Counted from the first letter of the stretch, positions 1-64,000 are shown. The stretch: 64,000 nt of DNA from Chloroflexota bacterium (GCA_963662335.2 CAXXVD010000003.1:585875-649874), one strand, 5' to 3'. The notes: generated from the letters alone by a model not told the origin. Translations and numbers: made by a program.

Positions 1-98
1 GGGCCGCGCGGCGGTTGCGCGCCGTTGCCGTCCTCATCCGGGGGCATTTGTTCACTCATAGTACCCTCCACGCCAGCGCAATCGGAACAGCGCCGCCG

Positions 99-992
99 TC
101 ACGCCTTTGCTACTTTAGGAAACTCCACCCACGACGTTACGTCCAAGCCGCAATTGGCGGCCTGGCCGATGCGCACGTCGCCATAGGCGCTGATGAGCAT
201 GAAGCCCTCATGGTAGGGCAGGTCCAGTTCCCGCGCCAGCAGCGCCGACATGTCCGCCACCGCCTCACGGGTGGCGATTTCCAGTGTCTCGCCGTGGCCG
301 TAGGTAATCCACGATGTTTCCGTTTCCCACCACACCTTCTCCCAACCGGCGTTCTTCACCACCTCGATCTGCACGGTCACGTCGGCGGAGATTTCGATCG
401 CGCCGCCGGTGGCTTCCGCGTCGCCCATAGCGGCGTGCACGTCGCCCAGGCCGAACTGCGCGCCCGGTACCCACACCGGCAGGTGCACCACCGTGCCTTC
501 CGCGACGCTGTTGCAGTCCATGTTGCTGCCGTTGACGTCGGGGTCGGCGGTGTAGACCACCCGGTCCGGCAGCGCCGTGCCCACCACGCCGACCATGGGC
601 CGGGCCGGCAGGCGAATGCCGTTGTCGAGCACGAGGGAGTCGCCCTCCACGTCCACCATGACAATGGCGGGAAAGTCCGCCGCGTCGTTCAGGATGCCGA
701 ATCCGGGCGTAAAGCGCAGGATGCCGGGCGGCACCAGTTTTATCTCTTCGATGCGGACGTTCAACCCATCGCCGGGCAGCGCGCCGCGCACGGTCACCGG
801 CCCGCACGCCGGGTTCGACTCGCGGGTCTTGCGCACGGAGAGGTAGTAGTCCAGGTCTTCGCGGCGCTTGATGCGTCCGGTGGAAGAATCGTGGGTCTCG
901 AGCGTGAGGCGGTCGCCGGAATCGATCTCGGCTATCGCCGGTACGTCTTTGTCGAAGCTGTACGTGTAGTGCTCCCGCGCGATCCGCTGCAT
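99..992 (-). CDS. Acetamidase/formamidase family protein
   Basis: Motifs NPACGP, PMVGVVG, GSNMD, LGDVHAAMGDAE..G.AIE; start moved to ATG 992 (MQRIARE). Confidence 0.85.
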   Translation of the reverse strand: MQRIAREHYTYSFDKDVPAIAEIDSGDRLTLETHDSSTGRIKRREDLDYYLSVRKTRESNPACGPVTVRGALPGDGLNVRIEEIKLVPPGILRFTPGFGILNDAADFPAIVMVDVEGDSLVLDNGIRLPARPMVGVVGTALPDRVVYTADPDVNGSNMDCNSVAEGTVVHLPVWVPGAQFGLGDVHAAMGDAEATGGAIEISADVTVQIEVVKNAGWEKVWWETETSWITYGHGETLEIATREAVADMSALLARELDLPYHEGFMLISAYGDVRIGQAANCGLDVTSWVEFPKVAKA

Positions 993-1174
993 CGTCCGCC
1001 TTTCCGCGCCGCCGTCAGCGGCCCGCCTGCTACCGGCGCTGCCAATTCGCATTCTCTACGGGGACAATAGCACAGACACGCGGCGCATGACTAGGCAGCG
1101 CCGCCAGTATCCGTTATTGCCATGAGAATAACGCGACCGAGTGCGCCCTTGCCCTGAAAATCGCGCCTCATGCT

Positions 1175-1248
1175 CCGTCATTCCCGCGAAAGCGGGAATC
1201 CACTGCGTGCGTGGCGAAGATGGATTCCCGCGTTCGCGGGAATGACGG
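1175..1248. repeat. REP-like inverted doublet, family A (GTCATTCCCGCGnnnGCGGGAATCC)
   Basis: Two inverted copies of the palindrome; same family at 16936, 38147, 47865-48046, 48615-49723. Confidence 0.9.
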
Positions 1249-1329
1249 TCAGCCCCGTTTTCATTCCCCTGGGTGGCCGACGCGCTGCCATGGTGATTGC
1301 CATGCGGCCGTCCTCGACGGCAAATGGCG

Positions 1330-1357
1330 GTAGGGGCACGGCATGCCGTGCCCCTAC
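1330..1357. repeat. GTAG-type REP palindrome (GTAGGGGCACG..CGTGCCCCTAC)
   Basis: Perfect palindrome beginning GTAG; related copies at 20495 and 20597. Confidence 0.85.
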
Positions 1358-1418
1358 CGCGGGGCGGTGTTTTGTCCGGGGTGTTAGCGCTTTCACTCAC
1401 TTGTGTAGCCGCCGCGCG

Positions 1419-1427
1419 TGGTATAAT
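1419..1427 (+). promoter_or_regulatory. Extended -10 promoter element upstream of recJ
   Basis: TGGTATAAT (TGn-TATAAT) 45 bp before the ATG. Confidence 0.6.
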
Positions 1428-1472
1428 ACCTGCAAAGGATTACTGCATTGACATTCTAAACAAGGAAACTCC

Positions 1473-3206
1473 ATGCTCGCGCCCCGCTACGAGTGGCACG
1501 TCGCGTCCCGCGCGCCGGACCCGCTTTTCGCCGCGTTTCCGGCGCGCACGCCCCTGGTCGTGCAACTGCTCTACAACCGTGGGTATACCACGCCGGAGAC
1601 CATTCACGGCTTCTTCACGGGCGCGGACGTGCGGGAGCACGACCCATTTCTCCTGAAGAGCATGGATGCGGCGGTTGACCGCATCCTGCGCGCGATTCGG
1701 GACGGCGAGCAAATCGGCGTCTTCGGCGACTACGATACCGACGGCATCACCGCCGCCGTGATCCTCAAAGAGGCGCTGGAGTGCCTCGGCGCGCGGGTCA
1801 TCGTCCAATTGCCGCACCGGGTGGCCGACGGCTACGGCTTGACCGAACGCATCGTCGCGGCCCTGGCCGCGCGGGGAGTGAGCCTGCTGGTCACCGTAGA
1901 CTGCGGCATCAGCGCGGTGGAACCGGTGGCCGCGGCGGCCGCACGGGGCATTGACGTGATCATCACCGACCACCACCAGCCGCCGCCGCAATTGCCGGAC
2001 GCGCAGGCCGTCATCAATCCCTGGCTCCCCGACTGCACCTACCCTTTCGCAGAACTCTGCGGGGCCGGTCTGGCGTACAAACTCGGCTGCGCCCTGCTCG
2101 CGGCGGCCGGGCTTGACGGCGAATCCCAGGCGTTCGCAACTGCCGAACTCCGCGCGCTCGCCGCGCTCGCCACCGTGGCGGACGTGGTGCCACTGCGCGG
2201 CGAAAACCGCGCGCTCGTTGCGGCCGGCATCGAGGCGCTGCGGCGCACCGCGCAGCCGGGACTGCGGGCGCTCATGGACGTTGCCGGCGTGCAGCAGGCA
2301 GCCATCGACAGCCGCAGCATCGGCTTCGCGCTGGCCCCGCGCCTCAACGCCGCCGGGCGCATGGCGCATCCCAGCTTGGCCTACGCGCTTTTAACTACCA
2401 AGGATCCGGGCCGCGCCGAGGACCTGGCGGCGGAGTTGCAGCAACTCAACCGGCAGCGCCAGGACGAGACGAAGCGCCTGATGGACGAAGCCCAGCGCCA
2501 GGTAGCGCCGGGCCAGGCAGACGAGGCGCTGCTCTGGGTGGAAGGCGGCGACTGGCCGGCCGGCATCATCGGCCTGGTGGCGGGCCGGCTCAGCGAGGAA
2601 TACGGCAAACCGACCCTTGCCGTCGCGGTGGGTGAGGCGGAAGCGGTGGGTTCCTGCCGCAGTATCCAGGGCTACGACATTGCCGCCGCGCTCGCCGCGC
2701 ACGGCGGCCTGATGCGGCGCCACGGCGGGCACCCGCAGGCGGCCGGCTTTGCCGTTGCGAATGAACGGCGCGCCACGCTGCGGGACGCGCTGCAAGCCGA
2801 CGCCCGCCACGCGCTGGACAGCGCGGCGTTGCAGCCGCAACTGGCCATCGACTGCCAGGTGCCGGCGCAGCGCCTGAACCTGGATACCCTCGCCGACATC
2901 AACGTGCTCGCCCCCTTTGGCGCGAGCAATCCGGAACCGCGCTTCCTCAGCCGCGGCCTCAAGGTGAGCAACAAGCGCACCGTCGGCGCCAACCACCTGC
3001 GCGCCACCTTCAAAATCCGGGACGGCGCGTCCGTGACCGGTATCGGCTTCAACATGGCCGATCGCGCCCGCGGCCTGCGGCAAGGGCACGCGCTCGATGT
3101 GGTATATTCGTTGCAAGAGAACACGTGGGGCGGCTTTTCGCGGCTGGAGTTCGTCTTGCAGGACTTGCAGACGGCCGGCTTCGACCGCGGCGCCCCCGGC
3201 CAGTAG
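1473..3206 (+). CDS. recJ: ssDNA-specific exonuclease RecJ
   Basis: DHH-family motifs GDYDTDG, TVDCG, ITDHH, PRLNAAGR, GGHPQAAG, APFGASNPEP. Confidence 0.97.
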   Translation: MLAPRYEWHVASRAPDPLFAAFPARTPLVVQLLYNRGYTTPETIHGFFTGADVREHDPFLLKSMDAAVDRILRAIRDGEQIGVFGDYDTDGITAAVILKEALECLGARVIVQLPHRVADGYGLTERIVAALAARGVSLLVTVDCGISAVEPVAAAAARGIDVIITDHHQPPPQLPDAQAVINPWLPDCTYPFAELCGAGLAYKLGCALLAAAGLDGESQAFATAELRALAALATVADVVPLRGENRALVAAGIEALRRTAQPGLRALMDVAGVQQAAIDSRSIGFALAPRLNAAGRMAHPSLAYALLTTKDPGRAEDLAAELQQLNRQRQDETKRLMDEAQRQVAPGQADEALLWVEGGDWPAGIIGLVAGRLSEEYGKPTLAVAVGEAEAVGSCRSIQGYDIAAALAAHGGLMRRHGGHPQAAGFAVANERRATLRDALQADARHALDSAALQPQLAIDCQVPAQRLNLDTLADINVLAPFGASNPEPRFLSRGLKVSNKRTVGANHLRATFKIRDGASVTGIGFNMADRARGLRQGHALDVVYSLQENTWGGFSRLEFVLQDLQTAGFDRGAPGQ

Positions 3207-3225
3207 GAGTGCAAGGGGTTTTCCT

Positions 3226-5643
3226 ATGGCGCTCGTCCACACTGCCGCGTCGCTTGCGGAGCCGCGCCTGCGCACTATTGACGAGTTGCTGGCGGCCGTA
3301 GCCGCCTATGCCGGTGAGCAACCGGCGGCGCGCAAGCGAGAGCTTGACCGCATTCGCCAGGCCTACGCCTTTGCGGCCCGCGCCCACGCCGGCCAGGTGC
3401 GCAAGTCCGGCGAACCCTTTTCACAGCACCCGCTCTGCACCGCCCTGCTGCTGGCCGAAATCCGCATGGACGCCAGCACGATCTGCGCCGGCTTGCTCCA
3501 CGACTGCGTGGAAGATACCGAGGTCACGCTGGACGACGTGCGCGCCCAGTTCGGCGACGACGTGGCGTTGCTCGTGGACGGCGTCACCAAGCTCACCCAA
3601 CTCGATTTCCTCAACCTGGAGGACACCCAGGCCGAAAATCTGCGCAAGATGTTTCTGGCCATGGCGCGGGACATCCGGGTGGTCATCGTCAAACTGGCGG
3701 ATCGACTGCACAACATGCGCACGCTCGCCTACGTGGAACCGGAACGCCAGCGCCGCAAGGCGCAGGAAACCCTGGAAATCTACGCGCCGCTGGCAAATCA
3801 ACTGGGCATGGGGCAGTGGAAGTGGCAGTTGGAGGACGCGGCCTTCAGAGTGCTCCACCCGGACGTCTTCCGGCAGATCGAAGCCACGCTGGCGGAAAGC
3901 TCCCTGGCGCAGAACGACGTGCTGCAAGAAGCGGTGCAGACTCTCACCCACGAGCTTGAGAAGGCGGGCATCCAGGGCGAGGTCAGCGGACGGCCGAAGC
4001 ACATCACCAGCACGTGGTTCAAGATGCAGCGCAAAGGCGTGGGCATCCTGGAGATCTACGACCTCATCGGCGTGCGCGTGGTCGTGAGCACCGTGCAGCA
4101 GTGCTACGCCGCGTTGGGATTGGTGCACACGCTGTGGAAGCCGATACCCGGCCAGTTCGACGATTACATTTCGGTGCCCAAGTCGAACAACTACCGCTCG
4201 CTGCACACCGCCGTGATTGGCCCGGGCGGACAGCCGGTGGAGGTGCAACTGCGCACCCAGCACATGCACCAGGAAGCGGAGCTTGGCGTGGCCGCCCACT
4301 GGCGCTACAAAGAGGGTGAGCGGGGCGCCAATGTGCAGGAGCGCCTGGCTTGGCTCCGGCAGTTGCTGACCTGGCAGGAAGAGCTTTCCAGCGCGCGCGA
4401 CTTTGTGGAGACCGTGAAGGCGGACATCTTCCAAGACCAGGTCTTCGTGTTTACGCCCCGGGGCGACGTGAAAGACCTGCCGGCCGGCTCTACCCCGATT
4501 GACTTTGCCTACCGCATCCATACCGACGTGGGGCACCGCTGCCTGGGCGCGAAGATCAACGGCCAGATCAGGCCGCTCGATACGGAACTGCAGAACGGCG
4601 ACGTGGTCGATATTCAGGTGAGCAAAGCGCCCAAAGGCCCCAGCCGCGACTGGATCAACGTCGTCAAGAGCAGCCACACCCGCGAGCGCATCCGCCAGTG
4701 GTTCAAGAAGCAGGAGCGAACCGAGAACGTCGCCCGCGGCCGGGAGATGCTGGACAAGGAAATCAGGCGCCTGGGACAGGGCGACTTGAATAGCGTGGAC
4801 GATGCCCGCTTCCGCACGCTCTGCAAGTCGTTTACCTTCCACACGGCGGAAGACCTCTTTGCCGCCATTGGCTACGGCGCCATTTCCACCCAGCAGGTGG
4901 TGGCCAACCTGAGCCGTTCCGGCGAGCAGGCCGCGCCCGCGAGCACAGAACCGGAATTCTTGCCCACGGAGCCGCGCGCGGATAGGACCACCGGCACCGT
5001 GCAGGTCATGGGCGAGGGCAACATGCTCACGCGCCTGGCAACCTGCTGCAAGCCGCTGCCCGGCGATCACATCGTTGGCTACATTACCCGGGGCCGGGGC
5101 GTCACCGTCCACCGCCGCGACTGCCGCAACGTGCACGGCGCCAAAGACAAGGAGCGCCTGGTGCCGGTGGACTGGGGCGACCAGGTCATTTGCCAGGAAG
5201 CGCGCAACCTGCCGCTGCACCTGGCGCAGTGCTGCGGCCCGCAGGCGAGCGATAAGATACGCGGCTACGTTGTTGACGGCAGCGTGGAAGTCCACCGCAG
5301 CGACTGCCGCCGCATTCGCCAGAACGGCCCGCCGGGGACGCTGGTCACCGTTTCCTGGTCCCGCGCCAGCAAGCAAAACGCCCTCTACCCGGTGGCCCTG
5401 CGCGCCGAGTGCCTGGACCGGCCGGGCCTGCTGCGCGACATCAGCGCCGTTGTGACGGAAGAGAAGTTCAATATCAGCGCCGCCAGCGTGCTCACCGACG
5501 GCGGCACGGCCACGATTACGTTTACCGTGGAAGTAAGCGGCGTGGGCCGCCTGGCCGACCTGATGGCCAAGATCGAGCGCGTGAACGGCGTGGTGGGCGT
5601 CCAACGCGACGTGCGCGCCGACCGCCCGCGGCGCGGGAACTGA
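3226..5643 (+). CDS. rel: Bifunctional (p)ppGpp synthetase/hydrolase Rel (HD-SYNTH-TGS-ZFDx2-ACT)
   Basis: LLHDCVEDT, KLADRLHNMRT, YRSLHT, EVQLRT, TGS (DFAYRIHT), ACT (DRPGLL); start moved to ATG 3226. Confidence 0.96.
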   Translation: MALVHTAASLAEPRLRTIDELLAAVAAYAGEQPAARKRELDRIRQAYAFAARAHAGQVRKSGEPFSQHPLCTALLLAEIRMDASTICAGLLHDCVEDTEVTLDDVRAQFGDDVALLVDGVTKLTQLDFLNLEDTQAENLRKMFLAMARDIRVVIVKLADRLHNMRTLAYVEPERQRRKAQETLEIYAPLANQLGMGQWKWQLEDAAFRVLHPDVFRQIEATLAESSLAQNDVLQEAVQTLTHELEKAGIQGEVSGRPKHITSTWFKMQRKGVGILEIYDLIGVRVVVSTVQQCYAALGLVHTLWKPIPGQFDDYISVPKSNNYRSLHTAVIGPGGQPVEVQLRTQHMHQEAELGVAAHWRYKEGERGANVQERLAWLRQLLTWQEELSSARDFVETVKADIFQDQVFVFTPRGDVKDLPAGSTPIDFAYRIHTDVGHRCLGAKINGQIRPLDTELQNGDVVDIQVSKAPKGPSRDWINVVKSSHTRERIRQWFKKQERTENVARGREMLDKEIRRLGQGDLNSVDDARFRTLCKSFTFHTAEDLFAAIGYGAISTQQVVANLSRSGEQAAPASTEPEFLPTEPRADRTTGTVQVMGEGNMLTRLATCCKPLPGDHIVGYITRGRGVTVHRRDCRNVHGAKDKERLVPVDWGDQVICQEARNLPLHLAQCCGPQASDKIRGYVVDGSVEVHRSDCRRIRQNGPPGTLVTVSWSRASKQNALYPVALRAECLDRPGLLRDISAVVTEEKFNISAASVLTDGGTATITFTVEVSGVGRLADLMAKIERVNGVVGVQRDVRADRPRRGN

Positions 5644-5798
5644 GCGCACGTGCGCGAAACGGGGATTGACTGCCGCCGCAGTAGCTAGGTGTCGCAGGCG
5701 GCACGTTATGCAAAGCTACGCTTGCCACAATTCTCGCCGGCGCTCATGCACTGCAAAGGACGCAGAGCGCCGTTGGAAAGGAGACTGACAGAATCACC

Positions 5799-6383
5799 AT
5801 GGCCACTACCATTTCCGCACCGGCAATCGCGCCGACCCGCCGCCGTTTCACCGTGGCCGAGTATTACGCCTTGGCCAAGAGTGGCATCCTGGCTGCAAGC
5901 GAACGGGTTGAATTGCTGGAGGGAGACATAATCGTCATGCCGCCTATTGGCGACTGGCACGCAACTTGCGTTGACCGCTTTACCAATACGCTACCGCTTC
6001 GCTTGCAGGGGCGGGCCATCGTGCGCGTTCAAGGCCCGACTCGGCTGAATCTGCGCAGCGAACCGCAGCCGGACGTGATGCTGCTTCGCTGGCGAGATGA
6101 CTTCTACCGGGGAGGCCACCCTAGCCCCGGTGACGTGCTGCTGTTGATTGAGGTTGCTGACACCAGCGTCGACTACGACCGCGGCGCCAAGTTAACTGCC
6201 TATGCCCGCGCCGGCATCCCGGAAGTGTGGATTGTCATGCGGGAGAACCGCCGCATCGAAGCCTACACCGGGCCGGAAGGGGACACATACACGCAGACGC
6301 GGCAGGCCGGTCCCGGCGCTAGCATTGCGCCGGAGGCGTTCCCCGACCTGGTCTTGGAAGTCAACCAGGTTGTGGCCGGCTGA
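5799..6383 (+). CDS. Uma2 family endonuclease-like protein
   Basis: RRFTVAEY, ELLEG, EPQPD, LLIEVADTS, K..AYARAGIPEVW; RBS AAGGAG. Confidence 0.9.
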   Translation: MATTISAPAIAPTRRRFTVAEYYALAKSGILAASERVELLEGDIIVMPPIGDWHATCVDRFTNTLPLRLQGRAIVRVQGPTRLNLRSEPQPDVMLLRWRDDFYRGGHPSPGDVLLLIEVADTSVDYDRGAKLTAYARAGIPEVWIVMRENRRIEAYTGPEGDTYTQTRQAGPGASIAPEAFPDLVLEVNQVVAG

Positions 6384-6464
6384 CGCGGCGGAGCGGCGCA
6401 CACGTCCACTGTGAAAGAGCCATAGGCGCTTCCAAATCGACGAGACGATGCTGGAGTTTCAACC

Positions 6465-7178
6465 ATGGCAACGACTGGAACCATCACCAACGCTTGGAAA
6501 GTAAGAACGCTGCCGGACATCTTCTATGAAGATCCGGAGCCAATCGAGGACGGCATGCTGCAAGACCCGTTCATTCGCCGGATCGCCTATCTGCTCGCTG
6601 AGCGCTACGAGGACTCTCCCGACGTGTTCGTCTCCAGCGGCGGCTTCGTCTTCTACAATCCCAAGAACGGCAACGAGCGGGTCGCGCCTGACTGCTACAT
6701 CGCCTTCGGCGTGGACGTGGCGGCCATCTACGAGAACCTGCCCAACTACTGGATTTGGGAGATTGGCAAGCCGCCTGACTTCGTGCTGGAAGTGGCGTCC
6801 AAGAGCACGGCTCAGCGCGACCTGGGGGTGAAACGAGCGCTCTACGAGCGCTTGGGCATAGCCGAGTACTGGCGCATGGATCCGACCGGCGGCGACTTCT
6901 ACGGCCAGCCGCTGGCGGGCGACCGGTTGGTCGACGGCGCGTATGCGCCGTACGAACTAGAGATTGGGCCGGCAGGTACCGTGCGCGGCTACAGCGCGTT
7001 GCTGGACGTGGTGTTCTGCTGGGACGGACGGGAATTCGACGCGCTCGACCCTGAAACCGGCAAGACGATCGGCAAGCGGGAAGCGGCTGAAGCCCGCGCG
7101 GAAGCTGAGCGCCAAGCGCGTCTTGAAGCCGAAGCCGAACTCGCCCGGCTGAGAGCGCAACTCCGCGAACGGGATTAG
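6465..7178 (+). CDS. Uma2 family endonuclease-like protein with C-terminal coiled coil
   Basis: VAPDCYIAFGV, PPDFVLEVASKST, KRALYERLGIAEYW. Confidence 0.9.
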   Translation: MATTGTITNAWKVRTLPDIFYEDPEPIEDGMLQDPFIRRIAYLLAERYEDSPDVFVSSGGFVFYNPKNGNERVAPDCYIAFGVDVAAIYENLPNYWIWEIGKPPDFVLEVASKSTAQRDLGVKRALYERLGIAEYWRMDPTGGDFYGQPLAGDRLVDGAYAPYELEIGPAGTVRGYSALLDVVFCWDGREFDALDPETGKTIGKREAAEARAEAERQARLEAEAELARLRAQLRERD

Positions 7179-7239
7179 GCCGTATTGGTGGGCGCGCGGC
7201 GCCAATGAGCCTGCGCTCAGAATGCGCAGCGGTTCCCGC

Positions 7240-7863
7240 TCAATCCAAGTCCAGCGCGTGAGGATTGAATCCGGCGATGTCGAACATAGAGTAGGCGTAG
7301 CCGCTGGTCTGGCCGGCGAACGCCGAAGCGGTTAGCGGCGCGGCGGGTGTTTCCAGCGCCATCTGGGCGAAGTACTTGCTAACCGGCGCGAGTTCCGCCA
7401 GTGCCTCGTATTCGTGGGCCGCCAAGAACTCGGCGCGATCAACCTCCACCCCGTCGCATTCCGGCCCGCCCCCAAGGTCCTTGAGCGCGAACACGATGTA
7501 CACGTTGCTATCGCGCTCGTTGAGGCTGTTGCGCGCGGCCAGGATGCCTTGCACTTCGCTGCGGACTCCCGTCTCTTCATACATCTCCCGCACCACCGCC
7601 TCCTCGAACGGCTCGTCCTGCTCCACGTAGCCGCCCGGAATGGTCCAGCGGCCCTTGCCGGGGTCTTGCCCGCGCCGGATGAAGAGCACCTTGTTGTCGC
7701 GCACCACGATGCCGCCCACGCCCAACGAAAACGTGCTGAAGTGGATGAAGCCGCATGACTGGCAGGCGGCGCGCTGCCGCCCGCCTTCCGGCCGCAGCGC
7801 GAGCGCCTGGCCGCAGCGGGGACAGTAGCGGTAGTGGTTGGGCACAATCGGGAGTCCTGCCAT
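7240..7863 (-). CDS. NUDIX hydrolase with N-terminal Zn ribbon
   Basis: CPRC..CQSC; Nudix box GGYVEQDEPFEEAVVREMYEETG; start ATG 7863. Confidence 0.9.
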   Translation of the reverse strand: MAGLPIVPNHYRYCPRCGQALALRPEGGRQRAACQSCGFIHFSTFSLGVGGIVVRDNKVLFIRRGQDPGKGRWTIPGGYVEQDEPFEEAVVREMYEETGVRSEVQGILAARNSLNERDSNVYIVFALKDLGGGPECDGVEVDRAEFLAAHEYEALAELAPVSKYFAQMALETPAAPLTASAFAGQTSGYAYSMFDIAGFNPHALDLD

Positions 7864-8040
7864 GTCACCTATTCGCTCTTGGCTCTTGGAAACGCTTGAC
7901 TTGATGATAGGGCGCGCCGCGGGGTCGGTCAACAACCCGGAGGCATCCGCATTGGCTGCGCCGTGTTCCTTGCTGGGCGCGCCGCCGTGTGATAGCATTA
8001 ATGCACCCTCCGCTCGCTTACCCCCAGCGCAAGGATACGC

Positions 8041-8655
8041 ATGTCTTCTCCGGTAGAGCAGCGTCGGTCGCGGCGCGCGCGCACGCGCAGGACGGGTTCC
8101 GCAACCGCACCGCCGACCGCCATACCGCGCATCGAGCCTATCCTCACTTCCGCATCTACGCGCGGCGCCGCGGAGCCCCTACAAAAGCCGGCTGCCGCGA
8201 GAGCGCTGTCGCCGGCCGCGCGCGCCAGACGCCCCCGGACGCGGCGCGTCTCCACGCCCAAGCGGGCCTTTTCTTTCCGCCGGTTCGTGCCGGGCTGGCT
8301 GGTGCGGGCAGTTGTCATGCTCGCCCTCGTCGGCGCAAGTTGGCTCGGGCTGACGTGGGTGATGGTTACGCAAGATCCGGCCCAAAGCGGCAGTCGCGTG
8401 TTCTTCCTGGCCGCGGTATTCGCCACCGTCTTCGTTACCAGCCTGCCGGTCATGCACCGCATCTTTTCGTGGTTCGCGCCCTCGCGCTTGCAGCAAGGCA
8501 ATCCGGTGCTGGTGGCCGGCCACTCCTTTCTGTTGGCCAGCTTTCTCGTGGCGAACTTGAGCCTGCTGCTGGTGGGAAGTTGGAACGTGACCATGTTTAT
8601 TCTCATCTCCGCGCTCGCCGCCGTGGTGGAATCGCTCTTCCTGGCGCGCAAGTAA
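8041..8655 (+). CDS. Hypothetical membrane protein (Arg/Pro-rich N-terminus, about 4 TM helices)
   Basis: Four hydrophobic stretches in the C-terminal half; RBS AAGGA. Confidence 0.65.
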   Translation: MSSPVEQRRSRRARTRRTGSATAPPTAIPRIEPILTSASTRGAAEPLQKPAAARALSPAARARRPRTRRVSTPKRAFSFRRFVPGWLVRAVVMLALVGASWLGLTWVMVTQDPAQSGSRVFFLAAVFATVFVTSLPVMHRIFSWFAPSRLQQGNPVLVAGHSFLLASFLVANLSLLLVGSWNVTMFILISALAAVVESLFLARK

Positions 8656-8704
8656 GCGGGGCCGCCCGGCGCCGGGTCTACGACGAAGCCGGCTACGGAT
8701 CGCT

Positions 8705-9478
8705 ATGCTCGCTACCGACGAACTCGCCCGCCTCTATGACTTGGAATACGACGATTGGCACGAGGATGCCGCGTTCTGGCAGAGCCTGGCGGCGCGGACG
8801 GGCGGGCCAATCGTCGAGTTTGGCTGTGGCACGGCCCGCGCGTTGGCCCCGCTGGCGCAATGCGGCTACGACGTGATCGGCGTCGATTCCTCCCAGCCCA
8901 TGCTGGCCAGGGCCTCTGAGCGGTTCCGCGCCTACGACGTCCCGGCCGCGCAGTTCCGGCTTCTGCAACAACCCATGGAGTCCGCCACGCTCCCTATCTC
9001 TGGGCAAGCGCGCCTCGTATTTTCGGCGCTCAACGCCTTTGCGCACCTGGCCACGCCGCAGCAGCAATCCCAGGCGCTGGACGCCGCCCACCGCATGATG
9101 CATCCTGACGGACTGCTGGCGCTCGACCTCTTCAATCCCATAACCCAGGAGTACGGCCTGCGCGACCGCATGGTCACCTTGCGCAATGTGCTGGCGGACC
9201 CCCGGACCGGCGCGCCCATTCAGCAGTTCGAAATATGGGAAGTAGACCGCGCTGCGCAGGTGGCGCACACCACCTATCTCTACGACCACTTGCAGACCGA
9301 CGGCTCCATACGCCGGGTGACGACGACGTTTCCCATGCGCTACTCGTACCGCTACGAGATCGAAGCGCAACTGGCGCACGCCAACTTCGCGGTGGAGAAC
9401 GTCTTTGGCTCATACGAGGCCGACCCGTTTACGGGCACGGAGGAGAAGATGATCTTCGTCGCCCGGCCGCGAGGGTAG
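8705..9478 (+). CDS. Class I SAM-dependent methyltransferase
   Basis: IVEFGCGTAR, GVDSS..ML. Confidence 0.9.
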   Translation: MLATDELARLYDLEYDDWHEDAAFWQSLAARTGGPIVEFGCGTARALAPLAQCGYDVIGVDSSQPMLARASERFRAYDVPAAQFRLLQQPMESATLPISGQARLVFSALNAFAHLATPQQQSQALDAAHRMMHPDGLLALDLFNPITQEYGLRDRMVTLRNVLADPRTGAPIQQFEIWEVDRAAQVAHTTYLYDHLQTDGSIRRVTTTFPMRYSYRYEIEAQLAHANFAVENVFGSYEADPFTGTEEKMIFVARPRG

Positions 9479-9520
9479 GCGGCGCTGTAGTATCCGGTGG
9501 TTCACATGCCGCCCCCGGCA

Positions 9521-9547
9521 GTCATTCCGAGCGCAGCGAGGAATCTC
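9521..9547. repeat. REP-like palindrome, family B (GTCATTCCGAGCGCAGCGAGGAATCT)
   Basis: Identical copies at 10670 and 27215; variant at 25391. Confidence 0.85.
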
Positions 9548-9754
9548 GCGCCCAGCGCGGAGACTCTTCTGCAGTGCCGCCGCGACCGAAAAGCGCGCAT
9601 CTAGGGCCGCGCCTCACACCATCGGTAGGCAGGTTTGAGGCCTGAACCACCACTGTTCGCGCTGGCGCCATTGTGAACAGGCTTGCCAGACGTGCTATTC
9701 TGAGTGAGAGTTTTCCCATTACACGCAACACGACTCTTGTAGAGTGAAGGCTCC

Positions 9755-10633
9755 ATGGCAACGACCCTGGAACGCAAACCGGACTGGATCCGCGTCCGCT
9801 GGAAAGAAGGCGACCAGTACCGCGAACTCAAGCAGATCATGCGCGGCATGGACCTGCACACGGTCTGCGAGGAGGCGCGCTGCCCGAACATCAGCGAGTG
9901 CTGGAATTCGCGCACGGCCACCTTCATGATTCTCGGCGATACCTGCACCCGCGCGTGCAGTTTCTGCGCGGTGAAGAGCGGACGTCCCGCCGGCCTGGAC
10001 AAGATCGAGCCCATCCGCGTGGCCTGGGCCGTGAAGCAAATGGGGTTGCGCCACGCCGTCATAACCTCTGTGGCGCGGGACGATTTAGAAGACGGCGGCG
10101 CGCAGGTTTTTTCCGAGACGATCCGCAAGGTGCGCGAACTCAACCCGGATTGCTCCATCGAGGTGCTCATTCCCGACCTGGGCGGCAAGCGCGACGCCCT
10201 GCAGGAGCTCGTGGCCGCCAAGCCGGAAATCCTGAACCACAACGTGGAGACCGTGCCCCGCCTGCAACGCCGGGTGCGCCCCAAAGCCCGCTACGAACGC
10301 AGCCACTGGGTGCTGCGCACCGCCAAGCAACTCGATCCGGACATCCTCACCAAGTCCGGCATGATGCTGGGCCTGGGCGAGACCTGGGATGAAATCCTGC
10401 AAACCCTCACCGACATGGCCGCCACCGGCGTGGACATCTTCACCATCGGCCAGTACCTGCGCCCCTCAAAGAAGCACCAGAAACTGGAACGCTACTACCG
10501 CCCCGCGGAATTCGCCGAACTCAAGCAAATCGGCGAGTCCCTCGGCATCCGCCACGTCGAATCCGGCCCCCTCGTCCGCTCCTCCTACCACGCCCGCGAC
10601 CAGGTGGAGACCCTGCACGACAAGGCAGAGTAG
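9755..10633 (+). CDS. lipA: Lipoyl synthase
   Basis: [25 protein letters not shown]. Confidence 0.98.
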
Positions 10634-10669
10634 CCAACCTTGTCGGAGACGTCGCTCCGCGCTCAACGT

Positions 10670-10696
10670 GTCATTCCGAGCGCAGCGAGGAATCTC
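10670..10696. repeat. REP-like palindrome, family B
   Basis: GTCATTCCGAGCGCAGCGAGGAATCTC. Confidence 0.85.
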
Positions 10697-10758
10697 GTGT
10701 GTAGGTTAAGCCTAAGTGCACAGGTGTTCTTTGGGCCACATCCGCTCGGCAGGACGCC

Positions 10759-11508
10759 ATGACACAATGGTTCGAGGACGAATCGCTCTGGATTGACACC
10801 TATCCGTGCATGTTTTCCCCGGCGCGCATCGCCGCCGCTGCGGAGGAGGTCGAGCCGCTACTACGGCTTGTTGGGGGAAAGCCGAAGTCAATCCTTGATC
10901 TCTGCTGCGGGCCGGGGCGGTTTGCCATTCCCTTGGCGCAGCGCGGCTTGCGCGTCACCGGCGTGGACCGGACGGCGTTCTTGCTCGAAAAGGCCAGAGA
11001 ACAGGCGGCCGCTGCGGACGTTGAGGTCGAATGGGTCCAAGACGACATGCGCACGTTCGTGCGGCCGGGGGCGTTCGACCTCGCCCTCAGTATGTTCACG
11101 TCATTCGGCTACTTCGACGACGAAGAAGACGACCTAACGGTGCTGCGCAACATCCACGAGAGCCTGCGCCCCGGCGGCGCGCTGGTGATGGACGTGGTGG
11201 GCAAGGAACTCGTGGCGCAAGCGTTCAAGCCCGCCGTCTCCCGCAAGCATCCGGACGGCGCCGTGGTGATCGACCGCCGCGAAGTCTATGCCGACTGGAC
11301 CCGCGTGCGCATGGAGTGGACGCTCATCCGGGGCGATTCCGTGCGCATGTACACCGTCCACCACACAGTCTACTCAGGGCAGGAACTCAAGGACCGCTTC
11401 ACGACCGCCGGCTTTGCGGACGTGAAGCTCTACGGCAGCACGGACGGCGCCCCCTACGACCGCCAGGCCGAGCGCCTCATCGCCATTGGCCGCAAGCCCA
11501 CTGCATGA
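10759..11508 (+). CDS. Class I SAM-dependent methyltransferase
   Basis: ILDLCCGPGR, SMFTSFGYF, LRPGG. Confidence 0.92.
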   Translation: MTQWFEDESLWIDTYPCMFSPARIAAAAEEVEPLLRLVGGKPKSILDLCCGPGRFAIPLAQRGLRVTGVDRTAFLLEKAREQAAAADVEVEWVQDDMRTFVRPGAFDLALSMFTSFGYFDDEEDDLTVLRNIHESLRPGGALVMDVVGKELVAQAFKPAVSRKHPDGAVVIDRREVYADWTRVRMEWTLIRGDSVRMYTVHHTVYSGQELKDRFTTAGFADVKLYGSTDGAPYDRQAERLIAIGRKPTA

Positions 11509-11751
11509 GTTTGGTGGGCTGTTGTCCAGCGCACGGCAATGCACATACAGTCTTACTGTCATAATCTGCCTATATTTCCATATGGGAAGCGCCCCGTCCC
11601 GAACGCCATGCGATAATGGACTCAACCCTTACGTGCGGCGCGTAGTGGCGCTATCCAATGTATGAGGCGAAGCTCTGGCGCGCAGCACTGTTTCTCGCAC
11701 CGAACAGAGCGATGGCTTTCACGTGTGGGAGGGAGCAAGTTGGCACAGCAG

Positions 11752-12060
11752 ATGCAGGCCACACCGCAAATCCCGGTGCCGCGGGAGCAGATTGCCGTGA
11801 TCTGCCGCCGGTACCACATTCGCACCTTGGCGCTTTTCGGCTCCGTGTTGCGGGATGACTTCACAGCCGAAAGCGACGTTGACGTGCTGGTGGAGTTCGA
11901 GCCGGGACGGACGCCGGGGTTCTTCACGCTGGCCCGCATTGAGCGGGAGCTTTCGCCGCTCCTAGGTGGGCGTAAAGTAGACGTTCGCACTCCGCAAGAT
12001 CTATCCCGATACTTCCGTAGCGAAGTAGTCAATTCGGCATATCCGGTCTATGGAGACTAA
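11752..12060 (+). CDS. Minimal nucleotidyltransferase (MntA-like antitoxin)
   Basis: GS-x10-DxD (GSVLRDDFTAESDVD); alternative TTG start at 11740. Confidence 0.9.
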   Translation: MQATPQIPVPREQIAVICRRYHIRTLALFGSVLRDDFTAESDVDVLVEFEPGRTPGFFTLARIERELSPLLGGRKVDVRTPQDLSRYFRSEVVNSAYPVYGD

Positions 12061-12382
12061 TGACAGTGCGCGGCTGCGCCACATGCTGGAGGCGGCGCAA
12101 GAAGCGCTTGAATTCACTCAAGACGCCACGCGCGAGGACCTGGACTCGAGTCCCTTGTTGAAGCACGCGCTCGTATACTGCCTGCTCATCGTCGGCGAGG
12201 CGGCGCGGAATGTCTCTCCGGAGACCCGCCGTGCGTATCCTGCCATCCCGTGGCAAGACATCATCGGCATGCGCAACAGACTCGTTCACGTCTACTTTGA
12301 CATCAACCTCGATGTCGTCTGGCAGACCGTGCAAGAGGACTTGCCGCCGCTGATCGATGAACTAGAGAAGCCTCAATCGTGA
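12050..12382 (+). CDS. HEPN/DUF86 RNase toxin (HepT-like)
   Basis: Rx4HxY motif RNRLVHVY; IVGEAA, IPW; overlaps the MNT gene. Confidence 0.9.
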   Translation: METNDSARLRHMLEAAQEALEFTQDATREDLDSSPLLKHALVYCLLIVGEAARNVSPETRRAYPAIPWQDIIGMRNRLVHVYFDINLDVVWQTVQEDLPPLIDELEKPQS

Positions 12383-13152
12383 ATGCCGGATCGGCCGCTC
12401 CGCAGCCCCACCCGTGTGCCCTGATACAACTCGGCACGGCGCCGTACCGCACGGCGTGGGAGTTGCAGCGCCGCTTGGTGGCCGCGCGGCACGCGGGCGC
12501 TATCCCCGACGTTGTGCTGCTGCTGGAGCATCCGCACACCTACACGCTCGGCCGCCGGGGTGACGACAGCGAGGTACTCGCCTCGCCGTCGCATCTGCGC
12601 GCGCTGGGCGCGGAAGTGGTGGCAGTAGATCGCGGCGGGCTGGCGACCTATCACGGACCGGGGCAATTGGTGGGGTATCCCATCCTGGACCTGCGCCCGC
12701 GCGATCGCGACGCGCGCCGCTACTTGCGTGACCTGGAAGGGGCGCTCATCAACACGTTGCGGGAGTGCGGCATAGCGGCACGGCGCGTGGAGCGGATGAC
12801 GGGCGTGTGGGTGGCCGACCGCAAGATCGCCTCGATCGGCGTGCGCTTCAGCCGCTGGATCACCAGCCACGGCTTCGCCCTCAACGTCACCACCGACCTC
12901 AGCTACTTCGACCACATCGTGCCGTGCGGCATGCCCGCGGTCACGATGACGTCTGTTGCGCGAGAACTCGGTTCTGCGCGGCATGAGACGCGCGCGCATG
13001 CAGTTGGGGTAACCGACATGGCTCGCCTCCGCGCCCGCGTGGCGCACCACTTGGCGCAGGTCTTCTCGCTCCATTACCTCGATGATTTCCCTCCCGAATT
13101 GGACAAAGCCCTTGCTATGGGCCATGCAGACCCAGTGGCAGCGCTCCGGTAG
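12379..13152 (+). CDS. lipB: Octanoyltransferase LipB
   Basis: LEHPHTYTLG, DRGGLATYHGPGQLVGY, KIASIG, HGFALN, IVPCG. Confidence 0.96.
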   Translation: MNAGSAAPQPHPCALIQLGTAPYRTAWELQRRLVAARHAGAIPDVVLLLEHPHTYTLGRRGDDSEVLASPSHLRALGAEVVAVDRGGLATYHGPGQLVGYPILDLRPRDRDARRYLRDLEGALINTLRECGIAARRVERMTGVWVADRKIASIGVRFSRWITSHGFALNVTTDLSYFDHIVPCGMPAVTMTSVARELGSARHETRAHAVGVTDMARLRARVAHHLAQVFSLHYLDDFPPELDKALAMGHADPVAALR

Positions 13153-13385
13153 ACGTTACCGCTACAAGACCGGAAGCTCGACGAAGGGCATCGCTTGGCC
13201 GGTTGCAGTCGTCGAGAGCCTCTCGCTCCAATCCACGAGCGGCTCACTGCGCAAGTCTCGGAATTGCACAGAGGCGGATTGCAGGCAGAAAACTGACTTG
13301 CCCGCAGCCGCCAAGCGGAGTACACTTGCGCTCAATACGGCGAATGCAACCAGACCGTCCCGCACCGGCCCACTAAGCGCAGCCC

Positions 13386-14621
13386 ATGGCATCCACGACC
13401 CAGCCGACACGCTCAAACCTCTACGCCGTTACCTGGGTTGCCATGTCCGCCTTCTTCGTCATCCTCTTCTTTAACGTGGGGGCCGGCAATCCGCCGCGCG
13501 CGCAATTGCCGGTCTACGTGGAAAGCGAATTGGCCGCGGCGCCAATCGTCACCTCGATAGTCCAATCCACGTTTCACATCGTCTTTGCGGCCATGCTGCT
13601 GGTGGGCGGCTTTCTGGCCGATCGGTTTCGTCCCAAGCGCACCTTCATCATTGGCTTGCTCACGCCGGCGGTGGCCGGATTCTTGCTGATTGCGCAGGAA
13701 GTCTGGCTGCTCGCGCTCGTGGCCGCGCTCACCGGCACGTTCTTCGCTTTCCACGCCGCCGGCAGCCGGGCCTACCTCGTGCTGGCGGTGCCGCTCAAGC
13801 GGATGGGGGTGCTGGGTAACCTGTATGAACTTGGCTTCACCTTGGGCGCGGCCATTGGGAACGCCGCGGTTGGCTTTGTCGCCGCCCGTTCCGGTTTCCC
13901 TCTCGCCGGCGCAATCATCGTCGTCATGGGTTTGGTCACCGCCCTGGCCGCGCAAATCTGGCTGCCGCCGGTCGCGCCCAAGGTCGTGAGCGCCGCTCCC
14001 GTCACTCTGGGCAGCTATTGGCAGTTGGCGCGGCGGCGCTCCGTGCAACTCTTGCTCCTGCTGCGCGGCCTGCCGACGATCTATTGGGCTACCGGGCAAT
14101 TGGTGATCGGAATCCAACTCCTGCGGCTTACGGGGTCTCCGGTTGCGCCGGCGCTCTTCTACGCGGTGAGCCTGCTGGCAATCGGCACGACCATGATGCC
14201 GGTGGGTTGGGCCGCCGACCGGTGGGGCAGCGGCTTGCCGGTGCTCGCGTCTACCGTGCTCGTAATCATTGGGGCGGTATTGGCGGCCATCTTCGTCAAC
14301 CATGTCTGGGGCCTGGTCTGTGGAGCTTTCGTTGGACACCTGGGCGCGTGGTGGCTCTCCGGCCTCTTTCCGCTCCTGGTCGCCGAAAGCGGCACGCACG
14401 ATGAACAGGGCCGCCTCGTGGCCGTCACGGAAATGGCGTGGAACATTGGCGCGGTGATAGGCGCTTTGGGAGCCGGGGCGCTCCTGTCCGTCCATCTCAG
14501 CGGGCCGTTCCTGGCGGCGGCGTGGCTGAATATCCCCACGTTCTTCATTGCCATGCTCGTGGCGGGCGGCGGGCACCGGTCCGCCGCACCCGCGCCGGCG
14601 GCCGCGGGCGAAACCGCGTAA
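13386..14621 (+). CDS. MFS transporter
   Basis: About 12 TM; motif A-like GFLADRF and GWAADRWG. Confidence 0.88.
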   Translation: MASTTQPTRSNLYAVTWVAMSAFFVILFFNVGAGNPPRAQLPVYVESELAAAPIVTSIVQSTFHIVFAAMLLVGGFLADRFRPKRTFIIGLLTPAVAGFLLIAQEVWLLALVAALTGTFFAFHAAGSRAYLVLAVPLKRMGVLGNLYELGFTLGAAIGNAAVGFVAARSGFPLAGAIIVVMGLVTALAAQIWLPPVAPKVVSAAPVTLGSYWQLARRRSVQLLLLLRGLPTIYWATGQLVIGIQLLRLTGSPVAPALFYAVSLLAIGTTMMPVGWAADRWGSGLPVLASTVLVIIGAVLAAIFVNHVWGLVCGAFVGHLGAWWLSGLFPLLVAESGTHDEQGRLVAVTEMAWNIGAVIGALGAGALLSVHLSGPFLAAAWLNIPTFFIAMLVAGGGHRSAAPAPAAAGETA

Positions 14622-14654
14622 GGCACACAGCAGTCTAGGAAGCAGGTACGCTAA

Positions 14655-15899
14655 ATGGTTGCAGGTTTGCGCGCGCGCATGGGCCGGTTCGCCTCATGGC
14701 GCTCGGTATTGATCATGTTCGGCCTGCTCTTTCTCAACCTGACCTTCACGAGTCCGGCGCAGGGCTTGATACCGGTCTTCGTTGAAAAGGTACTGGAACG
14801 CCCGCCCTTCTTTACCTCGATTGTTGTCTCGCTGCACACGGTCGTTTACGGCGCGATGCTCTTGGTGGGCGGCGTGTTGGCCGACCGGCTGGGGGCAAAG
14901 TGGACGCTCGTGCTGGGATTCTGCGGGGCGATCGCCGTGGGTCTCATGTTGGGATTGCAGTCGCCGTGGTGGCTGCTCATCATCGCGCCGGTCTACGGCC
15001 TGCTCTTCTCGCTCATGACCATCGGCAGCCGTACCTATCTCGCGCGCGCCCTGCCCTTGGTGCAAATGGGCATCGGCGGCGCGCTCTACTTCTTGTGCCT
15101 CACGATATCCATGGCGGTAGGCAGCGCGCTTGGCGGCAGGATCGCCGATACGGCGGGTTTTGCCACCTTGGGCGTGATTGCCATCGTCGCCGGCATCGTG
15201 CTCGTGCCGCTGACCGCTTGGCTCTTGCCTTCCGTAGAGGCACAAACCGAGGACTCGGAGTCCGGTGAAGATGCGCCGGCAAGCAAGGCGGCGTTTGCGG
15301 ACTACGTGGGCATGTTGCGCGACTCGCGCATCCTCTCCCTCTGCGGCCTGCGCTTCTGCGCTACGTATTTCTACGGCACCATGAATTTGCTTTTGGTGCT
15401 GCAGATCTTTCGGCTCACGGATTCGGTCACGTTCGTCGGCCTGTACGGCAGCGCGATTCTGTTCATCATCGGGCCGACCCAGCTTGTGATCGGCTGGGCG
15501 GCGGACAAACACGGCCGCGCCGCGCCGGTGCGCCTGGCAGCCGTGTTCGTGCTGAGCGGCGCCGTGCTCATTACGCTCTTCATCAACCACGTCTGGGCGC
15601 TGGCCGCCAGCGGCCTGCTGGCCAACATGGGCGCGTGGTGGTTCTCAGGGCTCTATCCCAAGCTGGTGGCGGAGGCCGGCCCGGCGGAGGAACAGGGACG
15701 CCTCATTGCCATCACCGAGTTCTTCTGGGCGGTGGGCATCCTGGCGGGCACCCTCATCTCCGGCGCGCTGGTGTCGGTCTTCCTGCGGCTGCCCTTCATC
15801 GTCTGCATACTGGTGACGATTCCGATGTTCCTGCTGGCCATGCTGGTGGCCCGCGGCTACCACCGACCGCCTGAGAGAAAGACCGGCGCCGAAAGTTGA
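14655..15899 (+). CDS. MFS transporter, paralogue of the upstream gene
   Basis: GVLADRLG, GWAADKHGR; shares GAWW.SGL.P.LVAE and EQGRL.A.TE with its neighbour. Confidence 0.88.
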   Translation: MVAGLRARMGRFASWRSVLIMFGLLFLNLTFTSPAQGLIPVFVEKVLERPPFFTSIVVSLHTVVYGAMLLVGGVLADRLGAKWTLVLGFCGAIAVGLMLGLQSPWWLLIIAPVYGLLFSLMTIGSRTYLARALPLVQMGIGGALYFLCLTISMAVGSALGGRIADTAGFATLGVIAIVAGIVLVPLTAWLLPSVEAQTEDSESGEDAPASKAAFADYVGMLRDSRILSLCGLRFCATYFYGTMNLLLVLQIFRLTDSVTFVGLYGSAILFIIGPTQLVIGWAADKHGRAAPVRLAAVFVLSGAVLITLFINHVWALAASGLLANMGAWWFSGLYPKLVAEAGPAEEQGRLIAITEFFWAVGILAGTLISGALVSVFLRLPFIVCILVTIPMFLLAMLVARGYHRPPERKTGAES

Positions 15900-16205
15900 T
15901 TAGTTTGATTCATTGACAGCGTAGTCGGCTGCTGTAAGGAGGCTTGGCAACCGCGTGCAGACCCTCACCGTCGCCATCTGCTCTCGGCGCCGGCGCAGGA
16001 GCGGCTCGTAGGCGCTGATCTTGAGGATGCGACCGTAATGGCGGCAGCAACCAGGCCTACTCACGACTGAAGGGTTTCACTGGCATCGGTGCTCCCTCAC
16101 GACTAGCTGTTTCAACTCCCCACCTCCTTCCTCTCTACGGCAATATACAGAGGTATGCGCTATTCTGGGACAGTCTCCACAGGGAGAGGTAAGGAGATTC
16201 CTCAA

Positions 16206-16850
16206 GTGACGCAAACACGGGAAGATCCCGCCCGCTGGCTCATCGTTGGGCTGGGAAACCCGGAGAAGAAATACGCCGCCAACCGGCACAACGTCGGGTT
16301 CTGCGTGCTTGACCGGCTCGCGGCCGAGGCCGGCGTCTCCATCACGGACCGGCGCTTTCAAGGATGGTTCGGCCGGGCGGCCGTGGGGCGGCATGCCCTG
16401 CTGCTCCTGAAGCCGGCGACGTTCATGAACGCCAGCGGCGGCGCGGCGGCCCAGGCGGCGCGGTTCTACAAGATCCCGCCGGCGCAGGTCGTGGTGGTCT
16501 ACGACGACATCGACCTGGAGTTCGCGCGGTTGCGCCTCCGCGCTGGGGGCAGCCACGGCGGGCATCGCGGCGTCGAATCCGTCATCGACGCGCTGGGCAC
16601 ACGCGACTTTCTGCGCCTGCGGGTCGGCGTGGGGCGTCCGCCGGCGGGCATGGATCCGATTGCCCACGTGCTCAGCGACTTCTCGGCGACAGAACAGCCG
16701 GCAATCGAGAAGACGCTAGAGGAGGCGGTGGAGGCGGCGTTGAGCCTCGTCATGGATGGTTTAGAGAAGACCATGACCCACTTTAACCGCCGCGCGGCGG
16801 CCGTCGCTCAGCCAAGCGCGTGCAAGGAGCCGCAAGCGGCTCAGCAGTGA
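16206..16850 (+). CDS. pth: Peptidyl-tRNA hydrolase
   Basis: LIVGLGNP, RHNVGF, KPATFMNASG, YDDIDL, GGHRG, RLRVGVGRP; GTG start after AAGGAG. Confidence 0.97.
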   Translation: MTQTREDPARWLIVGLGNPEKKYAANRHNVGFCVLDRLAAEAGVSITDRRFQGWFGRAAVGRHALLLLKPATFMNASGGAAAQAARFYKIPPAQVVVVYDDIDLEFARLRLRAGGSHGGHRGVESVIDALGTRDFLRLRVGVGRPPAGMDPIAHVLSDFSATEQPAIEKTLEEAVEAALSLVMDGLEKTMTHFNRRAAAVAQPSACKEPQAAQQ

Positions 16851-16935
16851 ACGGGCGCCTGTTTGCGCTGCGCCGTGATTGCGCGAGGGATATCGCAATC
16901 GAATCCGTCATGGCCATGAAAACAGCGCAACTGAG

Positions 16936-17081
16936 TCCGTCATTCCCGCGAAAGCGGGAATCCATCGGCAGGGCGGCGAAGATGGATTCCCGCTTTCGCG
17001 GGAATGACGGATCGGCGGGCGGCCCCGCATTCGCGAGAATGACGGACCGGAAGCCGACACTCGCATTCGCCCGGCACGACA
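16936..17081. repeat. Family A REP doublet plus two degenerate extra right arms
   Basis: Doublet 16936-17011; right-arm echoes at 17024-17046 and 17060-17081. Confidence 0.8.
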
Positions 17082-17096
17082 CTGAGAGTAGACGCG

Positions 17097-17139
17097 CACA
17101 AGCGCAGGGGCGGTTCGTTCAACCGCCCCTGCGCTTGTG
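17097..17139. terminator. Perfect 19-bp stem hairpin between convergent genes (terminator or GTAG-REP variant)
   Basis: CACAAGCGCAGGGGCGGTT-cgttc-AACCGCCCCTGCGCTTGTG; no U-tract. Confidence 0.55.
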
Positions 17140-17217
17140 ATTGTTGGACTTCCGTGCTTGGCGTGAAGTAGTCATGCCGCGCGCAATACAGGCGCGCCGC
17201 GTTCACGCTGCCGGTCT

Positions 17218-18597
17218 CTAGCCAAACTCAGCGATGAAGTCGTCCATCGCCGTTTGCGCCTGCTCCTCGAACGTGCGCATACCCTCGGCGACCGTGACCT
17301 CATTGCGCATGATCGCCTGCAAGTTCCTGCTGGTGATCGGCAGGATGTCACCCGCGCCGGGCACGCTCACGACGAAGCGCGCGCCCACCATCACGTCGAT
17401 GGCCAGCTTGCGCAGTTTGTCGTCGCCAATGTACGCATCGCTCTGGGCAACGCTATTACGCACCGGGATGCGGTCCATGGCAATCGACCAGCGCAGGTTG
17501 ACGTCCGCGCCGTACATGAAGTCGGCCCAGGCGAAACCGCCGTCGGGGTTGCTGCTGCCGTTGGGCAGGCAGAACGCCCAGTCGCCGGAATAGGTGGCCG
17601 GCAGGGCCGTGCTGGGATCCAGCGCCGGGTATGGCCCAAAGTCGTAGTCGAGGCCTTCGGCGTAAGGACCGAGGGAGGCACGGGTAGCATTGGTCAGATA
17701 CATGTAGGTATTGCCGCCGCTGCCGTACTCCTGCAAGCGGTTCTCAAACGTGCCGTGGAACTCGCGCACCTTGTCGTAACCGCCCTGGCTGTCCAGGACT
17801 TTCTTGAGCCAATCCACGGTGTTGATCGCCATGTCGTTGTTGACCTGGATCTTGGTCCGGTCCGGGCTGAGCATCTCGCCGCCCTGCTGCCAGTAGCCGA
17901 CCATCCAGGTGTGGATGCCGCCGGAGCCGCGGAACGGGTCCCAGCCGAGACGGGCGATGTTGTCGCCCTCGACCTTGTGTACCTTGAGCAGCGCCTCGTC
18001 CATCTCTTCCCGCGAGGCCGGCGGGGTCTCGGGATCGAGGCCGGCTTCCAGCGAGTGGTCCACGTTCAGATAGATGACGCGGGCGTCGATGCTATAGCTG
18101 ATGCCGTAGGTCTGGCCGGCCCACTGCATGGCCTCGTACTTGCCCGGCCAGAGATCGTCCAACGGCACGTTGGCCGAGGCGGCGATGTAGGCGTCCATCG
18201 GCCGCACGAGTTCCAGCAGACCCCATTGGGGCTGGATGTAGGACTGGGTCTTGGAGTTGTCGGGCGCAACACCCGCCGCCACCACGGTGGGAATGTCGCC
18301 AAAACCGCCGTTGCCGCGAATGAGCGGCACCAACGTGTAGTTGGTGGTCTCGTCGAATTCCGCGCGGATCTGCATGGGAATCTCTTCGCGGTCGAAATTC
18401 CACGGATCAAAGCCGGTGTACCAGAAGACCACCGGCGACTTCTCCATGGACGGCGCCCCGGCCTCTTCCTTGGCTTCCGGCGCGGCCTCTTCCGCCATGT
18501 CTCCGGTGCCGGCTGCCGCGCCGCAGGCCGCGAGCAGCGCACCCGCGCCGGTTACGGCGGCCGCGCCGAGGAATTGTCGTCTGGACAGTGATGCCAT
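17218..18597 (-). CDS. ABC sugar-type extracellular solute-binding lipoprotein (Tat signal), pair 1a
   Basis: SRRQFL, lipobox LAAC, family-1 SBP-like body. Confidence 0.88.
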   Translation of the reverse strand: MASLSRRQFLGAAAVTGAGALLAACGAAAGTGDMAEEAAPEAKEEAGAPSMEKSPVVFWYTGFDPWNFDREEIPMQIRAEFDETTNYTLVPLIRGNGGFGDIPTVVAAGVAPDNSKTQSYIQPQWGLLELVRPMDAYIAASANVPLDDLWPGKYEAMQWAGQTYGISYSIDARVIYLNVDHSLEAGLDPETPPASREEMDEALLKVHKVEGDNIARLGWDPFRGSGGIHTWMVGYWQQGGEMLSPDRTKIQVNNDMAINTVDWLKKVLDSQGGYDKVREFHGTFENRLQEYGSGGNTYMYLTNATRASLGPYAEGLDYDFGPYPALDPSTALPATYSGDWAFCLPNGSSNPDGGFAWADFMYGADVNLRWSIAMDRIPVRNSVAQSDAYIGDDKLRKLAIDVMVGARFVVSVPGAGDILPITSRNLQAIMRNEVTVAEGMRTFEEQAQTAMDDFIAEFG

Positions 18598-18724
18598 TGC
18601 GTTCCCCCTCCTGGGTAGAGAACTACTCTCGAACTCTCTCTGCATTCTCTAGCAATAGGCGCGCGCTCCGCGGTGGTTTCCTCCACCGCCAATGCGCACG
18701 TCTCACCAGGAATGCTTGGTAGTA

Positions 18725-18754
18725 ATTCTAGACACATAGTCCGTCAATTTGCAA
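18725..18754 (-). promoter_or_regulatory. Sigma70-like promoter TTGCAA-N18-TAGAAT
   Basis: Same hexamers and spacing kept upstream of the paralogue (20463-20492). Confidence 0.6.
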
Positions 18755-18947
18755 GACTCTGCAACGGAAATGTCTCGCCAAAGATCGCCTCATGCAGGCG
18801 GCGGCACGCTTCGTTCAAAAGCAAAACCAGCGTGCCCAGGGTCTTTGCGACCCGTAGACACGCCAGTTCATGTCTGACTGCGAGCGGTGGAGAGAGAATT
18901 CGCGCCTGACGAATTTCAGCGCCAATTCCTCACGTCACTGTCAGTGT

Positions 18948-20330
18948 CTAGCCAAACTCCGCGATGAAGTCGTCCATCGCCGTCTGCGCCTGCTCCTCGA
19001 ACGTGCGCATACCCTCGGCCACCGTCACCTCGTTGCGCATGATAGACTGCAGGTTCCTGCTGGTGATCGGCAGGATGTCGCCCGCGCCGGGCACGCTCAC
19101 GACGAAGCGCGCGCCCACCATCTCATCGATGGCCAGCCTGCGCAGCTTGTCGTCGCCAATGTACGCATCGCTCTGGGCAACGCTCTGGCGCACCGGGATG
19201 CGGTCCATGGCAATCGACCAGCGCAAGTTCACGTCCGCGCCGTACATGAAGTCGGCCCAGGCGAAGCCGCCGTCGGGGTTGCTGCTGCCGTTGGGCAGGC
19301 AGAAGGCCCAGTCGCCGGAGTAGGTGGCCGGCAAGGCCGTGCTGGGATCCAACGCCGGATACGGCCCAAAGTCGTAGTTCAGGCCTTCGGCGTAGGGGGC
19401 CATGGAGGTACGGGTAGCGTTGGTCAGATACATATAGGTGTTGCCGCCGCTGCCGTACTCCTGCAAGCGGTTCTCGAAGGTGCCGTGGAACTCGCGCACC
19501 TTGTCGTAGCCGCCCTGGCCGTCCAGGACTTTCTTGAGCCAGGTTACGGTATTGATCGCGAGTTCATTGTTGACCTGGATCTTGGTCCGGTCCGGGCTGA
19601 GCATCTCGCCGCCCTGCTGCCAGTAGCCGGCCATCCAGGTGTGGATGCCGCCGGAGCCGCGGAACGGGTCCCAGCCGAGACGCACGATGTTGTCGCCCTC
19701 GGTCTTGTGCACCTTCAGCAGCGCTTCGTCCATCTCATCCCGGGAGGCCGGCGGTGATTCGGGATCAAGGCCGGCTTCCAGGGAGTGGTCCACGTTCAGA
19801 TAGATGATGCGGGCGTCGATGCTATAGCTGATGCCGTAGGTCTTGCCCGCCCACTGCATGGCCTCGTACTTGCCCGGCCAGAGGTCGTCCAATGACACGT
19901 TAGCAGAAGCAGAGATGTAGGCGTCCATCGGCCGCACGAGTTCCAGCAGGCCCCATTGGGGCTGGATGTAGGACTGGGTCTTGGAGTTGTCGGGCGCGAC
20001 ACCGGCCGCGACCACGGTGGGAATATCGCGAAAGCCGCCGTTGCCACGCACGAGCGGCACCAGCGTGTAGTTGGTAGTCTCGTCGAATTCCGCGCGCAGC
20101 GCCTGGGGAAGTTCTTCGTTATCGAAGTTCCACGGCGCGATGCCCGTGTACCAGAAGACCACCGGCGACTTCTCCATCGTCGCCTCGCCGGCGTCGCCGT
20201 CGCCCTCGGGCGCGGCTGCTTCCTCTTCCATCGCCCCCGTGCCCGCCTGCGCGCCGCACGCCGCCAGCAGCGCGCCGGCGCCGGTCAGGGCAGCCGTGCC
20301 GAGGAAATGTCGTCTGGACAATGATGCCAT
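18948..20330 (-). CDS. Extracellular solute-binding lipoprotein (Tat), pair 1b
   Basis: SRRHFL, LAAC; near-identical to 17218-18597 over most of its length. Confidence 0.88.
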   Translation of the reverse strand: MASLSRRHFLGTAALTGAGALLAACGAQAGTGAMEEEAAAPEGDGDAGEATMEKSPVVFWYTGIAPWNFDNEELPQALRAEFDETTNYTLVPLVRGNGGFRDIPTVVAAGVAPDNSKTQSYIQPQWGLLELVRPMDAYISASANVSLDDLWPGKYEAMQWAGKTYGISYSIDARIIYLNVDHSLEAGLDPESPPASRDEMDEALLKVHKTEGDNIVRLGWDPFRGSGGIHTWMAGYWQQGGEMLSPDRTKIQVNNELAINTVTWLKKVLDGQGGYDKVREFHGTFENRLQEYGSGGNTYMYLTNATRTSMAPYAEGLNYDFGPYPALDPSTALPATYSGDWAFCLPNGSSNPDGGFAWADFMYGADVNLRWSIAMDRIPVRQSVAQSDAYIGDDKLRRLAIDEMVGARFVVSVPGAGDILPITSRNLQSIMRNEVTVAEGMRTFEEQAQTAMDDFIAEFG

Positions 20331-20486
20331 TGCGTTCACCCCTCCTGGGTTGACCACTGTAGATGAATACGCCATGCCCCCCAACGAGAGACAGGCGCGG
20401 CCGCGGGCGGTTTCCTCTGCCGCTTTGCGCGCCGGCCGTTCTCAGAGAGCGCTAGCAAAGCAATTCTACGCACACTGCGCGTCAAT

Positions 20487-20530
20487 TTGCAAGGGTAGGG
20501 GCACGACCTGTCGTGCCCCTACCCTTGCAA
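20487..20530. repeat. GTAG REP extended to a perfect 21-bp inverted repeat
   Basis: TTGCAAGGGTAGGGGCACGAC-ct-GTCGTGCCCCTACCCTTGCAA; partial copy at 20597-20618. Confidence 0.85.
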
Positions 20531-20667
20531 TGGCAAGAAGCGTCATGCCCTCTGCGTGCCGCCGGCGCGTTCTGCCGTGATCCCGCCGGCGGGACGGCAC
20601 GACGTGTCGTGCCCCTACCGGCGTTTGGCCCAAAGCAGGGTTGGCCCGGCACGCCATGGCCGCGCCG

Positions 20668-22023
20668 CTACCGCAGGCAGCCGCCCTCGTTGATCCAGCC
20701 CTGCACCTGCTCCTGGGTCTTGGCCATGCCCTCGGCCACCGTGAGCGAGCCTTCCACCATGGCGTCCCACGTGGCGCGCCACTCGGTATTGAAGTCGCCC
20801 TGCTTCAGCAGTTGCGGCACCGGCCGGCCCTCCGCCGCCATCCGCTTGTAGACTTCGGGGTCTTCATACGGGAAGAGCGTCAACGGCTCCAGATGCTTGT
20901 TGGCGGTGAAGCGGCCCTGGCCGGTGGCGGCGACCTCCGGCAGGGCGTCGGCGCTCACCGTGTACTTGAGGAAGGCCCAGCCGCCCTCGGGGTTCTTCGC
21001 GCCTTCGCCGATGAAGATACCGATGGGGGTCATGACCGTGGCGCTATCGCCGTTCGGCCCCTTGGGCCGTCCCGCCATGCCGATTTCGAAGAGATCATTG
21101 GCCGTGATGCGCTCTTCAAACTGGCGCACGCCGCCGGTGGCGCGCTCGAACATGCCCAGGGTGCCTTCCAGGAAGTTGCCGCCGACGACCTTGTGCTTGG
21201 CAAAGAGGTCAACGCAGAACTGCACCGCGTCGGCAAACTGCGGGGTGTTGAACGTGGCTTGCGTGCAGCCCTCGTTCCACAGGTCCGCGCCCCACGCCCA
21301 GGCGTAGTAGGGCAGGTAGGACGTGTGCGTGGGGTAGATACGCAAGCCGCCAAACGTGATTTCATCGCCTTCGCGTTTGGTGAGTCGCACGGCGGCCTCC
21401 AGCACGGCGTCCCACGTCCAGTTGCCCTCGGCCTCCAACTCCGCGGGAGTCTTCAGGCCGGCCTCGACGAATTTGTCGTTGTTCGACCAGATAGGGTGCG
21501 CGGTGAGCAGCCACGCCAGGCCGTACGCCACGCCTTTGTACTTGAGAATGCCGGATTCGTAGAAGTCGTCCGGGGAGACCTCCGTATCCTTTGCCAGCAG
21601 CGGCGTGACCGGCTGGATGATCCCGCCGTCCACAAACGGCCCCAGCCAGCCGAAATAGCCGTAGATGTCGTCGAAGGAGATGCCGGCCGCCAGGGCCGCG
21701 CCGGCCTTGGTGGTGACTTCGCCAAACGTGGAGTCGGTGATCTCCATCGTGTACTCGGGGTGCTTGGCTTCGAAGTTGGCGAAGATGGTATTCCACGAGT
21801 TGATCCACGTCTCGTTCTGGCCCTGCAGCACCATGAGGGCGTTGACGACGGTCGGCTCCGCAGCCTGAGGCGCTTCTTCCGCCTTGGCCTCTTCCGCGGG
21901 GGCGTCGCCTTCCGCAAGCATCATGGTCGCCGCGCCGCAGGCCGCCAGCGCCAACATGCCCGCGCCGCCCGTGGCTCCCTTGAGCAGGAACCGGCGCGTC
22001 ACTCGTCTGCGTTCGCCTTGCAT
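20668..22023 (-). CDS. Extracellular solute-binding lipoprotein (Tat), pair 2a
   Basis: TRRFLL, LAAC, GNWTWD; RBS GGAGG. Confidence 0.88.
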   Translation of the reverse strand: MQGERRRVTRRFLLKGATGGAGMLALAACGAATMMLAEGDAPAEEAKAEEAPQAAEPTVVNALMVLQGQNETWINSWNTIFANFEAKHPEYTMEITDSTFGEVTTKAGAALAAGISFDDIYGYFGWLGPFVDGGIIQPVTPLLAKDTEVSPDDFYESGILKYKGVAYGLAWLLTAHPIWSNNDKFVEAGLKTPAELEAEGNWTWDAVLEAAVRLTKREGDEITFGGLRIYPTHTSYLPYYAWAWGADLWNEGCTQATFNTPQFADAVQFCVDLFAKHKVVGGNFLEGTLGMFERATGGVRQFEERITANDLFEIGMAGRPKGPNGDSATVMTPIGIFIGEGAKNPEGGWAFLKYTVSADALPEVAATGQGRFTANKHLEPLTLFPYEDPEVYKRMAAEGRPVPQLLKQGDFNTEWRATWDAMVEGSLTVAEGMAKTQEQVQGWINEGGCLR

Positions 22024-22066
22024 CGTTCTGCCTCCTACTTGCACAGCAAATCTACTACCGGTTTAC

Positions 22067-22096
22067 AGTATGGTACCCGACAAGCGAGAGTGTCAA
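22067..22096 (-). promoter_or_regulatory. Sigma70-like promoter TTGACA-N18-CATACT
   Basis: Paralogue upstream has TTGACC-N18-CATACT (23591-23620). Confidence 0.6.
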
Positions 22097-22185
22097 GGAG
22101 GCAGCGTAATAGCGCTTCCGTATTTGATGCGCCCGAGCAGCGTCACGCTGCTCCAGCGGCCGCGTAGCCATTGCGCTGACAGCGC

Positions 22186-23547
22186 CTACCGCAGACAGCC
22201 TCCTGCGTCGAGCCAGCCCTGCACCTGCTCCTGGGTCTTTGCCAGGCCCGCGACGACCGTGAGCGAGCCCTCCACCATGGCGCCCCACGTGGCGCGCCAC
22301 GCGGTGGTGAACTCGTCTTGCCGCAGCAATTGCGGCACGGGACGGCCGTCCCGCGCCATCTGCTTGTAATACGCGGCGTTCTCATATGGAAAGAGCGTCA
22401 GCGGCTCCAGGCGCTTGCTGGCCGTGAAGCGGCCCTGGCCCATGGCCGCGATCTCCGGCAGGGCCGCGGCGCTTACCGTGTACTTGATGAAGTCCCAGGC
22501 GCCTTCGGCGTTGTTGGCGCGTTCGCCGATGAAAACGCCGCTGGCGGTCATGGCCGTGGCGCGCTCACCGTCCGGGCCTCTTGGCCGCGGCGCCATGCCG
22601 ATCGCAAACAGGCCGCGGGCCGTTATTCGCTCCTCGAACCGGCGCAGACCGCCGGTCGCGCGCTCCACCATGCCTTGCGTGCCCGCCAGGAAGTTGCCGC
22701 CAATGACCCTGTGCCTGGCAAAGAGGTCAACACAATACTGCGCCGCGTCCGCGAATTCGGGGGTATTGAACCCGGCCTGGGTGCAGTCTTCGTTCCAAAG
22801 GTCCGCGCCCCACGCCCAGGCATAGGAGGGCAGGTGAGACGTGAACATGGGGTGGATCTGCAGGCCGCCAAACGTGATGTCATCGCCGTCGCGCTTGGTG
22901 AGTCTAGCGGCGGCATCCAGCACGGCTTCCCACGTCCAATTGCCTTCCGCTTCAAGCGCGGCGGGCGTCTTGAGGCCGGCCTCGGCGAACTTGTCTGTGT
23001 TGAACCAAAATGGGCGCCCGGTGAGTTGCCACGCCACGCTGTAGGGCGTGCCCTTGTGCTTCAGGAGGCCGAACTCATAGAAGTCATCCAGGGAGACGTC
23101 GGCATCCCGCGACAGGAAGGGATTGAGCGACTGGATGATGCCCGCATCGACGAACAGCCCCAGCCAGCCCTCGTTGCCGTAGATGGCGTCGAACGTGAAT
23201 CCGGCAGCCATAGTGGTGAGCGCCCGGGAAGGGACTCTGTCCAGTGTGGCGCCGATGACCTCCAGCTTGTACGCAGGATGCGCGGCTTCGAAGCCCGCGA
23301 AGATGGAATGCCAGGCGTTGACCCACGTCTGGCGCTGGCCCCGCAACACCATGAGCGTACTGACGACGGCCGGCTTCGCGGCCTTGGCGGATACCTCGGT
23401 CTTGGTCTCCGCGTGCGGGGCTACACCGGATTCCGGCGCCGCGCTCGCCCCGCCGCACGCCGCCACGGCCAATGCCAGCACACCGGCGGCGCTTGCCGCT
23501 CCGCTGAGCAGGAGCCGCCGTGTCAATCGCCTGCGACCACTTGCCAA
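22186..23547 (-). CDS. Extracellular solute-binding lipoprotein (Tat), pair 2b
   Basis: TRRLLL, AAC; clear paralogue of 20668-22023. Confidence 0.86.
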   Translation of the reverse strand: MASGRRRLTRRLLLSGAASAAGVLALAVAACGGASAAPESGVAPHAETKTEVSAKAAKPAVVSTLMVLRGQRQTWVNAWHSIFAGFEAAHPAYKLEVIGATLDRVPSRALTTMAAGFTFDAIYGNEGWLGLFVDAGIIQSLNPFLSRDADVSLDDFYEFGLLKHKGTPYSVAWQLTGRPFWFNTDKFAEAGLKTPAALEAEGNWTWEAVLDAAARLTKRDGDDITFGGLQIHPMFTSHLPSYAWAWGADLWNEDCTQAGFNTPEFADAAQYCVDLFARHRVIGGNFLAGTQGMVERATGGLRRFEERITARGLFAIGMAPRPRGPDGERATAMTASGVFIGERANNAEGAWDFIKYTVSAAALPEIAAMGQGRFTASKRLEPLTLFPYENAAYYKQMARDGRPVPQLLRQDEFTTAWRATWGAMVEGSLTVVAGLAKTQEQVQGWLDAGGCLR

Positions 23548-23808
23548 CGCTCTGTCTCCCCGGCGCGTGCCAAGACTGCTACCGGATTTGAGTATGGCGG
23601 CGTGCGAGCGAGGAGGTCAAATGATGCCGGCAATGGAACTGCCGCGCATGGCGCAACGGGAGACCGTCCTTCCCGTGTTTCTTTGAGGACGCGGCGGCGC
23701 TATGATAGACTGCCGCTACGCGAGAAACGGCCTCAACGCGCGAGGACGATTCGCCGCAATTGGTGTCAAACGTACGTGGCAAAACGCAAGTACTGAGATT
23801 GAGGTGAC

Positions 23809-25023
23809 GTGCTCATGGCGTGGGACGGCAGAGTACCCGTACTTCTCATCGGCGGCGGCATGATCAGCCAGGACGTGATCATCCCGACGCTCTTCCAAGA
23901 ACAAGATCGCGGTGTGGTGGGCGACGTGAGCATCGCCTCCCGGCGGGCGAGCACGCTGCGCAAGGTGCGGGAACTATTTCCCGATTATGCGTTCACGGGC
24001 TATCCCGACCCGGATACGAGCGCTCCGGAGGCGTCCGCGCCGGATTCCTACAAGGCGGCCCTGGACGACCTGGACCCCCACGGCGTGGTGATGGTGGCGA
24101 CTCCCGACCACCTCCATACCGAGATGATCCTGGCGGCAATCGAACGCGGGCATCACGTGGTGGTGCAGAAGCCGCTCTGCCTGAAGGTCGCCGACGTTTA
24201 CACCATCCTCACCGCCGCCGAGAACAAGGGCATCTACGTCTACACCGACTACCACAAGCGCCACGACCGCGCCATTCGCGCGGCCCAGCGCTACTACCGC
24301 CAGGGACACCTGGGCGAGATGCTGCACGGTCACGCCTGGATCGAGGAGCGGCGCGAGATGCCGCTGGACATCTTTTCCCTGTGGGCGGAAGAGAGCTCGC
24401 CGTTCGAGTACATTGGCGTGCACTACGCCGACGCCTACTACTTCATCACCGGCCTCAAGCCCAAGCGCGTGTGGGGCTTTGGGCAGAAGAAATTCCTGCC
24501 CACCCAGGGCCAGGACGCCTTCGACGCGGTGCAGGGCGTGATCGAGTGGAGTGACGGCTCGGTGCTCTGGGTGCAGACCTCGTGGGTGTGCGCCGAGGCA
24601 AACAGCGCGCTCACCAACCAGGGTTTGCAGCTTTCCGGCACCCAGGGCGAGTATTGGGCCGACCACAAAGACCGCAAACTGCACTTCGTCACCCAGGATA
24701 AGGGCTTCGAACACTTCAATCCCAACTTCTTCAAGCAGTACGAGCCCTGGGACGGCGCAGGCACGGAATACGTAGGCTACGGCTACGACAGCGTTATGCA
24801 GGGCGTGCACGACGCGCGGCGCATCCTGCGGGAGACCGAGGGCCTGGACGCGGCGCAGGCGCTCCAGGCGCGGCGCGGTATGCTGGCCGAATTCGCCAAG
24901 GCGCGGCCCCTGCCGCAGCAGGCCGTGGTCGGCACCGCGATCGCCGAGGCCGTGCGCCTCAGCATCGCCCACGACAACCGGGCGGTTGCGTTCGACGAGT
25001 TGCTCTATCCGGTTTTGGCGTAA
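23809..25023 (+). CDS. Gfo/Idh/MocA family oxidoreductase
   Basis: IGGGMI, VATPDHLH, VVQKPL. Confidence 0.88.
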   Translation: MLMAWDGRVPVLLIGGGMISQDVIIPTLFQEQDRGVVGDVSIASRRASTLRKVRELFPDYAFTGYPDPDTSAPEASAPDSYKAALDDLDPHGVVMVATPDHLHTEMILAAIERGHHVVVQKPLCLKVADVYTILTAAENKGIYVYTDYHKRHDRAIRAAQRYYRQGHLGEMLHGHAWIEERREMPLDIFSLWAEESSPFEYIGVHYADAYYFITGLKPKRVWGFGQKKFLPTQGQDAFDAVQGVIEWSDGSVLWVQTSWVCAEANSALTNQGLQLSGTQGEYWADHKDRKLHFVTQDKGFEHFNPNFFKQYEPWDGAGTEYVGYGYDSVMQGVHDARRILRETEGLDAAQALQARRGMLAEFAKARPLPQQAVVGTAIAEAVRLSIAHDNRAVAFDELLYPVLA

Positions 25024-25160
25024 CGCCCTCTTCTCTCGCGGCGGTCGCGTTGCCGGCGCGGCGGGGCGGGCGCGCATCTCCCTTGAAGCGTCGAGCCGTT
25101 CATGCTTCGTCAGGTTCGGCGTCTTCGACGACGACGTCACGAACGGACTTCGTGGGACGT

Positions 25161-25320
25161 GCAGCACTCTCCAAGAAGGCGGCACTCTCCAAGAACGCAG
25201 CACCCTTCAAGAACGCAGCACCCTTCAAGAAGGCAGCACTCTTCAAGAAGGCAGCACTCTTCAAGAAGGCAGCACTCTTCAAGAAGGCAGCACTCTTCAA
25301 GAAGGCAGCACTCTTCAAGA
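25161..25320. repeat. 18-bp tandem repeat, about 9 copies (GCAGCACTCTTCAAGAAG)
   Basis: Counted directly; variant copies cluster at the left end. Confidence 0.97.
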
Positions 25321-25354
25321 TGTATCGTTAACAGGCTCTTTGGCTTGTCCCCTT

Positions 25355-25466
25355 CATTGGTCTCTATGCCTGTCATTGTTCTCGATGCCTGTCATTCCGA
25401 GGGCAGCGAGGAATCTAGGGCGCCAAGCACGCGAGATTCTTCGTCGCTGCGCTCCTCAGAATGACA
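25355..25466. repeat. 19-bp tandem duplication running into a family B REP doublet
   Basis: CATTG(G/T)TCTC(T/G)ATGCCTGT x2 (25355-25392); REP arms 25390-25416 and 25434-25466. Confidence 0.85.
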
Positions 25467-25500
25467 CAGTGAAGAGTGTCTTCGGTGCGATTCTTCGGAG

Positions 25501-25587
25501 TGACACTCACATCTCTACGGGTTGACGCTCACATCTCTACGGGTTGACACTCGCGTCTCTACGGGTTGACGTTTACATCTCTACGGT
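25501..25587. repeat. 22-bp tandem repeat, 4 copies (TGACACTCACATCTCTACGGGT)
   Basis: Units start at 25501, 25523, 25545, 25567. Confidence 0.95.
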
Positions 25588-25665
25588 CGAAGTCCAAACC
25601 GGCTAAATCCGCTCGGTTTGGTTACGTGCACCGCTCACGTTTTCATACGACTAAGGACGGAGAAC

Positions 25666-26421
25666 ATGCTCTCATTCCGCAATTCCACAAGACAACTCAC
25701 CGACTCCGGTGTAGACACTGCGATCATCAGCGTGGGCTCCACCGAGCAGTGCGGCCCGTGCTTGCCCCTGCACGTCGATACGCTGGTAGCCGAGTACTTT
25801 GCGCGGGCGTTTGGCGAACGGCTCAACGCCTACGTGCCGCCGGCTCTGCCGTTCAATACCGCTGAAGAGCACGCTTCATTCAAAGGCACGGTAACGCTGA
25901 GTCCCACCACCGTGATGCTCGTGCTGGAGGAGATCGTAGACGGTCTGCGGGAGCAGGGTTTTACCAAGCAGGTGCTCACGTGCGGCCACGGCGGCTCGTA
26001 CTGGCTGGCGGCCTTCATCAAGCACATAAACCGGCAGTTCCCGGACGTTGTGGTCGTGAACGCGCACCAGGGCGGCGCGGCCGTGTGGGAAGAGGCACGG
26101 GAGCACGCCGGCCTGGCCGGTCGCGGCGAGGTGCACGGCGGCGCCGAATCCCGCGCTCTCGCCCTCTATCTCGCGCCGGACTGCGTGCTGCCGGGCGCGT
26201 TCGGAACAGCGATACCGGCAGCCGAGCAGGCCTACATGGACTACGTGCCGTGGGAGAAGATCACGGCGGACGGCAGTTGGGGCGCGTTTGCGGAGAGCGA
26301 CGCCGCCGCAGCCACCGCCGCGGCGGGCCGCGCCCTCCTGGAGTACTTCGTCACACGCCAGGGCGCGTGGCTGGCGGAGCATCTGGCGGGCGCGTGCGCG
26401 CGCAAAGGGATACCGGCCTAA
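25666..26421 (+). CDS. Creatininase family amidohydrolase
   Basis: VGSTEQCGPCLP..D, EEHASFKGT, GHGG, HGG.ES. Confidence 0.88.
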   Translation: MLSFRNSTRQLTDSGVDTAIISVGSTEQCGPCLPLHVDTLVAEYFARAFGERLNAYVPPALPFNTAEEHASFKGTVTLSPTTVMLVLEEIVDGLREQGFTKQVLTCGHGGSYWLAAFIKHINRQFPDVVVVNAHQGGAAVWEEAREHAGLAGRGEVHGGAESRALALYLAPDCVLPGAFGTAIPAAEQAYMDYVPWEKITADGSWGAFAESDAAAATAAAGRALLEYFVTRQGAWLAEHLAGACARKGIPA

Positions 26422-26448
26422 CCGCGCCGGAAGCGAGTCTGCGCACGT

Positions 26449-27066
26449 TCACTCGGCAACGACCAGGCTGCGAATCTGTTCGATGACTGAGGCGCGCACG
26501 CCGGCGCGGCTCAGGTCGTCCACACTGCCAAAGGGGCCGTCGGCCTCACGGGAGGCGATGATCCGGCGCGCGGTCACCTCGCCGATGCCGGGCAGCGTTT
26601 CCAGTTCCCGCTGGGTCGCCGTGTTGACGTTGAGCGGGCGTAGCGGAGACGGCGCGCTCGAAGACGCGCCCGCCTGGGCGGTCTCGCCCTTGGCCGGCAC
26701 GTGCACGTGCATCTCGTCCCGCGCGCGCCGCGCCAGATTGATCGCCACGGCGTCGGCCGCCGCGGTCAGGCCGCCGGCCCGCGCCACCACGTCGCCCACG
26801 CGCTCGCCGGACGATGCGGGGTAGACGCCCGGTTGGGCTACCGCGCCGGTGACGTAGACCTTGATGTCGCGCAACTCGGTCCGCACCGGCGTCACCATAA
26901 TCGGCGCCGCGTTGCGCAGTTGCAGGGCGTACAACCCCAGGGCGACGGCGGCGAGCACTACCAGCAGGAGCACGATGCTCAGGCGGTTGCGCTCGAGCCA
27001 CTGCAGCGATTCGTGAGCCGCGCCCGCTTCCGGCGCCGGCGCCGGTCTCTGTTCGTCCTCAAACAC
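26449..27066 (-). CDS. comEA: Competence DNA receptor ComEA
   Basis: N-terminal TM, SLBB (VYVTGAVAQPGVY), HhH (NVNTA...LPGIG). Confidence 0.93.
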   Translation of the reverse strand: MFEDEQRPAPAPEAGAAHESLQWLERNRLSIVLLLVVLAAVALGLYALQLRNAAPIMVTPVRTELRDIKVYVTGAVAQPGVYPASSGERVGDVVARAGGLTAAADAVAINLARRARDEMHVHVPAKGETAQAGASSSAPSPLRPLNVNTATQRELETLPGIGEVTARRIIASREADGPFGSVDDLSRAGVRASVIEQIRSLVVAE

Positions 27067-27211
27067 CGCATCCCCCGTTAGCGCACAGCGCGGCGCGCCG
27101 GGCGCCGCCGTTGCCGCCTACTCTACCCAATCGGCCGCGGTCAGTACAAGCGGCAGCGGGCGGTCAATGGGCGATGCAGCGCGTACACGCAGGCCTGGAA
27201 CAGTTGCGCAA

Positions 27212-27286
27212 CATGTCATTCCGAGCGCAGCGAGGAATCTAGGGCGCCGGCGTCTTGAGATTCCTCGCTGCGCTCGGAATGACATG
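27212..27286. repeat. Family B REP inverted doublet
   Basis: CATGTCATTCCGAGCGCAGCGAGGAATCT ... AGATTCCTCGCTGCGCTCGGAATGACATG. Confidence 0.92.
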
Positions 27287-27334
27287 CCGGCCGGCGCTGC
27301 CGAGAGCGGCAGAGATTCCGTCAGAAGAATACTC

Positions 27335-27433
27335 AACACGTACAGGAGTGACCGAGCACGCACAGGAGTGATAGAAACCCAGGAGCGACAGAACACGTAC
27401 AGGAGTGACAGAATACGTTAAGGAGTGACGGAA
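27335..27433. repeat. Degenerate 20-bp tandem repeat, 5 copies (AACACGTACAGGAGTGACAG)
   Basis: AGGAG cores at 27344, 27364, 27381, 27401, 27421. Confidence 0.9.
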
Positions 27434-27484
27434 AGCGCCATTGCCCAAAGCGCTTCACATTGCCCGCGGCGTTAATCGCGTGCT

Positions 27485-28672
27485 ATGCTGAATCCCGTGA
27501 AAACTACGGACGACCTCCCCGAACCGCGCGTCATTCAGATCACGCCCATGAGCTTTCTGCTCGGCGCGGGTGTGGTCTTGCTTGTGCTCTTCATCGGCGT
27601 GCTTGCCACGCGCATCGTGAGCGTGCTGGTCTTGCTCTTCCTCGGCATCCTGTTGGCGGAAGCGATCCGGCCGATTGCCAACAAGCTGCGCGCGTGGAAG
27701 ATCCCCCGCGGCGTGGCCGTGCTCATCGTCTACCTGCTCCTGGCGCTCGTCGTCACCGGCATCGGCCTCATCGTCATACCGCCGCTGGTGGCGCAGATCA
27801 GCGACGTGGCGGAGGAAGCGCCGGACCTCTACAAGCGGTTTAGCGACGCGTTTCTGAACGTGGTCCCGCCGCTGTACCAGTATTCGGTAGACATGGGCTT
27901 CGACGAGCAGGTGCGGGAAGTCGGCGCCAGCCTCACCAACACCCTCACCCAATTCGTCGGCGCCCTGGCCCAGGTGCCGATCCAGATTGCGGGCTTCCTC
28001 TTCGGGTTTGTCTCCGTGCTGGTGATCGGCTACTTCTGGATGAGCGCGACGGAGGTCTTCAACCGTTCCGTGGTGGCGCTGCTGCCGCCCCGCCGCGCCG
28101 CCGCGGCCCGCGGCCTGGCGTCCGAACTCTCCCAGCGCGCCGGCGGCTGGGTGCGCGGCCAGGTCATTCTGATGGTCTTCATCGGCGTGGTGACGTTCGT
28201 CGGCCTCGTGCTGCTGCGGGTGCCCTATGCGGTGGCGCTGGCCACCTGGGCCAGCCTGATGGAGATCGTGCCCATCATCGGGCCGTTTCTCGGGGCCATA
28301 CCGGCGATACTCGTGGCGTTCACCGTCTCGCCGTTGCTGGCGCTGGCCGTGGCCATTCTCTACCTCGTCGTGCAGCAGCTTGAAGGCAACATCCTCGTGC
28401 CGAAAGTTATGGAACGCGCCGTAGGCTTGCATCCGCTGTTGGTGATGTTCAGCGTGCTGGCGGGCGGCGTGCTGTACGGGGTGCTGGGCATCGTCATCGC
28501 CGTGCCGCTGGTGGCCGCGCTGCAGGTATTATTCATGCGCATCTTCTTGCCCTGGCTCATTGCCCAACTGGAAGAAGAGGCTGAGCCGCCGGACGGGGAC
28601 GCGGCCGCGCTGCCGGAAACCGCGGACCATAGTGCGGGCGGCGCCGCCGGCGGGAGCGCCGCGCCAAGCTAA
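27485..28672 (+). CDS. AI-2E family transporter
   Basis: WVRGQ, VPIIGP, QQLEGNILVP, VGLHP, GGVLYGVLG..IAVP. Confidence 0.93.
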   Translation: MLNPVKTTDDLPEPRVIQITPMSFLLGAGVVLLVLFIGVLATRIVSVLVLLFLGILLAEAIRPIANKLRAWKIPRGVAVLIVYLLLALVVTGIGLIVIPPLVAQISDVAEEAPDLYKRFSDAFLNVVPPLYQYSVDMGFDEQVREVGASLTNTLTQFVGALAQVPIQIAGFLFGFVSVLVIGYFWMSATEVFNRSVVALLPPRRAAAARGLASELSQRAGGWVRGQVILMVFIGVVTFVGLVLLRVPYAVALATWASLMEIVPIIGPFLGAIPAILVAFTVSPLLALAVAILYLVVQQLEGNILVPKVMERAVGLHPLLVMFSVLAGGVLYGVLGIVIAVPLVAALQVLFMRIFLPWLIAQLEEEAEPPDGDAAALPETADHSAGGAAGGSAAPS

Positions 28673-28709
28673 GCCGAAGCCTCGACATTCTGCGGCCCGC
28701 CTGGCGGGC

Positions 28710-29750
28710 TTACGGCAGCGCAACCCAGGTTCTCTCCGCCGCCGCCCGTTGCACGGCGTCGAGCACGCGCTGCGCCGCCAGGCCGTCGGCGAAATCGGCC
28801 AGAAAATCCGTGCCGAGAACGGTACCCACCAGCCGGCCGGTGTGGTATGCTGGGAACGCCTCGTACGCGACCGTAAACTCCGCCGGCAGCGGCGCTTGCG
28901 TGAAGCCGATGTCCCCCGGCTTGGCAACGCCCACCGTTGGTTCCGCGCCGCGCTCCGTCGCAAAAGCCACGCTCGCCTCTTCCCCGTAGATTTCTACGCG
29001 CAGCGAGTTGGAACGCCCGGCGGCCGCTTGGCTGGCGTGCAGCGTGAGCGGCACGCCGGAGGCCAGGCGGGCGAGGATGAGCGCGGTGTCGTCGTTGGTC
29101 ACCGCGCCGCCGCGCCGGGCGGCAATGTGCGTGGCGGTGTGCGCGGCTACGGAACTGAATTCGCCGAGCCACCAGCGCACCAAGTCGATCGCGTGGCTGC
29201 CCACGTCGCCCAACGCGCCGGGGCCGGCCGCCTGGGCGTCCATGCGCCAGACGTGGGGACGGTCCGCGCCGTGGCGGATATCTTGCAGATAGACGAGGGC
29301 AACGTGTGCAATGCGCCCCACACGGCCCGCGTCCAGGAGATGCTTGACGTAACGCGCGGCGCCAATCGAACGAAAGGTAAAGTTGACGGCGGTGCGAATG
29401 CCGGCCTGCTGGGCGGCGGCCGCCATCGTTTCGGCGTCGGGCAGCGTGGACGCGAGCGGCTTCTCGCAGATGACGTGGCAGCCGCGTTGCGCCGCCGCGA
29501 GCGTCATGGGCGCGTGGGCGGCGTTGGGCGTGGCGATCAGCACGATCTCCGGCGCGGCGGCGTCCAGCATCTCCGCGTAATCCGTATAGAACGGCAGCGC
29601 CGGGTACTGCGACCGCATCTCGTCCGCGCGCGCCTGGCTGCGGGTGAAAGCGCCAACCACGCGCACCCGGTCGCACGCCAGCAGGCCGGGCAGCAGCACG
29701 CGCTGCGTAAAGGAACCGAGGCCGGCTACCGCTACGCTGTGTGTTTCCAT
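28710..29750 (-). CDS. Gfo/Idh/MocA family oxidoreductase
   Basis: IATPNAAH, CEKPL, GALGDVGSHAID. Confidence 0.93.
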   Translation of the reverse strand: METHSVAVAGLGSFTQRVLLPGLLACDRVRVVGAFTRSQARADEMRSQYPALPFYTDYAEMLDAAAPEIVLIATPNAAHAPMTLAAAQRGCHVICEKPLASTLPDAETMAAAAQQAGIRTAVNFTFRSIGAARYVKHLLDAGRVGRIAHVALVYLQDIRHGADRPHVWRMDAQAAGPGALGDVGSHAIDLVRWWLGEFSSVAAHTATHIAARRGGAVTNDDTALILARLASGVPLTLHASQAAAGRSNSLRVEIYGEEASVAFATERGAEPTVGVAKPGDIGFTQAPLPAEFTVAYEAFPAYHTGRLVGTVLGTDFLADFADGLAAQRVLDAVQRAAAERTWVALP

Positions 29751-30048
29751 CGCGGGACGCCCTCCGGAGCGTGTAGCGCACTGTGCCGCGTTGCGTTCCG
29801 CGCCGCTAACGGCATTGTATACTGTACCGCCGGACGCTTGTCTACTCCGGCAGGCAGCAGGTGACGCGGCTTGCGCCGTTCTCCCCTTACCCCAGGGAGA
29901 AGAGGTTTTCTCGCCTGCCGGTTCAAGGTTTGCGCAGACCTGCGTGGTGAAGTGTCCAATTTTGAGCAGGAACCTAAGAGAATCGGCGCTTGCTCTGGGC
30001 GGCAGGCGCTACTATAGATACTATAGCTAGCAGAATGAAAGTTGCTTT

Positions 30049-30130
30049 CTTAGAATATCCTTAGAATTGGCGGTTAATCCTAAGAATATCCTTAGAATCT
30101 ATTTACAGTATCCATATCCGGTGCTATGCT
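30049..30130 (+). promoter_or_regulatory. 11-bp-period direct repeats (CTTAGAATATC) followed by TTTACA-N17-TATGCT promoter
   Basis: Repeat units at 30049, 30060, 30080, 30091; -35 at 30102; extended -10 TGCTATGCT at 30122-30130. Confidence 0.65.
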
Positions 30131-30279
30131 GGCAGACATAGATCGCAGCGAGCCGGTGGGCCGCTGGAAAGTGAGAAAGGCAACAACGACGTTGCGCCGC
30201 GTCCCACCCAGTCCACGCGACGGCACAGCGTCGGGACTGCGCCGAGGGCGACCCGGCTGCGGCGAAGGAGGTACGACCC

Positions 30280-30666
30280 ATGGCCACAGATCTCAAGCAA
30301 GATGTCGAGCGCGTGCAGCGCTTGCAGGAAGCGCGCGAAGCGCTGGCGGCGCTCCTCGCGAACTCCCTGGAAACCGATACGCGGGAACGTGAGCGCGGCA
30401 GCGATGCGTCGGCAGACGATGACGACTTCGTGGACCTGGCGCAAGACGTCGCCATCCAGGAAGACCGCGAAGCGGTGTTGGACGTGCTGCGGCGCGACCT
30501 GCGGGCGTTCGATCAGGCCTGGCAGAAGGCCGAGGCCGGTACCTACGGCGTCTGCGAAGACTGCGGAGAGGGCATCCCGGCGGAACGCCTGGAGTTCATG
30601 CCGGAAGCCACGCTCTGCGTGGCCTGCCAGACCCGGCGGGAGCGCGCCTGGTTCGGCGTGCGCTAA
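30280..30666 (+). CDS. TraR/DksA C4 zinc-finger protein
   Basis: DxxDxA (DFVDLA), YGVCEDCGEGIPAERL..P.A.LCVAC; RBS AAGGAGG. Confidence 0.92.
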   Translation: MATDLKQDVERVQRLQEAREALAALLANSLETDTRERERGSDASADDDDFVDLAQDVAIQEDREAVLDVLRRDLRAFDQAWQKAEAGTYGVCEDCGEGIPAERLEFMPEATLCVACQTRRERAWFGVR

Positions 30667-30788
30667 GCGGACACTACACCGACTGCTGTCTCTTACCCTC
30701 TCACTCCCTTGGAGAGGAGGGTGGCGAAACGCCACCCTCCTCTCGTGCTTTAAGGCCGTGTGTGGGATGCGCGGCCGGCCCTCTGCAT

Positions 30789-31688
30789 TCACTCTTTGGT
30801 CCGATTCACCAGATAGATCCCGGCCGCCACCAGCACCGCGCCCGCAATCAACTCCGGTCCCAGCGGCTCGTCCAGCAGCAGGTTGCTCAGCACCACGCCA
30901 AAGAGCGGCGTGGCAAAGAAGAGCACCACCAGCCGGCTGGCGCTGTAGTGCTGGAGAATGGACGTCCAGGCCACGAAGCAAAAGCCGGCCACCGCCAGAC
31001 CCTGGTAGAGAATGGCGGTGAGGCTGGCGACCGATAGACCGTATTGCCAGCCCCGCTCGAATACCGCGCTGAGCAGAAAGAAGCACGGCAGACTGAAGAG
31101 CATGGTCCAGATCAGCAGGCGGTAGGGATGAATGCTCTGCACCAGCCGCTTGGTGGCGACGATGCGCAACGCCAAGAGTGCGCCGCTGGCCAACACGATC
31201 GCGTCGCCCAGCAGGTATGCCCCCGAGGACAAGCTCATGCTCTCCGCGAACGTAAAGGTGACGCCGACAAAGGCCAGCAGGACGCCGGCGGTCTTGGGCA
31301 CGGTCAGCCGGTCGCCCTGCAGCATGAAGTGGGCGAAGAGCGTGGTGAAGAGGGGATAGGTGCTGTTGAGCACGATCGACCGGGACGAGGTGGTGAAGTG
31401 GGTGCCGACGTTGAGGGCGATGATCTGGACCAGGAAGATCAGCGACAGGTAGATGAGCGGCACGAGTTCGCCGGGTTCCAGCTTGATCCGCACCCGCTGC
31501 CACCAGGCCCAACCGGTGACCGCCGCCAACCCGACGATGAAGCGAAACCCGGCCAGGGCCAGGGGCGGAATGTCCTGCAAGCCGATCTTGATGGCAACGG
31601 AGTTGCCGCCCCAGAGCAACGCCAGGAACAACACCAGCGCGATGATGCGGACGTCCGGTTCCCGGTTCGCTCCTGTGGTAGACGCCAT
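30789..31688 (-). CDS. DMT/EamA family transporter
   Basis: About 10 TM; LWGGN..AIK, PP..LAGFRF. Confidence 0.92.
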   Translation of the reverse strand: MASTTGANREPDVRIIALVLFLALLWGGNSVAIKIGLQDIPPLALAGFRFIVGLAAVTGWAWWQRVRIKLEPGELVPLIYLSLIFLVQIIALNVGTHFTTSSRSIVLNSTYPLFTTLFAHFMLQGDRLTVPKTAGVLLAFVGVTFTFAESMSLSSGAYLLGDAIVLASGALLALRIVATKRLVQSIHPYRLLIWTMLFSLPCFFLLSAVFERGWQYGLSVASLTAILYQGLAVAGFCFVAWTSILQHYSASRLVVLFFATPLFGVVLSNLLLDEPLGPELIAGAVLVAAGIYLVNRTKE

Positions 31689-31982
31689 GGCTAGGGGCTA
31701 ATGCGAGGCAACGAAGAAGGAGGCACGAACACTACCCAGTCCCCGCATACCGTACGTGCTCATGCATGTGCGATTCGCTAGGCGCTTTCTACCGTCTCTC
31801 ATCCCAGAGGAGGGCCCGGAGCGTACGTGCAGTCGCTTGCGGCGGAGCCGCATCAGGCCAGTGCACGTGCCGACTCTCCGGTAGTAACCGGCATGCGCTC
31901 CGGTAGCGTAGGTTTGCAACCTGCGCCGCCACCGCCATGCGCTGCGGTAGCGTAAGTTGACAACCCGCGCCGGCCCGGCCGG

Positions 31983-32054
31983 AGCCGACGGCCGGATTTG
32001 AACCGGCGGCCTATGGTTTACGAAACCATTGCTCTACCACTGAGCTACGTCGGC
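31983..32054 (-). tRNA. tRNA-Thr (anticodon CGT); CCA not encoded (followed by CCG)
   Basis: GCCGACGTAGCTCAGTGGTAGAGCA-ATGGT-TTCGTAA-ACCAT-AGGCC-GCCGG-TTCAAAT-CCGGC-CGTCGGC-T folds as a cloverleaf. Confidence 0.96.
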
Positions 32055-32300
32055 GTGGCAAATACGTTCCAATTGTACCATACCCGTGCCTCGCCAACTC
32101 CCTGCCCGTCCGCTGGCAGCCCTTGTGTCCCGGCGGCGACGGTCACGTGCGCAGAGACTCCCTACCGTTGCCATGCGCACATGAGACCGCGAGCGCAACG
32201 CGAGCGTAAGCCTCTGGCAAACTCGCCCTAATCTTGGTAGGTTAAAGTTGCTCGCGAGCCCAGTGCGCACGGACGAGCGGCTTAGCGGACACTATCGTAC

Positions 32301-33401
32301 GTGCCTACCACGATTGCAGAGAGAACCATCGCCACGACACCGCAGCTTACGCACACGCCGACGTCGTCGAAACCGCCAACTCCGGCGGAAGCGCCAACTT
32401 CGTCGCAGACGCAGGTTTCGCCTAAGCCGCCGAAACGTCCCGGCATCGAGCGGGGTGACACCGCGCGGGAGGCCGCGCGCAAGACCCTGCGCTTCCATTT
32501 CAGCCGCATGTTGAAGCACGAAGCCGGCACGATCGTCGGCAGCGACATCGAGGAACTCCACGACATGCGCGTGGCCGTGCGCCGGATGCGCGCGGCGGTG
32601 CAGTTGTTACGCCCGTATCTTCCCAAGAAGCGCGCCGCTTCCCTGCGCAAGGACCTGCGGCGTCTGGGCCGCGCCCTGGGCCCCACGCGCGACTACGACG
32701 TGATGCTGGCCAACCTCGAGACCTACCGCGCGGCAATGCCGGCGCACATCCAAGACGGGCTCACGCCGCTCGCGCGGCGTTGGCAGAAGCGGCGCGTGCG
32801 GGCGCGCCGGACGATGCTGCGGTACCTGACAAGCAAACGCTACCGCACGCTCAAGCGCGAGTTGGCCGCTTTCCTCGAACCCGCGGGCGCGTCCCCACAA
32901 CCGGGCGCGCCTGAATATCCCCAGAACGCCGCCGTCGGGCCGCAGCCGCTCGTGGCTGCCGCGGCTCCGGGCCTGGTTGGCGCCCGCTATGAGAAACTGC
33001 TGGCATACGGCCCGTCACTCCACGGCGCGTCCATAGAGACGCTGCACGACCTGCGCATCGACTGCAAGCGCCTGCGCTATGCCCTGGAGTTCCTGCGCGA
33101 AATCCTGATCCCGCCGGCCGCGGCGGCGATCGAGGACGTCAAGCGCGCCCAAGACCACCTGGGCGACCTGAACGACGCCTACGTGGCCGGAACCGTCCTG
33201 CGCACGTTCTTGGAGAAACGGCAGCGCGACCGCGACGACGGGCACTACCCGGCCGCCGCCAAGGAAGCGCTCTGCGGCTACCTGGCGTTTTGCGACGACC
33301 GGGCGCGGACGAACGCCCAGACGTTTCCGGCGCTTTGGCAGCATCTCACCGGAGACGAGTTCCGCCAGCGCCTGCACGAGATCATGAATACCGCGCCGTG
33401 A
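32301..33401 (+). CDS. CHAD domain polyphosphate-binding protein
   Basis: LHDMRVAVRRMR, LG..RD.DV, LHDLRIDCKRLRY, QDHLGDLND. Confidence 0.93.
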   Translation: MPTTIAERTIATTPQLTHTPTSSKPPTPAEAPTSSQTQVSPKPPKRPGIERGDTAREAARKTLRFHFSRMLKHEAGTIVGSDIEELHDMRVAVRRMRAAVQLLRPYLPKKRAASLRKDLRRLGRALGPTRDYDVMLANLETYRAAMPAHIQDGLTPLARRWQKRRVRARRTMLRYLTSKRYRTLKRELAAFLEPAGASPQPGAPEYPQNAAVGPQPLVAAAAPGLVGARYEKLLAYGPSLHGASIETLHDLRIDCKRLRYALEFLREILIPPAAAAIEDVKRAQDHLGDLNDAYVAGTVLRTFLEKRQRDRDDGHYPAAAKEALCGYLAFCDDRARTNAQTFPALWQHLTGDEFRQRLHEIMNTAP

Positions 33402-33447
33402 GGCCGCGGCCGCGCTTGCGGGATAGGCAGCGCAACGAGGAGCGCAC

Positions 33448-35121
33448 ATGACCGGAGAACGGATTGCCGTCATCGACATTGGCTCCAATTCCGCGCGCCT
33501 GGCGCTCTTGGAGGTGTATGAAGACCGCGCGTTCAAGCTGGTAGATGAACTCCGCGAGACGCTGCGGCTGGGCGAACAGCTTGACGCGGACGGCAACCTC
33601 ACGGCGGAAGCGATCCAGCGCACGTTGGAAATCTGCCGCGTGCTGGCGCGCTTCTGCACGGCGCACCGCGTGACGCACGTCATCGGCGTTGCCACCAGCG
33701 CCCTGCGCCGCGCCCGCAACGGGCCGGCGGTCGTCGACCGCATCGCGGCCGAAACCGGCCTGCCCATCCGCATCATTTCGGGCGAACAGGAAGCCTACTA
33801 CGACTTCGTGGCGGCGGTGAATAGCTCCGCCGCGGCGGATAGCGTGGTGGTTGACATTGGCGGCGGCAGCGCGCAAATCGTCCGCGCCCACCAGCGCGCG
33901 GCCACCCACATGGCTAGCCTGCCGCTCGGCGCAATCACGCTCACCAGCGCGTTCCTGAACCGCGATCGACCGACGAACAAGCAGATACGCGCGCTCGAGA
34001 GACACATCCAGGCCAATTTGCGCACGCTCTCCTGGCTCCACGAAGACGGCGCCGCCGACGCAACCGCTGACGCACGCGCGGCAAATGGCGCGCCGGGCGC
34101 CGCGGCCGCTCTCGCATCCAACGGCGGGCCCGTCTTGATCGGCATCGGCGGCGCCGTGCGCAACCTGGCAAAGATCTACCGGCGGCAGTCCGGCTATCCC
34201 CTCCACTTGCTCCACGGCATGAGCGTCCCCATGGAAGCCGTAGAAGAGATATACGCAACGCTCAGAAAGCTCAACCTGGAGCAACGGCGCAAGGTGCCCG
34301 GTCTTTCCACCAAGCGGGCGGACATCATCGTGGCGGGAGCGGCGGTGGTGTGTGCCCTGGCGCGGGAGATTGGCGCTTCCGCTTTGGCCATCAGCGGCCG
34401 GGGCCTGCGCGAGGGGCTATTCTTCAATCATGTTCTGGGCGGAGAACTCGTGGAACCGCGCGTGCCCGACCCGGCGCTCTTCGGCGCGACCAACCTCATG
34501 CGCTACTACAACGTGGATGAAACCCACGCCAACCACGTGGCCAACCTGGCGCTCTCGCTCTTCGCTCAACTCGCGCCGCTGCACGGGCTGGACGCCAACG
34601 CGCGCAAACTGCTCCACATTGCCGCGCTGCTCCACGACGTGGGCGTGGCCGTTAACTACTACAACCACGACGAGCACGGCTTCTACCTGCTCACGCGCAC
34701 GGGCATCGACGGCCTGACCCACCGGGAGTTGCTGATCGTGGCCTGCCTTGTAGCCGCGCACAACGGCAACGTCGGCCCCCTGAAACGCTGGCCGGAATAC
34801 CGCTCGCTCCTGCACAAGCGCGACGCTGACGCCGTAGCCAAACTCAGCGCGCTCCTGCAACTCAGCGAGGCGCTCGACCGCAGCGAGTCCGGGCTGGTGG
34901 AAGCCGTGCGGTGTGAGATTGTGGACAGCCGCCAAGTAACGCTCCATCTCGCCGCAGACCCCGACGCCGTGTGCGAACGCCGCGAAACGCAGGCAATGCT
35001 TACTGACATTGCAGCAGCATTTGGTGTACACTTTACGTTGGACTACGCGCACGAACATTTGGGGGGCGCGCACGCTGAGAGCGCGCCCACGGCGGCGTCC
35101 GCGAAGAAGGCAACACACTAG
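33448..35121 (+). CDS. ppx: Ppx/GppA exopolyphosphatase with C-terminal HD domain
   Basis: IDIGSNS, ATSALR, ISGEQEA, DIGGGS, GLREG, LLHDVG. Confidence 0.95.
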   Translation: MTGERIAVIDIGSNSARLALLEVYEDRAFKLVDELRETLRLGEQLDADGNLTAEAIQRTLEICRVLARFCTAHRVTHVIGVATSALRRARNGPAVVDRIAAETGLPIRIISGEQEAYYDFVAAVNSSAAADSVVVDIGGGSAQIVRAHQRAATHMASLPLGAITLTSAFLNRDRPTNKQIRALERHIQANLRTLSWLHEDGAADATADARAANGAPGAAAALASNGGPVLIGIGGAVRNLAKIYRRQSGYPLHLLHGMSVPMEAVEEIYATLRKLNLEQRRKVPGLSTKRADIIVAGAAVVCALAREIGASALAISGRGLREGLFFNHVLGGELVEPRVPDPALFGATNLMRYYNVDETHANHVANLALSLFAQLAPLHGLDANARKLLHIAALLHDVGVAVNYYNHDEHGFYLLTRTGIDGLTHRELLIVACLVAAHNGNVGPLKRWPEYRSLLHKRDADAVAKLSALLQLSEALDRSESGLVEAVRCEIVDSRQVTLHLAADPDAVCERRETQAMLTDIAAAFGVHFTLDYAHEHLGGAHAESAPTAASAKKATH

Positions 35122-35144
35122 TGTGAGACCAGGAGATACCGCCA

Positions 35145-35870
35145 GTGGCTTTGAAGAAGATCCGCGGGCTCGGCCTGAACAAGAAGTATCCCGGCCGCCT
35201 GATCGTGGTGGAGGGCTGCGACGGTTCCGGCAAGAGCACCCAACTCCACCTCCTGCGCGTCTGGTTGCAGTCGCAGGGGTATCCGGTGGTCTACACCGAG
35301 TGGAACTCGTCGGCCATCGTGAAGCAGGCGACGCGGCGGGCGAAGCGCAAAGAGTTGCTCACGCCCACCACGTTTAGCCTCATCCACGCCTGCGACTTTG
35401 CCGATCGCTACGAGAAGGTCATCCTGCCGCCGCTCCACGCCGGCTGCATCGTGCTGGCCGACCGCTACGTCTACACCGCCTACGCGCGGGACGTGGCGCG
35501 CGGCTGCGACCTGCCCTGGGTGCGCAACACCTACCGCTTTGCCGTGAAGCCCACCATCGCCTTCTACTTCCATGCGCCGTTGGAGGTCTCGATCTCGCGC
35601 ATCCTCTTTGGCCGCCCGTCGCTGAAATACTACGAGGCCGGCATGGATACGGGCCTCTCGCTGGATCCGGTGGAGAGCTTCAAGCTGTTTCAAGGCAAGA
35701 TCAAAGAGCAGTACGATAGTATGGCCCGCAACGAACAGTTCGTCGTGATAGACGCCACGCGCACGATTCACGAGACGTGGGAGGAAGTGCAAAAGGTCGT
35801 GCTGGAGAAGCTGGCGGACTACGAGCCGCCGTCCAAACAAAACCTCCTCTCTCAGGGCATCGTCGCATAG
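35145..35870 (+). CDS. Thymidylate-kinase-fold protein 1 (intact P-loop; candidate PPK3 catalytic subunit)
   Basis: VEGCDGSGKSTQ, LADRY; TEWNSS where dTMP kinases have TREP. Confidence 0.8.
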   Translation: MALKKIRGLGLNKKYPGRLIVVEGCDGSGKSTQLHLLRVWLQSQGYPVVYTEWNSSAIVKQATRRAKRKELLTPTTFSLIHACDFADRYEKVILPPLHAGCIVLADRYVYTAYARDVARGCDLPWVRNTYRFAVKPTIAFYFHAPLEVSISRILFGRPSLKYYEAGMDTGLSLDPVESFKLFQGKIKEQYDSMARNEQFVVIDATRTIHETWEEVQKVVLEKLADYEPPSKQNLLSQGIVA

Positions 35871-35897
35871 CCCTCTCCGGCGGGAAAGAGGGAAGTC

Positions 35898-36653
35898 TTG
35901 GCAAGCGAAAAGGGAGATGAACGAGTGTCATCCGTGCTGCCGGTGCGTGCGCGCTTCTACGGCTGCGGGCTGCCATACCTGGACGACCTGGAGCCTACCG
36001 GGCCGTTGATCGTCATCGAAGGCTCGGATTGTTCCGGGCGTTCCACCCAGACGCAGATGCTCAAGGAGTCGTTGGAAGCGGCCGGGCACGCCGTGCTGGA
36101 GATGGGCATCCGCCGTTCGGACCTCATGGCAAAGGCCATTTCCGCCGCCAAGCGGGGCAATCTGCTGGGCAAGACCACGCTCAGCCTGCTCTACGCCACG
36201 GACCTGGCCGACCAGTTGGAGAACCGCCTGGTGCCGGCGATGCAGGCCGGTTTCGTGGTGCTGGCCGACCGCTACATATACACGCTCATGGCGCGGGACC
36301 TGGCGCGGGGCGCGGACCTGAAGTGGCTGAAGCGCCTCTTCGGCATCGCGCTGGAGCCGGACTTGATCATCTTCCTGGACGCGGAGCCGGAGGTGCTCTT
36401 CCACCGCACGTTGGCGAAGTACGGCGAACTGAACTACTGGGAGTCCGGCATGGATCTGCCCATGGGCAGCAGCATGTTCGAGAGCTTTCTCAAGTACCAG
36501 GCGTCGCTGCGCAAGCACTTCCACCGGCTGGGCGACGAGTACGGCTTCCACATGATCGACGCCACGCCCAGCCCCAAGAAGATCCACAAGCAGATTAGCG
36601 CGGTGGTTTCCGGCTACCTGGCGGAATTGACGCAGCAGTCAGCCGACCGCTAG
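35898..36653 (+). CDS. Thymidylate-kinase-fold protein 2 (P-loop Lys to Arg; candidate regulatory subunit)
   Basis: IEGSDCSGRSTQ, LADRY; shares the Y.E.GMD...ESF motif with paralogue 1. Confidence 0.78.
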   Translation: MASEKGDERVSSVLPVRARFYGCGLPYLDDLEPTGPLIVIEGSDCSGRSTQTQMLKESLEAAGHAVLEMGIRRSDLMAKAISAAKRGNLLGKTTLSLLYATDLADQLENRLVPAMQAGFVVLADRYIYTLMARDLARGADLKWLKRLFGIALEPDLIIFLDAEPEVLFHRTLAKYGELNYWESGMDLPMGSSMFESFLKYQASLRKHFHRLGDEYGFHMIDATPSPKKIHKQISAVVSGYLAELTQQSADR

Positions 36654-36667
36654 CGCCAAACGGGCCG

Positions 36668-37063
36668 CTAGTCGTCCAGCGCGTGGAGGAGCGTGCGCAC
36701 CCGCGCTTCGATTTGATCCCGGATGCCGCGCACCACGGCCGCCGGCTGTCCGCTGGGATCCGGGAGCCCCCAGTCCTCCACCGGCCCAAGCGCCGCCGGG
36801 CACGATTCGTCGATGGCGCAGCCCATGGTGATGATTCTATCCGCCCAGTCGGCCAACTCCTGGGTAAGCAGCGCCGGCCGGTGACCGGCCAAACTGACGC
36901 CCCGCTCGGCCATCACCTGCGCCGCGATCGGATTCACCCGCGCGCCCGGCTCCGTTCCCGCCGAACGCGCCTCCGCCTTGCCGCCGGCCAGGTGGCGCAG
37001 GAACGCCTCCGCCATCTGGCTGCGGCCGGCATTGTGGACGCAGACGAAGAGCACGCGCATCAT
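36668..37063 (-). CDS. arsC: Arsenate reductase, LMW-PTP fold
   Basis: CVHNAGRSQMAE; second Cys pair MGC...SCP; DW.LPDP. Confidence 0.9.
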   Translation of the reverse strand: MMRVLFVCVHNAGRSQMAEAFLRHLAGGKAEARSAGTEPGARVNPIAAQVMAERGVSLAGHRPALLTQELADWADRIITMGCAIDESCPAALGPVEDWGLPDPSGQPAAVVRGIRDQIEARVRTLLHALDD

Positions 37064-37110
37064 CGCAGGTTCCTTCCCCATCTCACCCAACAGGTTTCCC
37101 CCTCTCCCCC

Positions 37111-37171
37111 GTAGCGCGGGGGCTTGTCCCCCGCTGGAAGCTGACACGTAGCGCGGGGGCTTGTCCCCCGC
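37111..37171. repeat. Two direct GTAG REPs, family C (GTAGCGCGGGGGCTTGTCCCCCGC)
   Basis: Copies at 37111 and 37148; also 40880-40900 (reverse) and four copies in 47819-48077. Confidence 0.9.
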
Positions 37172-37187
37172 CGCCCGTAGGCTTTGC

Positions 37188-37859
37188 TCAATCCACCTGC
37201 TTCGAGAGGTTGAGGTCCAGCATCTTGCCGGTCACCAGGTAGATCACGCGCTCGGCGATGTTGGTGGCGCGGTCCGCCGTGCGCTCCAGGTCGTGGGTCA
37301 CCCAGAGCAAGTAGGTGGCCCGTTGGATGCTGCGGGGGTCTCTGATCATGTAGAGCAGCAACTCGTGGTAGATTTGCTCGTGGAGCGCGTCCACGTCGTC
37401 GTCCGCGTCGCACACCTGCCGCGCCAGGTCTACGTCGCGGGAGACCAGCGCGTCGATGCTCTCGCGGAGCATTGTAATCGCCATGTCCGCCATGCGCGGG
37501 ATGTCGATCAGGGGCTTCAGCGGCGGCTCGTCGCCCATCATGAGGCTGATCTTGCCGATGCCTTCCGCGTAGTCGCCCATGCGCTCCAACTCGACCGCAA
37601 TGTGCAGCAGCGCAATGACCCACCGCAGGTCGCGGGCGGCGGGTTGTTGGGTAGCGAGCAGGTCGACGCAGCGCTCCTCGATGGCAAAGCGCTTCTCGTC
37701 GATAACGTCATCGAACGCTACCACGGCATGGGACGCCTCCAGGTCACGTTCCCGCAAGGCGTCGATGGCGTGCGTAATAGCCTTCTCCACCATGCTGGCC
37801 AGCGCGAGAATGCCGTCCTGGATCTCTTCTAGCTGGGTCTCGACGTTCGTGCGCGCCAT
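37188..37859 (-). CDS. phoU: Phosphate signalling protein PhoU
   Basis: QQPAARDLR, ELERMGDYA, DDDVD, LERTADRATNIAE. Confidence 0.97.
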   Translation of the reverse strand: MARTNVETQLEEIQDGILALASMVEKAITHAIDALRERDLEASHAVVAFDDVIDEKRFAIEERCVDLLATQQPAARDLRWVIALLHIAVELERMGDYAEGIGKISLMMGDEPPLKPLIDIPRMADMAITMLRESIDALVSRDVDLARQVCDADDDVDALHEQIYHELLLYMIRDPRSIQRATYLLWVTHDLERTADRATNIAERVIYLVTGKMLDLNLSKQVD

Positions 37860-38146
37860 GGCGCTCTCCCCCTTTGCCGCGTCCGCGGCGCAGCCTGCCG
37901 CCGCCCGGCCACTCTGGCGAATGACGTTTCCGTTGCAAAGCGCCGGAAACGTCAGGGCGTACCCCTATGCAATATACCATCATGCACTTTTTTCGCCAAA
38001 TCGCCTGCCGCGCGCCACCCGCGCGCTCCGATTTGCTCATTCGTTGTCGTCAAGTGTACGGGCACGGCACGTACGGAGGGTTTGTGTGGAGTGAACAACG
38101 TGTGAAATGACCCCGCGTTCTTGTGTCCGTGGGTAGTGGCCGCCTG

Positions 38147-38270
38147 TCCGTCATTCCCGCAAAAGCGGGAATCCATCTTCCCCTCGCACCCAGTGGATTC
38201 CCGCGTGCGCGGGAATCCATCTTGGTCGTGCACCGCGAAGATAGATTCCCGCGTGCGCGGGAATGACGGA
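38147..38270. repeat. Family A REP cluster with three hairpins
   Basis: ATTCCCGC..GCGGGAAT three times. Confidence 0.9.
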
Positions 38271-38369
38271 GGACCTCACGCAATCTTCATTGGCAGTGAC
38301 GCGGTGAGGAAGGAAGCCGGCCTCGTCATCCATTGCGGGCGGCGCTGTTGAGGACTGCGCGCGGCCTCG

Positions 38370-39800
38370 TCACGATTCCCGCGCGTTGTCGGCCGCGGCC
38401 GGCAGGGTCACCGTAAACGTCGTGCCCTGGCCCTCCACGCTCTCGGCGTCGATCGCGCCGCCGTGCGCCTGCACCACGTGCTTCACGATGGCCAGTCCCA
38501 GGCCGAAGCCCTCGCTGTGGCGGGAGCGGTCCACCTTGTAGAAGCGCTCGAAGACGTGGGGCAGGTGCTTGCGGGGGATGCCCATGCCGGTGTCGCGCAC
38601 GCGTAGGCGGACGCTGCCGTTCTCCGCGTGCGCCGAGAGCAGTATGTGCCCGCGCTTGGACGTGAACTTGAAGGCATTGTGCAGCAGGTTGCTCAAGACC
38701 TGGCGCAGCTTCTCCTCGTCGCCGCGGACCCGCGGCAGGCGCTCCGGCAGGGTCACGTCGAGCGCAATCTTCTTCTTCTCCGCCTGCTGGCGGTGCGCCT
38801 CCTGTAGTTCCGCCACGAGCGGGCGCAGATCCAACGGCGTGAGTTCCAGGCCGGCCTGCTCGCTCTCCAGCCGGGAAAGTTCCATCAACTCGTCCACCAT
38901 CGCGGCCATGCGGTCCACGTCGCTGTTGATGCGGCGCAGGAAGTCCTTGGCGCGCTTCTTGTCTTTCAGCGCGCCGCTCTCCAGCGACTCGACCAGGCCC
39001 TTCACCGCGGCCAGCGGCCCGCGCAGTTCGTGGGAGACGTTGCTCACGAACTCCCGGCGGGTCGTCTCCACCTGGCGAATGCGCGTGAGGTCGTGCATCG
39101 TCAGCAGCACGCTGGAGTCGCCGTGTTCGGCCAGCGGCGTGGTGATCACGCTGAGATATTTCGCGCCCCACTGCGCCATTTCCACCTCGCCGTGCTGCAC
39201 CGCGCCCTCCGATGCGCAGCGGGTGACGAGGTGCTGCACGCTGTAGTCGCGGATGACCTCGCTGCAGCGCCGGCCGAGCGCCTCTCCGCCGGTGAGATTG
39301 AGTATCTGTTCGGCGGCGTGATTTACCAGCACGATGCGGCCGGCGCCGTCGATGACGACCACGCCGTCAGCCATGGTGTTGAGCACGGCGGTCAACTTGC
39401 CGCGCTCCAGCGAGAGGTCGCGCACCACGTCGCGCACGGAAGCGGCCATGCGGTTGAAGGCCTGGGCCAGTTCCTGGGTCTCGCGGCTGTCCTGGGCCTG
39501 GACGCGGTAATCGAGTTGGCCGGCGGCGAGTTGATGGGCGGCCTCGGTGAGCGCGCCAAGCGAGCGCGCCGCGCCGGCCGCGGCGGCGTAGCCCGCCAGC
39601 GCCGCCAACGCCACGCCGGCCGCGCCGATCACACCGAGCGCAACGAGGTCGCGCCCAACACCCGCCGCCGCGTCTCTGCCAACGCCCGCAACGAAATAGG
39701 CGCCGGCCGCGCCGAGCGTGAGCACAACCAGCGCGGCGCCGGCCAACGTGACGCGCCATTGCAGCGAACGTCGACTTCGTCGCAGATGAGGAAATTTCAT
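38370..39800 (-). CDS. phoR: PhoR-like histidine kinase (TM-HAMP-PAS-HisKA-HATPase)
   Basis: RREFVSNVSHELR, NLLHNAFKF, DTGMGI, FERFYKVD, GLGLAIVKH; next to phoU. Confidence 0.85.
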   Translation of the reverse strand: MKFPHLRRSRRSLQWRVTLAGAALVVLTLGAAGAYFVAGVGRDAAAGVGRDLVALGVIGAAGVALAALAGYAAAAGAARSLGALTEAAHQLAAGQLDYRVQAQDSRETQELAQAFNRMAASVRDVVRDLSLERGKLTAVLNTMADGVVVIDGAGRIVLVNHAAEQILNLTGGEALGRRCSEVIRDYSVQHLVTRCASEGAVQHGEVEMAQWGAKYLSVITTPLAEHGDSSVLLTMHDLTRIRQVETTRREFVSNVSHELRGPLAAVKGLVESLESGALKDKKRAKDFLRRINSDVDRMAAMVDELMELSRLESEQAGLELTPLDLRPLVAELQEAHRQQAEKKKIALDVTLPERLPRVRGDEEKLRQVLSNLLHNAFKFTSKRGHILLSAHAENGSVRLRVRDTGMGIPRKHLPHVFERFYKVDRSRHSEGFGLGLAIVKHVVQAHGGAIDAESVEGQGTTFTVTLPAAADNARES

Positions 39801-40501
39801 GCTTCAAACCGGTAGCCCACGCCCCGCACGGTCACGATGCGGGTCGGTTCGCTGGGTTCCGCCTCGATCTTCTCCCGCAGCCGGCGCACGTGCACGTCCA
39901 CCGTCCGGCTGTCGCCCACCCAATCGAAGCCCCAGATGCGCTCCAGGATCTGGTCGCGGCTGAAGACCCGGTTGCGGCCGGACATGAGCAGCGCCAGCAG
40001 GCTGAATTCCTTGGGCTTGAGGGCCAGCGCGCGGTCGCCCAGGGTTGCGGTGTGGCTGCCGAGGTTTAGCTCCAGGTCGGCCGCGCGGAGCACGGTGGCG
40101 GCGGCGTCCTCCTGGGGTCGATTCTTGCCGCCCGGCCCCGCCCGGCGGCGCACGGCGCGCATCCGCGCCAGCAACTCGCGCGTGCTGAAGGGCTTCACCA
40201 CGTAGTCGTCCGCGCCCAGTTCCAGGCCGACCACCCGGTCAACCTCTTCACCCTTTGCCGTGAGCATGATGATCGGCGCGGCCGTCTCCTGGCGCAGGAT
40301 GCGGCAGACTTCCAGGCCGTCGAGCACCGGCAGCATGATGTCGAGGATGATGAGGTCGGGCCGCGCCTCTCGCGCCAGTTCCAGACCCTCTTCGCCGTCC
40401 CGGGCGCTGTGCACCGCGTAGCCGTCCTGCTCCAGGCGGTAGCGCAATGCCTCCTGCAGGTTGTCGTCATCTTCGATGATCAGCACGGTTTCGCGTGGCA
40501 A
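39797..40501 (-). CDS. phoB: OmpR/PhoB family response regulator
   Basis: LDIMLP, GADDYVVKPF, RTVDVHVRRLREK; ATGA overlap with the kinase gene. Confidence 0.82.
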   Translation of the reverse strand: MPRETVLIIEDDDNLQEALRYRLEQDGYAVHSARDGEEGLELAREARPDLIILDIMLPVLDGLEVCRILRQETAAPIIMLTAKGEEVDRVVGLELGADDYVVKPFSTRELLARMRAVRRRAGPGGKNRPQEDAAATVLRAADLELNLGSHTATLGDRALALKPKEFSLLALLMSGRNRVFSRDQILERIWGFDWVGDSRTVDVHVRRLREKIEAEPSEPTRIVTVRGVGYRFEA

Positions 40502-41006
40502 TGGCTTCTCCCCAGCAGTACGGTCGGATTAGCGCGCGGCGCCGCAACGCATCGTGTACGAAGCGATGGAAGCGCGCTCAGCCTCTATTATGTCACACGC
40601 GCGCGGCGCGGGGCAGGACGCTCGCCGTTCGCAACCATGTTGACCGCAAGCGCAGAGCTATCTATGATCGATGGAGCACGCAAACGGAGCGCAGGGAAGA
40701 TGTCCGGCGCGCCATCGGCAACTCTCGACTGCTTGTTGGGCTTCAGCGAAGAGATGGTCGCGTTTCACAGGCGGTGCCGAGCGGACACCCCTGCCGCGCA
40801 TAAAGTACGGCGCGGCGACCGAGAAGCTATCCAACAAGGCCTTACTAAAGTAGCCCCCTCACTTTAATGCGACAACATTGGGGACAAGCCCCCGCGCTAC
40901 GATTGGTGGCGTCTCTCTTGTCCGTCATTGCCGTAGAAAGGGAGTACGGCTCGAACGTTAAGATGGCGGCCAAAAGAAGAAGTGGTCAGGCAGCCAAGAC
41001 GTGCTC

Positions 41007-41396
41007 TCAGCCCGCTGTCGCAATCATCCAATGGTTGCCGCCGGGATCCAGGACGCGGGCCACGCGGTCGCCGTAGGGCTCGTCCGCCGGCCCGGCAATG
41101 GCCGTCGCGCCGGCTGCAACGGCCTGGGCAAACGTGCGGTCCACGTCCCCGACGTAGAGGTGTATGAGCGATGTGGTGGCGGGAAAGTCGGGCGGGAAGG
41201 CATCGGCCACCATTAGAACGGCGCCGCCGATTTCGACCTCGGCGTGACCGACACCGCCTTGGGGCATGGGCACGCGGCGGCGCTCCACGGCGTCAAACGC
41301 AGCCGCCAAGAAATCGATGTACCCGGCAGCGTCTGCCACGAGTAGATACGGCGTAACGGCCGTGTAGCCATCGGGAATAGGTTTACAGGCGGACAC
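41007..41396 (-). CDS. VOC/glyoxalase family protein (PhnB-like)
   Basis: VTPYL, HAEVEIG, YGDR..RV.DP.GN.W. Confidence 0.9.
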   Translation of the reverse strand: MSACKPIPDGYTAVTPYLLVADAAGYIDFLAAAFDAVERRRVPMPQGGVGHAEVEIGGAVLMVADAFPPDFPATTSLIHLYVGDVDRTFAQAVAAGATAIAGPADEPYGDRVARVLDPGGNHWMIATAG

Positions 41397-41484
41397 TGTG
41401 CGTCCTTTCGCGTGGGAACCCCACTGGACTATAGGAGAGCCTTGTCCCCGCTGTCAAACGAAACGCAACCCGGCATGATAATGA

Positions 41485-42048
41485 TTGATAAGACACGCCC
41501 CACCGGGTAGTCTCCGGAGCGAACACGTGGTCGACCCATCCTTTGAAACGTCAATCACTCTACCCGCCCTTGGCGTGGCGCGCTTCTATTGTCTGCGCAC
41601 AACGGACGCCGACCTCATTTACGCCTTCTTCCAGGCGCTCGGCAAGCAGACCCGCGCGTGGTTCCGGCCGCATACGCCGTGGACGTATGCCGTGGCGCAA
41701 GACCTGGCGGCCCAGGCGGAAGACCCCGACTATATCCGCTTTCTCGTCCTCGCACAGAGGGAGGGCAAAGAAGAGCCGGCCGGCTACGGATTCTTTGAAA
41801 ACCTACAGTCCCCGCGCCCGGTGCTCGGCATCGCGGTGGCCGACGCGTACCAAGAGAAGGGACTCGGTCAGGCAATAATGCAACACCTGAAAGATGTTGC
41901 GCGTCAATTGGGCAAGAGGCATATCCTCCTCACGGTGGACGGCGACAACCTGCGGGCGCGGCACGTCTACGCGAAGCTGGGCTTCACGCAGACGCGGCTG
42001 ATCCCGGGGAGTTCCCACAACGCCCGTGATATGGAGTGCGAACTGTAG
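41485..42048 (+). CDS. GNAT N-acetyltransferase
   Basis: V...YQEKGLG, N.RA..VY.KLGF; start may be GTG 41527. Confidence 0.85.
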   Translation: MIRHAPPGSLRSEHVVDPSFETSITLPALGVARFYCLRTTDADLIYAFFQALGKQTRAWFRPHTPWTYAVAQDLAAQAEDPDYIRFLVLAQREGKEEPAGYGFFENLQSPRPVLGIAVADAYQEKGLGQAIMQHLKDVARQLGKRHILLTVDGDNLRARHVYAKLGFTQTRLIPGSSHNARDMECEL

Positions 42049-42199
42049 CCGGTCGGTTGCCGCCGGCACGTTTGAAACCGCGGGCCGCTTCCGGGCGATT
42101 CTTCAGTCTCCGCTCTTGCCGACGCACGCTATAGAGTCGTATTCTAGGCGAAACAGCTTCGCCAAATTGCCCATAGGAGCGAGAGGAGCACGAGATCTC

Positions 42200-44896
42200 A
42201 TGGCGATCAAGACATGGCCGGCCGAGGTCAACAGCGTCCGCAAAGCGACCGTGGTTCCCTGGGATGACGTCACGTTGCCGGAGGAGATCTTCATCGTCCC
42301 CGGCGCGCACTTCGACTTCGGCTGGTGCGCGGGCATCTCCGAGTGCCTCGCCTACGCCGACGAACTTATCAAAGGCTCTATCGACGCCATCACCGGCCCG
42401 ACGCCGGACTACCGCTTTACCGTTGAGTACGCCGCTTTTCTGCGCCACTTCCTCACACGCTTCCCGGAGTACCTGCCCACGGTGAAGCAACTCATCGCGG
42501 AGCGCAAGCTGGAGACCACCGCCGCCATGGTCGGCTACATGGAGGACATCCTCGACGGCGAACTCATGGTGCGGGAGATCGTGCACGCCAAGCACTTCGC
42601 CCGTGACGTGCTGGACTGCGACCTGCCCACGGCGCAGCACTCGGACCTGCCCGGCCACACGCCGCAGACGCCACAACTGCTCGCCAAAGCGGGCGTGAAG
42701 TACTTTTCCTACACGCGCTTCCGCCCGTATTCGCCGGTGCACTGGTGGGAAGCCCCCGACGGCTCGCGGGTGCTGGCGGCCAACCACATGAACAACTACG
42801 GCTGGGCCTTTCTGCTCACCAACCCGGAACTGGGCTGGCTGCCCGAGTACGAGGGCGATGAGCCGGAAGTCTACTCGATTTCGGAGGCCATGCGTCTCTG
42901 GCCCCTGCCCGTGCTCCTGATGATGGGCCAGTCCGACTTGCGCCCGCCGGTGCCGGCGGACATGGTCGCCAGGGCCAAGGAATTGACGGCGGAAGGCAAG
43001 CTGAACTTCACCTTCTCAACGATCACGGGCTTCTTCGAGGCCGCCGAGCGCACCGGCCTGGTGGACGATTTGCCCGTCTACGGCGGCCATTACCCGTACG
43101 CCTTCTACTCGATCCCGGCTTTTGCGACGCGCGTCTATCTGGAAGCGCGGCGCGCCGAGAATGCCCTTGCCAGCGCGGAGAAACTCTCCGCTATCCGCGG
43201 CCTGCTGGGCCTGGGCGCGTACCCGCGCGCCGAACTCGATCCCGCCTGGGAAGATCTCTATAACTGCCATGACCACAATGTTGGGGGCAGGCATGGGGAG
43301 CTCAACGACGACGTGCGCTACAAGACCGCCGTGCACGCCCACATGGTCGGCATGGAAATTGCCCGCGAGGCCAACAACCAATTTGCCACCCACGTCAATT
43401 ACACGCCGCCCAGCGACGCGGCGCGCACGCTGCTGGTCAGCAACCCGCTCAACTGGGACCGCGCCGACGTGGTGGTGGACTACATGGAGTTCGGCGGCGA
43501 TAACGTCACCGGCGTGCGCGTCACCGATGGGCAGGGCAACGAGATGCCGTGCCAGGTGCTCGCGGCGCAAAACGCCGGCGATGACCGCGTCGATGCCGCC
43601 GGCATGCAGTATTCGCGGGTGGACTTCGCGTTCCTGGCCAAGGACGTGCCTTCGCTGGGCATCAAGGCCTTCTACCTGGAGCCCCGGGTCGGCGCCAGCG
43701 ACCAGGATACGCGCCGCATGACCATGGAACACGTGGTGGAGAACGACCACTTCCGCCTGGACGTCAGCGGCGGCATGGTGAAGAGCCTGCAATGGAAGCG
43801 GCCGGACGGCTCGAATGTGGAGTTAGCCGCCCAGGCCGACCACTACTTCAACGAGGTGGTGGTGATCGAGGACCTGCGCTTCGACCTGGAAGACTCGCAA
43901 GACGAGCAGGCCATGAAGGTGCCAACCACCGATGAGGCGCTGGACGTGCAGGCCAGAGGCGAACAGTGGCTGGCGGACACGAACTTTACCGGCCGCGAGT
44001 GGCGGGCCAGCGACGGGCCGACGCAGGTGCAGTGGGTCGAGCGCGGGCCGCTCTGGACCACCGTCTGCCTGCGCAGCCACGTGCGGGAAGCGCCGATCAC
44101 GCAGCAGATCCGCCTGCACAACCACGAGCCGCGCGTTGACCTGACCACCACTATCGACTGGAACGGCACGAAGAATACCCAGGTGCGCCTGGCCCTGCCG
44201 TTCAACGTGGCGGACGGCGCGGTGACGTATGAGGTGCCCTTTGGCAACGTGGTCTTTGGCGAGGGCGAGGTGCCGAACACCTATCGCGGCGACGGCACGC
44301 GCTGGGTGCAGAAGTGGCTGGACGTCTCCAACGGCGACTACGGCGTCACCCTGGGCACCAGCAACTGCGGCCACGCCATCAAAGGCACGGACATCTACGC
44401 GAATCTCATTCGCACGGCCTACTCCTGCGGCACGCCGTTCTTCGAGTACCCGAATCTCGGCGTGCACACCTACCACGCCACGCTCGTGCCCCACGCGGGC
44501 GATTGGCGCGGCGCGAACGCCGAGCGGGTCGGCTGGCAGCACTGGAACCCCTTGCAAGCCGCCAAGCTGGCTACCGCCGCGCCCATGCAGCCGTTCGCGG
44601 GTAACACGTTCCTGAGTGACGAAGAGAGTTTCGTGCGTACGGATGCGTCGAACGTGGTGATCACCACCATCCAGGAACACCCGGAGCGCCCCGGCGCCTG
44701 GCTGCTGCGCCTCTTCGAGGCCCACGGCGAAGAGGACACGACGGTCACGCTGCAACTGCCGCGCGCGGTGGCAGCGGCGTGGGTCACCAATCTGATGGGC
44801 GATTTGGAGACCGAACTTGCGGTCTCCGGCAATACGGTCACCGTGCCGTTGGGCGGCTACGAGATCGAGACGCTCGCCGTTGCCTTTGCCGGCTAG
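42200..44896 (+). CDS. Glycoside hydrolase family 38 (alpha-mannosidase-like)
   Basis: HFDFGW, DLPGH, WWEAPDGS, CHDH, V.NPL.W.R, YEVPFG, LRLFE. Confidence 0.88.
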   Translation: MAIKTWPAEVNSVRKATVVPWDDVTLPEEIFIVPGAHFDFGWCAGISECLAYADELIKGSIDAITGPTPDYRFTVEYAAFLRHFLTRFPEYLPTVKQLIAERKLETTAAMVGYMEDILDGELMVREIVHAKHFARDVLDCDLPTAQHSDLPGHTPQTPQLLAKAGVKYFSYTRFRPYSPVHWWEAPDGSRVLAANHMNNYGWAFLLTNPELGWLPEYEGDEPEVYSISEAMRLWPLPVLLMMGQSDLRPPVPADMVARAKELTAEGKLNFTFSTITGFFEAAERTGLVDDLPVYGGHYPYAFYSIPAFATRVYLEARRAENALASAEKLSAIRGLLGLGAYPRAELDPAWEDLYNCHDHNVGGRHGELNDDVRYKTAVHAHMVGMEIAREANNQFATHVNYTPPSDAARTLLVSNPLNWDRADVVVDYMEFGGDNVTGVRVTDGQGNEMPCQVLAAQNAGDDRVDAAGMQYSRVDFAFLAKDVPSLGIKAFYLEPRVGASDQDTRRMTMEHVVENDHFRLDVSGGMVKSLQWKRPDGSNVELAAQADHYFNEVVVIEDLRFDLEDSQDEQAMKVPTTDEALDVQARGEQWLADTNFTGREWRASDGPTQVQWVERGPLWTTVCLRSHVREAPITQQIRLHNHEPRVDLTTTIDWNGTKNTQVRLALPFNVADGAVTYEVPFGNVVFGEGEVPNTYRGDGTRWVQKWLDVSNGDYGVTLGTSNCGHAIKGTDIYANLIRTAYSCGTPFFEYPNLGVHTYHATLVPHAGDWRGANAERVGWQHWNPLQAAKLATAAPMQPFAGNTFLSDEESFVRTDASNVVITTIQEHPERPGAWLLRLFEAHGEEDTTVTLQLPRAVAAAWVTNLMGDLETELAVSGNTVTVPLGGYEIETLAVAFAG

Positions 44897-44989
44897 AGGG
44901 CGCGCTACGGCCTGGGCGGTAATGGCGCTCTGGGCCGGCACGGCTGCGTAACCCCGGTTGCGCCGCATCCGGCCCAGAGCGTGACCGGA

Positions 44990-45967
44990 TTAGTGAAGCG
45001 CCGCCGCGCCGTTGCGGTTGCTCAGCCAGAGGCGCACCAGGTGCCGCCGCCGTTCCGGTTCGGGATAGTCCTCGAACGAGGTGCGGTTGTGCAGCAGCCA
45101 GTGGTTGCTGGTGAAGAGCATCTGGCCCGGCTCCAGCAGCAGTTCCACGTGGAGTTCCGGCCGGCGCAGCGTGGCTTCCACCGCCGCCAGCGCCCGTTCC
45201 TGCGCCGGGCTGAACGGCTCGTCCATGCGCTCCTGGCCGACCTGGATGTAGTAGTACAGGTAGCGAATGTGCAGGCCGTGGTCGTCCCAGCGGAAGACCG
45301 GCGCTTCGAACACCGGCTTTTCGCCTTCCTTGAACTGCCCGCGCCGGTCGAAGTAGAAATTCTCGTAGAGAGCCGGCAAATCCTGCGGATGCTCCTCGAG
45401 CAACGCATTATGCAGCGAATACGCGCTCAGGAACTGGCTCCGGCCGCCTGACTTCGCCCCGTGCAAGCTGAGCAGGCCCAGGATGTCGGGAATGGGATCG
45501 CCGAAGCAGTGGTCCATGTGGAAACTGCTCTCCACGTTGCTCACGGAGAAGCGCGCCCCTTTGGTCGGGTCTTGGCCGGTGTCGCGCACGTCGTAGAGCA
45601 GCGTGCCTTTCACGTCCTGGGCAAAGGGCGCGCCCAGCAGTTGGCCGACCACCCAGTAGAGCGCCTGCGCTTCCGCGCGGGTGTATCGCTCCAGGGAGAG
45701 ACGCTCCACGATGGCAAATCCTCGTCCGGTCTCCAAACCGGCCAGCGCGCCTTCCAAGACGGCGGCGCACGCCGGGAAATTCGCGGGCTCGATGCGCGTT
45801 TCCGTAAGCGGCCGGGACGCGCCCGGCAGTACAGCCAAGAAGCCGTCAAGCTCTCTGAAGCACGCCGGCGTCAACGTGTAGCGCCATGCCGCCTCAGCGT
45901 CGATCGTCTGCGCGGTCCACGCCCGTGAGTCGGTGATCGCTTCCGAGAGAATCTGCGCGGTTGCCAT
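44990..45967 (-). CDS. TauD/TfdA Fe(II)/2-oxoglutarate dioxygenase
   Basis: FHMD, LHNRT.F.D, RRHLVRLW. Confidence 0.9.
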   Translation of the reverse strand: MATAQILSEAITDSRAWTAQTIDAEAAWRYTLTPACFRELDGFLAVLPGASRPLTETRIEPANFPACAAVLEGALAGLETGRGFAIVERLSLERYTRAEAQALYWVVGQLLGAPFAQDVKGTLLYDVRDTGQDPTKGARFSVSNVESSFHMDHCFGDPIPDILGLLSLHGAKSGGRSQFLSAYSLHNALLEEHPQDLPALYENFYFDRRGQFKEGEKPVFEAPVFRWDDHGLHIRYLYYYIQVGQERMDEPFSPAQERALAAVEATLRRPELHVELLLEPGQMLFTSNHWLLHNRTSFEDYPEPERRRHLVRLWLSNRNGAAALH

Positions 45968-46389
45968 TGTGTTATTCCTCCTGCGTTCTCTGCTGTGCGG
46001 TGCCTTGGCGCATGATTCGAGTTTCAGGTCATCACTTCGATCTTCGGTCTTGGCGTCTCGATGCTTGCGTCACCCCAACGCCACACCGTCGAGGGCGTAC
46101 CCGGCTGCTACGACCACTGTCGACATTCTACACCACTGGGCGCGGCGCTTTCCTGGGGTCACCAACCGCGTTATCCTTCCTTTCCCTTCACGAAGTCTCA
46201 CGTGATTGAGAGGTCGGCGGCGCGACCGCAGCCGGCCGTGCGCGTGTCGGGCCTCCGCCCGTCCTTGAATCCGCCTACCCGCCGCGCTAGAATCGGTACG
46301 TCCGCATGGGCAGCGCGGTAGGCTTGCGTATTCTCCCGCGAGCCCCGGATTACCATTGTGGCGGTATGAGTGGCTTGCGGCGGCTGAGC

Positions 46390-47802
46390 ATGGCAATGAA
46401 GAGCGCGGGAATCGAAAGCCGGCAGTTGCGGGAACCGGCTGCGGAAGCCGACGGGGGCACGTACCTCAGGCGGCTGCGCGACCGGCGGAACGCCTATCTG
46501 GCGCGCATGGCGCCGCTGTGGGCGCGGGCGCACCCGTACGCGCGGCGAGTATTGCGGGAGCGCGGTTTGACGGCGGCGGACTTCCGTACGGTGGACGACA
46601 TTGCCAAGCTGCCGCCCATGACCAAGCAGGACTACGTGCGGGAGCCTGAGCGGTTTCGCTTGGACGCCAGCCGGGTACCCGGCCTTAGCTTGGAAGAAAG
46701 AACCCTGGCCGACGTCATCTATACCGCGGGTTCCACCGGCGAGCCGACGCCGTTCTACGACACGGTGCACGACCGGTTCGCGCGCATCGACCTGCTGGCG
46801 CGCGGCGCGCGCATCGCGGGCATTGGGCCGGCCGACACGGTGATAAACCTCTTTCCCCTGAGCGCCGTGCCGCATCAAGGCTTTCTCAGCGCCGCGTGGG
46901 GGGCCATGGCGACCGGCGGCAAGCTACTCAGCGCCCTGACCGGCCGCGCCTACGCCGACTTTCCCGTGCACCGGCGCATGGACGAGGCCATCGACCTGAT
47001 CGAGAGCCAGCGCGCCACGGTGCTCTGGGGCATTACCTCGTACGTGCGGCGCGTGATCCTGCGCGCGGAGGAGTTGGGTAAGGACTTCAGCGCGGTGCGG
47101 CTGGTGATGGCAATGGGCGAGCCGTGCCCCACCGCCATGCGCGAGGACATGCGCGCCCGCCTTATGCGCCTGGGCAGCGCGCATGTTACGGTCAACAATG
47201 GCTACGGCATGACGGAGTTGATGGGGCCGTCCACGGAGTGCCGCGAAAACGGCGGCGCCCACCTGCCGGCGCCGGAACAGTTCCACATCGAGGTGGTAGA
47301 CCCGGACACCTACGCGCCCGTGCCCGACGGCGCGCGCGGCCTGCTGGTGCTTACGCACCTCAACCGGCGGGGCACGGCGCTGCTGCGCTACGTGGCCGGC
47401 GACGTGGTTGCCCTGACCCACGAGCCGTGCCCCCACTGCGGCCGCTACGAGCCGCGCTTCCTGGGCAGCCCCTACCGGGTGGACGGCCTGACGAAAGTGA
47501 AAGGCACGCTGGTGAATCCGGCGGTGCTGCTGGAAGGCCTCTCCGGCTTGCTGCAGCGCGGGGTGAAGGAGTACCAGGTCGTCATTGCGCGGGAGAATGC
47601 GCGCGATGCGCTCTCCGCCGACGTGCTGCGGGTGCGCGCCGCCTGCGCGGCTGACGCACAGGAGCGTTTGCGGCGGGAAATTACGGCCGCCGTGCGCGCC
47701 GAAACGGAGATCAGCCCGGAGATCGAGTTTCTGCCGCCGGACGGCTTTGGCGAGATGGCCGGCGGGTATAAGTTCAAGCGCTTCGTGGACGAGCGGACGT
47801 GA
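46390..47802 (+). CDS. Phenylacetate-CoA ligase (PaaK)-like AMP-forming ligase
   Basis: YTAGSTGEP, GYGMTE, LLRYVAGD, KVKG..V.P; start uncertain. Confidence 0.85.
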   Translation: MAMKSAGIESRQLREPAAEADGGTYLRRLRDRRNAYLARMAPLWARAHPYARRVLRERGLTAADFRTVDDIAKLPPMTKQDYVREPERFRLDASRVPGLSLEERTLADVIYTAGSTGEPTPFYDTVHDRFARIDLLARGARIAGIGPADTVINLFPLSAVPHQGFLSAAWGAMATGGKLLSALTGRAYADFPVHRRMDEAIDLIESQRATVLWGITSYVRRVILRAEELGKDFSAVRLVMAMGEPCPTAMREDMRARLMRLGSAHVTVNNGYGMTELMGPSTECRENGGAHLPAPEQFHIEVVDPDTYAPVPDGARGLLVLTHLNRRGTALLRYVAGDVVALTHEPCPHCGRYEPRFLGSPYRVDGLTKVKGTLVNPAVLLEGLSGLLQRGVKEYQVVIARENARDALSADVLRVRAACAADAQERLRREITAAVRAETEISPEIEFLPPDGFGEMAGGYKFKRFVDERT

Positions 47803-47818
47803 TACGCGCAATGCTACA

Positions 47819-48077
47819 GTAGCGCGGGGGCTTGTCCCCCGCCTCTCGCGGGGCGGAGAGAAGATGGATTCCCGCCTGCGCGGGAATGACGAGACGTAGC
47901 GCGGGGGCTTGTCCCCCGCCTCTCGCGGGACGGAGAAAAGATGGATTCCCGCCTGCGCGGGAATGACGAGACGTAGCGCGGGGGCTTGTCCCCCGCCTCT
48001 CGCGGGACGGAGAAAAGATGGATTCCCGCCTGCGCGGGAATGACGGAACGTAGCGCGGGGGCTTGTCCCCCGCCTCT
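47819..48077. repeat. BIME-like mosaic: 77-bp unit (family C REP + family A arm), about 3.4 copies
   Basis: GTAG starts at 47819, 47896, 47973, 48050. Confidence 0.95.
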
Positions 48078-48142
48078 TGGCCCCGCACGCAAGCGCCAAC
48101 GCGGGCCAAGAGGCGCGATAACTTGAGAAGGGAAACAGATTC

Positions 48143-48586
48143 GTGGCAACGCCTCAACGCACTGACCAACTGGCGGCGGGCGAAGAACTGGCCCCGTTCA
48201 CGTTCCACGTAACGGAGGAATTCAACGAGAACTACCTGCACGCGGTTGAGGATTTTCATCCGCGCTACATGGCGAGCGGCGGCGCGTCCGCGGAGAATGC
48301 GGCGGCCCCCATCATCCACGCCGGCCTGCTCTTCAACTTCAGCAACCTGACGCGCAGCCCCTCGTTCTCCCTACCGGCCGGCGTCGCGGCGATCCATACC
48401 CACGAAGAGGCGACGTTTCTCGAGCCCGCGCCCGTGGGCAGCACGCTGACCGTTTCCTGGAAGATTGTCGAAATGTATGAGAAACGCGGCCGGCGCTACC
48501 AGGTGGTGGAGGCGCTCATTGCGACTGAAACCGGGAGCCAGGTGCTCCGGCGCGTCTCGACGAACATCTACATGGGAGAAGGGTGA
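48143..48586 (+). CDS. MaoC-like hot-dog-fold dehydratase subunit
   Basis: Y..AVED.HP, IHTHEEA.F..P..VG, YEKRGR. Confidence 0.75.
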   Translation: MATPQRTDQLAAGEELAPFTFHVTEEFNENYLHAVEDFHPRYMASGGASAENAAAPIIHAGLLFNFSNLTRSPSFSLPAGVAAIHTHEEATFLEPAPVGSTLTVSWKIVEMYEKRGRRYQVVEALIATETGSQVLRRVSTNIYMGEG

Positions 48587-48665
48587 TTGTTGAGTGCGAG
48601 GAGACGCGCGCCGCGTCACTCCGGTGAAAGCCGGGGTCCAGGAGGTGCGCGGCGAAGATGGATTC

Positions 48666-49699
48666 GGTAGACTCACAGGTGAAGTGCAACATCATGCTAA
48701 GGTGTTGCCATGGGAAGATCATACACACAATTCACGTATGCAGAGCGGTGTCAGTTGGCCGGACTTCAGGCCGCGAGACTCACGCAAGCCAAAATCGCTA
48801 CAGCTCTTGGTCGCTCGCCGTCGACGATTTCGCGGGAGGTAAAACGCAACAGTTCGCGGCAAGCAGGGTATCAAGCGGAGTATGCGCAGGAGCAGGCCGA
48901 AGCACGTCGCTGTCGCGGCATGCGGCTGGAGCGAGACGCGGAATTGCGGGAGGATGTGCTGGAGCGCTTGGCATTGGGGTGGTCGCCGGAGGAAGTGTCG
49001 GGGCGCTTGGCGCATGACAGGTGCGCGCCGGTGATCTCTCACGAGAGCATCTATCGCTTCATCTACGGGCAGATTGCGCGCACCAAGGACTACTCGTGGG
49101 CAGACCTGCTGCCCCAGGGGCGGACGGCGCGGCGGCGGCGCAAGCGCAGCAGACGCAGTCCGGCCTCGTTCATCGCGCACCGGCGGCCCTTGGCAGAGCG
49201 CCCCGCGGCGGCGGCGGACCGGCAAACACCCGGTCACTGGGAGGTAGACCTGATGCTCTTTGGCAGAGGCGGTCAAGCGGTCTTGACCCTGCACGAGCGC
49301 CATTCGCGCCTGCTGCTGGCCACCCGCACCAACGGCAAGGCCGCAGAGCCGATCGCCAGCGCCATGCGCGACCTGCTGGCGCTGGTTCCGCCGGACTGGC
49401 GGCAGACCGCCACTTTCGACAACGGCACCGAGTTCGCTCGCCATTACCGCCTCCACGACTTGGGCGTACAAACCTTCTTCTGCGACACGCGCGCCCCCTG
49501 GCAGAAAGGAGGCGTCGAAAACGCCATCGGGCGCCTGCGGCGGGTGCTGCCCCGCAAGACCGACCTGGCGACGGTCTCCGCAGACCGCTTTGCGCAACTG
49601 GTGCAGGCCTATAACCACACCCCGCGCAAGTGTCTTGACTTTCAAACGCCAACCGAAGTGTTCTTGAAACAGGTGTTGCACTTGCAGTGTGAATCCACC
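48666..49699 (+). mobile_element. IS30-family insertion sequence, 1034 bp, 26-bp imperfect IRs, TTC target duplication
   Basis: IRL GGTAGACTCACAGGTGAAGTGCAACA vs IRR reverse complement GGTGGATTCACACTGCAAGTGCAACA (20/26); TTC on both flanks. Confidence 0.92.
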
Positions 49700-49720
49700 T
49701 TCCCGCGTGCGCGGGAATGA
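48710..49720 (+). CDS. IS30 family transposase
   Basis: HTH LGRSPSTISRE, WSPEE, SHESIY, GHWEVD, TFDNGTEF, PWQKGGVEN, N.TPRKCL. Confidence 0.96.
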   Translation: MGRSYTQFTYAERCQLAGLQAARLTQAKIATALGRSPSTISREVKRNSSRQAGYQAEYAQEQAEARRCRGMRLERDAELREDVLERLALGWSPEEVSGRLAHDRCAPVISHESIYRFIYGQIARTKDYSWADLLPQGRTARRRRKRSRRSPASFIAHRRPLAERPAAAADRQTPGHWEVDLMLFGRGGQAVLTLHERHSRLLLATRTNGKAAEPIASAMRDLLALVPPDWRQTATFDNGTEFARHYRLHDLGVQTFFCDTRAPWQKGGVENAIGRLRRVLPRKTDLATVSADRFAQLVQAYNHTPRKCLDFQTPTEVFLKQVLHLQCESTFPRARE

Positions 49721-49791
49721 CGGAGTCGGTCGTGCTTTTCCCATGGGCATGAGTGATTGAGCAGCCGCCCAACGTAGCAAGGACTTGAAAT

Positions 49792-50238
49792 ATGTCGCCG
49801 TTGACGAATGAGACGCCCGTGGGCCACATGGCTACGGGCCGCACGAAGAAGGTCACGTCGTACCGCACGTGGTTGTTTTCCGGTGGCTGGCCGCGGTTCG
49901 ACGGCTGGCCCGCCAAGAACGTGCACACCGACCTGGCCGCCGCCCAGCAAAGCGGCCTGCCGACCCGCGCCGCTTCCGGCGCCATGTGTCTCGGCTACCT
50001 GACGGAGCTTTTGGTAGACCTCTTTGGCGCGGAATGGCTGAGTCACGGCGCGTTCACCTCCAAGTTCATCGGCATCGTGGACGCCGGTGACGACGTTTTG
50101 TGCACGGCGCGGGTAACCGCGAGAGAGGAAACGGACTCCGGTGTGCGTTTCACCCTGGATGTCCGCTGCGAGAACCAGGACGGCGCGCCGGTGGTGGTCG
50201 GCACGGCCAGCGGCCGCATAGAGGAGAGCGAGGGGTAA
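49792..50238 (+). CDS. MaoC family dehydratase subunit
   Basis: NVHTDLAAAQQSGLP..AASG, KF...V..GD. Confidence 0.8.
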   Translation: MSPLTNETPVGHMATGRTKKVTSYRTWLFSGGWPRFDGWPAKNVHTDLAAAQQSGLPTRAASGAMCLGYLTELLVDLFGAEWLSHGAFTSKFIGIVDAGDDVLCTARVTAREETDSGVRFTLDVRCENQDGAPVVVGTASGRIEESEG

Positions 50239-50239
50239 G

Positions 50240-51847
50240 ATGCCCGGCATCGTCGTTTGCGTCCATCCCCGCGCCGCTGAGGCAGGCGCGAATGTCCTGG
50301 AAGCCGGCGGCAACGCGTTCGACGCCGCTATCGCCACCGCTTTCACGCAGATGATCGTCATACCCTTTAGCTGCGGCATCGGGGGCATGGTCTCGGCGCA
50401 CATCTACTCGCGCGAGCACGACACGCACGTGATCGTGGACGGCTGCCTGCGCGCGGGTGCGCGGGTCACGCCCGACATGTGGGCCGCGGACTACCGGGGC
50501 GAAGGCGAATTCAACGGCGAGAGCCTCTTCGACGACTTCCGCAGCACCATGGGCTACTCGTCGATTTGCACGCCCGGCGCGGTGGCCGCGTTGGGCGATG
50601 TGCAGCGCCGCTTTTGCACTATGCCCTGGGCCGAACTCCTGCAACCGGCCATACGCATTGCGCGGCAGGGCTTTCCCGTGCTGCCGGGCATGACGCAAAC
50701 GCCCGTCGAGGAGCCGGAGCCCTACAAGCCGAGCCGCGTCGAACGACTGAGCGCCACACCGGACTGCGCCGCGCTCTATCTCAAGCCGGACGGCGCGCCG
50801 TTCCACCCGGACGACACACTGCGCAATCCGGCCTACGCCGACACACTGGAACAGCTTGCGGCGCGCGGCCCGGACGACTTCTATCGCGGAGATCTGGCGG
50901 ACAGAATCGGCGCAGACTTAGAGCGAAACGGCGCGTATGTGACCCGCGAGGACCTGGCGGCCTATCAGCCGGCGTCGTACCCGCCGCGTTCCACCGCCTA
51001 CCGCGATTACATGGTGTACGGCAACGGCGCGCCGGGTGGCGGCCCGCTGCTGCTCCAGGCGCTGAACGTGCTGGCCGGGTTCGACCTGCCGGCGTTGGGT
51101 CACGGCAGCGCGGATTTCTTTTCCCACCTGGGTTCGACGTTGCAATTGGTCAACCAAGACCGGCGCGACTACCTGGGAGACCCGGATTTCTTGTCTCACG
51201 CACCGGAGTCCGCGCTACTTTCGGGTGAACGCACGGCCCAACTCCGTGCGGCGGTGGCGGCCGGTACCGTCGGCGGCGTCGCGCCGCCCCAGGAGCACGG
51301 GGATACGACCCACCTCACCGTGGTGGACGCCGCCGGCAACATCGCCTGCATCACCCACAGCAACGGCAATCACTCCGGGGTGATTACGCCCGGCGCCGGA
51401 TTCGTCTACAACAACGGCATGAACCGCTTCGAGCCCCGGCCGGGACGGGCCAGTTCCTTTGCCCCCGGCAAGGCGCGGCTGCACCTGATGATGCCGGCCA
51501 TTGCCACGCGGGACGGCGCGCCGGCCGTGGCCTGGGGCGCGCCGGGCGGCAACGCCATCCTGAGCGCCCTCGCCCAGGCCTTTACGAACGTGGTCGACTT
51601 CGGCATGAGCGCCACCGAGGCCGTGACCGCGCCGCGCATCCACGCCGAGGGCGAGACCATCTGGTGCGACGCCCGCCTGCGCACGGATACCTGCGACGCC
51701 CTGCGCGCGCGGGGCTTCACCGTGGAGCAAGACCCCATCAGCTATCCGTCGCGGTTCGCGCTGTGCCAGCTTGTCACCATCGCGCCGGACGGCACGGTGG
51801 ACGGCGGTTCCGACCCACGCGGTGAAGGGGCGGTCATCGTCACTTAA
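50240..51847 (+). CDS. ggt: Gamma-glutamyltransferase family Ntn hydrolase
   Basis: GGNAFDAAIA, CGIGG, GDTTH (Thr nucleophile), NNGM..F, GAPGG, DPRGEG. Confidence 0.92.
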   Translation: MPGIVVCVHPRAAEAGANVLEAGGNAFDAAIATAFTQMIVIPFSCGIGGMVSAHIYSREHDTHVIVDGCLRAGARVTPDMWAADYRGEGEFNGESLFDDFRSTMGYSSICTPGAVAALGDVQRRFCTMPWAELLQPAIRIARQGFPVLPGMTQTPVEEPEPYKPSRVERLSATPDCAALYLKPDGAPFHPDDTLRNPAYADTLEQLAARGPDDFYRGDLADRIGADLERNGAYVTREDLAAYQPASYPPRSTAYRDYMVYGNGAPGGGPLLLQALNVLAGFDLPALGHGSADFFSHLGSTLQLVNQDRRDYLGDPDFLSHAPESALLSGERTAQLRAAVAAGTVGGVAPPQEHGDTTHLTVVDAAGNIACITHSNGNHSGVITPGAGFVYNNGMNRFEPRPGRASSFAPGKARLHLMMPAIATRDGAPAVAWGAPGGNAILSALAQAFTNVVDFGMSATEAVTAPRIHAEGETIWCDARLRTDTCDALRARGFTVEQDPISYPSRFALCQLVTIAPDGTVDGGSDPRGEGAVIVT

Positions 51848-51966
51848 AGCCGCGCGAGCAGACTGGCCGGACACTCTTCCGAGAGCAGGCCGGACTATTT
51901 TAGGTGTGCCATGGGGCGCGGCGATTCTCGCACGGCGCCAGCTTCGCTTGAAGGGAGGAATGCGTG

Positions 51967-52773
51967 ATGAGCGCGTCCGCGATGCGACTCTCCGTGCGCC
52001 ACATCGTCCACGAGCCGAACCCGCCGCACCTGCCGTACCGGGAGGAGCACTTTGGCTACGTGCAGCTTGACGTGAGCATTCCACCGGAGCGGGCGGCGCT
52101 GGTGCTGGTGGACTGTTGGGATCGGATCATCGTGGAGAGTTTCCAGGAGCGCGCCGGGCGCATCTGCGCGGAGACGATTCGGCCGGTGCTGGCGGCCTGC
52201 CGCGCGGCCGGGATTACGGTGGTGCACGCGCCGTCGCCGCCGGTGGCGGCGAAGTTCCGGCAGTTCTGGCCTGAGCCGGAGGCCGCGTCAGAAGCAGCGC
52301 CACCATTGCCGGCCGCAGACGCTTGGCCGCCCCCGGCCTTCGCCCAGCGCCAGGGGGAGTGGGCGGGACTGCAGGCCCGGCGCAGCGGCGCGCATCAGGC
52401 GCAGCTTGACCGCATCGACCGGGACCGCTCTATCCACCCGGCGGTTGTGCCCCGCGCCGGCGACTTCGTAATCGCGACCGGCGACCAACTGCACCGGCTC
52501 TGCCGCCAACGCGGCATTCTCTACCTCTTCTACGCCGGCTTTGCCACCAATATCTGCGTGCCGGACCGGGACTACGGCCTGCGCGCCATGCGCGAGCGCG
52601 GCTATGCGCCGGTGCTGCTGCGCGACGCTACCACCGGCGTGGAGGCCCGTGACACCTACCCCACGCTGGCGTGCACCAGCGTGATGATCCATCAATTCGA
52701 ATTGCGCGACGTGGCGGGCACGGTGACGTCCGACGCGTTTCTGGCGGCCGTGCGCACGCTGCAAGCGCTGTAG
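51967..52773 (+). CDS. Isochorismatase-like cysteine hydrolase
   Basis: ALVLVDCW, GFATNICV, LLRDATT. Confidence 0.82.
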   Translation: MSASAMRLSVRHIVHEPNPPHLPYREEHFGYVQLDVSIPPERAALVLVDCWDRIIVESFQERAGRICAETIRPVLAACRAAGITVVHAPSPPVAAKFRQFWPEPEAASEAAPPLPAADAWPPPAFAQRQGEWAGLQARRSGAHQAQLDRIDRDRSIHPAVVPRAGDFVIATGDQLHRLCRQRGILYLFYAGFATNICVPDRDYGLRAMRERGYAPVLLRDATTGVEARDTYPTLACTSVMIHQFELRDVAGTVTSDAFLAAVRTLQAL

Positions 52774-52818
52774 CGAGACCCTGCGCACGTGCGCTACACT
52801 ATGAATAGCGGCTGACGT

Positions 52819-53220
52819 GTGCACTCGGAACGTGGTGTTGAGAAGAGAGACGCTTTGCGTTACGCGCTTGTGGACGAACATTTGCAAGTAAGTTACCAGT
52901 TTATTGAACAAGCGCAAGAGGAGCTTGACCGCGGGGATATTCTCCAGGCTTCAGAGAAAGGCTGGGGCGCGGCGGCGCGCGCGGTAAAGGCTGCCGCCGA
53001 AAGCAGGGGACGGAAACACAATGGTCACGCTTTGCTGCACAAGCACATCGACAGGATTGCAAGAGAGACCAAGGACAATGAACTACGGCTGCTTTTCAAA
53101 TCGGCGAATGTCCTTAACGTGAATTTCTATGAAGGATACCAGGATAGAGAAGGTGTCCAAAACAGCCTCAACGACGTGCGCGCGATTCTCACGAAGTTGG
53201 AGAAGTTGGTATACCGCTGA
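52819..53220 (+). CDS. PaREP1-like (HEPN-fold) protein
   Basis: GD..QASEKGWGAAA.AVKA, NFYEG; start uncertain. Confidence 0.8.
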   Translation: MHSERGVEKRDALRYALVDEHLQVSYQFIEQAQEELDRGDILQASEKGWGAAARAVKAAAESRGRKHNGHALLHKHIDRIARETKDNELRLLFKSANVLNVNFYEGYQDREGVQNSLNDVRAILTKLEKLVYR

Positions 53221-53234
53221 CAGGGAGGGAAACC

Positions 53235-53501
53235 GTGAATCAGGCAATTGTGCGAGATCTGAATGACATTGACGAGGATTGGACATCCGAGATTGATGTC
53301 ATACAGGGAACGCACGAAGAGATCACTGCTATCAAGATGACCCTCACGGTCCGTGGTCGCAGACGCACGGGCCTAGCGCGCGTGCTCTATCAACGTCCTG
53401 TCTTGGAGCCTGGCCCCATAGAGGTCGACCCCGTAGATGAAGCCACGAAGAAGGCGTTTGTCCAGGCTGCCAGGCAGTTCGGCATCACGTTAAGCGACTG
53501 A
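53235..53501 (+). CDS. Hypothetical protein, 88 aa
   Basis: RBS GGGAGG, 14 bp after the PaREP1-like gene. Confidence 0.6.
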   Translation: MNQAIVRDLNDIDEDWTSEIDVIQGTHEEITAIKMTLTVRGRRRTGLARVLYQRPVLEPGPIEVDPVDEATKKAFVQAARQFGITLSD

Positions 53502-53614
53502 GTTGGCTTCGATTACGTTCTGGACCCATGCCCGGTAAGTGTCTTGCGGCCGGCGGGACGAGAGTCTCTGCCCGACGTGATTCATATGCGGCTTGTTCTT
53601 CCTTCTGACGCCGC

Positions 53615-54538
53615 CTAAGGCTCGATGCCCGCCAGCCAGCGCACGAATTGCGCCGAACACCAGGCGGCCGGGTCGCGTTCCGCCAGCGCGAGCCACTCAT
53701 CCACCACCGGCCTGATGCGCATGGAGCGCAGGCGGGCGGAGCCGATTGTGCCGTACCACAGCAAGCCTTGCTCCGCGAAGCGTTCTTCCGCGACTAGGCG
53801 TTTGCCCGTGCCGATGTTGGGCCAGACGCCGCCGCGGGTCCAGCCCCGCACCTGTTTCAGCAGCGCCGCGCGCCGGGCGGGGGCGGCGCGGGCCAGCGCC
53901 CGGTGGACGAGGCGCGTCTCGACGAAGTGCACCATGGTCAGGCGTTGGCAATTTACCCCAATGAGGCAGTAGAAGACGTTCCAGTCATAGAAGCGCTGCC
54001 AGGGACTCTGGGCGGCGAACGCGCCGGGCCCCCAGGGACTTTCGCGTAGGCCGGCAGCGCCGTGATTGGCCGTGAGTGCCGCGGCGCGCGGGCCGATGGC
54101 GGCTACCGAATGGGTGTAGTGGTTGCTGCGTTGCGCCTGCGGACGGCGGCGGAAGGTCTCCGGTATCAGGCCGCAGTAGGTGGGCGTTTGCGGGATGCTC
54201 CAGAGGTCCCACACGCGGCGTCTGTCTTTCAGTTCCTGCCACGAACTGAGCGCCGGCACGGCCACGGTGCCGCTCGGCCCCGCCGCGTCCAGGAAGCCGT
54301 CGATCACGGCGTCGGCGCCGCCGAGCACCGTGCCCATGCTGCTCAGCGAACTATGGAACAATACCGTATCGCCCGCGCGCAAGCCCGCCGCGCGCAAGGC
54401 ATCGGCAATCGTCTCACGGGTTATCCGGACCGCCGGATCGCCCGGTTCGTGGTCCATGTAGCCGCTGGTGGCCGCTTGCGGCTCCACGACGGCTTTCACG
54501 CGCCGGGCAGTTTGCTCCGCGCTACCTCCTGACTCCAC
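53615..54538 (-). CDS. AAC(3)/YokD family N-acetyltransferase
   Basis: HSSLSS.G, G.IPETFR, RS.H.THS..A.G, T.VH..E. Confidence 0.88.
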   Translation of the reverse strand: MESGGSAEQTARRVKAVVEPQAATSGYMDHEPGDPAVRITRETIADALRAAGLRAGDTVLFHSSLSSMGTVLGGADAVIDGFLDAAGPSGTVAVPALSSWQELKDRRRVWDLWSIPQTPTYCGLIPETFRRRPQAQRSNHYTHSVAAIGPRAAALTANHGAAGLRESPWGPGAFAAQSPWQRFYDWNVFYCLIGVNCQRLTMVHFVETRLVHRALARAAPARRAALLKQVRGWTRGGVWPNIGTGKRLVAEERFAEQGLLWYGTIGSARLRSMRIRPVVDEWLALAERDPAAWCSAQFVRWLAGIEP

Positions 54539-54607
54539 GGCTGGCGCCTCTCTTCAGTCAGTCCGGCCATGTCCCAGGCCAAGGCGGGAAGTGGCGTAGC
54601 TGTGCCG

Positions 54608-55570
54608 TCACGTCGCGAGAGTAGCGGCCGGCGGCACGATCTCGTCGATGGCGGCGCATTCCTCCGCGCTGAGGGCAACGTCGAGCGCGCCGAGGTTGTC
54701 CTGCAGTTGCTCAAGTGTGCGCGGCCCAATGATCGGCGCGGTGATGCCGGGTTGCGCCAGCATCCAGGCGAGACCCAATTGGCTCAGCGTAATGCCGCGC
54801 GCGGCGGCCATTGCCTCCAGGGCTTCCAGGGCGTCGAACGTCGGCGCGTACGCGGCGGACGCAAAGTCCATGCCCCGGTCGGCGAAGCGCGAACCGGCGG
54901 GGGCGGCGCCGCCGCGCCGGTACTTGCCCGTGAGCCAGCCGCCGGCCAAGGGGCTGAACGGCACCACGCCCAGGCCGTACTTGCGCGTCAAGGGCAGCAC
55001 CTCCGCCTCGATCGAGCGGTCGAGCACGTTGTAGAGCGGCTGCTCCGAGACGATGGGCGCGAACCCGTGGCGGTCGCTGGTCCAGAGCGCCTCGCAGAGT
55101 TGCCAGCCGGCGAACTTCGACGTGCCAAAGTAGAGAATCTTCCCCTGCCGCCGCAGGTCTTCCAGCGTGCGCAGGGTTTCCTCGATCGGCACGGTGGGGT
55201 CCGGCCGGTGCAGTTGGTAGAGGTCGATGCGTTCGGTATTCAGGCGCCGCAGGCTGGCGTGCACCTGCTCCATGATGTGGTAGCGGCTGCTGCCCCGCTC
55301 GTTCGGGCCGTCACCCATGGGATGGAAGACCTTGGTGGCCAGCACCACCTGGTCGCGGCGGCCCCGCAGCGCGCGTCCCACGATCTCCTCGGCGTAGCCC
55401 CGGGGCTCCGAGTAGACGTTTGCCGTATCCACCACGTTGATGCCCGCGTCCAGCGCGGTGTGAATGAGCGCGATGCCGGTCTCTTCAGTGATGCGCACGT
55501 TGAAATAGGCGGTGCCCAGCCATAATGGCGAGACTTTGACGCCGGCGTTTCCTAGATTGCGATATTCCAT
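54608..55570 (-). CDS. Aldo/keto reductase
   Basis: DTANVY, LATK, IDLYQLH, PFSPLAGG.LTGKY. Confidence 0.95.
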   Translation of the reverse strand: MEYRNLGNAGVKVSPLWLGTAYFNVRITEETGIALIHTALDAGINVVDTANVYSEPRGYAEEIVGRALRGRRDQVVLATKVFHPMGDGPNERGSSRYHIMEQVHASLRRLNTERIDLYQLHRPDPTVPIEETLRTLEDLRRQGKILYFGTSKFAGWQLCEALWTSDRHGFAPIVSEQPLYNVLDRSIEAEVLPLTRKYGLGVVPFSPLAGGWLTGKYRRGGAAPAGSRFADRGMDFASAAYAPTFDALEALEAMAAARGITLSQLGLAWMLAQPGITAPIIGPRTLEQLQDNLGALDVALSAEECAAIDEIVPPAATLAT

Positions 55571-55616
55571 GGCTCTAGCTCCTTGTGGTTCCGTGTGCTT
55601 CTGCCCATCGAGCGCT

Positions 55617-55651
55617 CCCTCATCCCGGCCCTCTCCCACGGGGAGAGGGGG
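55617..55651. repeat. REP-like palindrome, family D (CCCTCATCCCGGCCCTCTCCC...GGGAGAGGG)
   Basis: Hairpin; weaker look-alikes near 29881, 30695 and 57120. Confidence 0.6.
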
Positions 55652-55721
55652 TTAGTGCGGAGGGATTCGAGAGTTCGCTACGGTTTTCTCTTTCGCTGCG
55701 TCTGCCTTAGTTTCGCCTTCC

Positions 55722-56918
55722 TTAGTAGTGTATCGGCGCCAGCGCGCCGTTGTTGGCGGCGGACTCCAGCACCGCGTCGCAGATCACGGCGGCGCGGTAG
55801 CCGTCCTCGAAATCCGCGGCGTAGGGCGCGACCGGCGAATCGTTCACGATGGCGTCCAGCAGGTGGGTCAACTCGTGCACGAAGGTGTGCTCCCAGCCGA
55901 TGATGTGGCCGTGAGGCCACCAGTACTTCCAGAACGGATGTTCCGCCTCGGTGACCAGCACCTGGCGGAAGCCCTGGGCGTGGCCGCCGGGTTCGCTGTC
56001 GCTGAGATGGACTTCAAGCTCGTTCAGCCGCTCCATGTTGAAGACGATGCTGCCCTTGGAACCGTTGATCTCGATGCGCTGGTGGTTCTTGCGGCCGTTG
56101 GCGTAGCGGCTGGCCTCCAGCGTGCCAATGGCCCCGTTCTCGAATTGCACCAGCGAGACGAAGGCATCATCCACGTCCACGGTGTCGCGCCCGCCGTCAT
56201 CGGTGGGACGCTCCTCGATGAAGGTCTGGGTGAGGCCGGAGACGGCTTGCGGCTCGCCCACCAGGAAGCGCGCCAGGTCGATGATGTGCGCGCCCAGATC
56301 GCCGAGCGCGCCGCTGCCGGCGATGTCCTTCTTCAAGCGCCAGACCATGGGAAATTGCGGGTCCATGATCCACTCTTGCAGATAGACCGCCCGGAAGTGG
56401 TAGATCTGCCCCAGTTCGCCGCGCTCGATCATCTCGCGCGCCAGGCGCAAGGCGGGCACGAAGCGGTAGTTGAAGGCGCAGGCGTGCTTGACGCCGGCTT
56501 TCCGCACCGCCTCCAGCATGGGTTTGGCTTCCGCAGCCGTGCGCGCCAGCGGCTTTTCGCAGATGATGTGCTTGCCGGCCTCGGCGGCGGCGATGCAGGG
56601 CTCGGCGTGCACGTCGTTCGGGCCGCCGTTGTCGAAAAGCCGGATGTCATCGTCCTGGATGAGTTCGCGCCAGTCGGTGCAGTAGCGTTGAAAGCCGTAG
56701 CGGGCCGCGGCCTCTCCCACCGCCGCCTCGTTGCGTCCGCAAATCGATACCAGCGCGGGCACGGCCGGCAGGGGGTCCACCATGTAGGGAATCTTCCGCA
56801 GGGCGTTGCTGTGGGCCTTGCCCATGAAGGCGTACCCCAGCATCCCCACGCCGATCTCCGGCACGTTGTCCCGGCCGGACGACTGCCCCATCGTGACGAA
56901 ACCAACGTCTTCAGACAT
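55722..56918 (-). CDS. Gfo/Idh/MocA family oxidoreductase
   Basis: GYAFMGKAH, CEKPLA, GALGDLGAHIID, WWPHGHIIGWEH. Confidence 0.94.
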   Translation of the reverse strand: MSEDVGFVTMGQSSGRDNVPEIGVGMLGYAFMGKAHSNALRKIPYMVDPLPAVPALVSICGRNEAAVGEAAARYGFQRYCTDWRELIQDDDIRLFDNGGPNDVHAEPCIAAAEAGKHIICEKPLARTAAEAKPMLEAVRKAGVKHACAFNYRFVPALRLAREMIERGELGQIYHFRAVYLQEWIMDPQFPMVWRLKKDIAGSGALGDLGAHIIDLARFLVGEPQAVSGLTQTFIEERPTDDGGRDTVDVDDAFVSLVQFENGAIGTLEASRYANGRKNHQRIEINGSKGSIVFNMERLNELEVHLSDSEPGGHAQGFRQVLVTEAEHPFWKYWWPHGHIIGWEHTFVHELTHLLDAIVNDSPVAPYAADFEDGYRAAVICDAVLESAANNGALAPIHY

Positions 56919-57218
56919 AGCGCTCCTCCATCGTTGCTCTTCGGTAGTTGTGGTAATGGTGACTCTAAAGGGGCGCATTCGTCAATGGCGCGTGGCGCCG
57001 GCCGGCGAGCGGAGCCGGCATGACCGCTGGCTACAGCCGCTAGCAGCCGTAGACCTCAGCCGACGAAATGTGTAACCTATCTACCCGAACAACGGTTACC
57101 CATGTCTCCGGTCTGTACGGGGAGAAGGTGAGGGCGAAGGGGTAGCGCTGCCGTTTCAACCGCGTTGCGCCAGCATTCGCCACACTACGCAACCGGCTTC
57201 CACATAAGGAGAGACAGG

Positions 57219-57806
57219 ATGGCGACCAGAGACGAATTGCGGGAGAGCGTCCGCCGGAGCTTTCCCGAGTTGGCGGATATCACCGACGAAACGCTGCGGG
57301 AGCAGGTGGTGGAGGCCTGGGCGTTTGCCCTCTCCCAGACCGAATTCACGGCGATCGAGCAGATGCGCGCGTCCGGCAATCCCACCACGCCCGCCATGAA
57401 GTGCGGCACCCAGGCCGACCACCTGCGCGGCGTGGCGCGCATCGCCCTGGCGATGGCGGATTCCCTTGAGCAGGTGGTGGGGCCGCTGGGCATCGACCGG
57501 GACCTGTTGTGCGCCGCCGCGCTCTGCCACGACCTCGGCAAGCCGTTCGAGTTCAGTCCCGCCAACCAGGCGCGCTGGCGGGCGGATCCGCGCAAAGTGG
57601 GCTACCCCTCGGTGCGCCATCCGGCCTACGGTGTCCACGTGGCGCTCACGGTGGGCCTGCCGGAAGCGGTCGTGCACACGGCCGGCGCGCACTCCGCCGA
57701 GGGCGAGAACGTGGAGCGCAGCCTGGAGAACACCATCGTCCACCTGGCGGACCACGCCTATTGGACCGTGCTCCGGCGGGCGGGGGCGCTGGCTGAGGAA
57801 GATTGA
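57219..57806 (+). CDS. HD domain phosphohydrolase
   Basis: DHLRGV, LCHDLGK, RHPAYG, AHS, HLAD. Confidence 0.85.
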   Translation: MATRDELRESVRRSFPELADITDETLREQVVEAWAFALSQTEFTAIEQMRASGNPTTPAMKCGTQADHLRGVARIALAMADSLEQVVGPLGIDRDLLCAAALCHDLGKPFEFSPANQARWRADPRKVGYPSVRHPAYGVHVALTVGLPEAVVHTAGAHSAEGENVERSLENTIVHLADHAYWTVLRRAGALAEED

Positions 57807-57930
57807 CGGGTGCGCGCGCAGGGAGATTGCCGCCGGGCACGATGGACTCGCGCGCAAGGATTGAATGAGGGGGCGGGCGTCGCCGCCGGCCCGCACACCG
57901 CGCCGGCGTCCAATTGCAAAGGAGCGAACG

Positions 57931-60312
57931 TTGGCTGAACCGGTCATATCGGAAAGCGCCTGGACGCCGCGCCGCGCCGCGGTCGTGGGCGCGGGCACCA
58001 TGGGCGCGCAGATTGCCGCGCTGCTGGCCGGCTGCGGCGTCGCGTGCGAGTTGCTCGACGTGCCCGAAGACACCGGGCGCAACCGGCGCGCGGAAGCGGC
58101 CCTGGAGAAACTCGCCGCCATGCGTCCCCCGCCGCTGTTCGCGCGCGGCGACCTGGCGCGCATCCGTCCCGGCAACGTGGAGGACCACGGCGCGCGGCTA
58201 AACGAGTGCGATTGGGTCATTGAGGCGGTCTTCGAAGACCTGGAAGTGAAACAGCGGCTCTGGTCGGGGTTGGCGCCGCACCTGCGGGACGACGCCGTCG
58301 CCAGCACGAACACCTCCAGCATTCCCATTCACGCGATTGCCGCCGCGCTGCCCGCCAACCTGCGGCGCAGATTTCTCGGCGCGCACTTCTTCAATCCGCC
58401 CCGCTACCTGCGGCTCTTCGAGTTGATTCCGACGGCGGAAACCGACCCGGCCGTTACTGCGGCCGTGCGGCGCTTCGGCAGTGAGACCCTCGGCAAAGGC
58501 TGCGTGCTCGCCCACGACGTGCCGGGTTTCGTTGGCAACCGGATTGGGCTCTACGTCTTCGCCGAGACCCTGCGCGCCATGCAAGAGATGGGCTTGGGCC
58601 CCGATGAGGTGGACGCCGTTACCGGGCCGCCGCTGGGTCGTCCCCGCAGCGCCACGTTTCGCACGCTCGACCTGATTGGCATCGACGTCTACGTGGACAT
58701 CTGCGACAAACTGCAAGCCACCGTGCCGGAAACGTGGGAACGAGAAGCGTTCGCCGTGCCGCCGTTCCTGCGCGAGATGGTCGCGCGCGGCTGGCTGGGT
58801 GAAAAGAGCGGCCAGGGCTTCTATAAGCGCGTCGAAAGAGACGGTCGCCGGGAGATACTTGTCCTTGATCCGGAGACCCTGGCGTACCGCCCGCAGCGCA
58901 GATTGGACGCCCCTTCGCTGGCGGCGGCGCGGAACGTGGAAGACGGCGGCGCGCGCATTGCGGCCTTGGCTCAAGCCGACGACGGCGCGGGCAAACTCGC
59001 CTGGCACATCCTCGCGCGTCTCTTCGCCTTCAGCGCCGCCAAGATACCGGAAGTCGCCGACGGCATCGCCAGCATCGACAATGCCATGCGCTGGGGGTTC
59101 GCCTGGGAACGCGGCCCTTTCGAGACCTGGGAGGCCATGGGCATCGCGGAGACGGCAGACCGCATGGCGCGCGACGGCCTGGCCGTGCCGCCGTGGGTGG
59201 AAGCCCTGGCGCGGCGGGGCGAGCGCTTCTACCGCTACACTGCGCAGGGAACCGAGCAAGCCACGCCCCAATCCGCCTACAAGCCCGTAATCGGCAGCGA
59301 ACGGATGTTTTCCCTGAACCGCCTGCGGGCGCTGCCGGCGCCGGTGGCGGCTAACGCCGGCGGAACGCTCTACGACCTCGGCGACGGCATTGCCTTTCTG
59401 GACGCGCACGGGCCGAAGCAGACGATCGACCAAGACGTGCTCGATATGCTCGACTTGGCAGCCGCGCGCGTGCCGTCCGCCTTCCGGGGTCTCGCGCTCA
59501 GCAGCCACGCGCAGCCGCACTTCTGCGTTGGCGCGAACCTTGCCGTGCTTCTTCACGCCGCTCAGGAAAAGCAGTGGGGCGTCATTGACACCTTCATTCA
59601 AAATCTGCAATATGGCTTGTTGGCGCTCAAGCGCATGAACGTGCCCTTTGTCACCGCGCTCTACGGGCGCGCGCTGGGCGGCGGGCTGGAACTGGGACTC
59701 TCGGCGCAGCGGATTGTGGCGGCGCGGGAGAGTTACGTGGGCCTGGTGGAAACCGCCGTGGGCCTGGTGCCCGCGGGCGGCGGCTGCAAGGAACTGCTGC
59801 TGCGGATGTTGGCCGCTGCGTCGTCCGCTGATGGGGCCCCCGCCGCGCAACGGGCGTTTGAAATCATCCGCATGGGCAAGGTGTCACAACACGCGCCCGA
59901 CGCGCGGGAAATCGGCTACCTGCGCCCCAGCGACGTGATCGAACCGAACCCCGACCACCTGCTCTACCGCGCCAAGGTGGAGGCGCTGGCGCTGTGTCAA
60001 GAGGGTGAAGCAGGCGCTTCTACCCGCGCCCAGCCGGTCCAACTGCCCGCGCTTGGCGCCAGCGTTCGCGCCGCGCTGCTGGCGCCGGTTGAGGAACTGG
60101 CGCGCGCGGGCAAAGCCAGCGACCACGACCTGCTAATCGCCCGTAAACTCGCCTTCATCCTCACCGGCGGGGACGCCACGCCCGGCGCGCAGTGCGACGA
60201 AACCCACTTCCTCGACCTGGAGCGCGAGGCGTTCGTCAGCCTCTGCGGCGAACCCAAGTCCCAAGACCGCATCGCCCATCTCCTCAAGACCGGCAAACCC
60301 CTGCGCAACTAG
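57931..60312 (+). CDS. fadN: 3-hydroxyacyl-CoA dehydrogenase/enoyl-CoA hydratase (FadN-like)
   Basis: VGAGTMG, STNTS, HFFNPPRYL, FCVGANL, LGGGLE, C-terminal GKPLRN; TTG start after AAGGAG. Confidence 0.9.
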   Translation: MAEPVISESAWTPRRAAVVGAGTMGAQIAALLAGCGVACELLDVPEDTGRNRRAEAALEKLAAMRPPPLFARGDLARIRPGNVEDHGARLNECDWVIEAVFEDLEVKQRLWSGLAPHLRDDAVASTNTSSIPIHAIAAALPANLRRRFLGAHFFNPPRYLRLFELIPTAETDPAVTAAVRRFGSETLGKGCVLAHDVPGFVGNRIGLYVFAETLRAMQEMGLGPDEVDAVTGPPLGRPRSATFRTLDLIGIDVYVDICDKLQATVPETWEREAFAVPPFLREMVARGWLGEKSGQGFYKRVERDGRREILVLDPETLAYRPQRRLDAPSLAAARNVEDGGARIAALAQADDGAGKLAWHILARLFAFSAAKIPEVADGIASIDNAMRWGFAWERGPFETWEAMGIAETADRMARDGLAVPPWVEALARRGERFYRYTAQGTEQATPQSAYKPVIGSERMFSLNRLRALPAPVAANAGGTLYDLGDGIAFLDAHGPKQTIDQDVLDMLDLAAARVPSAFRGLALSSHAQPHFCVGANLAVLLHAAQEKQWGVIDTFIQNLQYGLLALKRMNVPFVTALYGRALGGGLELGLSAQRIVAARESYVGLVETAVGLVPAGGGCKELLLRMLAAASSADGAPAAQRAFEIIRMGKVSQHAPDAREIGYLRPSDVIEPNPDHLLYRAKVEALALCQEGEAGASTRAQPVQLPALGASVRAALLAPVEELARAGKASDHDLLIARKLAFILTGGDATPGAQCDETHFLDLEREAFVSLCGEPKSQDRIAHLLKTGKPLRN

Positions 60313-60330
60313 CTGGGTTGACAGGCAGCG

Positions 60331-61539
60331 TCATTCCGCTAAGGCCCCACGCAGCAGGTCCAGCGCCGCGTTCTCGTGGGCGTAGATGTCGCGCAGTTGC
60401 GCCTGCATCCGCGCCAGCAGGTCGTCGATCCACGCCTGGTCGCGGGGAAAGGCGGCGTCCAGCGCCGGGCGCATGGCTGCGAACTCCTTGCCCAAGCGCA
60501 CGATCGTCTCCGCCTGGTCGTCTCCGCCCGTCTTGATGGCCGCCTCCCGCTCATCCAGCAGCGCGCGGGCGTCTGCCAGCGGCGCAACCGCCGGGTCAAG
60601 CGCCATCTCGGCCAGCGCCCGCCATTTCTCGCCGATTTCGCGGTAGGCGGCCGCGGCCTCGCCCAGCGCGGGAGAATCCAGGATTGACGCGGCTTCCGCC
60701 AGAAAGTCGGCGTACATGGAGCGCAGGGCCGTGCCGTCGCTGCCCTCGTGCATGATGCCGCCGTAGACCGCGGCCAGGCCGGAAAAGAGCGCCCTGCCGC
60801 CGCCAAAGACCGTGGGCCAGCCCTTGGCGTTCTTGGTGTCCGTCAGCAGCCGCGCCCATTTGCGCAGGGTGGGCAGCGCGAACGAGGTGGACTTGGACCC
60901 CAGGTAGTCGATGTTGGCCTGAATACCGGCGGTGATGGCGGCGGGCAGGTCGAGCGTCTCCGGCGGCGCGAGCAGCAGCAGCCGGTTCTTGAAAGACGGT
61001 ATCCGCTGGCGCGCGGCGCCAAGAGACGCGCCGGGCACGGTGAACGGCCGCGCGCCGGTATCGTCAATCGTGTACACGTCGGCAGCGGCGTCGTAGCCGC
61101 AGGCGGTCACGACCCAACTGAACCAGCCCGTGTCGTCCGGCTCGCGGTTGTAGTAATCCAGCAGTTCGCGCTCCAACCAGAGAATCGCCGGCCGGCCCGC
61201 CGCCAGCGCGTCGTCCAGCGTTTTGCGCGCCTTCTTCACGCCGCCGGTCTCGTGAAACTCCGCCGCCACGCCGATGCGCTCGCAAAGCTGCGTGACGTAG
61301 CGCACGGGATAGTTGAACTGGTGCTGGAAGCCAACCACGAGGGCCGGGTGGCTGTGCTCCTTGAACTCCCACAGGATGTAGCACGCGCCCAACCCGCCGC
61401 CAATGCCAAAGAGCATGGCCTCGCTAAACGGCGCGCCGGTAGCCGGATTCTGAACACCCAAGAAGCGCAGGTAGTTGGCAAGCGTGGCGGTCTCCGGGTG
61501 GATGCCGCCAAAGTGATCGTAGCCGGTGATGACGGTCAT
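60331..61539 (-). CDS. BtrH N-terminal/DUF4872-like protein
   Basis: G.H.ET, FSEAMLFGIGGGLG, G.ALR.MYADFL.EA. Confidence 0.72.
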   Translation of the reverse strand: MTVITGYDHFGGIHPETATLANYLRFLGVQNPATGAPFSEAMLFGIGGGLGACYILWEFKEHSHPALVVGFQHQFNYPVRYVTQLCERIGVAAEFHETGGVKKARKTLDDALAAGRPAILWLERELLDYYNREPDDTGWFSWVVTACGYDAAADVYTIDDTGARPFTVPGASLGAARQRIPSFKNRLLLLAPPETLDLPAAITAGIQANIDYLGSKSTSFALPTLRKWARLLTDTKNAKGWPTVFGGGRALFSGLAAVYGGIMHEGSDGTALRSMYADFLAEAASILDSPALGEAAAAYREIGEKWRALAEMALDPAVAPLADARALLDEREAAIKTGGDDQAETIVRLGKEFAAMRPALDAAFPRDQAWIDDLLARMQAQLRDIYAHENAALDLLRGALAE

Positions 61540-61644
61540 AGTTTCCTGTTCTTTCCCGTGGTGAAGCTGGACAAGTGAGAGCCACCGCCTCAAATGGTAG
61601 AAAGCGTGAGATAACTACAGTCTCAACCTCCCTGCAAGGAGTGC

Positions 61645-62317
61645 TCAGGGTAGCGTAGCGGTCTCTTGGAACTCTCTGTAGAGGCTTTGGCTAAAGGGTC
61701 TGGCAGAGATGATTTCAGATAGAGGAATCACCAACCGAACGTCCTTTTCACGTTGTTCCGCAACTACATGGGAGTAGTCTGTCGTTATCGTGAGTTGCTG
61801 TGTGACTTCTTGTCGGTAGCCGCTCCAGTACGGTACAAGCTCGACGTGCTTACCCGCTGCATTGTTCCAGTAGATTGGAATGCCAATGTATGACTTCCTA
61901 TTCTTCAATGAGATTTCAACGAATTCCCTGGACGTAGCAGTATCAAAAATCAGATTGCCGACGATATCCCCTCTCACTCGAATGGTGCGTCGCAAACACG
62001 TGTCCGCGTTGAACCACGGAGTCCGGTTCAACAGCCACGCTCCCGACAGAGCTTCTAGGAAAACCATCACGAGTGTTCCCGCGAAGTCGTATGGAACGAA
62101 GGTCTGCCATACCTTGAGCGGAAAGAATTCTGGACAGAAATGTGTGAAGCCAGTGGCGGTAAGGTAGGGGATTGCAAACAAGAGCATGCCGGCAATGATG
62201 GACTTGAATAGCACGTGGTAGCCGGAGTCGAGTGGAATCTCAAACCGAGTATAGTTCCATTGCCGCAGAAAGAGGTACCCCAATAACTGTTGGGTAGAGC
62301 GTCAGACCCCAAATCAC
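61645..62317 (-). pseudogene. Membrane protein gene with apparent frameshift at the G4 run 62278-62281
   Basis: GTG 62317 overlaps the upstream TGA and reads MIWGLTLYPTVIG; the long ORF GYLFLRQW... continues in another frame. Confidence 0.55.
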
Positions 62318-62508
62318 TTAGTTGCCGGTTCCGTGTCAGAGTCAGTGTTGGAGTCCTTCTTACGAGACTGGTCCCGCAGATAGGTAGAGAACTCCTTCGC
62401 CTTTCGTCGGATTTCTGGGTCGTTGAGGACCTCTTCAGGATCGAGATAAATGCCGCCGTTGCCATCGGCGTAGACCTTGAGCGGAGTACTCTCTTCTTCC
62501 TTGCCCAT
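62314..62508 (-). CDS. Small hypothetical protein, about 64 aa
   Basis: MGKEEESTPLKVYADGNGGIYLDPEEVL...; GTGA overlap with the downstream gene; start uncertain. Confidence 0.55.
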   Translation of the reverse strand: MGKEEESTPLKVYADGNGGIYLDPEEVLNDPEIRRKAKEFSTYLRDQSRKKDSNTDSDTEPATK

Positions 62509-62586
62509 GGGTGACAACTTTCTGCTCAATGTGGCTCTGTTTACATCATTCATTATAGTGGAACAGAACGCGCTCAACAAAAGCCA

Positions 62587-63903
62587 TCACTCAGGCAATC
62601 CCGCGACCCACGCGCGGAAAGCCTCGCCGCGTTCGAACTCGTGTTGGAAAATGCCGAACGAGGCGCAGCCGGGGGAGAGGATGACGGCGTCGCCGGGGCG
62701 GGCGAGGGTTACGGCCTGCGCCAGGGCTTGCGCCAGGTTGTCATAACGGCCGGCGGCGGGACGGGGCAAGGCCGCTTGCAGGCGGTCCGTGGCGCTGCCT
62801 TCCAGGAGCACGACGCCCCGGATAGAGTCCGCCCGGTCGCGCAGCGCGCGCGCTAAATCAGTGAAGTCAAGGCGTTTGTCCGCGCCGCCCAGCAGGAGCA
62901 CGTGCGGACCGGGAATCGTCTCCAGGCAGGCCACCGTGGCCGCGGGCATGGTGGCGGTGGTGTCGTTGATGAAGCGGATGCCGCGCCACTCCCGCACGAG
63001 TTCCTGCCGGTGGGGCACGCCCGTGAAGTCCCGCACTACCGCGGCGATCGCGCTGTCGTCCGCGCCCCACACCCGCGCCGCTGCCGCCGCCGCGGCCATG
63101 TTCTCCCGCAGGTGCGCCCCGCGCGGCGGGGCGTCCGCCTGGCCCGGCAGCGCGTCGTGCCCGGAAAACCAGACCACCGTGCCCGGCGCGCGCCCGCCCA
63201 TCGCCTGGGTGTAGGTATTGTCCCGGTTGAGAATTGCCGTATCGTCCGGACGCTGGCAGCGCACGTTGATCTCTTTGGCGGCGGCGTAGTCGTCCATGCC
63301 GGCGTAGCGGTTCAGGTGGTCCGGGAGCACGTTGGTGACGATCGCCAGCGGCGGACTATATTCATGCGGCGGAAAGGCCTCCAACTGCCAACTGGATAGC
63401 TCCAGCGCCACGCGGGTCCGCTCGTCAATGGCGTCAAGCTGGCTCAGCATGGAGACGCGCAAGTTGCCGGCCGTAATCACGTGATGGCCGGCGGCCGCCA
63501 GCATCTGCGAGAGCACGATCGTGGTGGTGGTCTTGCCTTTGGTGCCGGTCACGCCGGCGACGAACGCGCTGGGGCACGCGCCGACGAAGAGGCTGCTCTC
63601 CATCTCGATGCGCGCGCCGGCCGCCCGCGCCTGCGCCAGATACGGCGAATCCCGCGGCACGGCGGGATTGCGCACCACCAGGTCCGCGTCTTGAAAATCA
63701 CGCGCCTCGTGGCGGCCCAGCACGTAGCGCAGCGGCAGGCCGTCCAGCGCAGCCAGCGACGGCGCGAGAGTCGCCTCATCGCGCAGGTCCGTTACCGTTA
63801 CGGTTGCGCCCTGGGCCGCCAGGTATTGGACGACGCCCACGCCGCCGCCGTGCAGGCCCAGCCCCATGACGACCGCCCGGCAGCCTGAGAGATTCTCGTT
63901 CAT
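62587..63903 (-). CDS. murD: UDP-N-acetylmuramoyl-L-alanine--D-glutamate ligase
   Basis: MGLGLHGGG, GVTGTKGKTTT, LELSSWQL, DHLNRY, HRQE, INDT, LSPGCASF...F.RG..F. Confidence 0.96.
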   Translation of the reverse strand: MNENLSGCRAVVMGLGLHGGGVGVVQYLAAQGATVTVTDLRDEATLAPSLAALDGLPLRYVLGRHEARDFQDADLVVRNPAVPRDSPYLAQARAAGARIEMESSLFVGACPSAFVAGVTGTKGKTTTTIVLSQMLAAAGHHVITAGNLRVSMLSQLDAIDERTRVALELSSWQLEAFPPHEYSPPLAIVTNVLPDHLNRYAGMDDYAAAKEINVRCQRPDDTAILNRDNTYTQAMGGRAPGTVVWFSGHDALPGQADAPPRGAHLRENMAAAAAAARVWGADDSAIAAVVRDFTGVPHRQELVREWRGIRFINDTTATMPAATVACLETIPGPHVLLLGGADKRLDFTDLARALRDRADSIRGVVLLEGSATDRLQAALPRPAAGRYDNLAQALAQAVTLARPGDAVILSPGCASFGIFQHEFERGEAFRAWVAGLPE

Positions 63904-64000
63904 ACGGTGCTTACCCTGTCGTTGCTTGCTTTCTGCCGCCTGCGCCCAGCCGCCAGCGCGGATTGTACTACAATTGTACAATGTGTAAAGGTGCGGCAAT

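Follow-up and report, generated by a model that had tools for sequence, protein, structure and literature searches.

A candidate PPK3-type polyphosphate operon in an uncultured Chloroflexota bacterium

A four-gene operon of an uncultured Chloroflexota bacterium very probably specifies a complete polyphosphate (polyP) module in which two adjacent thymidylate kinase-like proteins, here K1 and K2, are predicted by homology to act as cPPK3 and rPPK3, the catalytic and regulatory subunits of a family 3 polyphosphate kinase. The operon lies within a 64,000-nucleotide stretch of DNA (the window) and contains all the polyphosphate genes that are recognizable in this organism (Table 1). The ORF listing of the window gives the order CHAD-ppx-K1-K2, with all four genes on the + strand and intergenic gaps of 46, 23, and 27 bp, in agreement with the four co-oriented genes and 23- to 46-bp gaps described in a first-pass annotation of the same DNA. 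According to Pfam, the CHAD protein matches PF05235 over residues 63 to 301 (2.9e-60), preceded by a Pro/Thr-rich N-terminal extension of ~60 residues; the N-terminal codons are kept at the DNA level in relatives. Ppx matches PF02541 (Ppx-GppA; 8.3e-57) and, in its domain III, PF21447 (6.5e-25), and scores 290.1 bits on TIGR03706, under the cut-off of 307. CHAD domains are reported to be polyP-binding modules (PMC6537752).

Table 1. Features of the operon and its surroundings (window coordinates)
Feature	Position	Strand	Details
Upstream element, probably the operon promoter/operator	32214-32245	+	Conservation in close relatives
CHAD-domain protein	32301-33401	+	366 aa, GTG start; PF05235
Exopolyphosphatase Ppx	33448-35121	+	557 aa, ATG start; PF02541 and PF21447
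K1, predicted catalytic PPK3 subunit (cPPK3 orthologue)	35145-35870	+	241 aa, GTG start; PF02223, 2plr/5h70 match
K2, predicted regulatory-type PPK3 subunit (rPPK3 orthologue)	35898-36653	+	251 aa, TTG start; PF02223, 2plr match
phoU	37188-37859	-	TIGR02135 199.9, cut-off 130.25
PhoR/PnpS-like histidine kinase	38370-39800	-	Best match PnpS/PhoR models, under cut-offs
PhoB-like response regulator	39797-40501	-	Best match PhoB-type models, under cut-off

The catalytic plus regulatory family 3 kinase of Sulfolobus that the first-pass annotation mentioned is published as SaPPK3 of Sulfolobus acidocaldarius, characterized in 2026, with Saci_2019 as the catalytic and Saci_2020 as the regulatory subunit and the gene order sixA-ppx-2019-2020-CHAD (PMC12995831). 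The window operon resembles this system in that genes for two Tmk-fold paralogues stand side by side, with ppx and a CHAD gene alongside, in a genome with a separate true tmk and no PPK1 or PPK2 found; in that K1 and K2 each group with the corresponding Sulfolobaceae-type subunits; and in that K1 retains both the P-loop Lys and the DRX Arg as well as additional basic residues. It differs in its bacterial host, in its gene order, and in that sixA was not seen in the operon. Literature searches found no characterized bacterial PPK3 enzyme, as the first-pass annotation had supposed; the idea itself, however, is not new, since bacterial PPK3 pairs beside PPX/CHAD were already predicted in PMC12995831.

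Among solved structures, K1 and K2 are both closest to that of Sulfurisphaera tokodaii ST1543 (STK_15430; PDB 2plr, 4nzy, 4rzx, and 5h70), a protein that was deposited as a dTMP kinase and is treated as a cPPK3 homologue in PMC12995831. In PDB searches, K1 matched ST1543 (2plr/5h70) with an E value of 1.3e-59 (205 bits), compared to only 4e-21 for the best true Tmk structure, while K2 matched 2plr at 2.8e-39 (138 bits), the next match being at 5.8e-11. The alignments extend across the entire fold and take in the Y.E.G.D lid insert, and the predicted model of K2 (pLDDT 85.4) has 2plr/5h70 as its nearest fold (TM 0.89 to 0.91). ST1543 is an archaeal catalytic subunit; K2, unlike it, has neither the Walker-A Lys nor the EWNSS stretch. 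The matches to ST1543 far exceed those to any true Tmk, which favors K1 and K2 being orthologues of cPPK3 and rPPK3, respectively; as the two proteins match the two PPK3 subunits, we count the operon as a new member of the published PPK3 family.

Phylogenetic analysis bore out the separation from canonical Tmk anticipated in the first-pass annotation. In a careful tree of 83 rows (15 canonical Tmk, 34 K1, and 34 K2), K1 and K2 fell in PPK3 clades apart from canonical Tmk, with support values of 100/100 for canonical Tmk, 96/83 for the K1 group, and 99/96 for the K2 group. The Sulfolobaceae-type subunits nested inside the K1 and K2 groups, respectively, and in a quick tree the branch of the Sulfolobaceae-type K2 had a length of 2.72. 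On these trees, the characterized enzyme is from a derived, long-branched lineage, which we count against the PPK3 interpretation of the window pair.

K1 has an intact Walker A motif (P-loop GCDGSGKST, read in the translation as in the first-pass annotation), and its Lys30, DRX Arg107, and lid Arg152 are all invariant in the residue table. Two further basic residues, Arg157 and Lys161, are confined to K1 (83/83 K1 sequences) and absent from K2, and in 73 of 92 pairs K1 carries the higher positive charge of the two partners. Both observations fit the described basic cleft, whose conservation in cPPK3 does not extend to rPPK3 (PMC12995831). By homology, K1 would catalyze the reversible reaction ADP + polyP(n) <-> ATP + polyP(n-1), binding ATP/ADP at the P-loop and polyP along the basic cleft, in the place taken by dTMP in true Tmks. 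K2 would have little or no activity of its own and would join K1 in a hetero-oligomer, alpha2beta2 by gel filtration in Sulfolobus (PMC12995831), boosting K1 activity about tenfold if the homology holds for function. The ATP/ADP ratio would set the direction, a high ratio favoring synthesis and a low one ATP regeneration, while the CHAD protein is predicted to bind polyP and Ppx to hydrolyze it to phosphate. Such a division of labor is reminiscent of the two-domain class II PPK2 (for example, Pseudomonas aeruginosa PA3455), which is described as pairing an active unit with a degenerate paralogous unit serving oligomerization and as preferring polyP-driven nucleotide phosphorylation (PMC12995831); class II PPK2, however, is another family, consists of a single fused polypeptide, and uses AMP as the acceptor as opposed to ADP for PPK3.

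The role of K2 is where the bacterial pair may depart from the published mechanism. In its P-loop, GSDCSGRST, again as first reported, Arg48 replaces the Walker-A Lys; the DRX motif is intact (D124-R125-Y126). The inactivity of rPPK3 has been attributed to loss of the DRX arginine (PMC12995831), a replacement that the window K2 does not show, so its role here may differ from that of the characterized rPPK3. In the first-pass description of an active plus pseudo-kinase pair, "pseudo-kinase" may be too strong for a K2 that keeps the DRX Arg lost from the characterized regulatory subunit. Outside the Sulfolobaceae type, 82 of 83 K2 sequences, Nitrososphaerota pairs included, keep this arginine, and 82 of 83 likewise keep Arg133, Arg137, and the lid Arg170. 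The same proportion (82/83) has Arg at the Walker-A Lys position, a substitution spread over at least 12 phyla. Sulfolobaceae-type K2 sequences, in contrast, have Gly at the DRX Arg position in all nine cases, with the Walker-A Lys still present in four of the nine. The window K2 also adds, relative to that type, an N-terminal extension of ~30 residues with an FYG..LP motif (conserved as [FY]-Y-G-x-x-L-P), and it has Glu60, Tyr99, and Trp181 as K2-specific conserved residues. We read the loss of the DRX Arg as a lineage trait of the characterized enzyme, not as a clade-defining one.

These patterns leave room for a view, possible though on balance doubtful, in which K2 of the bacterial and Nitrososphaerota PPK3 is not an inert scaffold but retains a working phosphate- or nucleotide-binding site, acting as an allosteric sensor of ATP/ADP or of polyP ends, or providing a second active site that turns over slowly, with regulation unlike that of SaPPK3. 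An Arg-for-Lys exchange so widely shared looks like a fixed substitution and not decay, the DRX and lid arginines persist beside it, and the DRX Gly is limited to the nine Sulfolobaceae-type sequences; K2 moreover has conserved residues and an N-terminal motif of its own. Mutating the Walker-A Lys to Arg usually abolishes turnover while leaving nucleotide binding in place, behavior that would suit such a site. On the other hand, K2 lacks equivalents of Arg157 and Lys161 as well as the EWNSS stretch, its conserved residues may be there for folding or for subunit contacts only, and Saci_2020 by itself is reported as inactive save for traces of ADP (PMC12995831). Extended to the family, and no less tentatively, the suggestion would be that most PPK3 "regulatory" subunits, the window K2 included, are conserved ligand-binding subunits, marked by an invariant Arg P-loop and by the DRX and lid Arg, that set the direction of the reaction via ATP/ADP or the polyP end. 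If so, the DRX-less, inert rPPK3 of Sulfolobus would represent a derived exception, and the mechanism published for SaPPK3 would not transfer to bacteria.

The first-pass annotation found no ppk1 or ppk2 in the window, and this extends to the whole genome (96% complete), where profile searches gave no match to PF02503, PF13090, or PF03976; neither PPK1 nor PPK2 was found in 16 other genomes of the genus. K1-K2 is therefore the only candidate polyP synthase in this genome, in which the operon genes are likewise the sole Ppx/GppA and the sole CHAD genes found. We know of no other family of bacterial polyP synthases. In a set of 41 genomes, made up of its own and those of relatives, which are not independent samples, the K1-K2 pair occurred in 28; PPK1 was present in none of these 28, compared to 5 of the 13 others, and PPK2 accompanied the pair in 4 of the 28; K1-K2 thus need not be the only polyP kinase where it occurs, a point against the PPK3 interpretation. 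An in situ swap of PPK1 for PPK3, or the reverse, has been proposed (PMC12995831). Bacterial ppk1-ppx operons are laid out similarly, with the kinase adjoining the exopolyphosphatase, often together with CHAD and Pho genes, but their PPK1 has a fold unrelated to that of PPK3.

It is improbable, in our estimate, that the pair works as a polyP-dependent ADP kinase only, an energy buffer drawing on polymer made by another, unrecognized enzyme. SaPPK3 does show a 50-fold-higher specific activity toward ATP formation and needed ATP recycling in order to make polyP (PMC12995831). Against this, the searches that recovered neither PPK1 nor PPK2 in the genus, and the lack of any further bacterial synthase family known to us, leave no evident source for the polymer; in addition, as argued in PMC12995831, the enzyme can run in either direction and the ATP/ADP ratio of growing cells is high.

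Linkage was conserved, as the first-pass annotation had implied: among 80 related loci, K1 and then K2 were adjacent and co-oriented in all 80, PPX was present at 60 (within 300 bp in 48) and unlinked in 20, and CHAD was found at 37. Of the 54 loci flanked by 4 kb or more in each direction, 12 showed no PPX. This incomplete linkage of PPX counts against the PPK3 interpretation.

K1 and K2 have the P-loop kinase fold of canonical Tmk (TIGR00041) and, like it, a P-loop, a DRX motif, and a lid arginine; they differ from it by an insert of ~8 residues after the lid; both contain the Y.E.GMD ... ESF motif noted at first pass. The absence of the two dTMP-kinase signatures, also claimed there, was confirmed by alignment with 15 true Tmks. 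The REPGG stretch is replaced by EWNSS in K1 and G.RRS in K2, and the Arg of D-R-A-Q-H, present in 15/15 Tmks, gives way to Phe and Leu, respectively; an "ADR" in K1 lies three columns past the DRAQH Arg column and is not the same arginine. Residues invariant in 15/15 Tmks (REPGG Pro, DRAQH Arg, and AYQG Tyr) are replaced in both proteins. K1 and K2 score 76.4 and 74.4 bits on PF02223 (Thymidylate_kin), passing the Pfam threshold, and 81.8 and 82.2 on the TIGR00041 equivalog, both under the 83.25 cut-off. With their separate clade, these results set K1 and K2 apart from canonical dTMP kinases; PF03976 (PPK2) likewise matched neither protein at E values up to 0.01. The separate canonical tmk that the first-pass annotation suggested looking for is present at G000:C1:608777-609361 (PF02223, 154.5 bits; TIGR00041, 166 bits), and one was found in 41/41 genomes searched. 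It is very improbable that K1 and/or K2 are nucleotide kinases, be it an odd dTMP kinase or another (d)NMP kinase, with an incidental or regulatory linkage to ppx: the Pfam match, the near miss at TIGR00041, the dTMP kinase titles of the closest structure in the PDB, and the intact P-loop, DRX, and lid arginines of K1 would all allow it, but the Tmk-invariant residues are gone, a canonical tmk stands elsewhere, PPX accompanies the pair at most loci, and dTMP kinase activity is reported for Saci_0893 and not for Saci_2019 or Saci_2020 (PMC12995831).

Downstream, phoU-phoR-phoB genes converge on the operon, with the same neighbors in 7/7 close relatives; this position suggests a possible link between the operon and phosphate sensing. 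No sixA or Pst genes were seen beside the operon. Upstream of CHAD, a single block is conserved across the window and seven close relatives (Table 1). This element is probably the operon promoter/operator; a consensus promoter scan did not flag it. With up to 3 mismatches allowed, the degenerate 32-nt pattern has a single occurrence in the 3.23-Mb genome, and a PWM scan scored it at 62.9 bits, compared to 2.1 for the runner-up, without a second site. One possible reading of the element is a weak promoter with -35 TGGCAA and -10 TAGGTT spaced by 17 nt.

Two thymidylate kinase (Tmk)-like genes, K1 and K2, close a four-gene operon that begins with CHAD and ppx. From their sequences, the pair is a predicted bacterial family-3 polyphosphate kinase (PPK3), a further member of a published family, with K1 as the putative catalytic subunit (cPPK3) and K2 as the putative regulatory one (rPPK3). 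The four-gene operon described in the first-pass annotation was borne out in every detail. The intergenic gaps measure 46, 23, and 27 bp in the order CHAD-ppx-K1-K2, the translated P-loops read GCDGSGKST in K1 and GSDCSGRST in K2, and both proteins share a Y.E.GMD ... ESF signature. Alignment with 15 true Tmks showed that the REPGG stretch is replaced by EWNSS in K1 and by G.RRS in K2, the arginine of DRAQH by phenylalanine and leucine, respectively, and the tyrosine of AYQG by arginine in both. In the Ppx protein (33448-35121), roughly 30 Ala/Gly-rich residues inserted at approximately 205 to 235 cut the Ppx-GppA match in two and probably account for its score below the TIGR03706 cut-off.

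Features of the CHAD-ppx-K1-K2 operon and its immediate flanks
Feature	Position	Strand	Description
tRNA-Thr (anticodon CGT)	31981-32054	-	between EamA gene and operon, ~160 bp upstream of conserved element
32-nt conserved element	32214-32245	+	sole conserved block upstream of CHAD, window and 7 close relatives
CHAD gene	32301-33401	+	366 aa, GTG start; Pfam CHAD 2.9e-60
ppx	33448-35121	+	557 aa, ATG start; Pfam Ppx-GppA 8.3e-57, domain III 6.5e-25
K1	35145-35870	+	241 aa, GTG start; Pfam Thymidylate_kin 76.4 bits
K2	35898-36653	+	251 aa, TTG start; Pfam Thymidylate_kin 74.4 bits
ArsC-like low-molecular-weight phosphatase	36668-37147	-	under every NCBIfam cut-off; convergent with K2, 14 bp between stops

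Sequence matches against the PDB placed both proteins closest to Sulfurisphaera tokodaii ST1543, a solved cPPK3 homologue (2plr/4nzy/4rzx/5h70). K1 matched this chain with an E value of 1.3e-59 (205 bits) and its best true Tmk with 4e-21, while K2 matched it with 2.8e-39, the next match being at 5.8e-11. The same protein was the nearest structure to an AlphaFold model of K2 (pLDDT 85.4; TM 0.89 to 0.91). For the phylogeny that had been proposed as a check, we used 83 rows comprising the window pair, the pairs from 22 of the best 80 related loci (picked for taxonomic spread), the pairs from 11 archaeal loci, and 15 canonical Tmks, with the anomalous ORF L103 excluded. In a careful tree search, the canonical Tmk clade received a support of 100/100 and lay apart from both K1 (34 rows, 96/83) and K2 (34 rows, 99/96).

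The catalytic plus regulatory family-3 PPK from Sulfolobus that the first-pass annotation cited does exist, having been reported for Sulfolobus acidocaldarius by Hofmann et al. (J Biol Chem 2026, PMC12995831; preprint, 10.1101/2024.08.28.610084). According to that report, Saci_2019 (cPPK3) makes polyphosphate (polyP) from ATP and ATP from ADP plus polyP, and Saci_2020 (rPPK3) is inactive yet confers an approximately tenfold gain in activity, the complex behaving as a tetramer; dTMP kinase activity was found for Saci_0893 and not for Saci_2019 or Saci_2020 (PMC12995831). The report also describes PPX, CHAD, SixA, or Pst genes in predicted PPK3 operons and PPK1 and PPK2 as missing from most PPK3 carriers (PMC12995831). 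The family is defined there on one archaeal enzyme, with the abstract mentioning "a few bacteria" (PMC12995831). The first-pass view that no bacterial example had been characterized agrees with the literature searched, in which no characterized bacterial enzyme of PPK3 type was found, but bacterial PPK3 as such is already predicted in print (PMC12995831).

By analogy with the Sulfolobus enzyme, K1 would catalyze a reversible ATP:polyP phosphotransfer, K2 would bind and activate K1, and the direction of the reaction would be governed by the ATP/ADP ratio; the polymer would be degraded by Ppx and bound by CHAD. The direct evidence assembled here, i.e., homology, clade membership, gene linkage, and residue states, supports the PPK3-like interpretation originally put forward.

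The gene content of the window's genome (five contigs totaling 3.23 Mb; completeness, 96%) is consistent with such a role. A separate canonical tmk is present at C1:608777-609361 (154.5 bits; TIGR00041, 166 bits), and no match to PPK1 (PF02503, PF13090) or PPK2 (PF03976) was detected in this 96% complete assembly. The enzyme named "PPK3" in biocatalysis papers belongs to the PPK2 family. The genome has exactly one Ppx/GppA gene and exactly one CHAD gene, both within the operon, and within the genus the pair is the sole candidate polyP route. Across 41 genomes (the window's own and 40 relatives, which as kin are nonindependent), the pair was found in 28; PPK1 occurred in 0/28 pair carriers versus 5/13 of the others and PPK2 in 4/28 versus 8/13, the same nonindependence applying to these counts. 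For six relatives from one family of the same class (G020, G026, G032, G034, G038, and G040), the match of one pair member to the Tmk profile is confined to positions 1 to 138.

Scanning with K1 identified a K1-type gene in at least 579 species genomes (579 of 588 stretches confirmed), and the best 80 of these at least 579 loci were retained for neighborhood comparison. They belong to Acidobacteriota (49 loci), Chloroflexota (11 loci), other bacterial phyla (1 to 3 loci each), and archaea (3 loci). In all 80, K2 came directly after K1 in the same orientation, one K1 and one K2 being truncated at contig ends and one K2 being in two pieces. The last is an Ignavibacteriota locus (L016:6670-7340) where K2 matches as two segments adjoining at 6954, suggestive of a frameshift or sequencing error. 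Linkage to the polyP genes, another point marked for checking, was assessed with iterated profiles, which detected PPX in 60 of the best 80 loci (at ≤300 bp in 48) and CHAD in 37; among the 54 with at least 4 kb on each side, the figures were 42/54 and 30/54. The specific order CHAD-ppx-K1-K2 was limited, within the best 80 loci, to seven close relatives besides the window, where phoU-phoR-phoB also adjoin. In three relatives, long open frames extending across K1 gave the appearance of PPX-K1 fusions, an interpretation ruled out by the two genes being read in different frames. In a sample of the window's phylum, a K1 orthologue (E ≤ 1e-45) was present in 77 of 401 genomes and 32 of 217 genera.

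The PPK3 result is relevant to the annotation of phosphorus storage in soil and sediment bacteria, in which such genes score above the Pfam thymidylate kinase threshold. With the NCBIfam dTMP kinase equivalog TIGR00041, K1 (81.8) and K2 (82.2) fall slightly below the cut-off of 83.25. The expectation that pipelines would mislabel the pair as tmk could not be read from database names: the K1 cluster has three members, none of them named, and the exact K2 sequence was absent from the collection searched, so that the case for mislabeling consists of the Pfam and NCBIfam scores.

Comparison of K2 proteins revealed two kinds of regulatory subunit. A search of 301 genomes from the phylum holding the archaeal locus L051 provided 11 archaeal pairs, nine of which have the order ppx-K1-K2 and a short K2; these nine (L084 to L092) were termed Sulfolobaceae-type because the K1 of L092 resembles chain 2plr over the residues compared. 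At the position of the DRX active-site motif, all nine Sulfolobaceae-type K2 proteins have glycine (A-D-G-Y), whereas the arginine is retained in 82 of the 83 K2 proteins of the window and all loci outside that type, the remaining one having a gap. Since this arginine is present in all K1 proteins and true Tmks, its loss in the Sulfolobaceae type is derived. The Walker A position is lysine in 4/9 and arginine in 5/9 Sulfolobaceae-type K2 proteins and arginine in 82/83 of the others. Window-type K2 additionally retains Arg133, Arg137, and the lid Arg170, with Glu60, Tyr99, and Trp181 as K2-specific conserved residues, and carries an N-terminal [FY]-Y-G-x-x-L-P motif (Tyr in 73/83, Pro in 73/83) that is absent from K1 and Sulfolobaceae-type K2. 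EWNSS, Arg157, and Lys161 are exclusive to K1 (83/83), and in 73/92 pairs K1 carries more positive charge than K2.

Of the DRX arginine, the SaPPK3 report says that it "is replaced in rPPK3s" (PMC12995831); in contrast to that system, window K2 keeps it, and the published reason for rPPK3 inertness is therefore inapplicable here. The active-site state of window K2 is the common one, unlike that of the sole characterized regulatory subunit, which bears on whether the Sulfolobus mechanism generalizes and poses a modest question about K2. The Sulfolobaceae-type K2 proteins form a branch of great length (in a quick tree, 2.72 changes per column) nested within the K2 clade, a placement that may be a long-branch effect; their K1 partners are sister to all remaining K1.

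Upstream, the operon is flanked by genes for an EamA transporter and a DksA/TraR zinc finger protein. The conserved 32-nt element is present in all eight genus members (window, L004 to L009, and L029) and is probably the operon's promoter/operator; it lies about 55 nt from the CHAD start in the window, versus about 200 nt in the relatives, the window leader being shorter. No second copy was found in the genome, which gave no basis for linking the element to a Pho box or regulon, and an interpretation as a sigma-54 promoter was discarded, the GG-GC spacing being unequal between the window and the relatives. A promoter and terminator scan at the operon ends returned nothing exceeding shuffles. 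Downstream, beyond the ArsC-like gene, lie phoU (TIGR02135, 199.9 bits) and genes encoding a histidine kinase resembling PhoR/PnpS and a response regulator resembling PhoB; the genes past phoB (GNAT, GH38, TauD, an AMP-binding enzyme, and gamma-glutamyltranspeptidase) have no evident phosphate link. The ArsC-like phosphatase gene occupies the same place in 7/7 close relatives, and L060, L079, and L081 have a similar gene in the vicinity of the pair.
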